This document shows positions 1 through 64,000 of a DNA stretch of 64,000 bases, piece after piece. A program made the position numbers and the translations under genes. The notes below the pieces were generated by a model. The model was not told where the DNA came from, searched no databases, and saw only the letters and a program-made list of their open reading frames with translations. The stretch's first letter is position 1. Each line of letters starts with the position of its first letter. Source of the DNA: an uncultured Chloroflexia bacterium (GTDB lineage Bacteria; Chloroflexota; Dehalococcoidia; UBA2979); the NCBI GenBank assembly GCA_963728205.1, contig CAVSIV010000001.1, positions 896,001-960,000 on the forward strand. Reading direction: 5' to 3'.

Positions 1-878
<878 letters not shown>

Positions 879-881
879 GGC

Positions 882-1160
882 CTACTCCAGCACGCGATCT
901 TCGACCAGCGTCTCGCGGCGACAGGCAGGACAGCGCTCGGGCAGCTCCTCGCGCGGCACGATGTCGCGCAGCCCCGACACGCCGATCCAGATGTCGTCGC
1001 GGGCGCGCTCGCTGAACGGGATCGCGCCGGAGCGGCCGCGCGCGGCCGGGCGGTGCTCCTCCTCGACGCGGCGCGCGATCTCCTCCGCGCTGAGCGGGCC
1101 GGGCCGCCGCACGAGCACCTCGCGCCCGCAGTGCGAGCAGCGGTAGACCTGGACGGCCAT
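882..1160 (-). CDS. Small putative zinc-ribbon protein (92 aa)
   Basis: YRCSHCG near the N-terminus and RCPACR near the C-terminus. Fills the hemW-selB gap with 1-nt and 3-nt spacing. Confidence 0.7.
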   Translation of the reverse strand: MAVQVYRCSHCGREVLVRRPGPLSAEEIARRVEEEHRPAARGRSGAIPFSERARDDIWIGVSGLRDIVPREELPERCPACRRETLVEDRVLE

Positions 1161-1161
1161 C

Positions 1162-2439
1162 TCAGTCGCCGGCGCCGGCCGGTTCGGGCGCGGGGTCGGG
1201 GAGCAGGTCGACGAAGACCTCGTTCGCGAGCAGCAAACCGCGATCGGTGAGCCGAATGCGGCCGTCGCGCTCCTCGAGCAACCCGAGCTGGAGGTGGCGC
1301 CGCAGCGCGCCGCCGAACGCGTCGTGCGGGTCGACGCCCCACTGCGCGGCGAATGCCGCGCGGTCAACGCCGTCGAGCAGCCGCAGCCCGAGGATCATCG
1401 CGTCCGCGATCAGGGTCGGTGCGTCGGGCGTCTCGCCGCCGGCGATCTGCAGCATCGACGTGTGTCCGCTGCGCCGGCGCTCCTCCCATGCGCGGCCGAT
1501 CGCGTCGACATAACGGTTCGGCGCGTCGAGGTCGGCGAAGCGCTGCCCCAGGAAGAAGGAGTGTGCCCCGGCGCCGAACCCGAGGTAGGGCGCGGCGCGC
1601 CAGTAGACGAGGTTGTGCCGGCACGCGCGCCGCGGCTTCGCCCAGTTCGAGATCTCGTACTGCTCGTAGCCGGCCGCGGCGAGGCGGCGGCGTGTCCACT
1701 CGTACTGATCGGCCGCGACGTCGGGGTCGGGCTCCGGGAGCTGGCCCTTCTGCACGCGGTAGTAGAGCGCGGTGCCGGGCTCGACGGTCAGCGCGTAGCA
1801 GGAGAGGTGCTCCGGCTCGAGCCGCAGCACGCGCTCGACGGTCTGCTGCCAGCGCTCGAGCGGCTGGCCGATCAGCCCGAAGATGAGGTCGAGGTTGAGG
1901 TTGTCGAAGCCGGCCGCGCGCGCGTCGGCGACGGCCTGCTCCACGCGCTCGGGGGTGTGCGCCCGCTCCAGCAGCTCCAGCTCGTCGGCGTGCATGGACT
2001 GCACGCCCATCGACAGGCGGTTGATGCCGAGCGCGCGCATGCCCGCGAGGTGCTCGCGCGTGAGCTCGGTGGGGTTCGCTTCGAGCGTCCACTCGGCGTC
2101 GGAGGCGACGCGGTAGTGCGCGCGCACGGCGCTCGTGATCGCCTCGAGGTCGGCGAGCGACGTGAGGCTCGGCGTGCCGCCGCCGAAGAACACGGTCTCG
2201 ACGTGGTACGCGGCCGCGGCGGGCGACCACATCTCGATCTCGTGGCAGAGCGCGGGGGTGTAGTCCGGCACGAGGTGGTCGAGGTGCTCGTACGAGTTGA
2301 AGTCGCAGTAGCCGCACTTCGCGGTGCAGAACGGGATGTGCAGGTAGAGCGAGAGCGCGGGGTCGCCGGCGGGTGCTGCGTCGCGGGGCGTCGTGCCGGG
2401 CAGCGCGGCCGCCGGCGTGGCGGGCGTGAGGTTGGTCAC
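1162..2439 (-). CDS. hemW: Radical SAM heme chaperone HemW (HemN-like)
   Basis: LYLHIPFCTAKCGYCDF (CxxxCxxC), FFGGGTPS, YEISNW, HNLVYW. GTG start approximate. Confidence 0.9.
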   Translation of the reverse strand: MTNLTPATPAAALPGTTPRDAAPAGDPALSLYLHIPFCTAKCGYCDFNSYEHLDHLVPDYTPALCHEIEMWSPAAAAYHVETVFFGGGTPSLTSLADLEAITSAVRAHYRVASDAEWTLEANPTELTREHLAGMRALGINRLSMGVQSMHADELELLERAHTPERVEQAVADARAAGFDNLNLDLIFGLIGQPLERWQQTVERVLRLEPEHLSCYALTVEPGTALYYRVQKGQLPEPDPDVAADQYEWTRRRLAAAGYEQYEISNWAKPRRACRHNLVYWRAAPYLGFGAGAHSFFLGQRFADLDAPNRYVDAIGRAWEERRRSGHTSMLQIAGGETPDAPTLIADAMILGLRLLDGVDRAAFAAQWGVDPHDAFGGALRRHLQLGLLEERDGRIRLTDRGLLLANEVFVDLLPDPAPEPAGAGD

Positions 2440-2558
2440 GGGGCTCGGTCCACCTTCCGCCGGCCAGCGTACCAGCCGCCCCACGCGCGGGCGACGCGGG
2501 GCGCGGCGCACCGGGACGTCGTGGGGACGCCCGCCCGCCGCGGCCGTAGGATGCGGCG

Positions 2559-3821
2559 GTGGACCAGTCCTCGCTCCACGACGCGCTCGACCGCTGGCTC
2601 GCGGCCGGCCTGATCGACCCGGCCCAGGCCGAGGGGATTGCCGCGCACGAAGCAGCCCTCGCGCCGCTCGACTCGCCGGCGGTCGCGCACCCCGAGCGCG
2701 CGCGCATCGACGTCGGCGCCGTGCTCGCGTACGCGGGGACGCTCGTCGCGCTGGCCGCCGTGTTCGCGCTCTACGTCACCGTGTTCCAGGACTACACCGA
2801 GCGCGCGCGCATCGCGCTCATGTTCGCGGTCGCGGCCGGTGCCGCCGTGCTCGCCTTCGGCGCGTCGCGCTTCCGCGCCGGCGAGTCGCTGGCCGACGCG
2901 CTCGGCCTCGCGACGACGCTGATCGCGGCGTGGGCGACGGGGGAGCTGTTCCGCGCGACGGGCTGGCTGGGCGACCTGCCGCGGCAGGTCGCGCCGGGGT
3001 ACGGGCGGGCGGTGGGCGAGCTGAGGGGGGCGCTGCTCGGCATCGGGCTCGTCGGCACGGTGGTCGGCTACGCCGCCGCGCGCGGCTTGCGGTCGCCGCT
3101 CTCCGCGGCGGCGTCCGCGGTCGGGCTCGCGTGGGCGGCCGGCGTGACGGTGTGGTGGCTCGCCGACCCCGGCGCGGCGGCGCCCGGGATCCCCGGCGGG
3201 CAGGCGATCGTGATCGTCGGCGACGCGCTCGCGCTGGCGACGCTCGTGCCGGGCGTCGTCGGCCTGCGCGATCGCGGTCGCTTCTGGTGGCAGCTCGGCG
3301 CGCTCGGCGCGGCGAACGTGGCGGCGTTCGCGCTCGCCGTCTCGAGCGGCGGCATCTACGAGGGGCTGCTGCTGGCATACGCGATCGGCCTCGCCGCGGT
3401 CGCGATCCTGCGCGGGGGACGGCTGTTCCTCGTCGCCGGGGCGGTCGCGCTCTACGAGTACGTCGGCGTCGTCATCTTCCGCACCTTCCAGGGCGCGGTG
3501 GCGGCGATCGTCGTGCTCGCGCTGGTCGGGCTCGGCACGGCGTTCGCCGGCGGCTTCGGCCAGCGCGTCGGGTTTGCGTGGCTCTGGCGCTGGACCGCCC
3601 CGCGTCGCCCGCGCCCTCCGGCGCCGGAGGCGTCGCAGGAGCCGGAGGAGCCGCCGCGGGACGCTACGCTGTCGCCCGAGAACGAGCCGTTCGACGACGG
3701 CGGCGAAGACGCGGACGAGGATCGCGAGGCGAGCGAGGCCGTCCCGGACGCCGCTCCGCCGTCGGTCGCCGCGCCCGGCGGTGGTGCGGCGCACGCGGAG
3801 GAGGAGACCGAATGGCACTGA
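2559..3821 (+). CDS. Multi-pass membrane protein (DUF2157-like N-terminus) with acidic C-terminal tail
   Basis: LDRWLAAGLIDPAQAEGI N-terminal motif followed by many hydrophobic segments. Confidence 0.7.
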   Translation: MDQSSLHDALDRWLAAGLIDPAQAEGIAAHEAALAPLDSPAVAHPERARIDVGAVLAYAGTLVALAAVFALYVTVFQDYTERARIALMFAVAAGAAVLAFGASRFRAGESLADALGLATTLIAAWATGELFRATGWLGDLPRQVAPGYGRAVGELRGALLGIGLVGTVVGYAAARGLRSPLSAAASAVGLAWAAGVTVWWLADPGAAAPGIPGGQAIVIVGDALALATLVPGVVGLRDRGRFWWQLGALGAANVAAFALAVSSGGIYEGLLLAYAIGLAAVAILRGGRLFLVAGAVALYEYVGVVIFRTFQGAVAAIVVLALVGLGTAFAGGFGQRVGFAWLWRWTAPRRPRPPAPEASQEPEEPPRDATLSPENEPFDDGGEDADEDREASEAVPDAAPPSVAAPGGGAAHAEEETEWH

Positions 3822-4213
3822 CGCCCGAACAGGACACCTATCTGCGCGAGCACCGCCAGGCGGTGCTCGGCACGGGCCGACGCGACGGCTCCCCGCAGCT
3901 GTCGACCATCATGTACGACTACGACGGCGACGACGTCGCGATCTCCGTGACGAGCGACCGCGCGAAGTGGAAGAACGCGGTGCGGCAGCCGAAGGTCGCG
4001 CTGCTCGTGCCGGACGGCCGGCGTCAGCTCATCGTCTACGGCACCGCCCGAGCGGTCGACGACCTGCCCGGCATCGTCGCCGGCCACCGCCGCATCCGCG
4101 CGGCGATGGGCCGCCCGTCGGACGCGAGCGACGAGGATCTCGGGCGTGAGCTCGCGGAGCAGCAGCGCGTGATCCTCGCGATCACCCCGGAGCGCGCGTT
4201 CATGAACGACTGA
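3812..4213 (+). CDS. PPOX-class putative F420-dependent oxidoreductase
   Basis: AVLGTGRRDGSPQLS...AKWKNAVRQPKVAL...RVILAITPER; SD GGAGGAG upstream. Confidence 0.8.
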   Translation: MALTPEQDTYLREHRQAVLGTGRRDGSPQLSTIMYDYDGDDVAISVTSDRAKWKNAVRQPKVALLVPDGRRQLIVYGTARAVDDLPGIVAGHRRIRAAMGRPSDASDEDLGRELAEQQRVILAITPERAFMND

Positions 4214-4214
4214 C

Positions 4215-5079
4215 ATGGCCCGCTTCGAGCGGCGCCTGGTCAAGGTCCTGAGCGCCGCGTGCGTGATGCTCGCCGCGATCGCCGTGCCAGCGACGCATGC
4301 GCGCGCTGATAGCGGCGACTGGCAGCTCGACGTCGATCCCGCGGTCGGACGCTGCGATGGTCCGCTCACCTTCGCCGGTTACGGCTTCCCGCCCGGCGCG
4401 GACGTACTGGTGTTTCGGTTCGACGGCTACGAGCGCACGCCTCTGGCGGGTGTGCGCTCCGACGCGAGCGGGACGTTCTCGACGGTGGTGGCGAACGCAT
4501 TCCCGGCGCAGTGCAGCAGCCTGGTATTCGGTGCTCGCGCGATCAACGCGCCGCGGGACCAAGGGGGGCGGTCAGGCCCTGGTGGAGTACACGCTCCTCA
4601 CCGCGCAGCAGCTTTCGGTCGCGCCGATCGGTGATGGATGTACGCGGGCGCGATTGTCCGGAGCGGGCTTCGCCGGTGCGCGCCAGGTCGAGATCCTTCA
4701 GGGGCATGCCGGACCGCTTGGGGACTCGTATGCCGGGGTCGGGGTCGCGGACGTGGATGTGTCGGGTGCGTTCTCCATCGTCGTGCCGACGCTGCTGCGT
4801 TCGCCGTGTGCGCCCGGTACCCGGATTGGTTACTACGTGCTGGCGTATGCGAACTCACCCTCGCCCGATGCGCCCGTGCTCTTCCCGCGCAAGAAGGTCG
4901 TCTACACCGTCGGCATGCGCGCCGCGTCGACGGGGAACGCAGGGCTGGCCGCGCGCACGAGCCGCGCGAGCGCGTGGCGGTGGGCACTGTCGAGCGCCGC
5001 GCTGGCGCTCGTCGCGCTCGGCCGCGCGGCCGTCACCCGCATGGCGCGGCGGCGCGGCGTGGGGCCGCCCGCTACGTGA
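4215..5079 (+). pseudogene. Secreted, C-terminally anchored surface protein split by a frameshift in a G6 run (4563-4568)
   Basis: Signal peptide lies in frame 4215; second repeat, STGNAG motif, TM helix and Arg-rich tail lie in the frame ending 5079. Removing one G joins them (DQGGGQALVEYT). Confidence 0.65.
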
Positions 5080-5179
5080 TCGCTTTCTTCCACGCCTGCG
5101 CCTCGCGCCGAAGGACGCGCCGCTCCTACCTCGTGTCCGCGGCGCGTGCGACACTCGGCAACCGAAGGAGCGACCGCCC

Positions 5180-7033
5180 ATGTTGAAGACCCACGGCTGC
5201 GGTGAGCTGCGCGTCGAGCACGCCGGGCAGCAGGTGACGCTGGCCGGCTGGGTGCACCGGCGCCGCGATCACGGCGGCCTCGTCTTCGTCGATCTCCGCG
5301 ACTCCACCGGCCTCGTCCAGGTCGTCTTCCATCCCGAGCAGGCCGAGGCGATGACCGTCGCCTCCGAGGTGCGGGCCGAGTACGTCATCCGCGTCGCGGG
5401 GCGCGTCGAGCCGCGCCGCCCCGGCACCGAGAACGCCGACCTGCCGACCGGCGCCGTCGAGGTCGAGGTCGCCACCGCCGAGGTGCTCAACCCGTCGGAG
5501 ACGCCGCCGTTCCCCATCAACCAGGACACCGACCCCGGCGAGTTCACGCGCATGCGCTACCGCTACCTCGACCTGCGCCGCGAGCGCATGGCGCGCAACC
5601 TGCGGCTGCGCCACCGCGTCGTGAAGTACATCCGCGACTTCATGGACGAGCGCGGCTTCCTCGAGGTGGAGACGCCGGTGCTCGGCCTCGCCACGCCCGA
5701 GGGCGCGCGCGACTACCTCGTGCCGAGCCGCGTCCACCCCGGCGCGTTCTACGCGCTGCCCCAGTCGCCCCAGCAGTGGAAGCAGCTGCTGATGGTCGCC
5801 GGCGTCGACCGCTACTTTCAGATCGCCCGCTGCTACCGCGACGAGGACCTGCGCGGCGACCGCCAGCCGGAGTTCACGCAGCTCGATCTCGAGATGGCCT
5901 TCGTCGAGGAGGAGGACATCCTCCAGCTGATCGAGGAGCTCTACGCCGGCATGGCGCAGGAGCTGGCGCCCGACCGCGCCATCCCCGTGCCGTTCCCGCG
6001 CATCACCTACGCGGAGGCGATGGAGCGCTACGGCAGCGACAAGCCCGACCTGCGCTACGGCGTCGAGATCGCCGACCTCACCAACCACGTGCGGGCGTCC
6101 GAGTTCCGCGTCTTCGCCGACGCCATCGCGGCGGGCGGCCGCGTGCGCGCGATCGCGGTGCCCGGCGGCGCGTCCTTCGCGCGGCGCGAGGTGGACCGCC
6201 TCACGGACCTGGCGCGCGAGGCCGGCGCGAAGGGGCTCGTGTGGGTGCAGTACGTCGGTGACGACGGCCCGCTCGACGGGCTCACGGCCGACGACGTGAA
6301 GTCGCCGGTGAACCGCTTCTTCACGCCCGAGCAGCTGGGCGAGCTCGGCATCTCGTGCGGGGCGCGCCGCGGCGACATGCTGCTGATCGCCGCCGACCGC
6401 GACCTCGTGACGTCGCGCGTGCTCGATGTGCTGCGCCGCCAGGTCGCCGAGGAGTTGCACCTCGCCGACGAGAGCGCGCTGGCGTTCGCGTTCATCACCG
6501 AGTTCCCGATGTTCGAGTGGGACGAGACCGAGGAGCGCTGGAGCGCGGTGCACCACCTCTTCACCGCGCCGTTCACCGAGGACTTCGACCTGATCGAGAC
6601 CGACCCCGGCGCGGTCCGCTCGCGCGCCTACGACATCATCTGCAACGGCCAGGAGATCGCCTCGGGCTCCATCCGTATGCACCGGCCCGACATGCTGATG
6701 CGCGTGCTGCGCCGGCTCGGCATGACGATGGAGGAGGCGAAGCTGCGCTTCGGCCACATGCTCGAGGCGTTCACCTACGGCGCGCCGCCGCACGGTGGCA
6801 TCGCGCCCGGCATCGACCGCACGGTCGCGCTCTTCGCCGGCGAGCGGGACATTCGCGAGGTGATCGCCTTCCCGAAGACGAAGTCCGCCGCCGACGCCAT
6901 GACGGGGGCGCCGGCGCCGGTGACGCCCGCGCAGCTGCGCGAGGTGCACATCGAGCTCGACGCGGTGGCGCGCGAGGCGCTCGCGGCGGAGGCCGCGGGC
7001 GCGGCCGCCGGGACGGGCGCGGATGCGTCGTGA
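5180..7033 (+). CDS. aspS: Aspartate--tRNA ligase, probably non-discriminating
   Basis: GWVHRRRDHGG, YRYLDLR, TPEGARDYLVPSR, RQPEFTQLD, GAPPHGGIAPGIDR. His in RRRDHG is the non-discriminating signature; gatB is in the window. Confidence 0.97.
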   Translation: MLKTHGCGELRVEHAGQQVTLAGWVHRRRDHGGLVFVDLRDSTGLVQVVFHPEQAEAMTVASEVRAEYVIRVAGRVEPRRPGTENADLPTGAVEVEVATAEVLNPSETPPFPINQDTDPGEFTRMRYRYLDLRRERMARNLRLRHRVVKYIRDFMDERGFLEVETPVLGLATPEGARDYLVPSRVHPGAFYALPQSPQQWKQLLMVAGVDRYFQIARCYRDEDLRGDRQPEFTQLDLEMAFVEEEDILQLIEELYAGMAQELAPDRAIPVPFPRITYAEAMERYGSDKPDLRYGVEIADLTNHVRASEFRVFADAIAAGGRVRAIAVPGGASFARREVDRLTDLAREAGAKGLVWVQYVGDDGPLDGLTADDVKSPVNRFFTPEQLGELGISCGARRGDMLLIAADRDLVTSRVLDVLRRQVAEELHLADESALAFAFITEFPMFEWDETEERWSAVHHLFTAPFTEDFDLIETDPGAVRSRAYDIICNGQEIASGSIRMHRPDMLMRVLRRLGMTMEEAKLRFGHMLEAFTYGAPPHGGIAPGIDRTVALFAGERDIREVIAFPKTKSAADAMTGAPAPVTPAQLREVHIELDAVAREALAAEAAGAAAGTGADAS

Positions 7034-7076
7034 GCGCGAGCCGGGCCCGTGCGTCCGCGCGGCGACGTCATTCGCA

Positions 7077-7151
7077 AGCGGCGGCAGACATGCCGCCGAC
7101 AGGTCGCGGCCGGGAGGCCGCGAAGGCGTCGGCGGCATGTCTGCCGCCGCT
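7077..7151. repeat. REPIN-like doublet, family B
   Basis: Perfect 24-bp inverted repeat AGCGGCGGCAGACATGCCGCCGAC / GTCGGCGGCATGTCTGCCGCCGCT. Confidence 0.85.
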
Positions 7152-7255
7152 GTGGGCGCCCACTTCGGCCGCGGGCTTGTATGATTGCGCCTCCGACGTA
7201 CGGTCGGCCCCGTCGCACCCGGGTTCTGCCCACCGCAGTTAGAGGAGCCGACTGA

Positions 7256-8935
7256 ATGCGCGGTTCGAACCGCACGCTGGCCATCCTGCTCGGGGTGCTC
7301 GCCGTCCTGGTGCTCGTCGTCGGCGGGCTCTCGGCCGTGCTGCTTGCCTCCGGCAAGGGGGGCGCGGGCGGCACGTCGAGCACGAGCGGCGGCGGCATCA
7401 CCACCGGCGCGTCCGGCGGCAGCTCGGGCGGCGGCGGATCCTCGGCGGGCGTGCTGCGCCTGGCCGGGACCGACCCCGTCACGCTCGACCCGGCGCTTGC
7501 CAGCGACGCCGGCTCCGCCGAGTACGTCGAGGAAATCTTCGGCGGGTTGATGACGATCAACCCGCAGCTCCAGATCGTCCCGGACATCGCGCAGAAGTAC
7601 GACGTCTCCGACGGCGGGACCGTCTACACGTTCCACCTGCGCGACAACGTGACCTTCCACAGCGGCCGGCCGGTCACCGCGCAGGACGTCGCCTACTCGA
7701 TCAAGCGCGCCGCGTCGCCGGACCTCGCGTCGCCGCTCGCGCTCTCCTACCTCGGCGACATCCAGGGCGTGCACGACTACTTCGCCGGCACGGCGAAGGA
7801 CATCAGCGGCATGAAGGTCGTCGACGACCACACGATCCAGTTCACGCTCGACGCGCCGAAGCCGTACTTCCTCGCGAAGCTGACCTACCCGACCGCGTAC
7901 GTGGTCGATCAGCAGCAGATCGAGGCGAACCCGCGCAACTGGACGCGCCAGCCGAACGGCACGGGCCCCTACAAGCTCAAGGAGTGGCGGCTCGGCGAGC
8001 GCATCGTGCTCGTGGCGAACATGAGCTACCACCTCGGCGCGCCGCACATCCAGGAGGTCGACTACCTCCTGTCCGGCGGCTCGGCGCTGACGCGCTTCGA
8101 GAATGGCGAGCTCGACGTCGCGCCGATCACCGTCAACGACATCGACCGCGCGCGGGACCCGAACAGCTCGCTGCACGCGCTGTACCACAGCTCGACGGAG
8201 TTCTCGGTGTTCTACATCGCCTTCAACACGAGCAAGCCGCCGTTCGACGACGTCAACGTGCGCAAGGCGATGGCGATGGCGATCGACCGCAAGAAGATCG
8301 CCGAGGTGACCTTCAACAACATGCTGGTCCCGGCGACCGGGATCATGCCGCCGCAGCTGCCGGGCTACACATCGACCGACAAGACGTACCCGTACGACCC
8401 GGCGGGCGCGAAGGCCGCGCTGGCCGCATCGAAGTACGGCTCGGCCGACAAGCTGCCGCCGATCACGATGACCGAGGTGGGCGGCGGCGCGCAGGCCGGC
8501 GTGGACACGCAGGCGTTCGTCGAGCAGTGGAAGCAGAACCTCGGCATCAACGTCGAGATCCAGCAGACGGACTTCGCGACGTTCCTCTCGCAGCAGGACG
8601 CGGGCCAGCTCCAGATGTTCAACGGCGGCTGGATCATGGACTACCCGGACCCCGAGGACATCCTCGATCTCAAGTTCCACTCCGGGTCGAAGCTCAACGA
8701 TGTCGGCTACTCGAACCCGCAGGTGGACAAGCTGCTCGACCAGGCCCGCACCGAGGCGGACTCGTCGCAGCGCCTCCAGCTCTACCAGCAGGCGGAGGAT
8801 CTGATCATCAAGGACGCGGCCTGGATTCCGCTCTACTTCCCGGAGGACCACTACGTGGTGGCGTCGCGGGTGCAGGGCTGGTTCCAGCCGCCGATGGTGA
8901 TCCCGCGGCTGCGGTTCGTGTCGCTCGCGAAGTAG
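7256..8935 (+). CDS. oppA: Peptide/nickel ABC transporter substrate-binding protein (family 5)
   Basis: N-terminal TM anchor, TLDPA, YTFHLRDNVTFHSG, NGTGPY, PPFDDVNVRKAM, WIMDYPDP. Confidence 0.9.
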   Translation: MRGSNRTLAILLGVLAVLVLVVGGLSAVLLASGKGGAGGTSSTSGGGITTGASGGSSGGGGSSAGVLRLAGTDPVTLDPALASDAGSAEYVEEIFGGLMTINPQLQIVPDIAQKYDVSDGGTVYTFHLRDNVTFHSGRPVTAQDVAYSIKRAASPDLASPLALSYLGDIQGVHDYFAGTAKDISGMKVVDDHTIQFTLDAPKPYFLAKLTYPTAYVVDQQQIEANPRNWTRQPNGTGPYKLKEWRLGERIVLVANMSYHLGAPHIQEVDYLLSGGSALTRFENGELDVAPITVNDIDRARDPNSSLHALYHSSTEFSVFYIAFNTSKPPFDDVNVRKAMAMAIDRKKIAEVTFNNMLVPATGIMPPQLPGYTSTDKTYPYDPAGAKAALAASKYGSADKLPPITMTEVGGGAQAGVDTQAFVEQWKQNLGINVEIQQTDFATFLSQQDAGQLQMFNGGWIMDYPDPEDILDLKFHSGSKLNDVGYSNPQVDKLLDQARTEADSSQRLQLYQQAEDLIIKDAAWIPLYFPEDHYVVASRVQGWFQPPMVIPRLRFVSLAK

Positions 8936-8973
8936 CGTCCGCGCGTCGCGAGAGTTGAGCGGGGGAGCGCGCG

Positions 8974-9957
8974 ATGGGCCCCTACGTCGTCAGGCGCCTG
9001 CTGTGGCTGCCCGTGATCCTGGTCGCGGTCTCATTCATGACCTTCGCGGTCGCACGCTTCGGCCCGGGTGACCCGGTCTCGGTCGCGGCCGGCCAGTACC
9101 GCGACCCCGTCGTGCTCGCGCAGGTTCGCGCGAAGTGGGGGCTCGACGATCCGCTGCCGGTCCAGTACTGGCGCTGGGCGACGAACGCGGTGCACGGCGA
9201 CTTCGGCGACTCGTTCATCCAGCGCGGGTTCACGGTCTCCGAGCTGATCTTCCCGAAGATGTGGGTATCGGCGCAGCTCGGGCTCATCGCGCTGGTGATC
9301 GTGTTCGTCGTGGGGCTGCCGCTGGGCCTGCTCGCGGCGCGGCTCAACGGGACGTGGATCGACCCCTTCATCGTGAGCGCGCTCCTCTTCCTGCAGGCGA
9401 TCCCGGTGCTCGTGCTGATCCCGCCGCTGCTCTGGATCTTCGCCGTGAAGCTCAACGTCCTGCCGGTCGGCGGGTGGGGGAACCTCGTCAACATCACGTG
9501 GATCGGCGGAGTGATCGCCGTGCCGCTGCCGGACCCGCACCTGTACCTGCCGCTGCTCGCCTACTCGGTGGGCGGCTTCGCCGGCGTGGCACGCCTGATG
9601 CGCTTCACGGCGCTCGAGGTGATGCGCGAGGACTACGTGCGCACCGCCCGCGCCAAGGGCCTCGGTGAGTGGGCGGTGCTCTTCCGCCACGTCTTCCGCA
9701 ACTCGCTGCTCCCGATCGTGACCGAGGTCGGCCTGGCGCTCGCCGGCATCGTCGAGGGCGCGTTCTTCGTCGAGGTACTGCTCGGCATCCCCGGCATCGG
9801 GAGCTTCCTCTTCGAGGCGGTGAAGAGCCGCGACTACAACACGATCATGGCGACGACCGTGATCTTCGCGACGCTGTTCGTGATCGCGAACCTGCTCGCC
9901 GAGCTGGCCTACGCGCTGATCGACCCGCGTGTGCGCCTCGGGGCATCCCGCGGATGA
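8974..9957 (+). CDS. oppB: Peptide ABC transporter permease (OppB/DppB type)
   Basis: GLDDPLPVQY, EDYVRTARAKGL, GIPGIG, SRDY. Confidence 0.9.
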   Translation: MGPYVVRRLLWLPVILVAVSFMTFAVARFGPGDPVSVAAGQYRDPVVLAQVRAKWGLDDPLPVQYWRWATNAVHGDFGDSFIQRGFTVSELIFPKMWVSAQLGLIALVIVFVVGLPLGLLAARLNGTWIDPFIVSALLFLQAIPVLVLIPPLLWIFAVKLNVLPVGGWGNLVNITWIGGVIAVPLPDPHLYLPLLAYSVGGFAGVARLMRFTALEVMREDYVRTARAKGLGEWAVLFRHVFRNSLLPIVTEVGLALAGIVEGAFFVEVLLGIPGIGSFLFEAVKSRDYNTIMATTVIFATLFVIANLLAELAYALIDPRVRLGASRG

Positions 9958-10916
9958 CGGCGGCGACGGCCGAGGTCGACCGCGCGGAGCACGTCGAGGA
10001 GGGCGAGGGCCAGTGGACGATCTACTGGCGCCGCCTGCGCCAGAAGAAGCTCGCGATGATCGCGCTCGGCATCGTCGTCGTGATCTACGGCGCGGGCCTC
10101 TTCGCGCCGCTCGTCGCGCCCTACAGCTACACGACGCAGAACCTCGACCGGAAGTACGAAGGCCCGAGTCGCGACCACCTGCTGGGGACCGATCAGCTCG
10201 GGCGCGACATGTTCAGCCGCACGATCTACTCGGCGCGCACGACGATGATCGTGACGCTCTCCGTGCTGGTCACCGGCTCGCTCGTGATCGGCAACGCGCT
10301 GGGGATCCTCGCGGGCTACCGCGGCGGCTGGATCGACAACGTCGTGATGCGCGTGGGGGAGGTGTTCTCGTCGCTGCCCGGGCTCGTGATGCTGATCCTG
10401 ATCAACGCGACGCTGGCGCCCCGGGCCGACCAGGTGGCGCGCTGGCTGCAGGATCATACGTTCCTCACCGGGCTGGTCACGTCCGGGTTCCCGTCGTACC
10501 TCGTGGTGTTCGGGGGGATGTCGGTCTTCTTCTGGGTCGGCACCTCGCGCCTGATCCGCTCGCAGGTGCTGCAGATCCGCGAGCGCGACTACATCACGGC
10601 CGCGGAGTCGCTGGGGGCGACCCAGTGGGAGGTGATGTGGCGGCACCTGCTGCCGAACGTATCGTTCCTGATCGTGCTCGAGGTCTCGAGCACGCTCGCC
10701 ACCGTCGCCGGCTCCGAGATCTTCCTCACGTGGTTCGGCGTCGGCGTCCAGCCGCCGACCCCGTCGTTCGGGTCGATGCTGTTCGACGGCTCGTTCCCGC
10801 GAACGTTCCAGGCGCACCCGCACCTGCTGCTCGTGCCCGGCGTGGTCGTCTCGCTGCTGCTGTACGCGTTCGTGCTGCTCGGCGACGGCCTGAACGATGC
10901 CATCGCGGGCCGCTGA
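9954..10916 (+). CDS. oppC: Peptide ABC transporter permease (OppC/DppC type)
   Basis: HLLGTDQLGRDMFSR, DYITAAESLGA, RHLLPN, LLGDGLND; ATGA overlap with oppB. Confidence 0.9.
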   Translation: MTAATAEVDRAEHVEEGEGQWTIYWRRLRQKKLAMIALGIVVVIYGAGLFAPLVAPYSYTTQNLDRKYEGPSRDHLLGTDQLGRDMFSRTIYSARTTMIVTLSVLVTGSLVIGNALGILAGYRGGWIDNVVMRVGEVFSSLPGLVMLILINATLAPRADQVARWLQDHTFLTGLVTSGFPSYLVVFGGMSVFFWVGTSRLIRSQVLQIRERDYITAAESLGATQWEVMWRHLLPNVSFLIVLEVSSTLATVAGSEIFLTWFGVGVQPPTPSFGSMLFDGSFPRTFQAHPHLLLVPGVVVSLLLYAFVLLGDGLNDAIAGR

Positions 10917-11058
10917 TCTCGCGCGTTCGAGCGGCTCCGGGTTCCCCCCGAGGCGGCCGCTCCGGCCTTCTCTGCTATACTCGCTCTGCGAAGTGATCAG
11001 ATGTGGCGGCCGCCCCTCCGGCCGCCTCCATGCGCGCGTTTGCTAGAAGGTGCACGAC

Positions 11059-12537
11059 TTGGCAATCACCACCGAGCGACTGCCGAAGTCCCGCGTCGCT
11101 CTCGAGATCCAGGTCGAGCCCGACCGCGTCGAAGCTTCCATGGAGAAGGCCGCCCGGCGTCTCGCCGAGCGTGTCCGCATCCCCGGATTCCGGCCGGGCA
11201 AGGCTCCCCGCAACATCGTCGAGCGTCGGCTGGGCCGCGGTGCGATCCTCCAGGAGGCGCTCGAGGAGCTGCTCCCCGGCGTCTACAACGAGGCCATCGA
11301 GACCGAGCAGATCGACGCCATCGACCAGCCCGAGTTCGACCTCAAGTCGACCGATCCGCTCGTCGTCTCCGCGACCGTCCCCGTGCGGCCAACCGTCGAC
11401 CTCAAGGACTACGAGTCGCTGCGGGCGCCGAAGCCCGCGGCTGAGGTCACCGAGGAGCAGGTCCAGGACACGCTGACCGCCATCCGCCGCCGCTACGCGA
11501 CGCTCGAGCCGGTCGACCGCGCGCTGCAGTGGAACGACACCGTGCGCGCGGACGTCACCGTCTCCGTGGAGGGCCAGAACGACGCGCACGAGGAAGAGGA
11601 CGCGGAGTTCGCGCTGCGCGAGGGAGGCGTCGTCTCGCTGCCCGGCTTCGTCGAGCGGCTGATTGGCCTCGAGCGCGGCGGCCCGTACACCATCGAGTTC
11701 ACGCTGCCGGATGACTTCGGCGGCCCCGAGCTTCAGGGCAAGCAGGCCACCTACACCGTCACCGTGAAAGAGGTGAAGCAGGAGGTCCTTCCCGATCTCG
11801 ACGACGAGTTCGCGCAGTCGCTGGACGAGGGCTTCGACAGCGCCGCGGCACTCGAGGAGCGCGTGCGCGGCGACCTCGCGGCCGAGGTCGAGCGGCGCGT
11901 CTCCGACGAGTACGACGACGAGATCGTCGACCTGCTCGTCGCGACGGCCGACCTCGACTACCCGGAGGTGCTCGTCGAGCGCGAGATTGACCGTCTGATC
12001 GACCGCGAGTCGAACCACGCCTCGCACACGCAGGAGGGGCTGCAGAACTGGCTCGACGCCATCGGCAGCACCCTCGAGGAGGTGCGCGACGGGCTGCGCG
12101 AGCCGGCCGATCTCGCCGTGCGCCGCGCGCTTGCGCTGGGCGAGCTCGTGACGGCCGAGGAGGTCACGGTGTCCGACGCGGACGTCGACGCCGAGATTGA
12201 CCGCCTCGTCGACCAGCTCTCCGGCGGCGACGAGGATGAGTCGCGGCGCACCACGGCGCGCTCGCTGGTCGACACGCCGCAGGGGCGGGATTCGATCCGC
12301 AACCAGCTGATCACGCAGGCCGCGATCAAGCGGCTGGAGGAGATCTGCTCGCAGCCCGAGGAGGCGGAGGGCGAGCCCGGCGCGGCCCGCCGCGGCTCGC
12401 GGCGTCGTCGCGGCTCGCGCGGCGCCGATGAGGGCGCCGAGGGCGCGGACGGGTCCCCGGCGGCCGAGGCGAGCGACGACGAGCCGGCTGAGGCCGAGGA
12501 CGCGCCGGCGGCGACCGCCGACGGGCCCCAGGCCTGA
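11059..12537 (+). CDS. tig: Trigger factor
   Basis: [10 protein letters not shown] ribosome-binding loop, FKBP-like middle domain, LPDLDDEFA; upstream of clpP-clpX. TTG (11059) or GTG (11050) start. Confidence 0.95.
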
Positions 12538-12574
12538 TTCACCCATTCGATACGCGACGGGAAGCGAACGCACC

Positions 12575-13213
12575 GTGACACCAGGACTGGCCCGCCCGGA
12601 AGACTTCTCCCCAGGATTCCTCAAGCCGTCGAACATCGTGCCGATGGTTGTGGAGACGGGGCCGCGCGGTGAGCGCGCCTACGACATCTACTCGCTCCTG
12701 CTCAAGGAGCGCGTGGTGTTCCTGGGCACGCCCATCGACGACCAGGTCGCCAACTCGATCGTCGCCCAGCTCCTCTTCCTCGACCGCGAGGACCCGGAGC
12801 GCGACATCTCGCTCTACATCAACTCGCCCGGCGGCATGATCTACGCGGGATTGGCCATCTACGACACGATGAACCTGATCCGCGCCGACGTGTCGACCAT
12901 CGCCGTGGGCGTCACCGCGTCCATGGGCACCGTGCTGCTCACGGCCGGCGCGAAGGGCAAGCGCTTCGCGCTTCCGAACGCCACCATCCACATGCACCAG
13001 GCGCTCGGCGGCGGCAGCGGCCAGGCCGCGGACGTCGAGATCCAGGCCCGCGAGATCATCCGCAACAACGAGAAGATCCGCAAGATCCTCTCCGATGCCA
13101 CAGGGCAGCCGATGGACCGCATCAAGCAGGACACCGACCGCGACATCTACCTGACGGCGGAGGAAGCCCAGGCCTACGGGCTCGTCGACGAGATCCTGAC
13201 GAAGCCGTCCTGA
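12575..13213 (+). CDS. clpP: ATP-dependent Clp protease proteolytic subunit
   Basis: [30 protein letters not shown]. Start uncertain (12575 GTG or later). Confidence 0.96.
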
Positions 13214-13259
13214 GCGTCGGCTCACACCGAACGCCGGGCGGGAGAAACACGGGGAAACC

Positions 13260-14567
<1,308 letters not shown>

Positions 14568-14598
14568 GTCCGACCGCGCCGCCGGCCCGACCGCGCCG

Positions 14599-14769
14599 CG
14601 GCGAGCAGGGGATGTGAGGCCGCTGTTTCCGGCAGCGCGCAACGCACTGGTCGCCTCGCGCAGCGGGACCGCCGCGTCGGCGATCTCCGCGCCCACCGCC
14701 CGCGGCGGTGCAGAGGAGTTGCCCCGTCCGGCGACCCCGGAAACACACGCTGACGCCTGCTGCTCGCCG
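14599..14769. other. Long nested hairpin; candidate structured RNA or degenerate miniature element
   Basis: Four nested complementary pairs: 14599-14607/14761-14769, 14624-14632/14737-14745, 14649-14655/14730-14736, 14668-14676/14701-14709. Confidence 0.45.
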
Positions 14770-14819
14770 ACGCCCGTCCGGCCACCCGTCGCCCGATGCT
14801 ATGCTCCGCTGCTGTGACC

Positions 14820-15608
14820 ATGACCGACACACCACCTCCCCGCCGGCGACCCAGGCGCCAGCGCCTCGACGTGCTGCTCGTCGAGCGCGGGCTCGCGCCC
14901 AGCCGCGAGCGCGCGCGCGCGCTCATCCTCGCGCGCGAGGTGCTCGTGGCGGGCGCGCCCGCCATGCGCGCCGCTGCGCCCGTCGACGTGGACGCCGCCA
15001 TCGAGGTGAAGGCGACCCCGCCGTTCGTCAGCCGCGGCGGCGAGAAGCTCGCCGGCGCGCTCGCGCGGACCGGCGTGCTGGTGGCCGGGCGCCGCTGCCT
15101 CGACGTCGGTGCGTCGACCGGCGGCTTCACCGACTGCCTGCTGCAGGCGGGCGCCGCGCACGTCACCGCCGTCGACGTTGGCTACGGCCAGCTCGCCGCC
15201 CCACTGCGCGACGACCCGCGCGTCGAGGTGCGAGAGCGCACCAACGCGCGCGACCTCGCCCCCCTCGACGAGCCCGTGGACCTCGTGGTGATGGACGTGT
15301 CGTTCATCTCCGTCACGACGGTCCTGCCCGCCGTGCTGGCCTCGGCGCGGCCCGGCGCGGATCTGCTGCTGCTCGTGAAGCCGCAGTTCGAAGCGGGACG
15401 CGAACAGGTCCAGTCCGGGGGCGTCGTGCGCGACCCGCTCGTGCACGCCTCCTGCGTGGGCCGTGTCGCCCGCCGGGCGAGCGAGCGGGGACTGCGCGTG
15501 CGTGGTGTCGTGCGCTCGCCGCTCGTCGGCCCCGCCGGCAATCGCGAGTTCTTCCTCTGGCTGCGCGTCCCCGCGGATGGCCCCGTCGCAGGGAGCGCGG
15601 CCGCATGA
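14820..15608 (+). CDS. tlyA: TlyA family rRNA 2'-O-methyltransferase
   Basis: RLDVLLVERGL S4 domain, FVSRGGEKL, DVGASTGGFTDCLLQ, DVSFIS, VKPQFE, GNREF. Confidence 0.95.
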   Translation: MTDTPPPRRRPRRQRLDVLLVERGLAPSRERARALILAREVLVAGAPAMRAAAPVDVDAAIEVKATPPFVSRGGEKLAGALARTGVLVAGRRCLDVGASTGGFTDCLLQAGAAHVTAVDVGYGQLAAPLRDDPRVEVRERTNARDLAPLDEPVDLVVMDVSFISVTTVLPAVLASARPGADLLLLVKPQFEAGREQVQSGGVVRDPLVHASCVGRVARRASERGLRVRGVVRSPLVGPAGNREFFLWLRVPADGPVAGSAAA

Positions 15609-16513
15609 CCGCGGAGCCGTTCGCCTCGCCCGCGCGGATCGCGATCTGCTTCCGGCACACCGTGCCCGGCGCGCACGACCTCGCCGCGCGCCTGGCGCAG
15701 CTGGCGCGGGCGCGCGGCGCCCGCGCCGAGCACGACGCCATCCCCGACGCCGGTACGCCCGAGGCGGCGGCGTTCACCGCGCACCTCGCCGAGGTCGACC
15801 TGCTGATCTGCGTCGGCGGCGACGGCACCGTGCTGCACGCGGCCGAGTTCGCCGCCGTCGCCGGCACCCCGATCTTCGGTGTGCGCATGGGCCGGCTGGG
15901 CTTCCTCACGGAGTCGACGGAGTCCGGCGCCGAGGCGGAGCTGTCGGCGGTGCTCGAGGGCGCGGCGCGGCTCGACCGCCGCGCGATGGCGCGCGTGGTC
16001 GCCGACGACGGCGTCGAGTTGCACGCCCTCAACGACGTCGTCATCGGCCGGCATACCATCGGCCGCACGGTGTCGGTCGGCGTGCGGCTCGACGGCGTGC
16101 TCGTCGCCGAGTACCGCGGCGATGCGGTCGTCGTCGCCACGGCGACCGGTTCGACGGGCTACGCGCTCTCGGTTGGCGGGCCGATCCTCCACCCCACCTC
16201 GCAGGAGCTGGTCGTGGTTCCCGTGGCGCCGCACCTCACGCGCTCGAACGCCCTCGTGCTGCCGTCGGACGCGCGCATCCGGCTCTTCGTCGCGCGCGGC
16301 GAGTCGGCGATGCTGACGGTGGACGGCAGCCACGAGCAGCCGGTGCAGACGGGCGCGCTGGTCGAGGTGTCGCGCTCGCCGCGCAGTGTCGCGTTCGTGC
16401 GGCTCGGCGCGGAGAACCAGTTCTACTCGAACCTCGCGCAGCGGCTCGGCTGGCTGCGCGCCGACCACGAGCTGGGCGCCGAGCCCGCCGACCTCGGCGA
16501 CGACGCCCATTGA
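15605..16513 (+). CDS. nadK: NAD(+) kinase
   Basis: GGDGT, GRLGFL, LNDVV, TATGSTGYALSVGGP. Confidence 0.93.
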   Translation: MTAEPFASPARIAICFRHTVPGAHDLAARLAQLARARGARAEHDAIPDAGTPEAAAFTAHLAEVDLLICVGGDGTVLHAAEFAAVAGTPIFGVRMGRLGFLTESTESGAEAELSAVLEGAARLDRRAMARVVADDGVELHALNDVVIGRHTIGRTVSVGVRLDGVLVAEYRGDAVVVATATGSTGYALSVGGPILHPTSQELVVVPVAPHLTRSNALVLPSDARIRLFVARGESAMLTVDGSHEQPVQTGALVEVSRSPRSVAFVRLGAENQFYSNLAQRLGWLRADHELGAEPADLGDDAH

Positions 16514-16568
16514 CCGCGACGCGGCCCCCCTCGCGCATCTGGCGTGCTGCCCTATCCTTGATCGGGTC

Positions 16569-17090
16569 ATGACCGCAACGCCCCAGCGCCCCGTCGACCT
16601 CACCGGCACCTCGGGTGTCGTGCGCGCCACCGTGCGCGACGCCGAGGGCATCCATCGCCTCGTCAACTTCTGGGCGGCGCAGGGACAGATGCTGCCGCGC
16701 ACGCTCGGCGAGACGTATGAGCACCTGCGCGACTTCTTCGTGATCCGCGAGGGCGAGCAGGTCGTCGCCTGCGGCGCGCTCCACATCACGTGGGCGGATC
16801 TCGCCGAGGTGAAGTCGCTTGCCGTGCAGGAGGACCGCCAGTCGCGCGGCTACGGCCGCGCCATCGTCGAGGCCTGCCACCAGGAGGGGCGCGACCTCGG
16901 GCTCTCGGGTCTGTTCGCGCTCACCTACCGGCCGCAGTTCTTTGAGCGGCTCGGCTGGCGACAGGCCGACGTGATGACGCTGCCGCGCAAGGTCTGGAAC
17001 GAGTGCTACCGCTGCCCGAAGTTCCCCGGCTGCGACGAGATCGCGATGGTGCTCGACCTCGCCGGCGCCGGGTCGGCGCCGGGCGCCTGA
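16569..17090 (+). CDS. argA: GNAT N-acetyltransferase (short ArgA-like N-acetylglutamate synthase)
   Basis: MLPRT...YEHLRDF, LAEVKSLAV, LPRKVWNECYRCPKFPGCDEIAM. Confidence 0.75.
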   Translation: MTATPQRPVDLTGTSGVVRATVRDAEGIHRLVNFWAAQGQMLPRTLGETYEHLRDFFVIREGEQVVACGALHITWADLAEVKSLAVQEDRQSRGYGRAIVEACHQEGRDLGLSGLFALTYRPQFFERLGWRQADVMTLPRKVWNECYRCPKFPGCDEIAMVLDLAGAGSAPGA

Positions 17091-17094
17091 CCTC

Positions 17095-17655
17095 GTGCCG
17101 GACGCGGACGGCGACACGCCCCGCATCCTGCGCTCGACGGTCGAGTTCGAGAGCCACGTCTTCGACGTCGCCCGCGCGCTGATCCGCATGCCCGACGGTC
17201 GCGAATTCGAGCGCGCCGTCGTGCGGCATCCTGGCGCCGTCGCGCTCGTGGTGGTGGACGAAGACGGCCGCTGGCTGCTCGTCCGGCAGTACCGCTACCC
17301 GGCCGGCCAGGTGCTGCTCGAGATCCCCGCCGGCACGCGCGACGGCGACGAGGCGCCCGAGGACACTGCCGCGCGTGAGTGCCGCGAGGAGACGGGGTTC
17401 CGCGCCGGCTCGCTCGTGCGCATCGGCGGCACCTGGATGGTGCCCGGCTACGGCGACGAGTACATCACGTACTTTCTCGCTACCGACCTCATGCACGACC
17501 CGCTCCCCATCGACGAGGACGAGGACCTCTCGCCGCCGGTGCGAATGACGCTCGACGAGGTCTACGCGGCCGTCGATCGCGGCGAGATCCAGGATGCGAA
17601 GACGGTGGCGGCCCTGACGCTGTACGTGCGCCATGTCGCGCAAGCGCGTCTCTAG
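17095..17655 (+). CDS. NUDIX hydrolase (ADP-ribose pyrophosphatase-like)
   Basis: HPGAV, VRQYRYP, Nudix box EIPAG...ARECREETG, IQDAKT. Confidence 0.88.
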   Translation: MPDADGDTPRILRSTVEFESHVFDVARALIRMPDGREFERAVVRHPGAVALVVVDEDGRWLLVRQYRYPAGQVLLEIPAGTRDGDEAPEDTAARECREETGFRAGSLVRIGGTWMVPGYGDEYITYFLATDLMHDPLPIDEDEDLSPPVRMTLDEVYAAVDRGEIQDAKTVAALTLYVRHVAQARL

Positions 17656-17806
17656 CCGAGCCTGCTAGGCGCTTCGGGCAGCCGCGCGCCGGCGGTAGTC
17701 ACACCGCGCATGTGACCTTCTGCCGTGGGGCGCAGCCGGCGCGCGGCTACAGTACGCACATGGTGAGCCGCGCGGACGCGCGTCGACCGCAGAAAGGCCC
17801 CCGGCC

Positions 17807-18019
17807 GTGCTGAAGAACCCGTACGTGATCGGACTGATCGCCGCGATCGTGATCGGCGTCGCCGCCGGCGTCATCGCGTGGCTGCTCGACGAGAGCGCCC
17901 CGCACGTGCTGATTGGCGTGCTGTTCGGGGTCATCGCGTTCTTCGCCGGCGCCGGCGGGCGCGCGCGCTTCGGCGGCCGCGTGACCCCGGACCAGACCAC
18001 CCCGACGCGCTGGGTGTAA
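17807..18019 (+). CDS. Small two-TM membrane protein
   Basis: 70 aa, two hydrophobic helices, SD-like GAAAGG upstream. Confidence 0.6.
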   Translation: MLKNPYVIGLIAAIVIGVAAGVIAWLLDESAPHVLIGVLFGVIAFFAGAGGRARFGGRVTPDQTTPTRWV

Positions 18020-18150
18020 GCGCGCCGACCATTCGGCCGTCCTTCGCGCTTCCGCGCCGGAGGACCGGGCGTCGGCGCGGGCACGCCCGGCGGCGAGCCG
18101 GGCAGCGGCGGCATGCTGCCGCCGCGTGAGGCGCCGCGCCTGCGGCAGCG

Positions 18151-19545
18151 CTACGGGTGCGTCATCTCCTCGGGCCGGACCCACTCGTCGAACTGTTCGC
18201 CCGTGAGCAGCCCCAGCGACTCGCCGGCTTCCTTGAGCGTGCTGTGCTCGGCGTGCGCCTTCTTCGCGATCTTCGCCGCGTTGTCGTAGCCGATGTGCGG
18301 GTTCAGCGCCGTCACCAGCATCAGCGACGACTCCATCAGCTGCCGGATGCGACCGAGGTCCGGCTCGATGCCGACCACGCAGTGCTCGGTGAACGAGCGG
18401 GCCGCATCGGCGAGCAGGCGGATGCTCTGCAGGTTGTTGTAGGCGATCACGGGCTTGAAGACGTTCAGCTCGAAGTGGCCCGTCGCGCCGGCGATGCCGA
18501 CCGTGACGTCGTTGCCCATCACCTGCGCGCAGACCATCGTCACGGCCTCGGACTGCGTCGGGTTCACCTTGCCCGGCATGATCGAGGAGCCCGGCTCGTT
18601 CGCGGGCAGCATCAGCTCGCCCAGACCGGCGCGGGGTCCGGAGCCGAGCAGGCGCACGTCGTTCGCGATCTTCATCATCGAGGCGGCGATGGTCTTGAGC
18701 TGGCCCGAGAGCTCGACCTGGGCGTCGTGCGCCGCCAGCGCCTCGAACTTGTTCGGCGCGGAGACGAACGGCAGGCCGGTGAACTCGGAGATGCGCTCGG
18801 CGACGCGCGTCGCGTACTCGGGGTGCGTGTTCAGCCCGGTACCGACCGCGGTCCCGCCGAGCGCCAGCTCGGAGAGCCGGGGCAGCACGCTCTCCGCCCG
18901 TGTGATCGCGTTCTCGATCTGCCGCGCGTACCCGGAGAACTCCTGCCCGAGTGTCAGCGGCACGGCATCCATCAGGTGCGTGCGGCCGATCTTCACGATC
19001 CCGTCGAACGCGCGCGCCTTTGCCGCCAGCGCGTCGTGGAGCGTGCGCAGCGCCGGCACCAGCTCGTGCACGACCTGCTCCGCCGTCGCAATGCTCATTG
19101 CGCCGGGGAAGGTGTCGTTCGACGACTGCGACATGTTCACGTGGTCGTTCGGATGGACGGGCTGCTTCGAGCCCATCTCGCCGCCGAGCAGCTCGATGGC
19201 GCGGTTCGAGATCACTTCGTTCGCGTTCATGTTGGTCTGCGTGCCGGACCCGGTCTGCCAGACGACGAGCGGGAAGTGCTCGTCGAGCGCGCCGTCGATG
19301 ACCTCGCGCGCGGCCCGGCGAATCGCGCCGGCGAGCTGCGGGTCGAGCTTGCCGACCGCCTCGTTCACCTCGGCCGAGCAGTACTTCACGATGCCGAGCG
19401 CCCGGATCAGCGGCCGCGGCATGCGCTCGATGCCAATCTTGAAGTTCTCGAACGAGCGCTGCGTCTGGGCACCCCAGTAGCGGTCCGTCGCCACCTCGAT
19501 GGTGCCCATGCTGTCCGACTCGATGCGGGTTGCGGCGGCGGCCAT
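18151..19545 (-). CDS. fumC: Class II fumarate hydratase
   Basis: [36 protein letters not shown]. Confidence 0.97.
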
Positions 19546-19654
19546 GCGTGTCCTCCCGGGGGCGTGGAACGCGGGTGAGGCGAGGTGAGATCGCACCGTC
19601 CCGCGGCGGGCCCGATGCGGCTCGGGCACGTCGCGGGACGGTGATGAACGCGGG

Positions 19655-20587
19655 CTAGCCCTTCGGCGTCGCCGCGACCAGCTCCTTCACGGCGTCGCCG
19701 GCCCTGCCCATGCCGGCGAGCTCCTCATCCGACAGCGGGATCTCGTAGACCGCCTGCACGCCGCCGGCGCCGAGCCGAATCGGCGCGCCGACGTAGGCGT
19801 CGGAGACCCCGTACTGGCCGTCGAGCTTCACGCAGGCCGGGACGATGCGGCTCTCTTCGAGCAGGATCGAGTCGACCATCTCGATCGTGGCCGCCGCCGG
19901 CGCGACGAACGCGCTGCCGGTCTTCAGCAGCCCGACGATCTCCGCGCCGCCCTTGGTGGTGCGCTCCACGACCGCCTGCACCTTCTCGGGTGACAGGAGG
20001 GTGGACAGCGGCACGCCGCCGACCGTTGCGTTCGAGACGATGGGGACCATCGTCGCCTCGGTGTGGCCGCCGAGCACCCACGCGCTCACGTCCTTCACCG
20101 ACGCCCCGGTCTCCATCGCGATGAACGTGCGGTAGCGGCTGCTGTCGAGCATGCCGCCCTGGCCGACGACGCGCGCGGGCTCAAAGCCGCTCGTGTCGAG
20201 GGCGACGTGGCACATCGCGTCCATCGGGTTCGCGAAGATCACGAGCACCGCGTCCGGCGAGGCCTTGGCGGCCTGGCCGACGACGCTGCGGACGATGTTC
20301 GCGTTCGTGCCGAGCAGGTCCTCACGGGTCATGCCGGGCTTGCGCGGCACGCCGGAGGTGACGACGACGACGTCCGAGCCCGCCGTCTCCGCCCAGTCGT
20401 TGGTGCCGCGCACCGTGGCGCTGGTGCGCACCCACGGCGTCGCCTCGGAGATGTCGAGTGCCTTGCCCTGGGGCAGGCCCTCGACGATGTCGATGAGCAT
20501 GACGTCGGTGTGTCCGCGCGCGGCGAGCATCTGCGCCATGGTGGCGCCGGTGTTCCCCGCTCCGACGATCGTGACCTTCTTACGCAG
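19655..20587 (-). CDS. mdh: Malate dehydrogenase (LDH-like), probable CTG start
   Basis: [49 protein letters not shown] lies 5 nt before CTG at 20587. Confidence 0.93.
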
Positions 20588-20682
20588 GGTCGTCCTCGAT
20601 TCCGCTGAGGCCGTCGCACGCCGGGCGGCATGGGCGGCCGTTCCGTCGGTAGCGCTGTGATGCGACCGCGAGGCCGGCGCCG

Positions 20683-21903
20683 CTAGGCGCGCTGCATCGC
20701 CGTCTGCAGACCCTCGTCGAGCGCGGCGAGGAACTGATTCGTCGTCAACCACGGCTGATCGGGCCCGACCAGGATCGCGAGGTCCTTGGTCATCGCGCCG
20801 CCCTCGACCGCCTCCACGCACACGCGCTCCAGCGTCTCGGCGAACCTCGCGAGGTCCTTGTTGTCGTCGAGCTTCGCACGATGCGCGAGGCCGCGGGTCC
20901 ACGCGAAGATCGACGCGATCGGGTTGGTCGACGTCTCCTGGCCGGCCTGGTGCTGCCGGTAGTGGCGCGTCACGGTGCCGTGCGCCGCCTCGGCCTCGAC
21001 GATCTGCCCGTCCGGCGTCATCAGCACCGACGACATCAGGCCGAGCGAGCCGTAGCCCTGCGCCACGATGTCCGACTGCACGTCGCCGTCGTAGTTCTTG
21101 CACGCCCAGAGAATGCCGCCGCTGCCCTTGAGCACCTGCGCGACCATGTCGTCGATCAGCCGGTGCTCGTAGGAGATGCCGGCCGCCTCGAACTGGGTCC
21201 TGAACTCGCTGTCGTAGACCTCCTGGAAGATGTCCTTGAAGCGACCGTCGTAGGCCTTGAGGATCGTGTTCTTCGTCGAGAGGTACGCCGGGTACTTGCG
21301 CTGCAGCGCGTAGTTCAGGGACGCGCGCGCGAAGCCGCGGATCGACTCGTCGAGGTTGTACATCCCCATCGCGACGCCGGGCTCTTCGAAGTGCATGACC
21401 TCGTGCTCGAAGCCCTCGCCGCCGTCGTCCGGCACGAAGCGCATCGTGAGCCGACCCTTGCCGGGCACGAGGAAGTCGGTCGCGCGGTACTGGTCGCCGT
21501 GGGCGTGGCGGCCGATCACGATCGGTTCGACCCAGCCCGGGACCAGGCGCGGGATGTTCGTGCAGATGATCGGCTCGCGGAACACCGTGCCGCCGAGGAT
21601 GTTGCGGATCGTCCCGTTCGGCGACTTCCACATCTTCTTCAGACTGAACTCGACGACGCGCGCCTCGTCCGGTGTGATGGTCGCGCACTTCACCCCGACG
21701 CCATGGCGCTTGATCGCCTCGGCGGAGTCGACCGTGACCTGGTCCTCGGTGGCGTCGCGATTCTCGATGGAGAGGTCGTAGTACTCGATCGGGAGGTCGA
21801 GATACGGAAGGACCAGTCGCTCCTTGATGAACCCCCACATGATGCGGGCCATCTCGTCGCCGTCGAGCTCGACGACCGGGTTCGCGACCTTGATCTTCGC
21901 CAT
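20683..21903 (-). CDS. icd: NADP-dependent isocitrate dehydrogenase
   Basis: [50 protein letters not shown]. Confidence 0.97.
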
Positions 21904-22146
21904 GGTGCTCCTCGTCAGCGAACGGGCAGGAAGGCTCACGCGGCGAGCCGCTGGGTCGGTGCGCTGGTACGACCGAGTGGTCAGCGGCGCCGGCGAGGCG
22001 TCAGCCGCCGGGGCATCAGCGGCGGGCGTGGCCGAGTATACGCGGCGATTGGCTCAGAAACACCGGGCCGGAGGGCCCGGGCGGGCTCGGCCAGAGTGCG
22101 GAGCGGGCGCCGCGGGCTCCACACTTGCGCGGGTCGCCGGGCGCCC

Positions 22147-23082
22147 CTAGGCGACGCGCGCCGCCCGCGGCCGATCCATGGAGCGGGCCGCGATCGCCGC
22201 CGCGGACTCGAGCAGCCGTACCTGGTCGGGTCGGATGCCGTTGCGCGCCGGCTCGAGCGCCAGCAGCGACCCGATCCACGCGCGGTCCGCGTCGTACATC
22301 GGCACCACGGCGATGGAGCCGAAGGCCTGCCGCCACTCGGCCATCACGCGGTCGCCGTAGATGTCGGTGTCCTTCACGTCGAGGTTCACGTGCGTGCGTG
22401 CCGAGGCGCCGCGCGACGCGGCCTCGGCAGAGAGGCGAACCCGGCGGCCGTCGAACTCGTTCGGAAAGCGCTGGAGGATCTGCTCGATCGCCAGCCCCTC
22501 GGGTGAGACCAGGCCGAAGAAGACGTTTGCGGTGGGGAGGGCCCGGGCGAGCACCGGCGCGATCGCCGCGGCGACCTCCGCGGGGCTCATCGACTCGACC
22601 GCGGCCTGTGCGGCGAAGGCGAGCAGGCGGTCGCGCGCCTCGAGGGCCGCCTCGAGCTCCTGCGCGCGTCGATGCAGCGCGGTGACGTCCGCGCCGATGC
22701 TGAGGACACTCCAGCCCTCGGCGCTGCGCTCCAGCGGCACGAAGGAGATCTGCAGCCAGGCCTCGTCGCCGTCGCGGGTGCGGTAGCCCACGAGCCGGTT
22801 GCGCTGTGGCTCGCCCGTCGCGCGCGCGATGAAGGCGGGATGCTCGCGCGCCGCGATCTCGCGACCGTCCGCGTCGAAGAAGCGCTGGCCCTCGACGCGG
22901 TCGCGGCCGCGGATGTCGGTGGTGACGCCCAGCGTCTGCCCGAAGGGCGGGCTGGTCTGGACGAAGCGACCCCCGCCGTCGCGCACGGCGACGATGAGGC
23001 CCGAGTCCAGGATCGCGGCCACGGCGCGCGCGAGCGGGTCGCTCGTGCCGGTTCCGCGCACCAGCGACGACAGAGAGCGCAC
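22147..23082 (-). CDS. PAS + GAF sensor protein without output domain
   Basis: PAS/PAC-like segment (WLQISFVPL...IGADVTALH), coiled linker, GAF-like C-terminus (SIAVVPM...IGSL...QVRLLESAA). Confidence 0.65.
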   Translation of the reverse strand: MRSLSSLVRGTGTSDPLARAVAAILDSGLIVAVRDGGGRFVQTSPPFGQTLGVTTDIRGRDRVEGQRFFDADGREIAAREHPAFIARATGEPQRNRLVGYRTRDGDEAWLQISFVPLERSAEGWSVLSIGADVTALHRRAQELEAALEARDRLLAFAAQAAVESMSPAEVAAAIAPVLARALPTANVFFGLVSPEGLAIEQILQRFPNEFDGRRVRLSAEAASRGASARTHVNLDVKDTDIYGDRVMAEWRQAFGSIAVVPMYDADRAWIGSLLALEPARNGIRPDQVRLLESAAAIAARSMDRPRAARVA

Positions 23083-23203
23083 GCGACCTCCTCCACGGCA
23101 CGAGCCCGGTCTCGACGCCTGATCATCGGCGGAACAGCACCGCCCGCGCAGCGTTGCGCGGGCGGTTGCGGCGGCCGGGGAGCCGCCCGGTGCGATTCGG
23201 CGC

Positions 23204-24745
23204 TTACAGCGGCAGGTTGCCGTGCTTCTTCGGCGGCTGGCTCTCCGCCTTGCCGCGCAGCATCTCCAGGGCGTGCGCGACCTTGCGGCGCGTCTCGCGC
23301 GGGTCGATCACGTCGTCCACGTACCCCTTGGCCGCGGCGATGTACGGGTGCTCGAGCCGCTCGACGTACTCGTCGACGAGGCGCTTCCGCGTCGTGTCGG
23401 GGTCGTCGGCCGACTGGATCTCGCGGCGGTTGATGATGTTCACGGCCTGGCTGCCGGCCATCACGGCGATCGCCGCGCCGGCCCAGGCGTAGTTCACGTC
23501 GGCGCCGAGGTGCTTCGAGCCCATCGCGTCGTAGGCGCCGCCGAACGCCTTGCGGAGGATGACCGTCACCTTCGGCACGGTCGCCGCCGAGTACGCGTAC
23601 ACGAGCTTTGCGCCGTGGGCGATGATCCCGCCGTACTCCTGCGAGATGCCCGGCAGGTAGCCCGGCACGTCCACCAGCGTCACGATCGGCACGTTGAACG
23701 CGTCGCAGAAGCGTACGAAGCGCGCGGCTTTCCGCGCCGAGTCGATGTCGAGCACGCCGCCGAGGTACATCGGCTGGTTCGCGACGAGGCCCACCGCCTG
23801 GCCGGCGATGCGCCCGAGCCCGACGACGATGTTCTGCGCGAAGAACTCGTGGACTTCCATGAACTCGCCGTGATCCACGAGGCGCTCGATCACGTCGCGA
23901 ATGTCGTAGGGCAGCGACGGATCGCCCGGGACGATCGAGAGGATGTCGTCCATGTCTCGGTCGGGCGAGTCGCCGGAGTCCTGGAACGGCGGGTCGTCCA
24001 TGTTGTTGGACGGGATGTACGAGAGCAGGCGTCGCACCTCCTCGAGGCACGCCTCCTCGCCGGCCACCGCGAAGTGAGCGACGCCGGACTTGCTGATGTG
24101 CGAGTGCGCGCCGCCGAGTTCCTCCATGGTCGTGACCTCCCCGGTCGCGCTCTGGATGACATCGGGGCCGGTGAGGAACATCTGGGAGGTGCCCTCGACC
24201 ATGAAGATGAAGTCGGTGAGGGCGGGCGAGTAAACGGCGCCGCCGGCGCACGGGCCCATGATCACGCTGATCTGCGGGATCACGCCCGACGCCTTCACGT
24301 TGCGGTGGAAGATCTCGCCGTAGCCGGCGAGCGAGGCGACGCCTTCCTGCAGGCGGGCACCGCCGGAGTCGTTGAGGCCGATCACGGGGACGCCGATCTT
24401 GAGCGCGAGGTCCATGACCTTCGCGATCTTGTCGCCGACGACCTCGCCCAGGGAGCCGCCGTAGACGGTGAAGTCCTGGGCGAAGACGCAGACCTGGCGA
24501 CCGTCGATCTTGCCCCAGCCGGTGACCACGGCGTCGCCGTGGAAGCGCTCGCCGTTGTCGCTGTTGCTGTCGACGGCGAGCGCGTCGATCTCTTCGAACG
24601 TCCCGGGGTCGAGCAGCGCCTCGAGGCGCTCGCGCGCGCTGAGCTTGCCGCGCGCGTGCTGTGCCTCGATGCGATCGGCGCCGCCGCCGAGGGCGGCGCG
24701 CGCCTTCAGCTGACCGAGGTATTCGAGCTTCTCCTCAATCGGCAT
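23204..24745 (-). CDS. Acyl-CoA carboxylase carboxyltransferase (PccB/MmdA type)
   Basis: GKLSARER, QDFTVYGGSLG, DSGGARLQEG, GPCAGGAVYSP, DVPGYLPG, KKHGNLPL. Confidence 0.93.
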   Translation of the reverse strand: MPIEEKLEYLGQLKARAALGGGADRIEAQHARGKLSARERLEALLDPGTFEEIDALAVDSNSDNGERFHGDAVVTGWGKIDGRQVCVFAQDFTVYGGSLGEVVGDKIAKVMDLALKIGVPVIGLNDSGGARLQEGVASLAGYGEIFHRNVKASGVIPQISVIMGPCAGGAVYSPALTDFIFMVEGTSQMFLTGPDVIQSATGEVTTMEELGGAHSHISKSGVAHFAVAGEEACLEEVRRLLSYIPSNNMDDPPFQDSGDSPDRDMDDILSIVPGDPSLPYDIRDVIERLVDHGEFMEVHEFFAQNIVVGLGRIAGQAVGLVANQPMYLGGVLDIDSARKAARFVRFCDAFNVPIVTLVDVPGYLPGISQEYGGIIAHGAKLVYAYSAATVPKVTVILRKAFGGAYDAMGSKHLGADVNYAWAGAAIAVMAGSQAVNIINRREIQSADDPDTTRKRLVDEYVERLEHPYIAAAKGYVDDVIDPRETRRKVAHALEMLRGKAESQPPKKHGNLPL

Positions 24746-24921
24746 GCGATCCAGCTTCCCGTCCTGCAGGCGAGCCGCCTCCGCGGGCCACCAGAGCACG
24801 GCCGGTAGTATCCGTGAGATCCGGGTGCTGCGCCACCGCGGGGCCGGCGGTCCGGCGGGCCCACCCGCGCGCCGTGCCGAGGTGATCCGATCAGTCGATC
24901 AACGGTTGTCGCGTGCCCGGC

Positions 24922-25509
24922 TCATGAGGTGGGGACCTGCAGCTGCTGCCCCTCGTGCAGGTTGTTGAGGTCGTCGACGGTCATGCCGTTCGCCGCCGCC
25001 AGCGCCTCGAGGGTCGTGTGGAACTGCCCCGCGATGGCGAGCGCCGTGTCGCCGGACTTCACGACGTACACCCGGGTGGAGCCGCCGCCGGCAGACGCGG
25101 TGGCCGTGGCCGTCGGGGTCGCCGGGCCCGCGGCGCCGCCCGTGTCCGCGGGTGAGCCGCTTCCGGCCGCGCCGGCGGCCGGGATGACCAGGTCCTGGCC
25201 CACGAAGATGTCCGACCCCGTCAGGTTGTTGCGCGCCTCGATCGCCTCCACGGTGGTGCCGAAGCGCGACGCGATGGCGAGCAGGCTGTCGCCGGCCTGG
25301 ACGGTGTAGCTGGTCTCCGGTCCGCTGCCGCCCACGGTCGCGGTCACGATCAGTGCGGGCGGCACGGTGGCGAACGGCGTCGCGGTGGGGATGCCGCCGG
25401 CGGGGACGGTGGGCGTCGGCGTGGCAGAGGAGCCGCCGCCGCAGCTCGCGGTCAGCGCGAGCGCCGCGACAAGGGTCAGCGCGCCGAGGTTACGGAGGCG
25501 AAGTCGCAT
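24922..25509 (-). CDS. Lipoprotein with two LysM domains
   Basis: Lipobox LTASC; YTVQAGDSLLAIASRFGTT and YVVKSGDTALAIAGQFHTT. Confidence 0.88.
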   Translation of the reverse strand: MRLRLRNLGALTLVAALALTASCGGGSSATPTPTVPAGGIPTATPFATVPPALIVTATVGGSGPETSYTVQAGDSLLAIASRFGTTVEAIEARNNLTGSDIFVGQDLVIPAAGAAGSGSPADTGGAAGPATPTATATASAGGGSTRVYVVKSGDTALAIAGQFHTTLEALAAANGMTVDDLNNLHEGQQLQVPTS

Positions 25510-25597
25510 AGGCCCGGATTCCGCGGGGAGGCGGTGGGTTGGCGCCGATCGTAAGGGCGGCCCGGGCGGGCGAACAAGGACGGGGCGATCCGGCTGC

Positions 25598-26029
25598 CTA
25601 GCGTGTCCGCCGGTGCGACGCCCACCAGCGCTGAAGGCGGGTCACGATCGTCGGGCGCGAGTAGCGGTAGGTGACCTGGCGCCCGCGCCAGCGGCCCTCG
25701 ACCGAGCGCGCCGAGCCGCGCGTGAACATCATGATCGCGAAGCTGCTGATGAAGAGCAGGACGCCCGCGTAGAGCACCCACTCCATGATCAGCGGGCTGA
25801 AGTCGCGGAAGAAGAACGAACCCAGGATCATCAGGAACGACACGAGCATGACCTGCGAGATCGAGATCCGCGAGAGCTCGCGCATCACGACGCGCTGGCG
25901 CTCGGAGACGGCAGCGCCGAAGCGACGCACCCAGCGCCTGCGCGTGCGCGCACGGCGCGTCTCGGGCGCCGGGAACTGCTCGATCTTGCCGAGGATCTCC
26001 TCGATCTCGCGCTCGAGACGATCGGACAT
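25598..26029 (-). CDS. Hypothetical two-TM membrane protein
   Basis: MSDRLEREIEEILGKIE, two hydrophobic helices, RWRGRQV; TGCTATACT -10 upstream. Confidence 0.7.
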   Translation of the reverse strand: MSDRLEREIEEILGKIEQFPAPETRRARTRRRWVRRFGAAVSERQRVVMRELSRISISQVMLVSFLMILGSFFFRDFSPLIMEWVLYAGVLLFISSFAIMMFTRGSARSVEGRWRGRQVTYRYSRPTIVTRLQRWWASHRRTR

Positions 26030-26145
26030 GGGGTGCCTGCCTGCCTGATCGGCGGCAGCGTGGTGATCCCCCGCCGATCGCTTGGAGTATAGCAATGGCG
26101 AGTCGGCGCGAGCGCGCAACCCATCCGGCGCGTTCGCCGAACGCG

Positions 26146-27717
26146 TCAGCCGGCGACGCCCCAGCCCCCGCCTCCGGGAGTCTCGACGCGCACCCGGTCG
26201 CCGGGGCCCACTTCCACCTGAGCGCGCGCGCCCAGGTCCTCCGTCGTCCCGTCGGCGCGGATCAGCGTGTTGCGACCGGTCGCCCCGGGCGCCCCACCGG
26301 CGAGGCCCCAGGGATGGAAGCGCCGCCGCTCCGTGACCAGCGACACCGTGGCCGCGCCGTCGAAGCGGTACTCGCGCACGACGCCGTCGCCTCCCGGGTG
26401 GAGCCCCGCGCCGCCGGTGCCGGCACGCAACTCGTAGCGCTCGACCGTGAAGGCGTAGGCGAGCGGCAGCGCCTCGACCGGCGTGTTCATCGTGTTCGTC
26501 ATATGCGTGTGGACACCCGATCGCCCGGCACGGCGCGGCCCGCCGCCGGCGCCGCCCGCGATCGTCTCGTAGTAGGCGTAGGACCGGCCGCGCGCCGCGT
26601 CGTACCCGCCGATCGTGATGTTGTTCATCGTGCCGGACGACGCCGCGGGGATGCGTCCGGGCAGCGCCTGCGCCAGCGCGCCGAGCGCGACGTCGGTGAT
26701 GCGCTGGCTCGTCTCGACGTTCCCGGCCGACACGGCCCGCGGCGGCCCGGCCGCGACCACGCTGCGCTCGGGGAGCGTGAAGCGGATCGGCCGGTAGCAG
26801 CCCTCGTTCGCCGGCGCGTCCGGGCCGGCGAGGCAGCGGATGGTGTAGTAGCAGGCCGACCGTGTGACGGCAGCGACGGCGTTGAGCGACGCGTCCGGCG
26901 TCTCCGGGTCGGTCCCCGTGAAGTCGAAGTGCGCCTCGTCGCCGGCGATCTCGAGCGCGAGGCGGATGGCGAGCCCGTCGGGGCCGACCTCCAGGCGATC
27001 CTCGAAGACATAACGGCCATCGGGGATGTCCGCGATCACCGCGCGGATCACGCGCTCGCCGTGCGCGAGCAGGGCGGCGAAGCGCGCCCGCAGCCCATCG
27101 ACGCCGAACCGCTCGGCGACGCCGACCAGCCGGCGCGCACCCAGCGCCGTCGACGCGAGCTGCGCGCGCAGGTCGCCCCGGCGCTCCTCCGGTGCGCGCG
27201 AGTTGCGCACGATCAGCGCGAAGGCCGACTCGTTCATGCGCCCGGACTCGACGAGCCGGATCGGCGGGATCACGAGCCCCTCCTGCAGCAGCTCGCGCGC
27301 GACCGGCATCGAGCCGGGCGCCATGCCGCCGATGTCGGCGTGGTGCGCGCGCGTGGCGGCGAAGCCGATCAGCGCGTCGCCGACGAAGACCGGCGCGACC
27401 GTCGTGAGGTCGGGGAGGTGCGTGCCGCCGCGAAACGGGTCGTTCAGCGCGAGCACGTCGCCGGGCGCGAACGGTGCGAGCTCCATCACCTGGCGGACGG
27501 CGGTCGGCATCGCCCCGAGGTGCACGGGCATGTGCGCGGCCTGCGCCACCATCTGGCCGCCGGCGTCGAAGACGGCGCACGAGAAGTCGCGCCGCTCCTT
27601 GATGTTGGGCGAGTAGGCGGTGCGGCCGAGCGCCTCGCCCATCTCCTCGGCGACCGAGGTGAGGACGGCGTCGGCGATCGCCAGATCGGCCGCGCCGAGG
27701 GCGGGTGGGTTCGTCAT
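26146..27717 (-). CDS. Hydantoinase B/oxoprolinase family protein
   Basis: RTAYSPNIKERRDFSCA, HMPVHLG, NDPFRGGTHLPD, HHADIGG, AGNVETSQR, TPGGGGWG. Confidence 0.92.
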   Translation of the reverse strand: MTNPPALGAADLAIADAVLTSVAEEMGEALGRTAYSPNIKERRDFSCAVFDAGGQMVAQAAHMPVHLGAMPTAVRQVMELAPFAPGDVLALNDPFRGGTHLPDLTTVAPVFVGDALIGFAATRAHHADIGGMAPGSMPVARELLQEGLVIPPIRLVESGRMNESAFALIVRNSRAPEERRGDLRAQLASTALGARRLVGVAERFGVDGLRARFAALLAHGERVIRAVIADIPDGRYVFEDRLEVGPDGLAIRLALEIAGDEAHFDFTGTDPETPDASLNAVAAVTRSACYYTIRCLAGPDAPANEGCYRPIRFTLPERSVVAAGPPRAVSAGNVETSQRITDVALGALAQALPGRIPAASSGTMNNITIGGYDAARGRSYAYYETIAGGAGGGPRRAGRSGVHTHMTNTMNTPVEALPLAYAFTVERYELRAGTGGAGLHPGGDGVVREYRFDGAATVSLVTERRRFHPWGLAGGAPGATGRNTLIRADGTTEDLGARAQVEVGPGDRVRVETPGGGGWGVAG

Positions 27718-29705
27718 GCGCGCTCCAGCACCAGGTTGCCGGCGGCGTCGACCGTGCCGCGCCAGCCGGGCGCGATCAACGTGGTGGTGTCCAGCTGCGT
27801 CACGATCGCGGGGGCGTCGAGCTCGTCGCCGGGACGCAGCGCGTCCCGCCGGTAGACGGTCGCGCGGTGGCGCACGCCGTCGATCCAGGTGTCGGCGTGT
27901 CCGGTCGCGCGCACGCCGGCGTCGCCGGCGGCGGCGAAGTCGGGGCGCGGCGGCGCGCGGTGCGCCGGCACGCGGCCGAGCGCGCGCACGTTCACCACCT
28001 CCACCGGCGCCGCGGGGTCGGACTGCGCGAAGCGCTGCTCGTGCAGCGCGTGGAAGGCGTCCCCGGCCGCTGCGAGGCCGCCGTCGCGGTCGTCGTCGTC
28101 GACCTCGACCGTCAGCTCGTACGACTGGCCGCGGTAGCGCAGGTCGAGCGCCGGGGTGACCTCCGTCACCGGCGCATCGAGCTCCGCGCGCACCTCGTCG
28201 CCGACGGCGTCGAGCGCCTCGCCGATCGCCGCGAAGGACGTCGGCTCGAGCGGCAGCAGCACCGAGCGCGTGCGCGTCGCGGTGAGGTCGCTCCACACCG
28301 CGCCCTGCGCGGCGAGCACGCCGGGGAGCAGCGGGACGAGCACGCGGGGCATCGCGAGCGCGTCGGCGAGCGCGCACGCGTGCAGCGGCCCGGCCCCGCC
28401 GAACGCGACGAGCGTGAACTCGCGCGGGTCGTGCCCGCGCTGCACGGAGACGACGCGCAGCGCGCGCTCCATGTTCGCCGTCGCGACCTCCACGACGGCC
28501 TGCGCGGCGTGCTCGGCGCTCCCGTCGAACGCCGCGAGCAGCGGCTCGGCCGCGCGGCGCGCGCGCTCGGCGTCGAGCGCCATGCGGCCGTCGAGCAGAC
28601 CGGCGGCGCCGAGCCGCCCGAGCACCACCTGCGCGTCGGTCACGGTGAAGGCGTCGCCGCGGCCGTAGCAGGCGGGGCCGGGGTCGGCGCCGGCGGACTG
28701 CGGGCCGACGCGCAGCGCGCCGCCGGCGTCGATCCGCGCGATCGAGCCGCCGCCGGCGCCGACCGTGTGCACGTCGACGACCGGCGTGCGCGCGGGGAAG
28801 CCGCCGACGCTGACGTCGGGGCGTCGCGGCACGGCGCCGTCGCACAGCGCGACGTCGGTCGAGGTGCCGCCCATGTCGAACGTGAGCACGCGGTCGTAGC
28901 CCGCGGCGCGCGCCACCGCGAACGCGCCGGCCACGCCGGCGGACGGCCCGGAGAGCAGCGTCGCGACCGGGAGCCGCGAGGCGCGCTCGACGTCGGCCGC
29001 GCCGCCGTCGGACTGCACGATGCGCAGCGGCCCGGCGTCTCGCGCGTGCAGCCCCTCCGAGAGCCGCCCCAGGTAGCGCGACATCACGGGGCCGACGTAC
29101 GCGTTGAGCACCGTGGTCGCCGTGCGCTCGACCTCGCGGTACTCGGGCGAGACCTCCGAGGAGAGCGACAGGTAGAGGTCGGGCGCGGCCGCGGCGACGA
29201 CCGGCGCGAACAGCGCCTCGAAGGTCGGGTTCACGTACGAGTAGAGGAGCGAGACGGCGAGCGCCTCGGCGCCGGCCTCGCGGGCGGCATGCACGAGCGC
29301 GCGCACCTCGGAGTGGTCGAGCGTCTCCTCGACCGAGCCGTCGGGGCGCAGGCGGCCGTGCAGCTCGAAGGTGCGGTCACGCGGGACCAGCGGTTCGGGG
29401 GTCTCCGGCTCGAGGTCGTAGATGTCGGGCCGCGTCTGGCGGCCGATCGCGAGCAGGTCGCGAAAGCCGGCGGTCGTGACGAGCGCCGTGGGCGCGCCCT
29501 TCCGCTCCAGCACCGCGTTCGTCGCGACGGTCGAGCCGTGCACGAGCAGGTCGGGTCGCACGCCGAGCTCGTCGAGCCCCGCGAGCACCGCGCGCGACGG
29601 GTCGCCGGGCGTGGACGGCCGCTTGTGCGCGCGGAACGCGCCGTCCTCCCACACGAGGAAGTCCGTGAACGTCCCGCCGACGTCGACGCCGAGGAGGAGG
29701 GTCAT
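27714..29705 (-). CDS. Hydantoinase A/oxoprolinase family protein
   Basis: DVGGTFTD, HGSTVATNA, DMGGTSTD, GAGGGSIA, SAGADPGPACY, FGGAGPLH. Confidence 0.92.
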   Translation of the reverse strand: MTLLLGVDVGGTFTDFLVWEDGAFRAHKRPSTPGDPSRAVLAGLDELGVRPDLLVHGSTVATNAVLERKGAPTALVTTAGFRDLLAIGRQTRPDIYDLEPETPEPLVPRDRTFELHGRLRPDGSVEETLDHSEVRALVHAAREAGAEALAVSLLYSYVNPTFEALFAPVVAAAAPDLYLSLSSEVSPEYREVERTATTVLNAYVGPVMSRYLGRLSEGLHARDAGPLRIVQSDGGAADVERASRLPVATLLSGPSAGVAGAFAVARAAGYDRVLTFDMGGTSTDVALCDGAVPRRPDVSVGGFPARTPVVDVHTVGAGGGSIARIDAGGALRVGPQSAGADPGPACYGRGDAFTVTDAQVVLGRLGAAGLLDGRMALDAERARRAAEPLLAAFDGSAEHAAQAVVEVATANMERALRVVSVQRGHDPREFTLVAFGGAGPLHACALADALAMPRVLVPLLPGVLAAQGAVWSDLTATRTRSVLLPLEPTSFAAIGEALDAVGDEVRAELDAPVTEVTPALDLRYRGQSYELTVEVDDDDRDGGLAAAGDAFHALHEQRFAQSDPAAPVEVVNVRALGRVPAHRAPPRPDFAAAGDAGVRATGHADTWIDGVRHRATVYRRDALRPGDELDAPAIVTQLDTTTLIAPGWRGTVDAAGNLVLERA

Positions 29706-29733
29706 CGGCGCGATGGTACCGGGTGCGCTCGTC

Positions 29734-30555
29734 CTAGAGGCGGGGGGACACCACCAGGTCGTCGCGGTAGCGCTTCACGATCGCGCCGCCGAAGCGGGTG
29801 TCGATGATTGCGGCGATGCAGCCGAGCAGTCCGTCGCGGCGGTTCGCAGGCAGATCGCGGTGGCCCGAGTACGTGTTCAGCACGTCGAGATACTGCCGCG
29901 TCGTGTATGGGATGTCCTGGTGGTAGAGGCGCACCGTGGGCTCACCGAACAGGCCCGAGGCGGCGAACCCTGCGGTCACGGCCGGGAGCGCGGCGCTCTC
30001 CTGCAGGCGCAGCGTCGCGTCGTCGCCCATCCATCGCGCGTAGCAGCCCTCCTGGATATCGACGAAGAACTGGCTCGTCCCGCCCTCGACGTGGCGCGTG
30101 TCGATTACCGCCAGGTGGCCGCCCCGGCGCAGCGCCCGCGCCGCGCGGACGAAGCCGGTCGCGGGGTCGATCCAGTGCCACGCGGTCGCGGCCAGGACGA
30201 GGTCGAACGGCTCGGCCGGCAGCGGCCACTCCTCGAACGTGGCGACGTGCACGGTGCAGCGCGGGTAGGGGGCGAGCTTCGCGCGCGCGACCGCCGCCAT
30301 CTCCATGCCCAGTTCGACCGCGGTCACGGCGAAGCCGCGGCGCGCGAGGGGCAGCGTCGCCTGCCCGGCGCCGGGGCCGATCTCAAGGATGCGCGCGCCC
30401 TCGCGCAGCCCGGCGAGCGCGACGAGGTCGTCGAAGAGCGCGTCGGGGTAGCCGGGTCGGGCGCGGTCGTACAGGTCCGCGGCCTCCGTGAAGCGGGCGC
30501 GGAGGCGCGTGCGATCTGCGTCGGCGGAGTCGGAGGCGTCGAGGGCGTCGGGCAT
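29734..30555 (-). CDS. Class I SAM-dependent methyltransferase
   Basis: YDRARPGYP, LEIGPGAGQAT, FDLVLAATAWHW. Confidence 0.85.
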   Translation of the reverse strand: MPDALDASDSADADRTRLRARFTEAADLYDRARPGYPDALFDDLVALAGLREGARILEIGPGAGQATLPLARRGFAVTAVELGMEMAAVARAKLAPYPRCTVHVATFEEWPLPAEPFDLVLAATAWHWIDPATGFVRAARALRRGGHLAVIDTRHVEGGTSQFFVDIQEGCYARWMGDDATLRLQESAALPAVTAGFAASGLFGEPTVRLYHQDIPYTTRQYLDVLNTYSGHRDLPANRRDGLLGCIAAIIDTRFGGAIVKRYRDDLVVSPRL

Positions 30556-30714
30556 GGGGCGCTCCGGCGAGCGGCGAGACTCACCCTGCCGAGTCGGCGA
30601 AGTCGTCGCTCGGCACGATCAGTCCGGCCGCGCGACGCAGAGGCGGTCGCGCACGATACGCTTTCTCGACGTGCCGTGTGCCGTCGCACCGCGCACGCCG
30701 GGGGGGACCGCATC

Positions 30715-32382
30715 GTGGTCATCGCGCTCTACGTCGCGGACGTGGCGAAGTCGTTCGCGGGGCGGCCCGTGCTCGAGGGGGTCTCGTGGGAGATCCCGGA
30801 GCACGACGTCGTCGGGCTCGTCGGGCCGAACGGGGCCGGCAAGTCGACGCTGCTCAAGATCATCGCCGGCATCGACGACGCCGACGGCGGGACGGTGTCG
30901 TTGCAGCCGGGCGTCACCGTCGGCTACCTGCCGCAGGAGCCGGCGCTCGACCCGTCGCGCACGATCCTCGAGGAGGTGCTGGCGGCGCACGAGGCGCTCG
31001 CGACGCTCGAGGCCGAGATGGCGCGCCTGGAGGCGCGCATGGGCGACCCGGCGGTTTACGGCGACGCGGACGCGCTCGCCGCCGTGATGGAGCAGCACGC
31101 GGCGGCGGTTGCGCGCTTCGAGCACCTCGACGGGCGCGGCTACCGCGGCCGCGTCGAGCGCACGCTGCGCCGGCTCGGCTTCGCGCCCGAGGACTTCGAC
31201 CGCTCGACCGTCGGGCTGAGCGGCGGCGAGAAGAAGCTCGTCGCGCTGGCGCGGCTGCTCGTAACGCGGCCGGCGGTGCTGCTGCTCGACGAGCCCGACA
31301 ACCACCTCGATCTGCGCGGCAAGGCACTGCTCGAGCGCGTGATCGCGGAGCACCCGGCTTCGGTGGGCGGCGGCGCGGTCGTGCTGATCTCGCACGACCG
31401 CTACCTGCTCGACGTCGTCTGCGACGCGATCGCCGAGGTGCAGCCCGCGGGGCAGCACCCCGGGCGGCCGCAGCTGTCGGTGTTCGCGGGGAACTACTCG
31501 GAGTACATGGCGGAGAAGCGGCTCGCGCTGGAGCAGCAGGAGAAGCTGCACGTCGTGCAGGAGCGCGAGGCGCAGCGGCTGCAGCGGTCGATTCTGCGGC
31601 TGAAGGACTTCTCGTCGGGCGGGCAGAACGAGAAGATCGTGCGCCGCTGGAAGAGCATGGAGAAGCGCCTCGAGAAGCTGCCGCGCACCGAGCGGCCGAT
31701 CCTCGAGCCGCGCCGCATGGGGCTCGAGCTCACCGCGGAGCGCGGCAGCAAGCGCGCGCTGGAGCTGATCGGCGTGCGCCGCGCCTTCGGCGAGCACGAG
31801 GTGCTCGCCGGCGTGGACCTGCTGCTGCTCGCCGGCGACCGCGTCGGGCTCGTTGGCCCGAACGGCGCGGGGAAGTCGGTGCTGTTCCGCGTCGCGCTCG
31901 GCCAGGACGAGCCGGATGAGGGCGCGGTGAAGACCGGCCCGAGCGTCACGGTCGGCTACTACGCGCAGGAGCACGAGACGCTCGACCCCGACCGCAGCGC
32001 CGTCGACCACGTGCGGCGCGGCCAGGCGATGACCGAGGGCGACGCGGTCGCGTTCCTGGGCCGCTTCCTGTTCGACTGGGACACCGCGCGCAAGCCGATC
32101 CGCACGCTGAGCGGCGGCGAGAAGAGCCGCGTGCAGCTGGCATTGCTGATGCAGGCGCAGCCGAACCTGCTGATGCTCGACGAGCCGACGAACAACCTCG
32201 ACGTGGCGTCGTGCGAGGTGCTCGAGGACGCGCTGGAGGACTACCCCGGCACGGTGCTTGCGATCTCGCACGACCGGTACTTCCTGGAGCGGACCGCCGC
32301 GCGCGTGGTGGAGCTGGAGGCGGGGCGGCTGGTGGAGTACGGCGGCGGCTACCCCGAGTACCGGGGGCTGCACGCGGACTGA
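30715..32382 (+). CDS. ABC-F family ribosome-associated ATPase
   Basis: Two NBDs (GPNGAGKS, LSGGEK, LDEP, ISHDRY each twice) and no TM domain. Confidence 0.92.
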   Translation: MVIALYVADVAKSFAGRPVLEGVSWEIPEHDVVGLVGPNGAGKSTLLKIIAGIDDADGGTVSLQPGVTVGYLPQEPALDPSRTILEEVLAAHEALATLEAEMARLEARMGDPAVYGDADALAAVMEQHAAAVARFEHLDGRGYRGRVERTLRRLGFAPEDFDRSTVGLSGGEKKLVALARLLVTRPAVLLLDEPDNHLDLRGKALLERVIAEHPASVGGGAVVLISHDRYLLDVVCDAIAEVQPAGQHPGRPQLSVFAGNYSEYMAEKRLALEQQEKLHVVQEREAQRLQRSILRLKDFSSGGQNEKIVRRWKSMEKRLEKLPRTERPILEPRRMGLELTAERGSKRALELIGVRRAFGEHEVLAGVDLLLLAGDRVGLVGPNGAGKSVLFRVALGQDEPDEGAVKTGPSVTVGYYAQEHETLDPDRSAVDHVRRGQAMTEGDAVAFLGRFLFDWDTARKPIRTLSGGEKSRVQLALLMQAQPNLLMLDEPTNNLDVASCEVLEDALEDYPGTVLAISHDRYFLERTAARVVELEAGRLVEYGGGYPEYRGLHAD

Positions 32383-32501
32383 CGTCGCACCGGTCCGCGC
32401 CGATCCGCGACGAACGGCCCCGCGTCAGCGGGCTGAACAGCTCGCGCGCGCGAGTGAATCGGTTCGACCGGCGCCGCTCGAACGCGACCACTGGAGCCGC
32501 G

Positions 32502-33266
32502 CTATCTCAGGATCAGCACCGCCGACACCAGCACCGAGTACGCGACGATCGCGATGCGCAGCACGCCCGGGCTGAAGTTGCGCGCCACGCGCACGCCGAG
32601 ATAGCCGCCGAGCAGCGCCGCGACGGCCATCACGATGGCGGCCGGCCACTGCACGGGGCCGAACACGGCGAACCACGCGACGGCGATGGCGTTGATCACC
32701 GCGGACATCACCCCCTTCAGCGCGTTCGAGTTGTGGAGCTGGTCGGGCAGCAGCACGCCGAGTACCGCCAGCGTGATCGTCCCGAGCCCGGCGCCGAAGT
32801 ACGCGCCGTACACCGCGAGCACGAAGACCGCTACGTAGAGCTCGGCGGTCACGCGGCCGCTTTCGTGGCGCGCGACGCCGCGCAGCCGGGCGGCGATGAG
32901 CGAGATGCGCGGCTGGAACGCGAGCACGGCCGCGCCGAACAGGATCAGGTAGGGGACGAGTGCCTTGAACGCCGACTCGGGCGTGCTGAGCAGGATGATC
33001 GAGCCGGCGATCGCCCCGAGGATGCTCGGCACCGCGAGCCGGGCGATCGTCCCGCGTTGCGGCGCGAGCTGGGCGCGGTAGCCGATCGACCCGCCGACGT
33101 ACCCCGGCCAGAGCGCGGTCGTGTTCGTGACGTTCGCGGCCTTGGCCGGGTAGCCGGCGGCCAGCAGCGCGGGGAACGAGATGAGCGACCCGCCGCCGGC
33201 GACGCCGTTGATGCCGCCGGCGATGAACGCCGCGGCCGCAAGGAACACCGCCTGCCCGAGGTGCAC
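32502..33266 (-). CDS. TauE/SafE family sulfite exporter-like membrane protein
   Basis: INGVAGGGSLISFPAL, ANVTNT, YGAYFGAGLG, NALK. Confidence 0.88.
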   Translation of the reverse strand: MHLGQAVFLAAAAFIAGGINGVAGGGSLISFPALLAAGYPAKAANVTNTTALWPGYVGGSIGYRAQLAPQRGTIARLAVPSILGAIAGSIILLSTPESAFKALVPYLILFGAAVLAFQPRISLIAARLRGVARHESGRVTAELYVAVFVLAVYGAYFGAGLGTITLAVLGVLLPDQLHNSNALKGVMSAVINAIAVAWFAVFGPVQWPAAIVMAVAALLGGYLGVRVARNFSPGVLRIAIVAYSVLVSAVLILR

Positions 33267-33307
33267 CGCGCCTCCCGCCTCCCGGGACTGCTTCGCATCC
33301 GACGACT

Positions 33308-33382
33308 GCTTCGAGCGGCGCCCCAGGGCGCCGGTCGTCCCGGCCGCGAACGACCGGCACGCTGACCGCGCGCCGCTCGAAC
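33308..33382. repeat. Family A palindromic element
   Basis: GCTTCGAGCGGCGC...GCGCCGCTCGAA ends with an internal GCCGGTCG/CGACCGGC stem. Confidence 0.8.
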
Positions 33383-33537
33383 CGCCTGGTTGGCCGGCGC
33401 CGAGTCACCGCGGTCGGGGGAGTGTCGGTGAGGGGCCGCAGCCTGGCAAGCGAGCAGGTGCGAGGCGGGGACGGGGTACCCTCGTAGCGGCCCTGGAATC
33501 GGCCACCGGGGTCGAGAGCGGGCGGGGAGGGGTGCCG

Positions 33538-33975
33538 ATGTTCTTCCTGCCCGGGCGCGGGAGCCCGGCCGAGCGGCTCCTGGCGTTCGTGATCTGGTGG
33601 GCGATCCTCGCCGCGTCCGTGTGGGCCGCGGCCTACCTCGTCGCCGGCATCCACCTCGACGGCTGGGAGAGCACGGCGATCGTCGCGCTCATCGTCGGCC
33701 TGCTGAACGTGCTGATCCGGCCCGTGCTGTTCACCCTGACGTTCCCCGCGACGATCGTCACGCTCGGCGCGTGGCGCATCGTCGCCGGCGCGCTGATCAA
33801 CGCCGTGCTGCTGTGGGTCGCCGACCGGGTTGCGCAGCAGTACCCGCAGCTGCACTACCACCTCGACCGCTTCCTCTGGGACGCGATCCTCGGGGGCATC
33901 ATCATCAGCGTCGTCGGGTGGGTGCTCGGGATGTTCTTCAGCCCACGGCGGATGGCGCGCCGGATGATGGGCTAG
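33538..33975 (+). CDS. YvlD/DUF360 four-TM membrane protein
   Basis: LLNVLIRPVL...TFPATIVTLG...INAVLLW. Confidence 0.82.
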   Translation: MFFLPGRGSPAERLLAFVIWWAILAASVWAAAYLVAGIHLDGWESTAIVALIVGLLNVLIRPVLFTLTFPATIVTLGAWRIVAGALINAVLLWVADRVAQQYPQLHYHLDRFLWDAILGGIIISVVGWVLGMFFSPRRMARRMMG

Positions 33976-34166
33976 CCCGGGGCACTTCAGGTCGGAGCGA
34001 TGAACGGCACTGATGCGACTGCCGCCCGGGGTGCGAGGCGAAGGCACGCCCGAGGGCCACGCTCCTCCACGCATTCATCGCAGAGGTTCGTGAGCGCCAC
34101 GTGCCAGCCGCTTCAGTGGAGTCGGAGCTCGGCCGAGAACTCCAGTCCGCGAGCGCGGCCGCCGGA

Positions 34167-35163
34167 CTACGACGAGAGTTCAGCCCGGCGCGACCACCAG
34201 GCCTCGGCGGCGGTCATTGCGCTCTCGGCCTCGTGGATGCCATCGCCCACGAGCCCCGCGGTGGCAGCCCAGTGCAAGGGGACAAGAGCGAGAGCCCCGG
34301 GGAGCCAGCGGTGCTCGTCGCGAGTCAGCGGTTCCGGAGCCGTGCCTTCGTAGGCGGCGAGCAGTCGTCGCGGCTCGAGCAACTCAACCGGCTGGCCCAC
34401 GCCATCGGGGCCGCTCTGTGCGACGTGGTTCAGGCTGGCCGCGATGTCGTACAGCCGCTCCCTGACCCTCGCAAAATCCAGGTCGAAGGTGGCCCATGAG
34501 CCGTCTGACAGTTCTCCCGCGTTGCCCAATTTGTAGTCCCCATGAATCGGAGTGCATGGCAGTTCGACCTCCTTCCGGAGCTCGGAGAGCTCGCCGGTCA
34601 GTTGGCGCATCCGACGCACGACCGGCTCGCTGCGGGGTCCGAGCCTGCGGCGTGTGAAGCCGACCGAGTAACGCAGTTGGCCGAAGGTTCTGTGGTCGTC
34701 GAGGGGTTCGGGCGGACTGGGCTCCCAGACTGCTTCGAGCGCAGTGTGAAGGCGTCCGAGCTCCTCGAACAGGCGGACGTAGGAGTCCTCGTCCGCCCGT
34801 GGCTGGACGTGATCGATGAACTCCTCAATCTCAGCCCAACGATCAGCGACCCTCAGGAGGTCGCGGCCGGAAATCCGAATCGGCCGAGCGACGCGGACGT
34901 GCGTCCGCTGGAGCCGCTCCCGCAGGCGCCGCAGTCCCGCTACCCGGCCGCGGCGGACCCAGGGCCTGATGAACCCGGAGGACAACCGGCGGCTCAGCGT
35001 CTATCCGCACGTTGAGGTTGAACGCACCGCCAATGTCTGCCCATCCGGCCCCTCGCGCGACGCGGGCGATCAGGGCCGAGACGGCCGGGTCGTCTGGGCT
35101 GGCTCTAGGTCCGAACCAGCGCGGCAAGGGCGGGGGAGAGGTCGAAGCTTCGATTCCGGTCAT
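34167..35163 (-). pseudogene. Aminoglycoside phosphotransferase/homoserine kinase II-like kinase, frameshifted near 34965
   Basis: N-terminal GGAFNLNVRI...VVLRVH is in one frame; RPWV...LGRLHTAL...IHGDYKLGN...DLDF is in another. Region is more A/T-rich than its flanks. Confidence 0.7.
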
Positions 35164-35608
35164 GGCAACGGCCCCCGGGCGCACCCGAGGAAGGGTCCGC
35201 CGGCGAGCATGGCGCAATCTTGCCGCGGGACGCTATGACCGCCGGCACCCCGCCAGCCCTTTCAGCTCGCCTGATCACCATCGTGGAGAAGCTGGTCGGT
35301 CGAGCCACCGGGCACTCGCTGATCATACCGGCTCCCTCTCCCGTGCCAGCAGTCGCACCGTCCGGTGTCGCTCCGCGGCGCCACCGATTCGGAGATCTGC
35401 GCTCGTTACCTGTACCGGGCCGCTCAAGAAGAGCCACCCAGCGCGGTCATTGCCGCCACCGGCCGCTAGCCACCAGCGGGCAGTTCTTGCCCGCGTGAAC
35501 AGGCACCTCGCTCGTTGCGATGACCACGTTGCCGCAGACAGCCGCGGAGTGTCAGCACGACCACGGCATGTGCGCCGGCAGTCTCCCGGCGGGCGCACCG
35601 CGCTCTCC

Positions 35609-35637
35609 TTGACCCTCCCGGCCCCCGTCGGTAACGT
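35609..35637 (+). promoter_or_regulatory. Sigma70-like promoter for rplY
   Basis: TTGACC-17 nt-TAACGT, about 50 nt before the ATG. Confidence 0.5.
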
Positions 35638-35687
35638 CGATCGGCCCGACAAACCTGAATTCGCACCCAGCCAGGGAGCATCCTGCG

Positions 35688-36362
35688 ATGCCCGATACCT
35701 ACTCCGTGGAACCGCGCACCGTCATCGGCAAGAGCGTGAAGAAGCTCCGCCGCGGCGGGACCATCCCGGCCAACATCTACGGCCGCGGTCTCGAGTCGCG
35801 CGCCGTGCAGCTCCCGTACGCGGACGCGCGCTCCCTGCTGCACGCGCACGGGCGCAACGTGCTCATCAACGTGAAGGTCAGCGACGAGGAGCGGGCGCGC
35901 CCGGTCGTCGTGCGCGACGTCGAGACCGAGCCGGTTTCCGGCGCGCTCCAGCACATCGACTTCTACCAGGTCGACCTCGCGCGCCCGATCCAGGGCAACG
36001 TCCCGGTCGTGCTCATCGGCGAGTCGTCGGCGGTCACGGTGCACGGAGGCGTGCTCGTGCACGGCAACGACACCGTCGAGGTCGAGGCGCTGCCGACCGA
36101 CATGCCCGAGCACATCGAGGTCGCCGTCGACGGCCTGACCGAGCTCGACCAGCAGCTTACGGTCGCCAATCTCACCGCGCCGTCGGGCGTCACGATCCTC
36201 ACCGACCCCGAGGTGGTGCTCGCGCATGTCGCGCGGCCGCGCCTCGCGGAAGGCGAGGAGGTGCCCGAGGGCGAGGAGGCCGTTGCGGCGGCCGAGGGCG
36301 AGGGCGCGGAGGGCGCTGCCGAGGGCGAGGCCGAGTCGGCCGAGGGATCCGCGGAGGGCTAG
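35688..36362 (+). CDS. rplY: 50S ribosomal protein bL25/Ctc (long form)
   Basis: GKSVKKLRRGGTIPANIYG, HIDFY, VEALPTDMPEHIEV, acidic tail. Confidence 0.95.
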   Translation: MPDTYSVEPRTVIGKSVKKLRRGGTIPANIYGRGLESRAVQLPYADARSLLHAHGRNVLINVKVSDEERARPVVVRDVETEPVSGALQHIDFYQVDLARPIQGNVPVVLIGESSAVTVHGGVLVHGNDTVEVEALPTDMPEHIEVAVDGLTELDQQLTVANLTAPSGVTILTDPEVVLAHVARPRLAEGEEVPEGEEAVAAAEGEGAEGAAEGEAESAEGSAEG

Positions 36363-37462
36363 CGCCCCGCGCGCGGCTCGATCACGGCGAGCGGCTGCGG
36401 CCGCCCGCCGGCGCCCATCACGTCGGTTCGCAGCTGCCCGCACGCCGCGGCGATCTCCACGCCGCGCTCGATGCGTACCGTCGCGTTCACGCCCACCGCC
36501 TGCAGCTCGCGCTGGAACGCGCGCACGCGCCCGAGCGACGGGCGTCGCAGCCCCGCGCCGGCCGTCGGGTTGTACGGAATCAGGTTCACGTGCGCCTGGA
36601 TGCCGCGCAGGCGCGTCGCCAGGCGGCGCGCCTGCTCCGGCGCGTCGTTGACGCCCTCGAGCAGCGCGTACGCGAACGTGACGCGACGGCCCCGCTTCGC
36701 GATATAGCCGCGCGCGGCCTCTACCAGCTCGTCGACCGTCACACCGCCCGCGGTGGGGATGAGGCGGCGGCGGAGGTCGTCGTCGGGCGCGTGCAGCGAG
36801 ATCGTGAGGCCGATCTGCAGGCCCTCGTCGCCGAGGCGCTCGATGCCGCGCAGCAGGCCGACGGTCGAGACGGTGATGCCGCGCTGCCGCATGTCGAGGC
36901 CGTCGGGGTCCACCATCCAGCGGATGGCGCGCATCATCCCCGCGTAGTTCGCCAGCGGCTCGCCCATCCCCATGAAGACGACGTTCGTCACGCGGCGCTC
37001 GCGCGAGAACTGGAGCACCTGCTCGAGGATCTCGGACGGCGCGAGGTTGCGCGTGAAGCCCTGCTGGCCGGTCGCGCAGAAGACGCAGCCCATCGCGCAG
37101 CCGACCTGCGTCGAGACGCACACCGTGGTGCGCTCGCTCGCGCCGTCGTCGTCGGGGTCGTAGTCCATGCGCACGGTCTCGACGGCGTCGCCGCCGCCGA
37201 GGTCGAGCAGCACCTTCGTCGTCGCGCCGTCGTCGGCGCTCCGCTCCGCGAGCACCGGCAGGGGGCCGATGCGGAGCGCGGCGGCGAGCCGCTCGCGCAG
37301 GCCCGCCGGCACGTCCGTCATCGCGTCGAACGAGGTGACGCCGTGCCGCAGCGCCCAGCGCGCGACCTGCTTCGCGCGGAAGCGCGGCTCGCCCCACTCG
37401 GCGAACAGGGCTTCCAACTCGTCGAGCGAGCGGTCGAGGAGGTGCGGCGTGGCGGCGGGCAT
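36359..37462 (-). CDS. rlmN: 23S rRNA m2A2503/tRNA methyltransferase RlmN
   Basis: CVSTQVGCAMGCVFCATG, MGMGEP, ISLHAP, NLIPYN, AACGQL. Confidence 0.93.
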   Translation of the reverse strand: MPAATPHLLDRSLDELEALFAEWGEPRFRAKQVARWALRHGVTSFDAMTDVPAGLRERLAAALRIGPLPVLAERSADDGATTKVLLDLGGGDAVETVRMDYDPDDDGASERTTVCVSTQVGCAMGCVFCATGQQGFTRNLAPSEILEQVLQFSRERRVTNVVFMGMGEPLANYAGMMRAIRWMVDPDGLDMRQRGITVSTVGLLRGIERLGDEGLQIGLTISLHAPDDDLRRRLIPTAGGVTVDELVEAARGYIAKRGRRVTFAYALLEGVNDAPEQARRLATRLRGIQAHVNLIPYNPTAGAGLRRPSLGRVRAFQRELQAVGVNATVRIERGVEIAAACGQLRTDVMGAGGRPQPLAVIEPRAGR

Positions 37463-37487
37463 GCGATCAGTCTAGGGGAGGAAGCCT

Positions 37488-37562
37488 GTTCGAGCGGCAC
37501 CCTGCCGGGTGCCGATCGTCCTCGGGGAACCGGATCGGCACCCGGCTGGGTGCCGATCGAAG
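37488..37562. repeat. Family A palindromic element
   Basis: TTCGAGCGGCACCC.GCCGGGTGCCGATC / GATCGGCACCCGGC.GGGTGCCGATCGAA. Confidence 0.75.
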
Positions 37563-37592
37563 GGGGGACCGACGCGGGACCGAAGCGGGCTC

Positions 37593-38288
37593 CTAGCGCC
37601 GCACGCAGGTGTACGCGGCGTACGTCTGGCGGCGGTACTCCACGTCGATCACGTCAAAGCCCGTCGCGTCGAGCATCGGTTCGAGCAGCCAGCGGTAGGT
37701 GCTGTGCTCGGTGCGGATGTGCTCGGCGAGGTCGCCCGCGGTGTAGCCGAGCGCGGGGTCGGTGGCGGCGCCGGCGAACCATCGAGCGAAGACGGCCTCG
37801 GTCTCCGCGGGCGCGCAGTCGTAGACGAGGTCGCGCAGCCGCAGCACGCCGCGGGGGCGCAGCATCGCCGCGATGCGCTCGAGCGCCTGCACCTTCCAGA
37901 AGTCGGGGAGCTGGTGCAGCGCGTTGCGCGTGAAGACGGCGTCGGCGGGCGGCCCGGCATGCGCATAGCTGAGGAAGCCCGCCTGCACGAGCTCGATGTT
38001 CGCCAGCCCCGCCTCCGCGACCTGCGCGCGCACCGCGGCGAGCATCGCGGGCGAGACGTCGACGGCCACGACGCGCCGGCAGTGCGGCGCAACCCCGAGC
38101 GCGAACCGCCCGGTGCCGGTGCCGAGATCGACGACGGTCGACGCTGCGTCGAGGCCGTGGGCGCGCAGCACCGCGACGTCGTCGATGGGATCGGGGCCCT
38201 GCTTGCGGTTGTAGTTCGCGACGAACGCCGGGTCGAGGTGCTCGGGTCCGGCGTGGGCGAGCTCGTCGAGCATCCAGTCGGTGTCCAT
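37593..38288 (-). CDS. Class I SAM-dependent methyltransferase
   Basis: VDLGTGTG, VDVSPAML, RNALHQLPDFWK, GVLRLRD. Confidence 0.85.
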   Translation of the reverse strand: MDTDWMLDELAHAGPEHLDPAFVANYNRKQGPDPIDDVAVLRAHGLDAASTVVDLGTGTGRFALGVAPHCRRVVAVDVSPAMLAAVRAQVAEAGLANIELVQAGFLSYAHAGPPADAVFTRNALHQLPDFWKVQALERIAAMLRPRGVLRLRDLVYDCAPAETEAVFARWFAGAATDPALGYTAGDLAEHIRTEHSTYRWLLEPMLDATGFDVIDVEYRRQTYAAYTCVRR

Positions 38289-38340
38289 GGGACAGACGGT
38301 AGCGGACCGCGAGGCCCGCTTCGAGCGGCGCCCGGTTCGG

Positions 38341-39318
38341 TTAGCCCAGGCGCGTGCCGATGAGGCCGGGGTCGCCGTTGAGGTATGCCTCAATCTCGGT
38401 CGGGCGCCGGCCGGCGCGCTGCACCGTGAGCAGCGCGAGCGCGCCGCGACCGCACGCCACGACGGCGCGCGCCTTCCGGCCCGGCAGCAGCGGCGAGAGC
38501 TCCCCGCCGTCGCCGGCGAGCACCGTGCCCGCCGCCGCGCCGCGGAGGCCCGGGACGTCGCCACCGAGCGGCCAGGCCGCGTGCACGGTGAAGACCTGGT
38601 CGCGATAGCGGGTCGTCGCCTGCGGCCAGGGCTGGAAGGCGCGCACGCGCCGCCAGATGTCGTCGGCGGGAAGCGACCAGTCGATGACCCCGTCCTCCTT
38701 GGCCAGACGCGGGACATACGTCGCCCTCGCCTCGTCCTGCGGGACCGCCTGGATCGCGCCGGCGACCCAGCGCGGCAGCAGCTCGCCGAGCAGCCCGGCG
38801 CCGAGCTCCGCGATGCGCGCGGTCAGCGTCTCGGTGGTGTCCAGCGGATCGATCGGCGTGCGCGCCTGGCCAATCACGGGGCCGGCGTCGACCTCCCGCA
38901 CGACGCGCATCAGCGTTGCGCCGCTCTCGGCGTCGCCCGCGAGGATGGCGCTTGCGACGGGTGCGGCGCCGCGGTGGCGCGGCAGCAAGGAGGCGTGGAC
39001 GTTCACGACGTCGTGAGGGAAGAGCTCGAGCAAGTGGCCCGGCAGGATGTGACCGGACGCCGCGACGACGCCGACGTCGGGCGAGAGCGCGCGCAGGTGC
39101 TCTGTCAGCGCGCGGCGGGCGCGCTCGGGCTGCAGCACCACGGGCACGCCGGCCTCGAGCGCGAGCGCCTTCACGGGCGTGACGGCGGGCTGGCCCGAGC
39201 GCCCGCGGGGGCGGTCGGGCTGTGTGACGACGGCGACGACCTCGGCGCCGGGCAGCGTGAGCAGCGTGCGCAGCGAGGGCACCGCGTACGCGGGCGAGCC
39301 GAAGAAGACGATGCGCAC
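38341..39318 (-). CDS. fmt: Methionyl-tRNA formyltransferase
   Basis: VFFGSP, VVTQPDRPRGR, NVHASLLPRHRGAAP, DAGP, RAFQPWP. Confidence 0.95.
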   Translation of the reverse strand: MRIVFFGSPAYAVPSLRTLLTLPGAEVVAVVTQPDRPRGRSGQPAVTPVKALALEAGVPVVLQPERARRALTEHLRALSPDVGVVAASGHILPGHLLELFPHDVVNVHASLLPRHRGAAPVASAILAGDAESGATLMRVVREVDAGPVIGQARTPIDPLDTTETLTARIAELGAGLLGELLPRWVAGAIQAVPQDEARATYVPRLAKEDGVIDWSLPADDIWRRVRAFQPWPQATTRYRDQVFTVHAAWPLGGDVPGLRGAAAGTVLAGDGGELSPLLPGRKARAVVACGRGALALLTVQRAGRRPTEIEAYLNGDPGLIGTRLG

Positions 39319-39353
39319 GGCTCGATGGTACCGGGTGCCCGTCGACGGCGCGC

Positions 39354-39382
39354 CTCAGCGCCTTGACCAGGCGCCGCTCGAA
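39354..39382. repeat. Family A half element
   Basis: CTCAGCGCCTTGACCAGGCGCCGCTCGAA, identical to 56192-56220. Confidence 0.8.
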
Positions 39383-39404
39383 CCATCCCGCCCGGCCCGC
39401 GCGG

Positions 39405-40604
39405 CTAGTGGAACGTGATCGCGGGCGGGTGCGGCGGGATGTCGCGGATGATGCGCAGCGCGGCGACGAGCCGCTCGACGTCGTCCTCGGTGTTGTAGAA
39501 GCCCGTGGAGACGCGCAGGCCCGGCGGCGCGTTCACCGAGCGGATGTGCACGGCGCGCTCCGCCAGCTCCTCGACGACCGCCTGCGGCTCCCACCCGGCG
39601 AACGTGAAGTGCGTCAGCCCGGACGGCGTGCCGACCGGGGTCGTCACCGCCACGCCGTCGAGGCTCGCCAGCCGCGTCCGCGCGAGGTCGGCCATGCGCG
39701 GCGTGCGCTCCAGCACCAGGTCGAGCCCGACCGCGTCGAGCAGCCAGCGCAGCGCCTCGCGCGTCGCGAAGACCGACGGCCCGTGCAGCGACACGGAGTC
39801 GTGGCGCCGCGCCGTCGTGCGCAGCGTGTAACCGCCGAACTCGTCCACCGCTTCGAACGCGGCGTGCGAGCCGTAGGCCGGCATCAGCCGGTCGCCCAGC
39901 GCGCTCGACACGTACATCGCGCCGACCCCGCCGGGCCCGCAGAGCCACTTCTGCCCCGGCCCGCTGTAGACGTCGACGTCCGTCGCCTTCACGTCGACGG
40001 GGACCGCGCCCGCCGACTGCGCGCCGTCGACAATCACGATCGCGCCGACCTCGTGCGCGGCGGCGGCGATCTCGGCGATCGGCAGGAGGGCGCCCGTCAT
40101 CCACGACACGTGCGAGCAGACGACGACCTTCGTGCGCTCGCCGAGCTCGGTGCGGATCGCGTCGACGACGTTCTCGGGCGCCCACGCCTCGGAGGCGGCG
40201 AAGCGGACGCGCACGCCGCGGCGCTCGGCCAGCACGTACGCCGACATCAGGCCGCCGAAGTGCTCCATGCGCGTCGTCACAATCTCGTCGCCCGCATCCC
40301 AGTCGAGCCCCCACAGCGCGGCGTTCACGCCGTCGGTCGTGCCGTGCGTGATCGCGACCTCGTCCGCGACGCAGCCGTAGACGCGTGCGAAGAGGGCGCG
40401 GAGGTCGTCCATCGCCGCCATCTGCTCGCGGAACGACGCGGACCCGACGCGGCCGGCGCGGTACTCGCGCTCCTGGCGCTCCGTCATCGCCTCGTGGGCG
40501 ACGCGCGGCAGCGGTCCATATGTGCCGGCGTTGAGGTACGCGCGCTCGGTGACGGCGGGCATCTCGGCCCGGATCGCGTCGATCGACGGTGTACGGCTGG
40601 CCAC
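39405..40604 (-). CDS. Class V PLP-dependent enzyme (cysteine/cystine lyase or EgtE-like)
   Basis: YLNAGTYGP, EH, SHVSW, VDGAQSAG, GQKWLCGP, RVSTGFYN. Confidence 0.85.
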   Translation of the reverse strand: MASRTPSIDAIRAEMPAVTERAYLNAGTYGPLPRVAHEAMTERQEREYRAGRVGSASFREQMAAMDDLRALFARVYGCVADEVAITHGTTDGVNAALWGLDWDAGDEIVTTRMEHFGGLMSAYVLAERRGVRVRFAASEAWAPENVVDAIRTELGERTKVVVCSHVSWMTGALLPIAEIAAAAHEVGAIVIVDGAQSAGAVPVDVKATDVDVYSGPGQKWLCGPGGVGAMYVSSALGDRLMPAYGSHAAFEAVDEFGGYTLRTTARRHDSVSLHGPSVFATREALRWLLDAVGLDLVLERTPRMADLARTRLASLDGVAVTTPVGTPSGLTHFTFAGWEPQAVVEELAERAVHIRSVNAPPGLRVSTGFYNTEDDVERLVAALRIIRDIPPHPPAITFH

Positions 40605-40665
40605 GGTCTCTCCCTCCGCGCGCGGGCGCTGCGGCCGGCGGGTCGTGCCGGCGTGGACCGCAAGG

Positions 40666-42270
40666 CTAGCGCAGCGACCAGCCCTGCACGTCGCGGAAGC
40701 GGCTGGCGGGGCTGAAGAGCAGGCCGTCGCTCAGGCCGCGCAGTGCCTTCGGATGCACGTAGAGGCGCGCGGGGTAGTAGAGGACGAGGCTCGCGGCGTC
40801 GCCGCGGAAGAGGTCGGCGAACTGGCGGTAGCGGTCGCGGCGCTCCGCGCCGTCGAGCGTGGTGCGCGCGGCCTCGAGCAGCGCGTCGGCGGCGGAGTCG
40901 TGGTACGCGGCGATGTTGTTGCCGGGCGCCGCGATCTGCGAGCTGTGCCAGCCCCCGTACGGATCGGGGTCGACCGCGGCCTCCCAGCCGAAGAGCGCGA
41001 GCTGGTAGTTGCGCGGGACGAGCCGTCGCGCGACGAGTTGTGCGGTGGGCGTCGGCACGACCGTGACCTGCACGCCCTGTGCCTCGAGCTCGGCAGCCGC
41101 CTCGGCTGCGACGGCCTCGCGCTCGGCGTCGGCGTTCGTCACGAGCTCCAGCCGCAAGGGCTCTCCGTCCTTGAGGAGCACTCCGCCGGAGTCACGCTGG
41201 TAGCCGGCGGCGGACCACAGCGCCTGCGGGTCGGGCGGGGGCTGCGCGGGGGCGGCCTCGTAGGCCCATGAGCCGGGGACGATCACGCCGTCACCGACGG
41301 TCCCCAGCGCGCCGCTCGCGGCGAGCAGCCGCGCGCGGTCGAGCGAGGCGACCACCGCGCGCCGGACACGCACGTCGTCCAGCGGCGGGATCTGGTTGTT
41401 GAAATACAGCACCGTGTAGGCGCTGCGCTGCAGCGGGGTGCCGGTGAGGCCCGGGCGCGACTGCAGCATCGCCCGCACGGCGTCGTCCTCCGTGTTGCCG
41501 AGCAGCCCGGCGCTGGCCTCGCCGGACCCGAGCGCGCGCAACTGCGCGGCCTGGTCCGGGTAGAAGCGCAGCTCGATCTCGCGGATCGCCGGCGTGCCGA
41601 GGACGTAGCTCGTATTGCGCTGGAGGACCGCACGTGCGCCGTCGATGGAGATCAGGCGATACGGACCGGTGCCCACCGGCGCGCGGTTGAAGGCGGCCTG
41701 GGGAAGGTTTGCCGGCGCGACGGCGCCCAGCAGGTGCTGCGGCAGGATGCCAATCGTGCAGCGCGTGAGGAAGTCGGCGGCCGGTTGCGGGAGGTGGAAG
41801 AGGACCGTGCGGTCGTCGTCGACGAAGACGTCCACGCCCTGCCAGGGCGCCGCGAGCGCGGCAGGGCCGGTGAAGCCCGGCGACTGGAGCAGCCCGATCG
41901 TGAACGCGACGTCCTGCGCTGTGACGCGTTCGCCGTCGTGCCAGGTGAGGCCGGGACGCAGCACGAAGGTGTAGGTCAGGCCGTCCGGCGTGACCTCCCA
42001 GCTCTGCGCGAGGTCGGGTCGCGGCGTGCCGTCGCCGTCGATGCGCATGAGCCCGTCGAAGACGAGCGACGCGACGTCGCGCGTGGCGTCGTCCGAGGCG
42101 AGCAGCGGATTCACCGCCCCGGGGTGTCCGACCACCGCCTCGACATAACGCGACGACGACGCGTTCGCGCCGACGTTCAGCCAGAGCCAGCCGCCGGCCA
42201 GCGTGGCGAGGCCGATCACGAGAAGGACGGGGTAGAGCGGGCGAGCCGGTGAGGGCCGGCGAGGAGGCAT
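40666..42270 (-). CDS. Family 5 ABC transporter substrate-binding protein
   Basis: NPLL, YTFVLRPGLTWHDG, PVGTGPY, DVRVRRA, DPDPY. Confidence 0.87.
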   Translation of the reverse strand: MPPRRPSPARPLYPVLLVIGLATLAGGWLWLNVGANASSSRYVEAVVGHPGAVNPLLASDDATRDVASLVFDGLMRIDGDGTPRPDLAQSWEVTPDGLTYTFVLRPGLTWHDGERVTAQDVAFTIGLLQSPGFTGPAALAAPWQGVDVFVDDDRTVLFHLPQPAADFLTRCTIGILPQHLLGAVAPANLPQAAFNRAPVGTGPYRLISIDGARAVLQRNTSYVLGTPAIREIELRFYPDQAAQLRALGSGEASAGLLGNTEDDAVRAMLQSRPGLTGTPLQRSAYTVLYFNNQIPPLDDVRVRRAVVASLDRARLLAASGALGTVGDGVIVPGSWAYEAAPAQPPPDPQALWSAAGYQRDSGGVLLKDGEPLRLELVTNADAEREAVAAEAAAELEAQGVQVTVVPTPTAQLVARRLVPRNYQLALFGWEAAVDPDPYGGWHSSQIAAPGNNIAAYHDSAADALLEAARTTLDGAERRDRYRQFADLFRGDAASLVLYYPARLYVHPKALRGLSDGLLFSPASRFRDVQGWSLR

Positions 42271-42276
42271 CGCCGC

Positions 42277-42498
42277 CTACGCTTTGACGCTCCAGGCGGA
42301 GATCAACAGGAAGACGATGACGACGAAGATCGTCAGGCGGTGCAGCGAGCGCTGGATGCCGCGCCGGGTACGGAACGTGTAATCCTGGCCGCCGAGGGCC
42401 GCGCCGAACCCGGTGCCGCGCACCTGCATCAGCACGAGGGCGATCAGCAGCGCCGAGATCAGGATCTGCGCGAGGGACAGGAAGTCGCGAAGGTTCAT
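42277..42498 (-). CDS. secG: Preprotein translocase subunit SecG
   Basis: LVLMQVRGTGFGAALGG...RTRRGIQRSLHRLT; two TMs. Confidence 0.88.
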   Translation of the reverse strand: MNLRDFLSLAQILISALLIALVLMQVRGTGFGAALGGQDYTFRTRRGIQRSLHRLTIFVVIVFLLISAWSVKA

Positions 42499-42585
42499 CG
42501 TGTTTGAGGCTATGGCCTCGGGGCGAGAGCGGCAACTGGAGCTATCACCGGACACGTGCCGCCGGACGTGACGCGCAAGGCTGTC

Positions 42586-43899
42586 TTACGTCCGGGCCAG
42601 CGCCGCCACGCGCACGCGGAGGTCGCGTTCGAAGTAGAGGCGCATCACGGTGCTCGCGAGTTTGTCGGTGTCGTGCCGCAGTCGCATGTCGCGGTCGACG
42701 AGGTCTGCGAGCACGAGGCGGGCGCCGGCGTAGTCGTCATCGCCCGGGGCGATGACCGGCTGCGAGGCCCAGCGCTCCGGGAACGCCTCCGAGGGGAGGT
42801 TGGTGTTTGCCAGCACCGCGTCGACGAGGTGGTCGATATGCAGGTGTCGCAGGATCGCACGGTAGTGGTCGGAGGCGGAGTACTCGTCGGTCTCGCCCCG
42901 TTGCGTGGCGACGTTGCTGATGTAGATCTTGTACGCCCGGGACTCGGCGAGGGCGCGGCCGATGCCGGGGACCAGCAGGTTCGGCAGGACGGAGGTGTAC
43001 AGGCTGCCGGGGCCGATGATGATGAGGTCCGCGTCCATCAGCGCGCGCACCGCCGTGGGGTGCGCGGCGGCCGTGCGCGGCTCGATGAAGACGTCGACGG
43101 GCGGCTTGCCGCTCTCGGGGATCTGCGACTCGCCGCGGACGACGGTGCCGTCCTGCATGCGGGCCGCGAGGACGATGTCCTCGAGCGTGGACGGCACGAT
43201 GCGCCCGCGCACCGCGAGGACGCGTGCGGTCTCGGCGATCGCGTCCTCCATCGAGCCGGTGACGCCGGCCATCGCCGCGATGAAGAGGTTGCCGAACGAG
43301 TGTCCCGCGATGCCCTCGCCGGACTTCTCGTTGAAGCGGTACTGGAAGAGCTCGGTGACCAGGGGCTCGGCGTCGGCCAGGGCGGCGATGCAGTTGCGGA
43401 TGTCGCCCGGCGGAATCACCTGCATGTCGCGCCGCAGGCGGCCGCTCGAGCCGCCGTCGTCCGCGACCGTCACGATGGCCGTGACGTTGCTCGTGTAGCG
43501 CTTGATGCCGCGCAGCAGGTTCGAGAGGCCGGTGCCGCCGCCGATGGCGACGATGCGCGGCCCGCGCTCCTGCGTCCGGCGCGCGTAGACGAGGTCGACG
43601 ATGTCGGCGCCGCGCACCTGCGGCGCCATCGCCTCCGCCAGCGACCGGTTGAGCCGCCAGCCGGAGAACGCCGCCAGCGACGACGCGGCGCCGATGAACA
43701 GGATGCCGCGCGCCCAGCGGGGGATGAACTGCAGGGTGAGCCAGTACGCCCAGGCGGGGAAGGTGTAGGAGACGTAGGCCTCGCGTAGCAGGTACGCGAG
43801 GCCGAGTCCCATGATCGCGACGCTGACGACCAGCAAGGCCAGCCAGCGCTTGATGTGGAGACCGAAGTACAGCCACTTGGTGAGGTCGGAACGACTCAA
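42586..43899 (-). CDS. yvcK: YvcK/GlmR family protein with N-terminal TM extension
   Basis: IGGGTGL, VADDGGSSGRLR, PPGDIRNC, GHSFGNL, GPGSLYTS, RHD. Confidence 0.92.
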   Translation of the reverse strand: MSRSDLTKWLYFGLHIKRWLALLVVSVAIMGLGLAYLLREAYVSYTFPAWAYWLTLQFIPRWARGILFIGAASSLAAFSGWRLNRSLAEAMAPQVRGADIVDLVYARRTQERGPRIVAIGGGTGLSNLLRGIKRYTSNVTAIVTVADDGGSSGRLRRDMQVIPPGDIRNCIAALADAEPLVTELFQYRFNEKSGEGIAGHSFGNLFIAAMAGVTGSMEDAIAETARVLAVRGRIVPSTLEDIVLAARMQDGTVVRGESQIPESGKPPVDVFIEPRTAAAHPTAVRALMDADLIIIGPGSLYTSVLPNLLVPGIGRALAESRAYKIYISNVATQRGETDEYSASDHYRAILRHLHIDHLVDAVLANTNLPSEAFPERWASQPVIAPGDDDYAGARLVLADLVDRDMRLRHDTDKLASTVMRLYFERDLRVRVAALART

Positions 43900-43930
43900 G
43901 AGCAGCCTCGCTCGCTGCCCGCCTCGAATG

Positions 43931-43960
43931 GGTATATGCCGCGGCGGTGTATAGGGTCAA
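43931..43960 (-). promoter_or_regulatory. Sigma70-like promoter for yvcK-secG
   Basis: TTGACC-18 nt-TATACC on the minus strand. Confidence 0.4.
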
Positions 43961-44014
43961 TGCGCGGATTCGCATGAGCCATTGTGGCGACGCGGCGAGG
44001 ACCCGCCAGCGCGG

Positions 44015-44719
44015 TCATCGGGCGACTTCGCCGTATGCCCAGTGGCGGCGATCCCACAGCGTGGCCGGCTCGCGGTCCCACGTCGGCGGCAGCGCCGGCG
44101 TCGTCCACGATGCGTCCGGCGTCCACGCCTCCCAGCCGTCCGAGAACGGCGCGGCGCGGCGCTCGACCGCAGCGATCACGCGCTCCCCCTCGTCGCGCAC
44201 GAACGCCGCGAAGTCGGCGGGGTAGACGCCCTGCCGCACCCGCTCGGCCATCACGTCCTCGTCCTTCCAGGACCAGCGCAGATCGGGAGTGACAACGACG
44301 TCGAGCATGTGGTCGTTCGTGTCGACCCCAATCGGCGTCCGCCGGAACGGCTCCTCCATATTGACGTAATACGACGAGAAGGCGCGTTCGGATGTGGCCT
44401 CGTCGTGCTCCCAGAACAGCCACACCGAGTGGTGGGCGCCCGGGAACATCAGGCGCAACACGTCGCGCCGCCACTCGCCGTCGACGAGCGCTCGCTCGCC
44501 GGTCGTCGTGTCGGCTCCCCATCGCTTGTAGGTGGCGCCGCGCGGAATGAAGAGCGCCAGCAGGTCGTCGCGGTCCTCCACGATGCGCGCCGGCCAACTC
44601 ATGCCGGGCTTGCCGTCGCGCGTGATGTACCGCAGCGCAATAGCGTCGCCGCGCTGCCAGCGAGCGGCCGGCTCGCCGGCGGCGCCGGCGCCCGGGAGGC
44701 GGGTGGAAGCGTCCTGCAT
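44015..44719 (-). CDS. DUF402 (FomD/Ntdp-like) protein
   Basis: HSVWLFW, YYVNMEEP, DTNDHMLDVVV, WKDEDV. Confidence 0.8.
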   Translation of the reverse strand: MQDASTRLPGAGAAGEPAARWQRGDAIALRYITRDGKPGMSWPARIVEDRDDLLALFIPRGATYKRWGADTTTGERALVDGEWRRDVLRLMFPGAHHSVWLFWEHDEATSERAFSSYYVNMEEPFRRTPIGVDTNDHMLDVVVTPDLRWSWKDEDVMAERVRQGVYPADFAAFVRDEGERVIAAVERRAAPFSDGWEAWTPDASWTTPALPPTWDREPATLWDRRHWAYGEVAR

Positions 44720-44723
44720 CGCG

Positions 44724-46199
44724 CTAGCCGCCGAGGTGTCGCCGCAGCGCGTCCGTCGCGCCCTGCGGATTGGCGCGCCCGCGCATCTCGCGCATGACCT
44801 GCCCGACCAGGAACTTGATGGCGGACTCCTTGCCGCCGCGGTAGTCGTCGACCGCCTTGGGATTCGCGTCGATCACGCGGCGCGCGACCTCGTCGATCGC
44901 GCCCTCGTCGCTGACGACGCGGAGGCCGCGCGCGTCGACGATCGCGACCGGCATGTCGCCGCTCTCGAACGCCGCCTCCAGCACGTCCTTCGCCGTGTTC
45001 GCCGTGATCGCGCCCTCGTCGACGAGCCGCGCCAGCTCGCCGATGTGCGCGGGCGTGACCTTCGTGTCGGAGAGCTCCGCGTCGGCATGCCCCAGCGTGT
45101 TCAGGTAGCGCGGCACGTCGCCGATGAACCAGTGCGCCACCGCGCGTGCGCGCTTCGGGTCGCCGGCCGCGCCCACCGCCGCCTCATACGCGTCGGCGCG
45201 CGGTCGTGTCTCGGTCAGCTGCACCGCCTCGTCGTGCGTCAGGCCGTACTCGCGCTCGAAGCGCGCGCGGCGCGCGTCGGGCAGCTCCGGCAGCAGCGCG
45301 CGCGCCGACGCGACCTCGTCGCGCGTGATGCGCAGCGGCGGCAGGTCGGGCTCCGGGAAGTAGCGGTAGTCGTGCGCCTCTTCCTTCGAGCGCTGCGACA
45401 CGGTCTCGCCGGTCGCGTCCACGTAGCCGCGCGTCTCCTGGTGGATCGTGCCGCCCGCCTCGAGGATCGCGGTCTGCCGCTGCACCTCGAACTCGACCGC
45501 CCGCTGCGCGGAGCGGAACGAGTTCATGTTCTTCACCTCGACCTTCGTGCCGAGCTGCGACGCGCCACGCGGACGCAGCGACAGGTTCACGTCGAAGCGC
45601 ATGGAGCCCTTCTCCATGTCGGCGTCGGAGATGCCGAGGTAGCGCATCGTCTGCCGCAGCTTGCGCAGGAACGCCGCGGTCTCGGCACCCGAGTGCATGT
45701 CCGGCGTCGTCACGAGCTCCATCAGCGGCACGCCCGCGCGGTTCACGTCGAGCAGCGAATACGCCTCGGCGCCGTCGTCGCGATGCAGGAGGCGCGCGGT
45801 GTCCTCCTCGAGGTGGATGCGCTCGAGGTGCACCACCCGCGACTGGCCGTCGACCTCGATCTCGAGTTCGCCGCCGACGCACAGCGGCTGGTCGTACTGC
45901 GAGATCTGGTAGCCCTTCATCAGGTCCGGGTAGGGGTAGTTCTTGCGATCGAACTTTGACTCCTCCGGGATCTCGCAGCCCATCGCGAGCCCGGCCAGGA
46001 TGGTGAAGCGCACCGCCTCGCGGTTGATCACCGGCAGCATCCCGGGCATGCCCATGCACACCGGGCACACGTGCGTGTTCGGCTCCGTGTCGAAGTAGTC
46101 GCGCTCGCAGGCGCAGAACATCTTCGAACGGGTCTTGAGCTGGACGTGGACCTCGACGCCGACGACGACCTCGTAGTCCGTGCGCGTCTGCGTGGTCAA
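44724..46199 (-). CDS. gatB: Asp/Glu-tRNA amidotransferase subunit B
   Basis: GVEVHVQL, FDRKNYPYPD, HLEED, EVKNMNSF, DYRYFPEPDL, FLVGQVM. Confidence 0.97.
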   Translation of the reverse strand: MTTQTRTDYEVVVGVEVHVQLKTRSKMFCACERDYFDTEPNTHVCPVCMGMPGMLPVINREAVRFTILAGLAMGCEIPEESKFDRKNYPYPDLMKGYQISQYDQPLCVGGELEIEVDGQSRVVHLERIHLEEDTARLLHRDDGAEAYSLLDVNRAGVPLMELVTTPDMHSGAETAAFLRKLRQTMRYLGISDADMEKGSMRFDVNLSLRPRGASQLGTKVEVKNMNSFRSAQRAVEFEVQRQTAILEAGGTIHQETRGYVDATGETVSQRSKEEAHDYRYFPEPDLPPLRITRDEVASARALLPELPDARRARFEREYGLTHDEAVQLTETRPRADAYEAAVGAAGDPKRARAVAHWFIGDVPRYLNTLGHADAELSDTKVTPAHIGELARLVDEGAITANTAKDVLEAAFESGDMPVAIVDARGLRVVSDEGAIDEVARRVIDANPKAVDDYRGGKESAIKFLVGQVMREMRGRANPQGATDALRRHLGG

Positions 46200-46328
46200 G
46201 GTGCGCGTTCCCCCGCTCGGTACGGAAATGGTCTGAAAACATCCTACCGCGCGACCGGCACACGGACGCGTCGGGGGCGCGGCGGGCGTCCGAGCCTGCC
46301 GTGTGCAGTCGCCGCCCCGGCCCAACCC

Positions 46329-46405
46329 AAGCGGCGGCAGACATGCCGCCGACGCCGACGCGGCCGTTCGGCCGCAATCTGTCGGCGGCATGTCTGCCGC
46401 CGCTT
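46329..46405. repeat. REPIN-like doublet, family B
   Basis: Perfect 25-bp inverted repeat AAGCGGCGGCAGACATGCCGCCGAC. Confidence 0.85.
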
Positions 46406-46464
46406 TGAGGACGACGTTCGGGGCCTCGGACCTGGCGCGCGCCGGGACGGGTACCATCGCCCGC

Positions 46465-47451
46465 ATGGCCGGCGCGACCGTCCAGGTGATCTCGACGAAG
46501 TACGACGGCTCGCCGCACTACGCGTACGAGGCGCGGCTCGTCGACCGCGACGGCCCGCGCCTGCGGCTCTTCGTTCCGCGCGGCACCGTGATGACCGGCT
46601 ACCGCGGCACGTTCGCGACGCAGGTCTCGTTCACCGCGCTCTTCTACACGGACGAGCGCTGGTACAACTGCTACCTCAACCACTGGACGACGCCGCGCCT
46701 GCGCATCGAGTCGTACGCGAACGTCGCGCTGCCGGCGACGTTCGACGGCGGTGTCGTGCGCTGGGTCGACCTCGACCTCGACGTGCTGATCCGGTCGACG
46801 GGCGCCGTGTCGCTCGTCGACGTCGATGAGTTCCTCGAGCACGGCCGCCGCTTCGCCTACCCGGGCGACCTGGTCTCCCGGGCGTATGCGACGGCGGACG
46901 GGCTGCTCGCGGCGGCGCGCGCGCGGCGCGAGCCGTTCGACCGCGACGCGCATCGCGTGGGGGAGGGGACAGCGATGGAGATCCTGCCGCTCGACGAGCC
47001 GTGGCGCGAAGCGGCGCGCGCGCTGTGGGCGGAGCGATGGGGCGCGACGCGCGTGGCCTCGCACGGCCGCCTCCACGACCTCGACGCGCTGCACGGATAC
47101 GTGGTGGTGGAGGACGGCGCGTTTGCCGGCGTGGCGACGTACGACCTCGCGGGCGACGCGTGCGAGGTGGTATCGCTCGACGCGCAGCGCGAGGGCAGCG
47201 GCGCGGGGACGGCGTTGCTCGACGCGATCGCCCGCGCGGCGCGCGCGGCCGGCTGCCGGCGGCTGTGGCTGATCACGACGAACGACAACACGGCGGCGAT
47301 GCGCTTCTACCAGCGCCGGGGGTGGCGCCTCTTCGCCGTCCACGCCGGCGCGGTCGACCGGGCGCGCGCGGAACTGAAGCCGGAGATCCCGGAGCACGGC
47401 GCGGACGGCATCGCGATCCGCGACGAGGTGGAGTTCGAGTTGGCGCTCTAG
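46465..47451 (+). CDS. DUF402 domain fused in frame to a GNAT acetyltransferase
   Basis: KYDGSPH...YANVALP...WVDLDLD...DVDEF, then GSGAGTALL...LITTNDNTAAMRFYQRRGW...RDEVEFE. Confidence 0.8.
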   Translation: MAGATVQVISTKYDGSPHYAYEARLVDRDGPRLRLFVPRGTVMTGYRGTFATQVSFTALFYTDERWYNCYLNHWTTPRLRIESYANVALPATFDGGVVRWVDLDLDVLIRSTGAVSLVDVDEFLEHGRRFAYPGDLVSRAYATADGLLAAARARREPFDRDAHRVGEGTAMEILPLDEPWREAARALWAERWGATRVASHGRLHDLDALHGYVVVEDGAFAGVATYDLAGDACEVVSLDAQREGSGAGTALLDAIARAARAAGCRRLWLITTNDNTAAMRFYQRRGWRLFAVHAGAVDRARAELKPEIPEHGADGIAIRDEVEFELAL

Positions 47452-47493
47452 GCGCGGCAGTCTCGGACCCCCATCGGCACGTCGTCGGACGCC

Positions 47494-47569
47494 AGCGGCG
47501 GCAGACACGCCGCCGACAGTTCGTGGCCTGGTCGGCCGCGTTGAGATCGGCGGCGTGTCTGCCGCCGCT
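47494..47569. repeat. REPIN-like doublet, family B
   Basis: AGCGGCGGCAGACACGCCGCCGA / TCGGCGGCGTGTCTGCCGCCGCT. Confidence 0.85.
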
Positions 47570-47628
47570 TGACTGCGGTCCGCGAGAGTGCGACGCCCCC
47601 CGGCGCCGTTCCGCCTACACTCGCCACG

Positions 47629-48972
47629 ATGTCCCCCAAGCAATCCGACCTCCCGCCGGGCGTGCAGTCCGACCTCTTCGCTCCGGGCGACGGCGGGCCG
47701 CGACGCGCGGCCACCGGGGACGCGGCGACCGCTCCGCTCGCGGCGCGCATGCGACCGGCGGACCTCGACGAGTTCGTCGGCCAGGAGGCGATCGTCGGGC
47801 CGGGCAAGCCGCTGCGGCGGATGATCGAGCGCGACGAGCTCACATCGATCGTGCTGTGGGGGCCGCCGGGGTCGGGCAAGACGACGCTCGCCTCCATCGT
47901 CGCGAAGCACACGCAACGCTACTTCGCCGAGATCTCCGCGGTGAACTCGGGCGTCGCCGACATCCGGAAGGCGATCCAGGAGGCCCAGGACCGGCAGCGG
48001 CTGTCGGGCCGGCGCACGATCCTGTTCGTCGACGAGCTGCATCGCTTCAACCGAGCGCAGCAGGATGCGCTGTTGCCGTACGTGGAGTCGGGGACCGTCG
48101 TCTTCATCGGCGCCACCACCGAGAACCCGTCGTTCTACGTCGTGGCGCCGCTGCTCTCGCGGTCGCGCGTGTTCCGGCTGGAGCTGCTCGCGCCGGAGGA
48201 CGTCGAGGCGATCCTGCGCCGCGCGCTCGCCGACAGCGAGCGCGGCCTCGGGGGGCAGCCCCTCGCGATCGAGGACGACACGCTGCACGCGCTGTCGCTG
48301 CTGGCGGCCGGGGACGCACGCACCGCGCTCAACCTGCTCGAGGTCGCGGTCAACGCCGCCGAGCCGGGGCCGCAGGGCGCGCGCCGGGTCACGCGCGAAC
48401 TGCTCGAGGAAGCCGCGCAGCACCGCACGCTCCTCTACGACCGCGAGGGCGACGCGCACTACGACACGATCTCGGCGTTCATCAAGACGCTGCGCGACTC
48501 GGATCCGGACGGCGCGCTGTACTGGCTCGCGCGCATGCTCGAGGCCGGCGAGGATCCGCTGTTCGTCGCGCGCCGGCTCGTGATCCTCGCGGCCGAGGAC
48601 GTCGGCCTCGCGGATCCGTCGGCGCTGCCGCTCGCCGTCGCGTGCCAGCAGGCGGTGCACTTCCTCGGCATGCCCGAGGGACGGCTTCCGCTCGCCGAGA
48701 CGACGGTCTACCTGGCGCGCGCGCCGAAGTCGAACTCGGCCTACAAGGCGTACGAGCGGGCGGTCGAGGACGCGCGCCGGACGCCGAACGACGCCGTGCC
48801 GCTGCACCTGCGCAACGCGGCCACCGGGCTGATGCGACAGATGGGCTACGGCCGCGGCTACCAGTACGCGCACGACCACCCCGGCCACGTGCCGCCCGCC
48901 GAGCAGACGCACCGCCCGCCATCGGTGGAGGGCAACGTCTACTACGAGCCGGGCGAGCTGGGCGCGGAGTAG
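47629..48972 (+). CDS. rarA: Replication-associated recombination protein A (MgsA)
   Basis: PLAARMRP, GPPGSGKTT, DELHRFN, ATTENP, GDAR, EDVGLADP, PKSNS, VPLHLRNA. Confidence 0.95.
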   Translation: MSPKQSDLPPGVQSDLFAPGDGGPRRAATGDAATAPLAARMRPADLDEFVGQEAIVGPGKPLRRMIERDELTSIVLWGPPGSGKTTLASIVAKHTQRYFAEISAVNSGVADIRKAIQEAQDRQRLSGRRTILFVDELHRFNRAQQDALLPYVESGTVVFIGATTENPSFYVVAPLLSRSRVFRLELLAPEDVEAILRRALADSERGLGGQPLAIEDDTLHALSLLAAGDARTALNLLEVAVNAAEPGPQGARRVTRELLEEAAQHRTLLYDREGDAHYDTISAFIKTLRDSDPDGALYWLARMLEAGEDPLFVARRLVILAAEDVGLADPSALPLAVACQQAVHFLGMPEGRLPLAETTVYLARAPKSNSAYKAYERAVEDARRTPNDAVPLHLRNAATGLMRQMGYGRGYQYAHDHPGHVPPAEQTHRPPSVEGNVYYEPGELGAE

Positions 48973-48975
48973 GCG

Positions 48976-49053
48976 GCTTCGAGCGGCGCGTGGTCAACGT
49001 GCCGGTCGGTCGCGAGGATCCCACCGGCACCGTCACCCGGAGCCGCTCGAAGC
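48976..49053. repeat. Family A palindromic element between convergent genes
   Basis: GCTTCGAGCGGC...GCCGCTCGAAGC with inner GTGCCGGT/ACCGGCAC. Confidence 0.8.
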
Positions 49054-49061
49054 GGCCCGCG

Positions 49062-49592
49062 CTACTTCACCGTCAGCTCGGTGCGCATGCCCAGCTGGTA
49101 GTGACCCGGCAGGTTGCAGATGAGCACGTAGTGTCCGGGCGCCAGGTCGAGCGACAGATCCTTCGTCCCGCCGGCGTCGAACTGCGCGAGCGTGCCCGCG
49201 ACGTCGAGCTGCGTCGTGTCGACCGCCGAGCCCTTCACCGGCAACTTGTCCGCCGCGAGGTCCGTCTTGATGACGACCAGCTCGTGCGCGACGGTGCCGC
49301 CGTTCTTCACCTTGAAGTCGACCTTGCCCGCCGGCACCGACGACTGGTCGGCCTTCACCGCCCACTCGTTGAGCGTGACGTCGACCGTCGAGGTCGCGCC
49401 GCCGGGCGCCGCCGTCGCGCTGCCGCCGGCCGCGGTGGTTGCCGTGCCGACGCCTGCCGTCGCGGTGGCGGGCGAGCCGCCGCCGGACTGGGCGGGCGTC
49501 GCGGTGGAGCCGCCGCCGGACGAGCACGCCATGAGCAGCGTGCCGACGCCGAGCAGCGCGCCGAGGACGAAAGTGCGCGAGGCGCGGAACAT
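49062..49592 (-). CDS. Lipoprotein cupredoxin (blue copper; auracyanin/sulfocyanin-like)
   Basis: Lipobox LMAC, low-complexity linker, type-1 Cu ligands HELVV...ICNLPGHYQLGM. Confidence 0.87.
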   Translation of the reverse strand: MFRASRTFVLGALLGVGTLLMACSSGGGSTATPAQSGGGSPATATAGVGTATTAAGGSATAAPGGATSTVDVTLNEWAVKADQSSVPAGKVDFKVKNGGTVAHELVVIKTDLAADKLPVKGSAVDTTQLDVAGTLAQFDAGGTKDLSLDLAPGHYVLICNLPGHYQLGMRTELTVK

Positions 49593-49632
49593 GTGAACCT
49601 CCTCCAGGAGCAGGGACGTGGTGGGCCGGAGT

Positions 49633-49650
49633 TTGTGACTGCGGTCACAA
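49633..49650. promoter_or_regulatory. CRP/FNR-family-like operator
   Basis: TTGTGAC-TGCG-GTCACAA, matching TGTGA-N6-TCACA, between the divergent cupredoxin and cyclase genes. Confidence 0.65.
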
Positions 49651-49840
49651 GACTAGGCGTGCACGCCGTCATGGTCACGTGCCGGGGCTTCGGGAGCGTG
49701 GTCGAATCGATCCGCCGCGGCGAACTGCGAGGAAGCCGCAAGGGGGTGCCAGGTGCGTCCGCAGCCGGTTGCTATGATGCCGCCCCGCACCCGCGACCGC
49801 CCGCCGCGCTCGCCGCGCCCAGACGAGGGAGGTTCCAGCG

Positions 49841-50770
49841 ATGACGCTCGCGACCCGCACGCCGCCGACCCCGGAGGAGTACCTCGCCTACAAGGAGCGG
49901 TTCAACAACTGGGGCCGCTGGGGCGAGGACGACCAGCTCGGCACGCTCAACCACATCACGCCCGACGGCCGCCGCGCGGCCGCGGCGCTGGTGCGCGAGG
50001 GCCGCTCGGTCTCGTGCGCGAACCCGATCGCGACGCGCGCCGTCGTGCCGGACGAGCGCCGCAACGGCCGCCCCGCCGACCACCAGATGAGCGTGTCGCC
50101 GTGGAGCAGCGGCGACTACATCGGCGTCTCGTACCACGGCTTCGTGAACACGCACATCGACGCGCTCTGCCACATCTTCACCGGCGAGGGCGGCCAGATC
50201 TTCAACGGGCGCCCTGCCTCGCTCGTCACCGACGAGGGCGCGAAGTCGAACTCCGTCGACTTCTGGCGCGACGGCATCGTCACGCGCGGCGTGCTCTACG
50301 ACATCCCGCGCATGCGCGGGATCCCGCACGTCGCGCTCGACGCGCCGGTGCAGGCGTGGGACCTCGAGGACTTCGCGCAGCAGCACGGCATCGAGCCGCG
50401 TGCCGGCGATGCCGTGCTGATCCGCTCGGGGCACGACCCGTTCTGGTTGGCGAACCCGTCGCACCAGTTCGCGTTCCCGCCGAACACGCCCGGCGTCGGC
50501 GCGTCGGTGCTGGAGTTCCTGCACGCGCACGACGCGGCGCTGCTCGGCTGGGACCTGCAGGAGGCTGCCGACCAGGGCCTGCCCGGCCGCATCCCGATCC
50601 ACGAGGTCGCGATCCCGCACATGGGGCTCCCGCTGCTCGACAACGCGAACTTCGAGCGGCTGTCGGAGACCTGTGCGGCGCTGGGGCGGTACGAGTTCCT
50701 GCTGACGGTCGCCCCGCTGATCGTCGTCGGCGGCACCGGCTCGCCGGTGAACCCGATCGCGACGTTCTGA
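49841..50770 (+). CDS. Cyclase family (KynB-like) metal-dependent hydrolase
   Basis: NWGRWGEDDQLGTLN, HGFVNTHIDALCH, RGVLYD, GGTGSPVNPIA. Confidence 0.88.
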   Translation: MTLATRTPPTPEEYLAYKERFNNWGRWGEDDQLGTLNHITPDGRRAAAALVREGRSVSCANPIATRAVVPDERRNGRPADHQMSVSPWSSGDYIGVSYHGFVNTHIDALCHIFTGEGGQIFNGRPASLVTDEGAKSNSVDFWRDGIVTRGVLYDIPRMRGIPHVALDAPVQAWDLEDFAQQHGIEPRAGDAVLIRSGHDPFWLANPSHQFAFPPNTPGVGASVLEFLHAHDAALLGWDLQEAADQGLPGRIPIHEVAIPHMGLPLLDNANFERLSETCAALGRYEFLLTVAPLIVVGGTGSPVNPIATF

Positions 50771-50773
50771 GAC

Positions 50774-50833
50774 GCGCGGCAGGCGCGCCCCGGCGCGCGG
50801 CAGGCGCGTTCCGGTGCGCGGCAGGCTTCGGGC
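50774..50833. repeat. Three direct repeats, 21-bp period
   Basis: GCGCGGCAGGC at 50774, 50795 and 50816. Confidence 0.7.
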
Positions 50834-50956
50834 ATGCCGTGATCGCGGCAACCTCCGGCCGCCGGAGGCGCCCACCTCTCGCGGCGAGAGGCGCTTTCGG
50901 TGCACGGCAGTCGACATGCGCCGGTGGGGCGCCATGTGCCGATGAACGTCACCCAC

Positions 50957-51042
50957 AGCGGCGGCAGATATGCCGCCGACAGGACGCGGACGCAGTCCGC
51001 GGCTGACGCCGCGCTTCTGTCGGCGGCATATCTGCCGCCGCT
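50957..51042. repeat. REPIN-like doublet, family B
   Basis: Perfect 26-bp inverted repeat AGCGGCGGCAGATATGCCGCCGACAG. Confidence 0.85.
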
Positions 51043-51111
51043 TTGACTTTCGACAGGGCCTGAAGCCCTTCGGCGGGCTCAGGACAGGCCCGCCGCGTGC
51101 CGGAGGCGCCG

Positions 51112-52581
51112 ATGACCGAGCCCGTGCTCCTCGCCTACGACCTCGGGACGACGCGACTCAAGGTGGTGGCCTTCGAGACGAACGGGACGCTCGTGGCGCG
51201 CGAGGCGGCACGGCACCGCGAGCATCGCGATGGCGACCGCGCCTGGCAGGACCCCGACACCTGGTGGGCAGACGCGTGCGCGCTCACGCACCGCCTGCTC
51301 GCGCGCCCGGAGCTCGCCGGTCGCGCGGTGGCCGGCGCGTCGCTCTCCGGCCGGGGCGGCGGGTTCGTCGCGGTCGACGCCGCCGGCGCGACCGTCGCGG
51401 GATCGTGGTCCGACCGACGACACGACCCCCAGCTGCAGCGGCTCGTCGCATGGCGTCGCGACGGAGGGCACCTCGCCAACTACGCGGCGGCGCTGCTCGC
51501 GAAGACGCTCTATCTGCGCGAGGCCGAGCCGGCGATCGCCGCGCGCGTCCGCCACGCGATGTACGCGAAGGACTTCCTGCTCTTCCGCATGACCGGCGCG
51601 GTCGTGACCGATCCCACGTCGGGCCCGGACCGCGACGACTTCGACCCGCGCGCGCTCGCGTTCGCCGGCGTCGACCGCCACCTGCTGCCGCGCGTCGCGC
51701 CGCCGTGGGCGATCGCCGGGCGCGTGACCGCGGCGGCCGCGGACGCGCTCGGCCTGCCCGCCGGCACGCCGGTGGCGGTCGGCGGCCACGACGGCATCTG
51801 CGCGAACCTCGGCGCCGGCGCGGGGACGGTCGGCGCCTACGCGATCACGATTGGCACACACGCGGTCGTGCGCGCGGTGACCGCCGAACCGCCGCCCGGC
51901 GCGTATCGCTTCTACGGGATGCCGCCCGGCCGCCACGTGATCGGCGGCAACGCGGTGATGGCCGGCCGCGCGGCCGACTGGTTCCTCGACGCCTGGTACG
52001 ACCACCCCTCCGAGGAGGTCCGCCCTGCCGTGTTCGCGGCGGCCGACGCGGAGGCCGCGGCGATCGCGCCCGGCGCGGAGGGCGCGCGCTTCCTCCCGTT
52101 CCTCGCCGGCCAGGTCGCGCCCGAGGCGCGCCCCGGCGCGGCGGCCGCCTTCGCCGGCCTGCGCGCGACGCACGGCCGCGCCCACCTCTACCGCGCGGTG
52201 CTCGAAGGCGGCGCCTTCGCGGTGCGCGCGATTTTCGAGCAGGTGCGCGGCTGGTGCGGCGAGCCGACCGTCATGCGCTTCACCGGCTCCGGCGCGCAGA
52301 GCGAGACCTGGCGCCGCATCATCGTCGACGCGCTCGGCTACCCCTGCGAGGTGACCGACCACGTCGTGGAGGCGCGCGGCGCCGCCATCTATCTCGCGGT
52401 CGCACTCGGCCACTTCGACGACGTCGACGCCGCGGCGGCCGCGATGGTGCGGCCGTCGGCGCGCGTCGATCCCGATCCCGCCACGCACGCGCGCTACGAC
52501 GACGTCTACGCGCACTGGCGCCGCGTCTCCGACGCGATGCGCCCGCTCGACGCGGACCCCGCCGGCGCCGGTCTGCTGTAG
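51112..52581 (+). CDS. FGGY-family carbohydrate kinase
   Basis: DLGTTRLK, WQDP, WSDRR, GGHD, IGT, FLPFLAG, RAVLEG, GSGAQS, ARGAA. Confidence 0.88.
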   Translation: MTEPVLLAYDLGTTRLKVVAFETNGTLVAREAARHREHRDGDRAWQDPDTWWADACALTHRLLARPELAGRAVAGASLSGRGGGFVAVDAAGATVAGSWSDRRHDPQLQRLVAWRRDGGHLANYAAALLAKTLYLREAEPAIAARVRHAMYAKDFLLFRMTGAVVTDPTSGPDRDDFDPRALAFAGVDRHLLPRVAPPWAIAGRVTAAAADALGLPAGTPVAVGGHDGICANLGAGAGTVGAYAITIGTHAVVRAVTAEPPPGAYRFYGMPPGRHVIGGNAVMAGRAADWFLDAWYDHPSEEVRPAVFAAADAEAAAIAPGAEGARFLPFLAGQVAPEARPGAAAAFAGLRATHGRAHLYRAVLEGGAFAVRAIFEQVRGWCGEPTVMRFTGSGAQSETWRRIIVDALGYPCEVTDHVVEARGAAIYLAVALGHFDDVDAAAAAMVRPSARVDPDPATHARYDDVYAHWRRVSDAMRPLDADPAGAGLL

Positions 52582-52596
52582 CGAGTCGATGCGGGT

Positions 52597-52679
52597 TGCT
52601 TCGAGCCACGCCCGGTGAAGGCGCGGGCCGCGGCGTGAGGTGGCGAGCGGCACCTTCTCTCCAGGTGCCGCTCGAAGCA
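52597..52679. repeat. Family A palindromic element
   Basis: TGCTTCGAGC...GCCGCTCGAAGCA. Confidence 0.75.
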
Positions 52680-52762
52680 CGCTCCGGCTGCACGGCTCGC
52701 GCGAACCACCGTGCGGTCGCTACCATGTCGCGCGGCGGGGGCCGGGCGACCGAGAGGTCCCG

Positions 52763-53915
52763 ATGGTCTCCACGCTCATCTCCGGCGGCACGCTCGTCGA
52801 CGTCCTGCGCGGGCAGCGCTACCGCGCCGACCTCCTCGTGCGCGACGGCATCGTCGTTGAGCTCGGTGCGGTGTCCCCCGCGGGCGCGGATGCCGCCGAG
52901 GAGCGCTACGACGCCACCGGCCTCTACGTCGCGCCCGGCTTCATCGACATCCATACGCACGTCTTCAACCATGGCCTCTTCCCGACGACCCGCCTCTTCG
53001 CCGATCGCGTCGGCGTCGAGCAGGGCGTCGCCTGCCTGGTCGACGCGGGCTCATCCGGCGCCGTCACCGCCGACGCCTTCCCCGGTGTCGTGATCGAGAC
53101 GCAGCAGACGCCGGTGTTCGCGCTGATCAACATCGGCTCGCCGGGGCTGCCGGCCGTCGGCGGCGGACACTCGTCGCGGCCCGAGCTCGTCTCGCTCGAG
53201 GCGACGGTCGCCGCCGTCGAGCGCCATCGCGAGTGGGTGCGCGGCGTGAAGGTGCAGGCGTCGGCGAGCCACACGGGCGACTTCGGACTGACCGCCGTGC
53301 GGCTGGCGGTGAAGGCGGCGGAGCTCACGGGCGTGCCCCTGATGGCGCACGTCGGCAACGCGCCGCCGGTGCTCGACGACGTGCTCGCGATGCTGCGGCC
53401 CGGCGACATCGTGACGCACGCCTACCACGGCAAGGTCGGCGGCGCGCTCACGTATGGCGGCCGCGCGCTGCCGGCGCTGCGCGACGCCGTCGAGCGCGGC
53501 GTGTTCATCGACATCGGCCACGGCCGCTCGTCGTTCAGCTTCGCGACCGCCGAGCGCGCCTTCGCCGAGGGGCTGCCCGTGCACTCGATCAGCACCGACA
53601 TCCACCGCGGCAACGTCGACCGCTACGTCGTCTCGCAGGCGCGCACGATGACGAAGCTGCTGCTGCTCGGCATGCCGCTGGAGGAGGTGGTGCGCGCGGC
53701 GACCGTGACGCCGGCGCAGGCGCTGCGCCTCGACGCCGACGGCTTCGGCGTGCTCGACGTCGGGCGGCCGGCGCACATCAGCGTCTTCGCGCTGCGCGAC
53801 GATCCCATCGACCTCGAGGATTCGGAGGGCGAGGTACGGACCGCCCCGCAGTGGATTCGATCCGATCTCGGTGTTCGTCCACGGCCGGCGCTTCGATCGC
53901 ACCGCGCCGGTGTAG
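52763..53915 (+). CDS. Amidohydrolase/deacetylase (dihydroorotase-like, EF_0837 type) with an apparent 1-nt frameshift near 53857
   Basis: PGFIDIHTH, VDAGSSG, MAHVG, RPGDIVTHAYHG, DIGHGRSSFS, SISTD. The expected C-terminus DPISVFVHGRRFDRTAPV* is in the shifted frame. Confidence 0.82.
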
Positions 53916-53922
53916 GAGGCTC

Positions 53923-54000
53923 GCTTCGACCGGCGCTCGGTGAAGGCGCCGGTATCGGGCTCCGTGCATCACGCGCGCGTTCACCGCGCGCCGCTCGAAC
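53923..54000. repeat. Family A palindromic element
   Basis: GCTTCGACCGGCGC.CGGTGAA / TTCACCG.GCGCCGCTCGAAC. Confidence 0.75.
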
Positions 54001-54044
54001 GCGGCATGGCGGCCCACTACCCTCGCAGCGAACGGAGCCGCCGG

Positions 54045-55151
54045 ATGGACATCTACGAGCGCATCGGCGTCCCGACCGTGATCAACGCGGCCGGCAAGCT
54101 GACGGCGCTCGGGGGCACCGCGCAGGCGGCCGAGGTCGCGGAGGCGCAGGCCGCCGCCGCGCGCTCGCACGTGGACCTCGCCGGGCTGCGCCGGCGCGCG
54201 GGCGAGCTGGTCGCACAGCACACCGGGGCGGAGGGCGCGTCGGTGACGACCGGCGCCGCCGCGGGGGTGGTGATCGCGATCGCGGCGTGCGTGGCGGGCA
54301 GCGATCCGCGACGCGTGGCGCGGCTGCCCGACTGCGACGGCTGGCCGAACCGCGTGCTCGTCCAGGCCGGTCACTGGGTCAACTTCGGCGCGCCGGTCGA
54401 GCAGATGGTGCGCCTCGGCGGCGGCCGGCCGGAGCTGGTGGGCGACGTCAACAACGTGCCCGAGGAGCGGCTCGAGGCCGCGCTGGGCGACGGCACGCCC
54501 GTGGCGGCGCTGCTCTACGTGCAGTCGCACCACGCGGTGCAGGAGCGAATGGTCTCGCTCGCGCGCTGCCTGGACCTCGCGCACGCCGCGGGCGTGCCGG
54601 TGGTCGTCGACGCCGCCGCGGAGGAGGACCTGCGGCGGTACGTCGCGATGGGCGTGGACCTCGTGGCCTACTCCGGCGGGAAGGCCTTTGGCGGGCCGAC
54701 GGTCGGCTTCGTCGCCGGGCGGCGCGACCTGGTGGAGGCATGCGAGGCGCAAACGCATGGCATCGCGCGGCCGATGAAGGTGGGCAAGGAGCAGATCGCC
54801 GGACTGCTCGTCGCGCTGGAGCGCTATGCGCGCGACGACGAGGCATCGGAGCGCGAGCGCCGCCGCGGCGTGAACGCGATCGTGCAGCGCGCGCTCGCCG
54901 ACGCCGGCGAGGCGGAGCACTTCATTCGCATGGACGAGGCCGGGCGCCCGATCGAGCGCGTGGCGATCCGCGCGCGGGCCGGCGCCTTCGACGTGCGCGA
55001 GCTGGTCGCGTTCCTCGCCGACGGTTCGCCGAGCATCCGCACGCGCAACCATCACCTCGACGACGGGATCGTGCTGATCGACCCCCGCGAGGTGACGGAG
55101 CCGCAGGCGGAGCAGATCGCCGCGCGCCTGCGCGCGTTCTTCAAGAAGTAG
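54045..55151 (+). CDS. DgaE-like (SelA-related) PLP-dependent ammonia-lyase
   Basis: VINAAGKLTALGG, TGAAAG, GHWVNFGAPVEQM, SHHAVQ, VDAAAEEDL, YSGGKAFGGP, IARPMKVGKE. Confidence 0.85.
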   Translation: MDIYERIGVPTVINAAGKLTALGGTAQAAEVAEAQAAAARSHVDLAGLRRRAGELVAQHTGAEGASVTTGAAAGVVIAIAACVAGSDPRRVARLPDCDGWPNRVLVQAGHWVNFGAPVEQMVRLGGGRPELVGDVNNVPEERLEAALGDGTPVAALLYVQSHHAVQERMVSLARCLDLAHAAGVPVVVDAAAEEDLRRYVAMGVDLVAYSGGKAFGGPTVGFVAGRRDLVEACEAQTHGIARPMKVGKEQIAGLLVALERYARDDEASERERRRGVNAIVQRALADAGEAEHFIRMDEAGRPIERVAIRARAGAFDVRELVAFLADGSPSIRTRNHHLDDGIVLIDPREVTEPQAEQIAARLRAFFKK

Positions 55152-55168
55152 CGCGGTCGCCCGCGGGC

Positions 55169-55253
55169 TGCTTCGAGCGGCGCCTGGTGACGGCGCTGAG
55201 TCGAGGCGTTTCGCGGATGCCGGGTGCTCAGCGTGTCCATCACGCGCCGCTCG
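55169..55253. repeat. Family A element, left flank of erm-like gene (contains its stop codon)
   Basis: Near-identical to the reverse complement of the element at 56130-56226. Confidence 0.85.
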
Positions 55254-56067
55254 GACCGCCGTCCGTGCCGTTCGCGCCGCCGACCATCTGCCACGCGCGG
55301 AACACGCCGAGCCACTGGTCGAACGACAGCGCGGTCGGCGCGGCCGCGAGGTCGATGCGCAACTCCCGTGCGAAGCGGGCGATCTGCGCGGGCGTGAACG
55401 GGCGGCGCAGCGCGCCGCGCACCGTGGGCGGGCCGCCGAGCGCCGATGCGATGAAGCGCGCATACGTCGCCTCCTCGGTCGCGCGGAGCAGCGGGCGGTC
55501 GCGGCGCGCGAGCCAGAGCACGGCGCAGTCGACGCGCGGGGGCGGATCGAAGTCGGTGCGGTGCAGTCGCCGCGCGATCTCCACGTGCCAGCGCGGCTTC
55601 AGCAGCAGCGAACGCAGCGTCTCCGGCGCGTACGGTCCCCCGGCGAAGCGCTCGGCGGCCTCGCGCTGCACCACGAGGTACGCGTCGCGCGGCGGTCGCT
55701 CCGCGTCGGTGAGCCGCCGCACAATGCGTGTCGTCGACGCGAACGGCACGTTGCCGACGACGCGGTAGTCGTCGCCCGGAAGCGGCACGTCGAAGAAGTC
55801 GCGCGCGATCACCTCGACGTGTGGCGCGTCTGCGAACGCAAGGCGGAGCGCGGCGGCCAGGCGCGGGTCGAGCTCGACCGCGAGCAGCCGCGCGCAGCGC
55901 GCGGCGAGCGGCCGCGTCAGGGCGCCGGTACCCGCCCCGATCTCGACGACGAGATCGGCGGGCTCGACCGGCGAGCGAGCGATCAGATCAGCGGCGAGGG
56001 CGCCCCTGCGGAGGAAGTGCTGACCGAGATCGGCGCGTCGCGCAGCGCGGCGCCGCACCCCGGACAC
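55240..56067 (-). CDS. erm: Erm-like 23S rRNA adenine-N6 methyltransferase (putative MLSB resistance)
   Basis: LGQHFL, VEIGAGTGALT, VELD, VVGNVPF, VVQREAA, FDPPPRVD, LSFDQW. Looks closer to Erm than to KsgA; start uncertain. Confidence 0.75.
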   Translation of the reverse strand: MSGVRRRAARRADLGQHFLRRGALAADLIARSPVEPADLVVEIGAGTGALTRPLAARCARLLAVELDPRLAAALRLAFADAPHVEVIARDFFDVPLPGDDYRVVGNVPFASTTRIVRRLTDAERPPRDAYLVVQREAAERFAGGPYAPETLRSLLLKPRWHVEIARRLHRTDFDPPPRVDCAVLWLARRDRPLLRATEEATYARFIASALGGPPTVRGALRRPFTPAQIARFARELRIDLAAAPTALSFDQWLGVFRAWQMVGGANGTDGGPSGA

Positions 56068-56086
56068 GGATGACCATCACAGACAT
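55988..56086 (-). promoter_or_regulatory. Putative erm leader ORF MSVMVIRVRG... (32 aa) overlapping erm out of frame
   Basis: GAGAGGGAG 6 nt before ATG 56086; TACACT -10 at 56119-56114; R-V-R at codons 7-9. Confidence 0.55.
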
Positions 56087-56129
56087 GCGGGGCTCCCTCT
56101 CGGTGCGCGTGGGAGTGTACATGCCCGGA

Positions 56130-56226
56130 GCGTGCTTCGAGCGGCGCGTGATGGACGCCCTGAGCACCCGGCATCCGCGCAACGCCTCGCACTCAGCGCC
56201 TTGACCAGGCGCCGCTCGAAGCACGC
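56130..56226. repeat. Family A element, right flank of erm-like gene
   Basis: Perfect 18-bp terminal IR GCGTGCTTCGAGCGGCGC / GCGCCGCTCGAAGCACGC. Confidence 0.88.
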
Positions 56227-56229
56227 TTC

Positions 56230-56901
56230 CTATGCCCGTGCGGCGGCCACCGCCTCGACCGCCGCGCGGAACCCCGCCTCCAGCCGCGGCCAGTCGCCGG
56301 CGGCGATCGCGTCGCGCGGGAAGAGCGCGCCGCCGATGCTCAGGCACACCGCGCCGGCCTCGACGTACGCGCGCACCTCGGCGGCGTCCGCGCTCACGCC
56401 GCCGCTCGGCATGATCGGTGCGTGCGCGAACGGGCCGAGCAGCGCGCGCACCGCCGCCGGCCCACCCAGCTCGCGCGCCGGGAACAGCTTGAGCAGGTCC
56501 GCGCCGGCCTCCAGCGCCGCGCTCAGCTCGGTCGCTGTCGCGACGCCGGCGGCGTACACCGCGCCGCGTCGCGCGCACAGCCGCGCGACGTCGACGTTGA
56601 GGTTCGGCCCGACGATGAACCGCGCGCCGGCGTTCACGTACTGCGCGGCGGTGGCAGGCTCGGTGACGGTTCCGGCGCCGAGCACGAGCGACGGCAGGTC
56701 GCGCCGCGCCTCCGCCGCGAGCGTGGTGAAGACGTCGACCGCGCTCGGCCCGCGGTTCACGAACTCCAGGACCGTGCAGCCGCCGACGACGGCCGCCCGC
56801 GCGATCGTCGCCGCGGCTGCGGCGTCGTCGACATAGAAGTTCGGCATCACGCCGACGCGGACGATCTCGTTCAGCGTCGCGAGCCGCGGTGGGAGCTTCA
56901 C
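56230..56901 (-). CDS. eda: KDPG/KHG aldolase
   Basis: LEFVNRG, LGAGTV, GARFIVGP, LKLFPA, IMPSGGV; GTG start overlaps the upstream gene's stop (GTGA). Confidence 0.88.
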   Translation of the reverse strand: MKLPPRLATLNEIVRVGVMPNFYVDDAAAAATIARAAVVGGCTVLEFVNRGPSAVDVFTTLAAEARRDLPSLVLGAGTVTEPATAAQYVNAGARFIVGPNLNVDVARLCARRGAVYAAGVATATELSAALEAGADLLKLFPARELGGPAAVRALLGPFAHAPIMPSGGVSADAAEVRAYVEAGAVCLSIGGALFPRDAIAAGDWPRLEAGFRAAVEAVAAARA

Positions 56902-57770
56902 GCGCGTGCCTCCACCGGTACGCGCTCGACCGCGACGCGCTCGAAGCGGTAGCCGTGCTCCACGCGCGACAGCCGCCCGACGGTGAGGATCGGGAAGTGC
57001 CCACCGGAGACGAGCGCGTCCTCGCGGATCGCGCGCTCGGCGAACGCCCGGCGCGACGCCACGGCGCGCGGCGGGTCGAGGTCGAACACCGGCGTCCATT
57101 CCGGGTGCTCGAGGTGCGCCACGTTCGGCGCGGCGTCGCCGGTGAGGAACAGACGCTCGCCCTGCGACTCGATCAGCACCGAGCAGTGCCCGGGCGTGTG
57201 GCCGGGCGTCGGCACGAACGTCATCCCCGTCCGCGGCGAATACTCGCCGTCGAAGGTCTCGAGCAGGCCGGCGTCGCGCACCGGCAGCACGCGCGACCGC
57301 GAGAACCGGTTGCCGGGCGTGTCGGGCGAGCCGGGGTCGTCCAGGTACGCGACGTCCGCCGCGTGCAGGAAGAAGATCGCGTTTGGGAATGTCAGCGGAC
57401 CGCCATCGTCGTGCGTGTTCCAGCCGACGTGGTCGCCGTGGAAGTGCGTGAGCAGGACGGTGTCGACGTCGTGCGGGTCCACGCCGAGCGACGCGAGGCG
57501 GTCGAGCAGCCCCGCGGCACCCTCGTGCCGGCCGCGCGTGCGCTCGCCGTTGCCGGTGTCGATGAGCGTCGTGTGGCCGGCGCCGCGCACGAGAAACGAG
57601 CCGAAGTTCACGGGCAGCGTCGCGCGCGGGTCGACGGCGCCGACGGCCGTCATCCACGCGGCGTCGTCGACGCCGGGAAACCAGTCGGACGGCTGCTGTT
57701 CGCCGACGCCGTCGGACAGCGCCGCGACGTGGAGTGCCCCCAGGCGGAACTGTTCGACGAGCGTACTCAT
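56898..57770 (-). CDS. Metallo-beta-lactamase-fold hydrolase (lactonase-like)
   Basis: LIDTG, THFHGDHVG, PGHTPGH, TGD, GHFP; strong SD GGAGGAG. Confidence 0.88.
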   Translation of the reverse strand: MSTLVEQFRLGALHVAALSDGVGEQQPSDWFPGVDDAAWMTAVGAVDPRATLPVNFGSFLVRGAGHTTLIDTGNGERTRGRHEGAAGLLDRLASLGVDPHDVDTVLLTHFHGDHVGWNTHDDGGPLTFPNAIFFLHAADVAYLDDPGSPDTPGNRFSRSRVLPVRDAGLLETFDGEYSPRTGMTFVPTPGHTPGHCSVLIESQGERLFLTGDAAPNVAHLEHPEWTPVFDLDPPRAVASRRAFAERAIREDALVSGGHFPILTVGRLSRVEHGYRFERVAVERVPVEARA

Positions 57771-58036
57771 ACCGCTCCTCCTCTCTCTTTTCGTGTGACG
57801 GCCTGGGCGCCGACTGGCACGGATGCTCGGTGGCAGGCACCAACGGGCGGTGAGATTGACGCCGGTTGTATCACTCACCGCTACCCGCCGAGGGCGCGGG
57901 CGTGATGTGCCGCGGTGAGCATCGCCGAAGTCAGGCACCCGGCCACTCGATCACGGGCACAGAAATGACGTGCGTGTTGACGCGGGAGCCCCCGTGCCTA
58001 CGGTCGCGCTCCCTCGACCCGGCGGAGGGAGGTTCG

Positions 58037-58639
58037 ATGCGCCGCCGGATGCTTCCCGCGCTGGCCGTGTGCGTTGTCGCCCTGGCGCTCGTCGTGCCCG
58101 CTTCGTCGGACGCGGACGGCCCGACCGCCGCCGCGCCGCCGTCGCTCCGGGTGCTCTTGCCCGGCGGCATCGGGATCCTCTTCGCCCCGCTCCCGGTGAA
58201 CATCGTGTTCGTCGGCTACGCGCCCGGCGACGGCGCCCGGGAGATCGACGTCGCCCGACCTCGACAGCATGGGCCGCTGGATGACCATCGGCTACGTGAA
58301 CGAGGCAGCGCCGACGCGCGGGCGGAGGACGCCGCGGTCGTGTCCGCCGACCAGTCCGCGCTGCGCGCGCTGATCGCGTACCAGCAGATGGACTACCAGG
58401 CGGCCGCGTCGTGGGCACAGGACGCGTACGACGGGCTCGTCGCCGCCGCCGGCCGCCTGCACGTGCCGGTCGAGCCCGAGGCGGTGCCGGCCGACGCCAA
58501 GGCGCGCAGCCCGGGGCGATTCTTCGTCGATCCCGTCAACCCGTACACCGGCCTCCGGCGGGAGACGGGGCCGATCGCCTTCGACGCGCCGGCAACGCTC
58601 CCCGACGAGCCGCTCGGCTGGTACTACCCGCGTTCGTAG
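58037..58639 (+). pseudogene. Secreted hypothetical protein, probably internally deleted
   Basis: Signal peptide and PVNIVFVGY, then an abrupt junction near 58255 with a protein-like stretch (DLDSMGRWMTIGYVNEA) in another frame. Confidence 0.45.
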
Positions 58640-58799
58640 TGCAACCTCACCGCCGCCGGCTCGGCGCGCGCCGTGGCGAATGCCCGAACGAATCGACATC
58701 CTGCCCGTTGGAACTACCAGGCACGGCCGTCCGGCCCTGCAGCCCGACCCGCCGCAGAGTCGGGCGGTGCGTGTCCTCCTGCTTCGATACTCGGGCGCC

Positions 58800-59603
58800 C
58801 TAGGCCAGCACCTGGACCGTCAGCCCGCCGTCGGCGACAAGGGCGGCCCCCGTGACGAACGACGCGTCCGGCGACACCAGGAACGACACGCACGCGGCGA
58901 TCTCGTCCGGCGTGCCGACCCGCCCCAGCGGGTGCATCGCCTCCAGTTCGTCGACGTTCCGCACGTTCGGGTACGCGATGTCGCGCTGCGCCATGCGCTG
59001 CGCGGTGTCCTCGCGGTCGTGGACGCGGATGTGCCCGGGGCAAATGCAGTTGCAGCGGATGCCGTCGCGCGCGTAGTCCAGCGCGATGTTCCGCGTGAGG
59101 TTGATCACGCCGCCCTTCGCCGCGTTGTACGCGGCGGCCGCGCGGTGCGCGGCGAAGCCCTGCACGCTCGCGATGTTCACGATGCGCCCCCCGCGCCCGC
59201 GGTCGAGCATGTGCGGGATCGCGTACTTCGCGCCGTAGAACACCGACGCGAGCGTCGTGTCGATCACGAAGCGCCAGTCGTCGAGCGACAGCTCGTGCAC
59301 GCGGCCGGGCCGCGCGCGGCCGGCGTTGTTCACGAGCACGTCGATGCGCCCCATGCGCTCGACCGCCGTGTCGATCATCGCGTCGACCTGCGCGGGGTCG
59401 GACACGTCCGTGCGCACGAAGAACGCCGCGTGCCCGGCCTCCGTGAGCGCGCGCTCCGCCGCGCGGCCGCTGTCCTCGTCGATCTCCGCCAGCACGACCG
59501 CGTAGCCGTCGGCGGCGAGCCGGCGCGCCGTCGACAGCCCGATGCCGTGCCCGGCGCCGGTGACGACCGCGACCTCTTGCTCGTCGGTGGATGGGTTCGC
59601 CAT
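58800..59603 (-). CDS. Short-chain dehydrogenase/reductase
   Basis: TGAGHGIG, NNAG, IASVQ, YNAAK, CPG, DGG. Confidence 0.92.
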   Translation of the reverse strand: MANPSTDEQEVAVVTGAGHGIGLSTARRLAADGYAVVLAEIDEDSGRAAERALTEAGHAAFFVRTDVSDPAQVDAMIDTAVERMGRIDVLVNNAGRARPGRVHELSLDDWRFVIDTTLASVFYGAKYAIPHMLDRGRGGRIVNIASVQGFAAHRAAAAYNAAKGGVINLTRNIALDYARDGIRCNCICPGHIRVHDREDTAQRMAQRDIAYPNVRNVDELEAMHPLGRVGTPDEIAACVSFLVSPDASFVTGAALVADGGLTVQVLA

Positions 59604-59637
59604 GCGTTGCCTCCGTTGCGCTACCGCCGGACCATTC

Positions 59638-59724
59638 GCTTCGAGCGGCGCCCGGTCAAGGTGCTGGGCGGGCACGCTTCGCGCACACAGCGACTCGGCG
59701 CCCCGGCCAGGCGCCGCTCGAAGC
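59638..59724. repeat. Family A palindromic element between divergent genes
   Basis: GCTTCGAGCGGCGCC / GGCGCCGCTCGAAGC. Confidence 0.85.
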
Positions 59725-59760
59725 AGGCTCTTGCTACAGTCGCCGCCGGAGGAGGCGCCC

Positions 59761-61008
59761 GTGCCCGCGTTCCGACCGCTCGAGGGGGTCCGCGTGCTGT
59801 CGATGGAGCAGGCGGCGGCGCTGCCGTTCGCGACGCGCCACCTCGCCGACCTCGGCGCCGAGGTGATCCGCGTGGAGTCGCACCTGCGGCGCGTCGGCCT
59901 CAGCGAGCCCGATCTCTTTCGCAACAAGCGCCGGCTCGGGATCGACCTCGGGGCCGACGGCGGGCCCGCGGTGTTCCTGCGCGTCGCGGCCGGCTGCGAC
60001 GTCGTCGCGCACAACTTCACACCGCGTGTCATGCGCAAGTACGGCATCGACTACGAGGGCGTGCGCACCGTGAACCCCGGGGTGATCTACGTCTCGCTGA
60101 CCGGCTTCGGCACGACCGGTCCGTGGGGCGAGCGGCCGCTCTTCGGTCCCGGCGCCGAGGCCATCTCGGCACAGAACGTGATGATCGGCGAAGCGGGGGC
60201 CTGGCCGGCGCGACCCGGGACCATCGTCTACGCCGACAACACCTGCGGCATGAACGCCGCCTTCGCGATCCTCGCGGCGCTCGACGAACGCGAGCGCACG
60301 GGGCGCGGCCAGCACATCGACATCTCGCTGTACGAGACCGCCGTCAGCCACATCGGCGCGGCGGTCGCGGAGCGCGCGTTCGGCGGGCCGCTGCCGGAGC
60401 GCATCGGCAACGCCGACACGCGGTGGGCGCTGCACGGCGTCTTCGCCGCGGCCGGCGCCGACCGCCACGTCGCGATCGCGGCGACGGACGCGCAGCTCGC
60501 CGTGGTCGCGCGCGCGCTGGGCGTGCCCGCGGCCGACCCGGAGCACGTCGCCGCGGCCGTCGCTGCGCGCGATGCCGAGGCGGTGGCGGACGCGCTGCAG
60601 GCGGCGGGCGTGGCCGCGGCGGCGGTCGCCGACGCGGCGATGCAGGCGGCGGACGCGCACCTGTGGGCGCGCGGATACTTCGGCGTGCTCGGCGACGGCG
60701 ACAACGCACACCCGCACGCCGGCCCCGCGTGGGGCGGCGGCGCGGACGTCGCGATGGTCGCGCCGCACCACCTGGGCGAGGACAACGCGGCCCTGCTGCG
60801 CGCGGCCGGCTACGCGGACGGCGAGATCGCGGCGCTCGCGGCCGCCGGCGTCGTGGGCGCGCTGCCGGCGCCGCCGACGCGCGACCGCGCCGACACGGAG
60901 ACGCGCATCGAGCGCGGCGAGCTGGCGCGCGTCGACGCGGAGCATGACGGCTGGCGCGCCGCGCGCGCGGCCGCCGCGGGCGGCGCAAGCGAAGCGCCCG
61001 CGCGATGA
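59761..61008 (+). CDS. Class III CoA-transferase (CaiB/BaiF), catalytic-type subunit
   Basis: PLEGVRVL, LADLGAEVIRVE, RNKR, HNFTP, TGFGTTGP, YAD, TGRGQHIDISL, LGEDN. Confidence 0.88.
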   Translation: MPAFRPLEGVRVLSMEQAAALPFATRHLADLGAEVIRVESHLRRVGLSEPDLFRNKRRLGIDLGADGGPAVFLRVAAGCDVVAHNFTPRVMRKYGIDYEGVRTVNPGVIYVSLTGFGTTGPWGERPLFGPGAEAISAQNVMIGEAGAWPARPGTIVYADNTCGMNAAFAILAALDERERTGRGQHIDISLYETAVSHIGAAVAERAFGGPLPERIGNADTRWALHGVFAAAGADRHVAIAATDAQLAVVARALGVPAADPEHVAAAVAARDAEAVADALQAAGVAAAAVADAAMQAADAHLWARGYFGVLGDGDNAHPHAGPAWGGGADVAMVAPHHLGEDNAALLRAAGYADGEIAALAAAGVVGALPAPPTRDRADTETRIERGELARVDAEHDGWRAARAAAAGGASEAPAR

Positions 61009-61635
61009 CGCGCGCCCTGCCCGACGCCGCCGCCGTCGCGCGCGAGCTGCTCGCGCACGCGCGCACCGCGTTCGCCCCGCCGGCGCTCGCGTACGCCGGC
61101 GGTGCCACGCGCGCCCGCCGCGAGGCCGCCACGCAGAACACGCTCGCCGCGCAGGGCTACCCCTGCGCGCGCGTGATCGACATCGGCGACGCGGCCACGA
61201 TCGCACAGCGACTTCCACCCGCTCAACATCCTCGTGCAGGGGACGCGCGTGACGGGCGTGCTCGACTGGGGCGGCGTGGCGGTCGCCGACCCGCACTACG
61301 ACGTCGCGTGCACGATCGTCCTCAACCTCTGGGGTCCGGCAGAGATCCCGCGCGTGCTCGCGCGGCCGTTCGCCGCGATGCGCACCGCGCTCAACGCGCA
61401 GTACCGCCGGGCCTACGCGCGGCTGCGGCCGCTCGACGACCACCGGCTCGCCTACTACGAGGCGTTCGCCATCGCCGTCCGCCTGTACGAGGTCGCGGAG
61501 GCGCGGGCGGCGGGCGGGCACAGCGCGTGGGACCAGCCCGGGCTGCCCGACCGGCTCGCGCGCCGTTTCGCGGCGCTCACGGGCGAGGCCGCGGCGCCCG
61601 GGGCCGGTGCAGAGCCGGAGGTGACATGGCTGTGA
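61005..61635 (+). pseudogene. Degenerate phosphotransferase (APH-like) remnant
   Basis: Fragments RREAATQ...GYPCARV, then, after a frameshift near 61204, HSDFHPLNIL...VLDW...DPHYD. Much shorter than a full APH. Confidence 0.65.
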
Positions 61636-62786
61636 GGCGCGACGACGAGCGGCGGCCGCGCGCGCTCGACGTCGCGACCGGCGTCGGCGCGGCGTACACG
61701 ACGAAGCTGCTCGCGGAGGTGGGCTGGGACGTCGTGAAGGTCGAGCCGCCGGGCGGTGACCCGCTGCGGACGCGGCCGTCGCGCTGGGGCGGCGGTCCCC
61801 CCGCCGGAGCCGCATCGGCGACGGGCGCCGGCGGGGCGTTCGCGTTCGTGAACTACGGCAAGCGCGGGGTCGTGGCCAGCGGCGATTCGCTCGCGGCACT
61901 CGGCGCGGCCGCCGACGTCGTCGTCGGCGACTTCTCGCCGGCGGGCTGCGCGGAGTCGGGCGTGCCGCGCTCCGCGTTCGACGCGTTCGCGCCGCGCCGC
62001 GCGGTCGTCTCCGTGACGCCGTTCGGGCTGCTCGGCCCGCGTGCGGGGTGGGCGGCGAGCGACATGGTGGTGCAGGCCGCGAGCGGGCTGATGTTCCTCA
62101 CCGGCGAGTGGGACCAGGCGCCACAGCAGCTCCCGCCGTACGCCGCCGCGATGGCCGGCGGCGTTGCCGGCGCGGGCGCCGCCGTCGCGGCGACGCTCGC
62201 CGCGCGACGCTCCGGCGAGCGGCAGCGCGTCGACGTCGCGATGGTCGAGGCGCTCGCGTCGCACACCTACACGCCGACGAGCGGCTACGTGTACCGCGGC
62301 GAGGTGCCGCGCCGCGAGCAGCGCGTGAAGCAGGGGCTGCGCATGGTTCCGGCGAGCGACCGCTTCGTCTATTGCGCGCCCGGCGCGGTCGCGACGATGG
62401 ACATGCGCGGCGTCGCCACGCTGCTCGACGAGCCCCGGCTCGCGGAGGATCGCTTCCAGACGGCCGAGGGCCGCATGCAGCACTGGGACGAGTTCCTCGC
62501 GCTGTTCGTCCCGCCGTTCGAGCGGCGCACCGCGCAGGAGTGGTTCGAGGCCGCGGAGCGGCTGCACCTCACGTTCGCGCTGGTGCAGACGGTCGACGAC
62601 CTGTTCGACTGCCCCCAGCTCGATGCCCGTAGAATGCTGCGCGAGGTCCCGGGCCCGCGAGGGGCGAGCGTGCGGATCCCCGGCCGGCCCTTCAGGCTGG
62701 AGGGGGGCCCGCCCGAGGCGAGCCGTCCCGCGCCGGCCACGCCGGGCGAGCACACCGACGAGGTGCTCCGGGAGTGGCTGGAGTAA
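61626..62786 (+). CDS. Class III CoA-transferase, apparently lacking the catalytic Asp
   Basis: VVKVEPPGGDPLR, NYGKR, SVTPFGLLGP, QAASG, PGEHT; YAAA sits where the catalytic Asp is expected. Confidence 0.85.
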   Translation: MAVRRDDERRPRALDVATGVGAAYTTKLLAEVGWDVVKVEPPGGDPLRTRPSRWGGGPPAGAASATGAGGAFAFVNYGKRGVVASGDSLAALGAAADVVVGDFSPAGCAESGVPRSAFDAFAPRRAVVSVTPFGLLGPRAGWAASDMVVQAASGLMFLTGEWDQAPQQLPPYAAAMAGGVAGAGAAVAATLAARRSGERQRVDVAMVEALASHTYTPTSGYVYRGEVPRREQRVKQGLRMVPASDRFVYCAPGAVATMDMRGVATLLDEPRLAEDRFQTAEGRMQHWDEFLALFVPPFERRTAQEWFEAAERLHLTFALVQTVDDLFDCPQLDARRMLREVPGPRGASVRIPGRPFRLEGGPPEASRPAPATPGEHTDEVLREWLE

Positions 62787-62798
62787 GAACCCCCCGTC

Positions 62799-62846
62799 AA
62801 GCGGCGGCAGCATGCCGCCGATGCGATCGGCGGCATCCTGCCGCCG
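62799..62846. repeat. Short family B doublet
   Basis: AAGCGGCGGCAGCATGCCGCCGAT / ATCGGCGGCATCCTGCCGCCG. Confidence 0.75.
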
Positions 62847-62882
62847 ATCGACGGGGACGGGGGATTGGATGGAGGAACGCAC

Positions 62883-63725
62883 ATGACCACCACCCGCCGC
62901 AGCGCCGAGCATCGCGTCACCGCCTTCCTCGACGGCCCCGACTCCCCGGACATCCGCAACGTCATCCACTCCACGGACGGCGCGAAGGAGTACGGCTACA
63001 CCGCCGCGCTTGTCGGCGGCGTCACCGTCTACGGGTGGGCGACGCCCACGATCGTCGAGGCGCTCGGCGCGGGCTGGCTCGAGCGCGGGTGGGCGGAGAT
63101 CGCGTTTCGTCACCCGACCTACCCCGGCGATGAGCTGACCGTGCGCGTCGAGCCGTCCGCGGACGCCGGCGACACCTGGTCGCTGCGCATGACGAAGCAG
63201 GACGGCGCCGACGCCGTGGTCGGCACGCTCGGGCTCGGCGACGCGCCGTGGCTCGGCGACCTGCACGACACCGCACGCCGCGTCGCCGAGGCCGCGCCGG
63301 CGACGCTGCCACGCCTCACGATGGACGTCGCGCCGGTCGACCAGGACCTGCGGCCGATGGCCGTGTCGGCGTCGGCCGAGGAGATGCGCGCGTACGCGCT
63401 CGGCAAGCAGCGCTCGCAGGCCCCGCGCTTCATCGGCGAGCGGCCGCTGCTGCACCCGGGCTGGATCGCGGCGCGCATGACGCCGCTGCTGCACCACTCG
63501 TACGACTACGGCCCGGCGATCCACGCGAAGAGCCACATCCAGCACCTCGCGCGCGCGGAGTCGGGGCAGTCGGTCACCGTCGCCGGGCACTTCGTCGAGA
63601 CCTACGAGCGCAAGGGGCACCACTACGGCGTGATCGACGGCGTCATCCTCGCCGCCGACGGCACGGAGCTCGCGCGCCTGCGCCACACGACGATCTACGA
63701 GGTCGCGAAGCGGGGCGAGGGCTAG
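62883..63725 (+). CDS. Putative double hotdog-fold (MaoC-like) protein
   Basis: NVIHSTDGAKEYGYTAALVGGV resembles the MaoC N-x-I-H motif; FRHPTYPGD; YERKGHHY. Confidence 0.65.
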   Translation: MTTTRRSAEHRVTAFLDGPDSPDIRNVIHSTDGAKEYGYTAALVGGVTVYGWATPTIVEALGAGWLERGWAEIAFRHPTYPGDELTVRVEPSADAGDTWSLRMTKQDGADAVVGTLGLGDAPWLGDLHDTARRVAEAAPATLPRLTMDVAPVDQDLRPMAVSASAEEMRAYALGKQRSQAPRFIGERPLLHPGWIAARMTPLLHHSYDYGPAIHAKSHIQHLARAESGQSVTVAGHFVETYERKGHHYGVIDGVILAADGTELARLRHTTIYEVAKRGEG

Positions 63726-63731
63726 CCGCCG

Positions 63732-64000
63732 ATGGCCGACGCGCCGCGGCCCCGCGCGCTCGACGACCTGCGCGTCCTCGACCTCTCGACGTCGTTCGCG
63801 GGCGCCTGGTGCTCGCGCCTCCTCGCCGACTACGGCGCCGACGTGATCGCGGTCGAGCCGCGCGCCGGCCACCCGCTGCGCCGGCTCGCGCCGTTCACCG
63901 ACGACGGCCGCAGCATCCCCGCGCTCGCCGCGCTCGCGAACAAGCGCGTGGTCGCGCTCGACGTCGACGACCCGCGCGCGGGGCGGCTGGTGTGGGAGCT
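63732..64000 (+). CDS. Class III CoA-transferase (5' part; runs off window)
   Basis: ALDDLRVLDLS...AGAWCSRLLADYGADVIAVEP...ANKR. Confidence 0.85.
   Translation, partial: MADAPRPRALDDLRVLDLSTSFAGAWCSRLLADYGADVIAVEPRAGHPLRRLAPFTDDGRSIPALAALANKRVVALDVDDPRAGRLVWE

Follow-up and report, generated by a model that had tools for sequence, protein, structure and literature searches.

Within a 64,000-nt stretch of DNA from an uncultured Chloroflexia bacterium (hereafter, the window), the start codon of a predicted erm gene was found to lie inside the R-X-R codons of an overlapping leader open reading frame (ORF), one base out of frame, and the same layout was found in 55 further loci. We tentatively propose, at a little short of an even chance, that this arrangement is a compact macrolide-sensing translational switch for Erm, in which the ribosome would be arrested at R-X-R and would then re-initiate at the embedded start. 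The broader proposal, that a macrolide-arrested ribosome may be converted on the spot into an Erm-making ribosome either by re-initiation or by a frame change, yielding approximately one Erm per drug-hit ribosome, is in our judgement evenly balanced. The overlap layout probably works otherwise than the textbook hairpin switch.

The erm gene (55240..56067, minus strand) encodes a predicted Erm-type 23S rRNA adenine N6-methyltransferase of 275 aa. The protein matched Pfam PF00398 (RrnaAD) over residues 11-257 of 275 (E 6.1e-37), and the KsgA/Erm (RrnaAD) methyltransferase fold spans its full length. The score against NCBIfam NF000499 (Erm23S_rRNA_broad) was 216.3 bits, a narrow margin over the cut-off of 212, while that against the TIGR00755 ksgA model (133.2 bits) was below the cut-off of 171. 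The nearest solved chains were 6nvm_A (E 3.8e-25) and Erm(38) 7f8a (E 7e-24). A KsgA-like paralogue showing 36% identity is located at a separate locus in the same genome (G000:C2:618283-618876), and the window gene is predicted to be an Erm-type methyltransferase additional to the housekeeping KsgA/RsmA. As an Erm, the enzyme would be expected to methylate A2058 and thereby provide MLS-B resistance.

The leader ORF, MSVMVIRVRGAAPRCATRRSRSALPPQGRPRR (MSVMVIRVR...; 55988..56086, minus strand), starts at ATG 56086 and consists of 32 codons followed by TGA, its stop codon at 55990-55988 being 80 nt inside erm; comparison with the homologous leaders in 55 loci showed that it is conserved only up to R9. 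The G+C content of the genome is 72%, and a 32-aa ORF has little weight by itself. Upstream of the ATG, with a 6-nt spacer, there is a Shine-Dalgarno (SD) sequence, GAGAGGGAG (56093..56101, minus strand; core GGGAG), which was recognised by sequence reading and duplex energy. A -10-like hexamer, TACACT, was read in the sequence ca. 27 nt upstream of the leader ATG (56114..56119, minus strand). An earlier note made from the sequence of the window had described this SD-led leader and its stop ca. 80 nt inside erm, both of which the minus-strand sequence confirmed, as well as a -10 box, of which the hexamer at 56119-56114 was present while no two-hexamer promoter was predicted. The sigma-70 scan of 54900-56500 found no such promoter and no -35 partner, so that the -10 reading of TACACT rests on its TAnnnT form. 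In related loci, a TAnnnT hexamer also occurs 24-33 nt upstream of the leader ATG. A short transcript starting just upstream of the SD-led leader, with the TAnnnT hexamer as its putative -10 element, is consistent with these sequences.

Codons 7-9 of the leader, CGT (56068-56066), GTC (56065-56063) and CGG (56062-56060), encode Arg7-Val8-Arg9 (56060..56068, minus strand), a motif of the +X+ type and, as judged from sequence reading and conservation, the candidate arrest site. The erm start codon, GTG (56065..56067, minus strand), which was assigned by sequence reading and by the comparison of 51 sequences, straddles the first two of these codons: it is composed of the last two bases of CGT (Arg7) and the first base of GTC (Val8) and lies 19 nt into the leader. 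As the earlier note had stated, the erm frame is shifted by +1 with respect to that of the leader and is closed upstream by a TGA (56079-56077) that overlaps leader codons 3-4, 9 nt before the GTG. In the window, the only alternative start before the QHFL motif of Erm is GTG 56058, three codons past GTG 56067, and no conserved in-frame start was found between the arrest site and the QHFL motif among the orthologous loci compared. A further GTG before the QHFL motif was present at codon 5 in L003 and at codon 3 in L006, while the remaining loci compared had none.

A frame relation of this kind could be an artefact, in which a 1-nt assembly indel displaces MSVMVI from the erm frame or the erm start has been mis-assigned, and the genome of the window is a set of six contigs with a completeness of 89%. 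However, the indel that the earlier note had named as a refuting outcome is excluded because the layout recurs, with the same frame relation, in 55 further loci from independent assemblies representing, according to their record titles, at least two phyla. In addition, a relative's contig of 108 nt (run X4, record 31) covers 55988-56087 with 13 substitutions and no gap. The upstream TGA and the scarcity of other starts before the QHFL motif also speak against a mis-assigned start. The comparative data refute the artefact explanation, to which we attach next to no probability. Among the public sequencing runs searched, none was found to contain the stretch, RNA runs included, and at best a share of 0.10 of the sampled words was matched; the contigs of runs X1-X4, when compared with the stretch, gave fragments from other organisms only.

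The overlap layout was observed in 56 loci from MAGs of Chloroflexota, Gemmatimonadota and other groups, which represent 51 distinct sequences. The homologues thus keep the upstream ORF, and neither of the two outcomes that the earlier note had named as refuting was encountered. The layout was present in five of the six orthologues among 41 related genomes (45-59% identity), in 27 of 68 genome-contig loci, and in 27 of 80 metagenome loci, to which one variant with ATG is added. In an Erm tree of 57 rows, all 28 overlap rows were placed beyond one single branch (SH-aLRT 98). In a tree of 137 rows, the overlap label required one change, and 54 of the 56 overlap rows fell in a set supported at 99, while the full overlap split was supported at 69. 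As read from these trees, the leader-erm overlap was already present in the common ancestor of an entire erm clade.

Among the 51 distinct sequences, the embedded triplet was GTG in 50 and ATG in one (L091), and the base preceding it was C without exception. The first motif codon was CGT in 50/51, although CGT accounts for only 11.7% of the Arg codons in the same erm ORFs. The X of R-X-R was Val in 44/51 and Ala or Gly in 7/51. The third motif codon encoded Arg in 35/51, through CGG, CGC, CGT, CGA or AGG, while residue 3 of Erm varied (G, A, V or E). Since the last Arg is kept via all four CGN codons as well as AGG, selection acts on the leader frame; synonymous changes were also seen among the homologues in the leader codons upstream of the overlap, and no conservation was detected in the related leaders downstream of R-X-R. 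The comparison supports the earlier note in that the leader is genuine and conserved, its frame is under selection, R-X-R included, and its overlap with the start of erm is what has been conserved. R-X-R was intact in 34/51 distinct sequences. A subclade of 15/51 (MSTFV[L/M]VRRV[Q/H]) does not have the last Arg, L095 carries RVW (Trp for the last Arg) and L091 carries HVR (His for the first Arg); strict +X+ is not universal among the overlap leaders.

The SD strength was evaluated as the predicted duplex energy with a generic anti-SD motif. In the window, the pairing energy upstream of the leader ATG was -8.2 kcal/mol, and that upstream of the erm GTG was -3.0 kcal/mol, the latter being equal to the median of internal background positions (-3.0 kcal/mol), which bears out the statement that GTG 56067 has no clear SD. 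The median was -7.4 kcal/mol for 50 distinct leader ATGs (-6 kcal/mol or stronger in 41/50) and, again at background, -3.0 kcal/mol for the 51 distinct embedded erm starts (8/51), while the erm ATG starts of the sister clade had a median of -9.3 kcal/mol. An internal SD for the GTG was considered, as A[T/G]GGT is visible by eye 9-12 nt upstream, and was rejected on the basis of pairing energies at background. Four distinct sequences (L104, L107/108, L109 and L111/112) have leaders without an SD and carry a TAnnnT hexamer ending 7-8 nt before the ATG. These members look like leaderless mRNAs, having just 25 nt of 5' RNA ahead of the GTG, and ribosome entry would therefore occur only at the leader.

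No selected RNA structure was detected: the GTG had a mean pairing probability of 0.81 in the native sequences, compared with 0.75 in the controls with synonymous codons. In many members, CCGTG or GTGTCC could pair with CACGG or GGACAC further downstream. A hairpin masking the GTG was rejected as a candidate, with mononucleotide-shuffle z-scores mostly near 0 and pairing no higher than in controls. A search for an element stimulating frameshifting gave no structure above the null and internal SD-like pairing at background. Against Rfam, the leader region had no family match, and only chance matches below the gathering score were obtained on a palindromic repeat. This repeat (56123..56227, unstranded), of ca. 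105 nt and recognised by its inverted arms (56129-56164 and 56192-56227, 83% complementary), separates the upstream aldolase gene from the promoter region of erm; a second copy (55159..55268, unstranded), with 93% identity to the upstream one, extends over the last 29 nt of erm. Used as a query, the repeat gave 51 matches in the genome. The upstream copy may insulate or terminate and lies outside the switch. A mobile-element or resistance-island context was dismissed, the neighbours being ordinary metabolic genes.

Based on these sequences, we infer drug arrest, drug dependence and re-initiation in the proposed switch as follows. In the absence of a drug, the ribosome would read through the leader past the GTG and, being in the wrong frame, would reach a stop codon 38-80 nt within erm, and little Erm would be produced. 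When a macrolide or ketolide is bound in the tunnel, the ribosome would be arrested once the nascent chain is 8-10 residues long, Val being in the P site and Arg in the A site, and its position would then coincide with the start codon of erm. This arrest would be resolved via peptidyl-tRNA drop-off or subunit splitting, and the small subunit or vacant 70S ribosome remaining on the mRNA would take initiator tRNA at the adjacent GTG and translate erm. The drug would thus make an elongating ribosome a 'terminating' one atop the next start, giving a drug-dependent termination-reinitiation coupling without a hairpin switch. The expected arrest resembles that of ErmDL, for which PMC8298421 describes a stall at Arg6-Leu7-Arg8, Leu being in the P site and Arg in the A site; the same source reports that the A-site tRNA is missing from many arrested complexes and that the full +X+ motif is dispensable with erythromycin. 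According to PMC8934632, short peptidyl-tRNAs drop off more readily under macrolides, and the ribosome is able to restart afterwards. Two further observations bear on the proposal: since the embedded triplet is always a start codon, re-initiation is favoured, and since some sister-clade erm genes bear classical R-[I/L]-R leaders, the R-X-R peptide is tied to erm control in this family. On the other side, the N-terminus of Erm is itself rich in Arg-X-Arg (MSGVRRRAARR) and might re-stall a drug-bound ribosome that has re-initiated. Moreover, a stably arrested ribosome would cover the GTG, and a putative resolution step is consequently needed, against which it counts that classical arrested ErmCL and ErmDL complexes are long-lived. 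The lack of a strict +X+ in 17/51 sequences, the negative result for a selected RNA structure and an NF000499 score barely above the cut-off also weigh against the proposal.

The earlier note had left frameshifting and re-initiation side by side. A ribosome arrested at R-X-R might change frame directly, either by a -2 slip of peptidyl-tRNA-Val from GUC to GUG or by a +1 shift, in which case the blocked Arg codon in the A site would be exchanged for Ser, Ala or Pro and Erm would carry a leader-encoded N-terminus of 7-10 residues. Such a change would use the arrested ribosome itself, making a rescue step unnecessary, and G-U-G-U-C indeed comprises two overlapping Val codons in the many sequences with X = Val. 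After a -2 slip, the A-site codon would be that of erm residue 2 (S, A, P, F or Y), which is small and non-basic, and the ErmDL arrest is described as being relieved by small residues in place of the A-site Arg (PMC8298421); ketolides, for their part, are reported to cause a regulatory frameshift within the leader of ermC (Gupta 2013, via PMC5009743). However, re-pairing of GUC, GUU or GUA with GUG is feasible in 43/51 sequences and impossible in the seven with GCC (Ala) or GGC (Gly) as well as in L091, where the embedded triplet is ATG and not a Val codon. These exceptions make a frame change less likely than re-initiation. As for a simple +1 slip, re-pairing is absent both for GUC to UCC and for the A-site tRNA, no slippery sequence exists, and a pure +1 model has no need of the nearly invariant CGT, which it leaves unexplained; this variant was rejected. 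In addition, in none of the 56 loci are leader and erm fused in one frame, and a selected stimulatory structure was not detected. A frame change is accordingly regarded as an unlikely route, and the proposal of re-initiation at the always-start triplet was retained.

Coupling without any drug has a similarly small probability. Here, the leader would be a constitutive landing pad for the SD-less erm start, expression would be constitutive and low, and the basic R-X-R would pause or destabilise short peptidyl-tRNAs even when no drug is bound. An erm start without an SD behind a leader that is SD-led or leaderless-looking speaks for such coupling, and the 15/51 distinct sequences that keep the overlap without a complete +X+, together with the lack of a detectable structure switch, are in line with it. 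Nevertheless, several codons are used for the Arg that is selected on either side of X, the sister clade has homologous R-[I/L]-R leaders of the classical separate sensor type, and an ordinary erm SD, as found in that clade, would be a simpler route to constitutive expression. The leader might also act negatively or indirectly, its translation occluding a weak GTG or a stalled ribosome stabilising the mRNA, with Erm made by 30S subunits that bind without an SD. Many 6-codon leaders have ATG or AGG as their fourth codon with G/T-T coming next, which creates a weak AGGT or TGGT 9-12 nt before the GTG, the stronger pairing at 8/51 erm starts fits such binding, and PMC5118997 reports mRNA stabilisation by stalled ribosomes for erm genes. 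However, the median SD energy at the erm starts is that of the background, the leaderless-type members offer only their 25 nt of 5' RNA before the GTG, and arrest would repress rather than induce, because an arrested P site 2 nt from the GTG blocks it. This possibility seems to us quite improbable, and re-initiation after arrest remains the preferred explanation.

Inducible erm genes are textbook examples of nascent-peptide and antibiotic sensing, and in the described inducible cases, to our knowledge, the leader always stops short of erm and acts by remodelling RNA structure. In the main texts of the openly accessible literature searched, no account was found of a leader that extends across an erm start codon. 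A classical leader that ends upstream, with hairpin masking of the erm start, does not apply to the window, as the earlier note had suggested: the overlap is 80 nt, and there is neither a spacer nor an erm SD. A classical hairpin switch cannot operate where the erm start sits inside the arrest codons. If the proposal is true, the overlap leader would be a hairpin-free, stoichiometric antibiotic sensor conserved in an erm clade of Chloroflexota and Gemmatimonadota. Genes for Erm with predicted sensor leaders are widespread in uncultured environmental phyla. If the arrest is drug-dependent, the system would reveal how a bacterial ribosome, once arrested, can be redirected to initiate, or to read another frame, only a few bases away and would provide a minimal (<60 nt) drug-responsive expression element.

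Among the known systems, ErmDL (MTHSMRLR..., of the +X+/RLR class) is similar in being an SD-led short ORF on the erm transcript with Arg-aliphatic-Arg 6-11 codons in, and in the expected arrest, for which X is assigned to the P site and Arg to the A site (PMC8298421). ErmDL, however, ends upstream of erm and acts via alternative RNA structures, while the overlap leader has no spacer and no selected hairpin, extends 38-80 nt into erm and contains the erm start within its arrest codons. The leaders M[I/T]R[I/L]R[Q/H/K][V/I] of the sister clade (for example those of L043, L044, L050, L114 and L131, or the sequence MIRIRQV) have the same R-aliphatic-R core near their start and belong to the same Erm family (35-46% identity to the protein of the window). 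They are ORFs of 7-10 codons that stop ca. 185-240 nt upstream of an erm gene having its own strong SD and ATG, and such classical separate leaders were found at 6 of 35 and at 13 of 46 sister-clade loci examined.

The overlap leader has no slippery sequence, and its embedded triplet behaves as a start codon, unlike the ermC leader, in which frameshifting reportedly involves an A-rich slippery stretch. Both have in common that a tunnel-bound drug alters, or would alter, the frame of the leader and thereby switches on erm, which is described for ketolides and ermC (Gupta et al. 2013, via PMC5009743). In the ermC case, the shifted ribosome reportedly only passes the leader stop and unfolds the ermC ribosome-binding site, erm itself not being translated by it. 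ermBL2 of erm(B), as described in PMC8274638, is likewise a GTG-started ORF, required for induction, that overlaps the end of ermBL in a different frame, but it is a second leader upstream of ermB and not the resistance gene, and it overlaps the C-terminal codons and not the arrest site. Under the best explanation, the overlap leader also resembles termination-reinitiation pairs (ATGA/TGATG), in which an SD-less start is served by a ribosome finishing the upstream ORF there. These pairs have a stop codon at the junction, whereas in each of the 51 sequences the overlap leader continues past the erm start and stops 38-80 nt (173 nt in one case) further downstream, and 'termination' at the erm start would need to be imposed by drug arrest.

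The erm gene of the window is a 275-aa ORF on the minus strand (GTG 56067 to 55240), the product of which is an Erm-type rRNA adenine methyltransferase by profile matches: it matched Pfam RrnaAD (E 6e-37) and NCBIfam Erm23S_rRNA_broad (216.3 bits, cut-off 212), and its score with the KsgA model was under that model's cut-off. The nearest solved chains were 6nvm_A and Erm(38), and a second, KsgA-like gene is present elsewhere in the genome. On the same strand, a leader ORF of 32 codons (MSVMVIRVRGAAPRC..., ATG 56086, stop 55990-55988) opens 19 bases upstream of the erm GTG, one base off the erm frame, and stops 80 nt inside erm. It is preceded by a Shine-Dalgarno (SD) sequence, GAGAGGGAG (56101-56093, minus), with a 6-nt spacer to the ATG, and by a TACACT hexamer (56119-56114, minus); a scan for promoters detected no sigma-70 site with both hexamers. 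Upstream of the GTG, TGA 56079-56077 closes the frame of erm. Leader codons 7, 8 and 9 are CGT (Arg), GTC (Val) and CGG (Arg), and the GTG takes its first two bases from codon 7 and its last from codon 8. All of the elements listed in the earlier note, namely the leader ATG, its SD, TACACT, the closing TGA, the position of R-V-R and the 80-nt overlap, were confirmed in the window sequence. In the mechanical ORF list, the leader forms the 3'-terminal part of a 338-aa ORF (55988-57004, minus); this ORF and one of 1042 aa (52640-55768, plus) cross several real genes in other frames and are not genes. Long other-frame ORFs of this kind are a usual feature of DNA rich in G+C. With alternative-frame ORFs so frequent at 72% G+C, the window leader would not by itself amount to more than chance.

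The neighbours of erm are ordinary metabolic genes (KDPG aldolase, MBL-fold hydrolase, SelA-like PLP enzyme, FGGY kinase and amidohydrolase). On either side of erm lies a copy of a palindromic (REP/MITE-like) repeat, about 105 nt long (56123-56227 and 55159-55268); the repeat query gave 51 matches in the genome of 4.1 Mb, and these are often clustered in tandem. The copy at 55159-55268 overlaps the final 29 nt of erm, so that the C-terminal tail of Erm (…GGANGTDGGPSGA) is partly repeat-encoded. For an ORF of 133 aa (61234-61635, plus), the match to the APH phosphotransferase family (PF01636, E 6e-07) was confined to the family's C-terminal part; the ORF may represent either a fragment or a short gene of the kinase-like type.

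Orthologues of erm were found in six of 41 related genomes besides the window's own (45-59% identity), and five of the six carry the same layout: SD, ATG, 5-8 codons and CGT-GNN-CGN, with GTG straddling the first two of these codons. The one-genome-per-species scan yielded 68 erm-like loci, 27 with the layout; the remaining 41 comprise three 5'-truncated close relatives, three partial loci and 35 with other starts. The 27 loci are labelled Chloroflexota, mostly Dehalococcoidia (16), Gemmatimonadota (9) and, as MAGs, Gammaproteobacteria (2). Among the 80 loci kept from the metagenome scan, 27 have the layout and one more (L091) has it with ATG instead of GTG, giving 56 loci and 51 distinct sequences with the window. 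The layout cannot be judged in the truncated relatives, which look like gene remnants: the matches in L072 and L074 (Gemmatimonadetes MAGs) cover only residues 112-262 and that in L079 (Longimicrobiales MAG) only residues 22-232, without leader or start region.

In a tree of 57 Erm proteins, a single branch (SH-aLRT 98) separated all 28 overlap rows from the rest. In a 137-row tree, the layout label needs one change and 54 of the 56 overlap rows fall in a set supported at 99 (full split support, 69). The groups were defined by the layout, and related sequences do not count as independent; what can fairly be said is that the layout occurs in every clade member with an intact 5' end and in no sampled member outside. 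An upstream ORF, for which the earlier note proposed a check of homologues, is thus kept, and the assembly indel that it named as an alternative is excluded on the comparative evidence, since the layout recurs in related loci. We likewise regard it as settled by these data that the layout is more than chance.

The embedded triplet is GTG in 50 and ATG in one of the 51 distinct sequences, and the base preceding it is C in all 51, so that the leader codon reads CGT (Arg) in 50. Among all Arg codons of these erm ORFs, the share of CGT is only 11.7%, and in the neighbouring genes of the window it is 2.4%. The third codon of the motif is Arg in 35/51 (CGG 20, CGC 10, CGT 2, CGA 1, AGG 2). Erm codon 3 begins with bases 2 and 3 of this leader codon and therefore varies (Gly, Ala, Val, Glu) as Arg is kept via several codons; where the wobble base of erm codon 2 is an unusual A, in two sequences, the leader has AGG, still Arg. 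Gln or His replaces this Arg in a subclade of 15 distinct sequences (MSTFV[L/M]VRRV[Q/H]), and Trp does so in one sequence. The middle residue X is Val in 44, Ala in four and Gly in three. In leader codons upstream of the overlap there are synonymous substitutions (TCT/TCC, CTG/TTG, GTG/GTA, CGT/CGC), and the residues follow a hydrophobic pattern; downstream of R-X-R, no conservation was found among the 51 distinct sequences, and leader length ranges from 18 to 37 aa with one exception of 65 aa. These observations point to selection both on the leader frame, as far as the final Arg of the motif, and on a start codon for erm in its own frame. The exception, L077 (Longimicrobiales MAG), has lost the usual stop and has a 65-codon leader overlapping erm by 173 nt, which shows the leader stop position to be unconstrained. 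In the metagenome contig locus L091:356-470, with the embedded ATG, the leader codons are CAT GTC (peptide MPTYVTVRHVR); the first Arg of the motif is lost and a stronger start codon is gained, and this may be a de-regulated form of the switch.

Anti-SD pairing before the leader ATG had a median of -7.4 kcal/mol (41/50 at or below -6), whereas that before the erm start in the overlap clade (-3.0 kcal/mol; 8/51) equalled internal background positions (-3.0 kcal/mol; 20% at or below -6). The sister-clade erm ATG had a median of -9.3 kcal/mol. Four distinct sequences (L104, L107/L108, L109, L111/L112) have no SD before the leader, and in these a TAnnnT hexamer (TAAGCT, TAAACT, TATACT) ends 7-8 nt before its ATG, a spacing that suggests leaderless transcripts starting at the leader's start codon. 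Judging from these signals, ribosomes are recruited to the leader rather than to erm, since SD pairing is strong, or the mRNA leaderless-looking, at the leader and at background level at the erm start.

In the sister clade (35-46% identity; Ktedonobacteria-type and others), erm starts in the ordinary way, from an ATG with an SD. Some of these genes (L043, L044, L048, L050, L054, L063, L114, L116, L119, L131-L135, L139, L145 and L154) carry a separate ORF of 7-10 codons, M[I/T]R[I/L]R[Q/H/K][V/I], about 185-240 nt upstream, seen in 6/35 and 13/46 loci; by its sequence and position, this is the classical arrangement. According to PMC8298421, arrest on ErmDL occurs at Arg6-Leu7-Arg8 while Leu occupies the P site and is relieved when the A-site residue is small; A-site tRNA is missing from many of the arrested complexes, and the complete +X+ motif is dispensable with erythromycin. 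Because of these facts and the R-[I/L]-R leaders of the sister clade, the overlap leader likely has a macrolide-sensing role. The dispensability with erythromycin may also explain how the RRV[Q/H] subclade could sense cladinose-bearing macrolides. Constitutive coupling without drug sensing and a purely negative role of the leader are both possible alternatives.

With Val8 in its P site, an arrested ribosome would cover the GTG and the leader ATG region, and no conserved alternative start was found between it and the essential QHFL motif. A second ribosome would thus be unable to start erm during arrest. This is incompatible with the classical model, in which stalling of one ribosome unfolds a hairpin so that the next can load; nor was a hairpin under selection detected in the leader-erm region. 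Erm would then have to be made by the ribosome that entered at the leader. The arrest could end with drop-off of the peptidyl-tRNA, carrying 8-10 residues, or with splitting of the subunits, after which the one remaining on the mRNA would initiate at the adjacent GTG. Macrolides promote drop-off of short peptidyl-tRNA and ribosomes can restart afterwards (PMC8934632). Alternatively, the frame may be changed, with the peptidyl-tRNA moving -2 from GUC onto the overlapping GUG or the ribosome shifting +1. This has a precedent in ketolide-induced frameshifting in the ermC leader (PMC5009743, citing Gupta 2013), but it appears the less likely route: re-pairing with GUG is impossible in the seven sequences with Ala or Gly as X, the embedded triplet is always a start codon, one ATG included, and neither slippery sequence nor stimulator is present. 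For these reasons we favour re-initiation. The earlier note's interpretation is partly supported: the leader is conserved, R-X-R is under selection in the leader frame, and of the frameshifting and re-initiation that the note offered, the latter is favoured.

No description of a leader overlapping the erm start was found in the openly accessible literature searched, and a term search of PMC11264731, a survey of erm upstream regions, gave none. ermBL2 (PMC8274638) likewise overlaps another ORF out of frame within the control region of an erm gene; however, it is a second leader and not the resistance gene itself. The overlap system differs from classical erm attenuators, in which the leader ends upstream and a hairpin switches, from coupled gene pairs, whose defining stop at the junction it does not have, and apparently from frameshift sites, whose stimulatory element was not found here. 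Functionally, it would resemble an ErmDL-type sensor combined with termination-reinitiation coupling.
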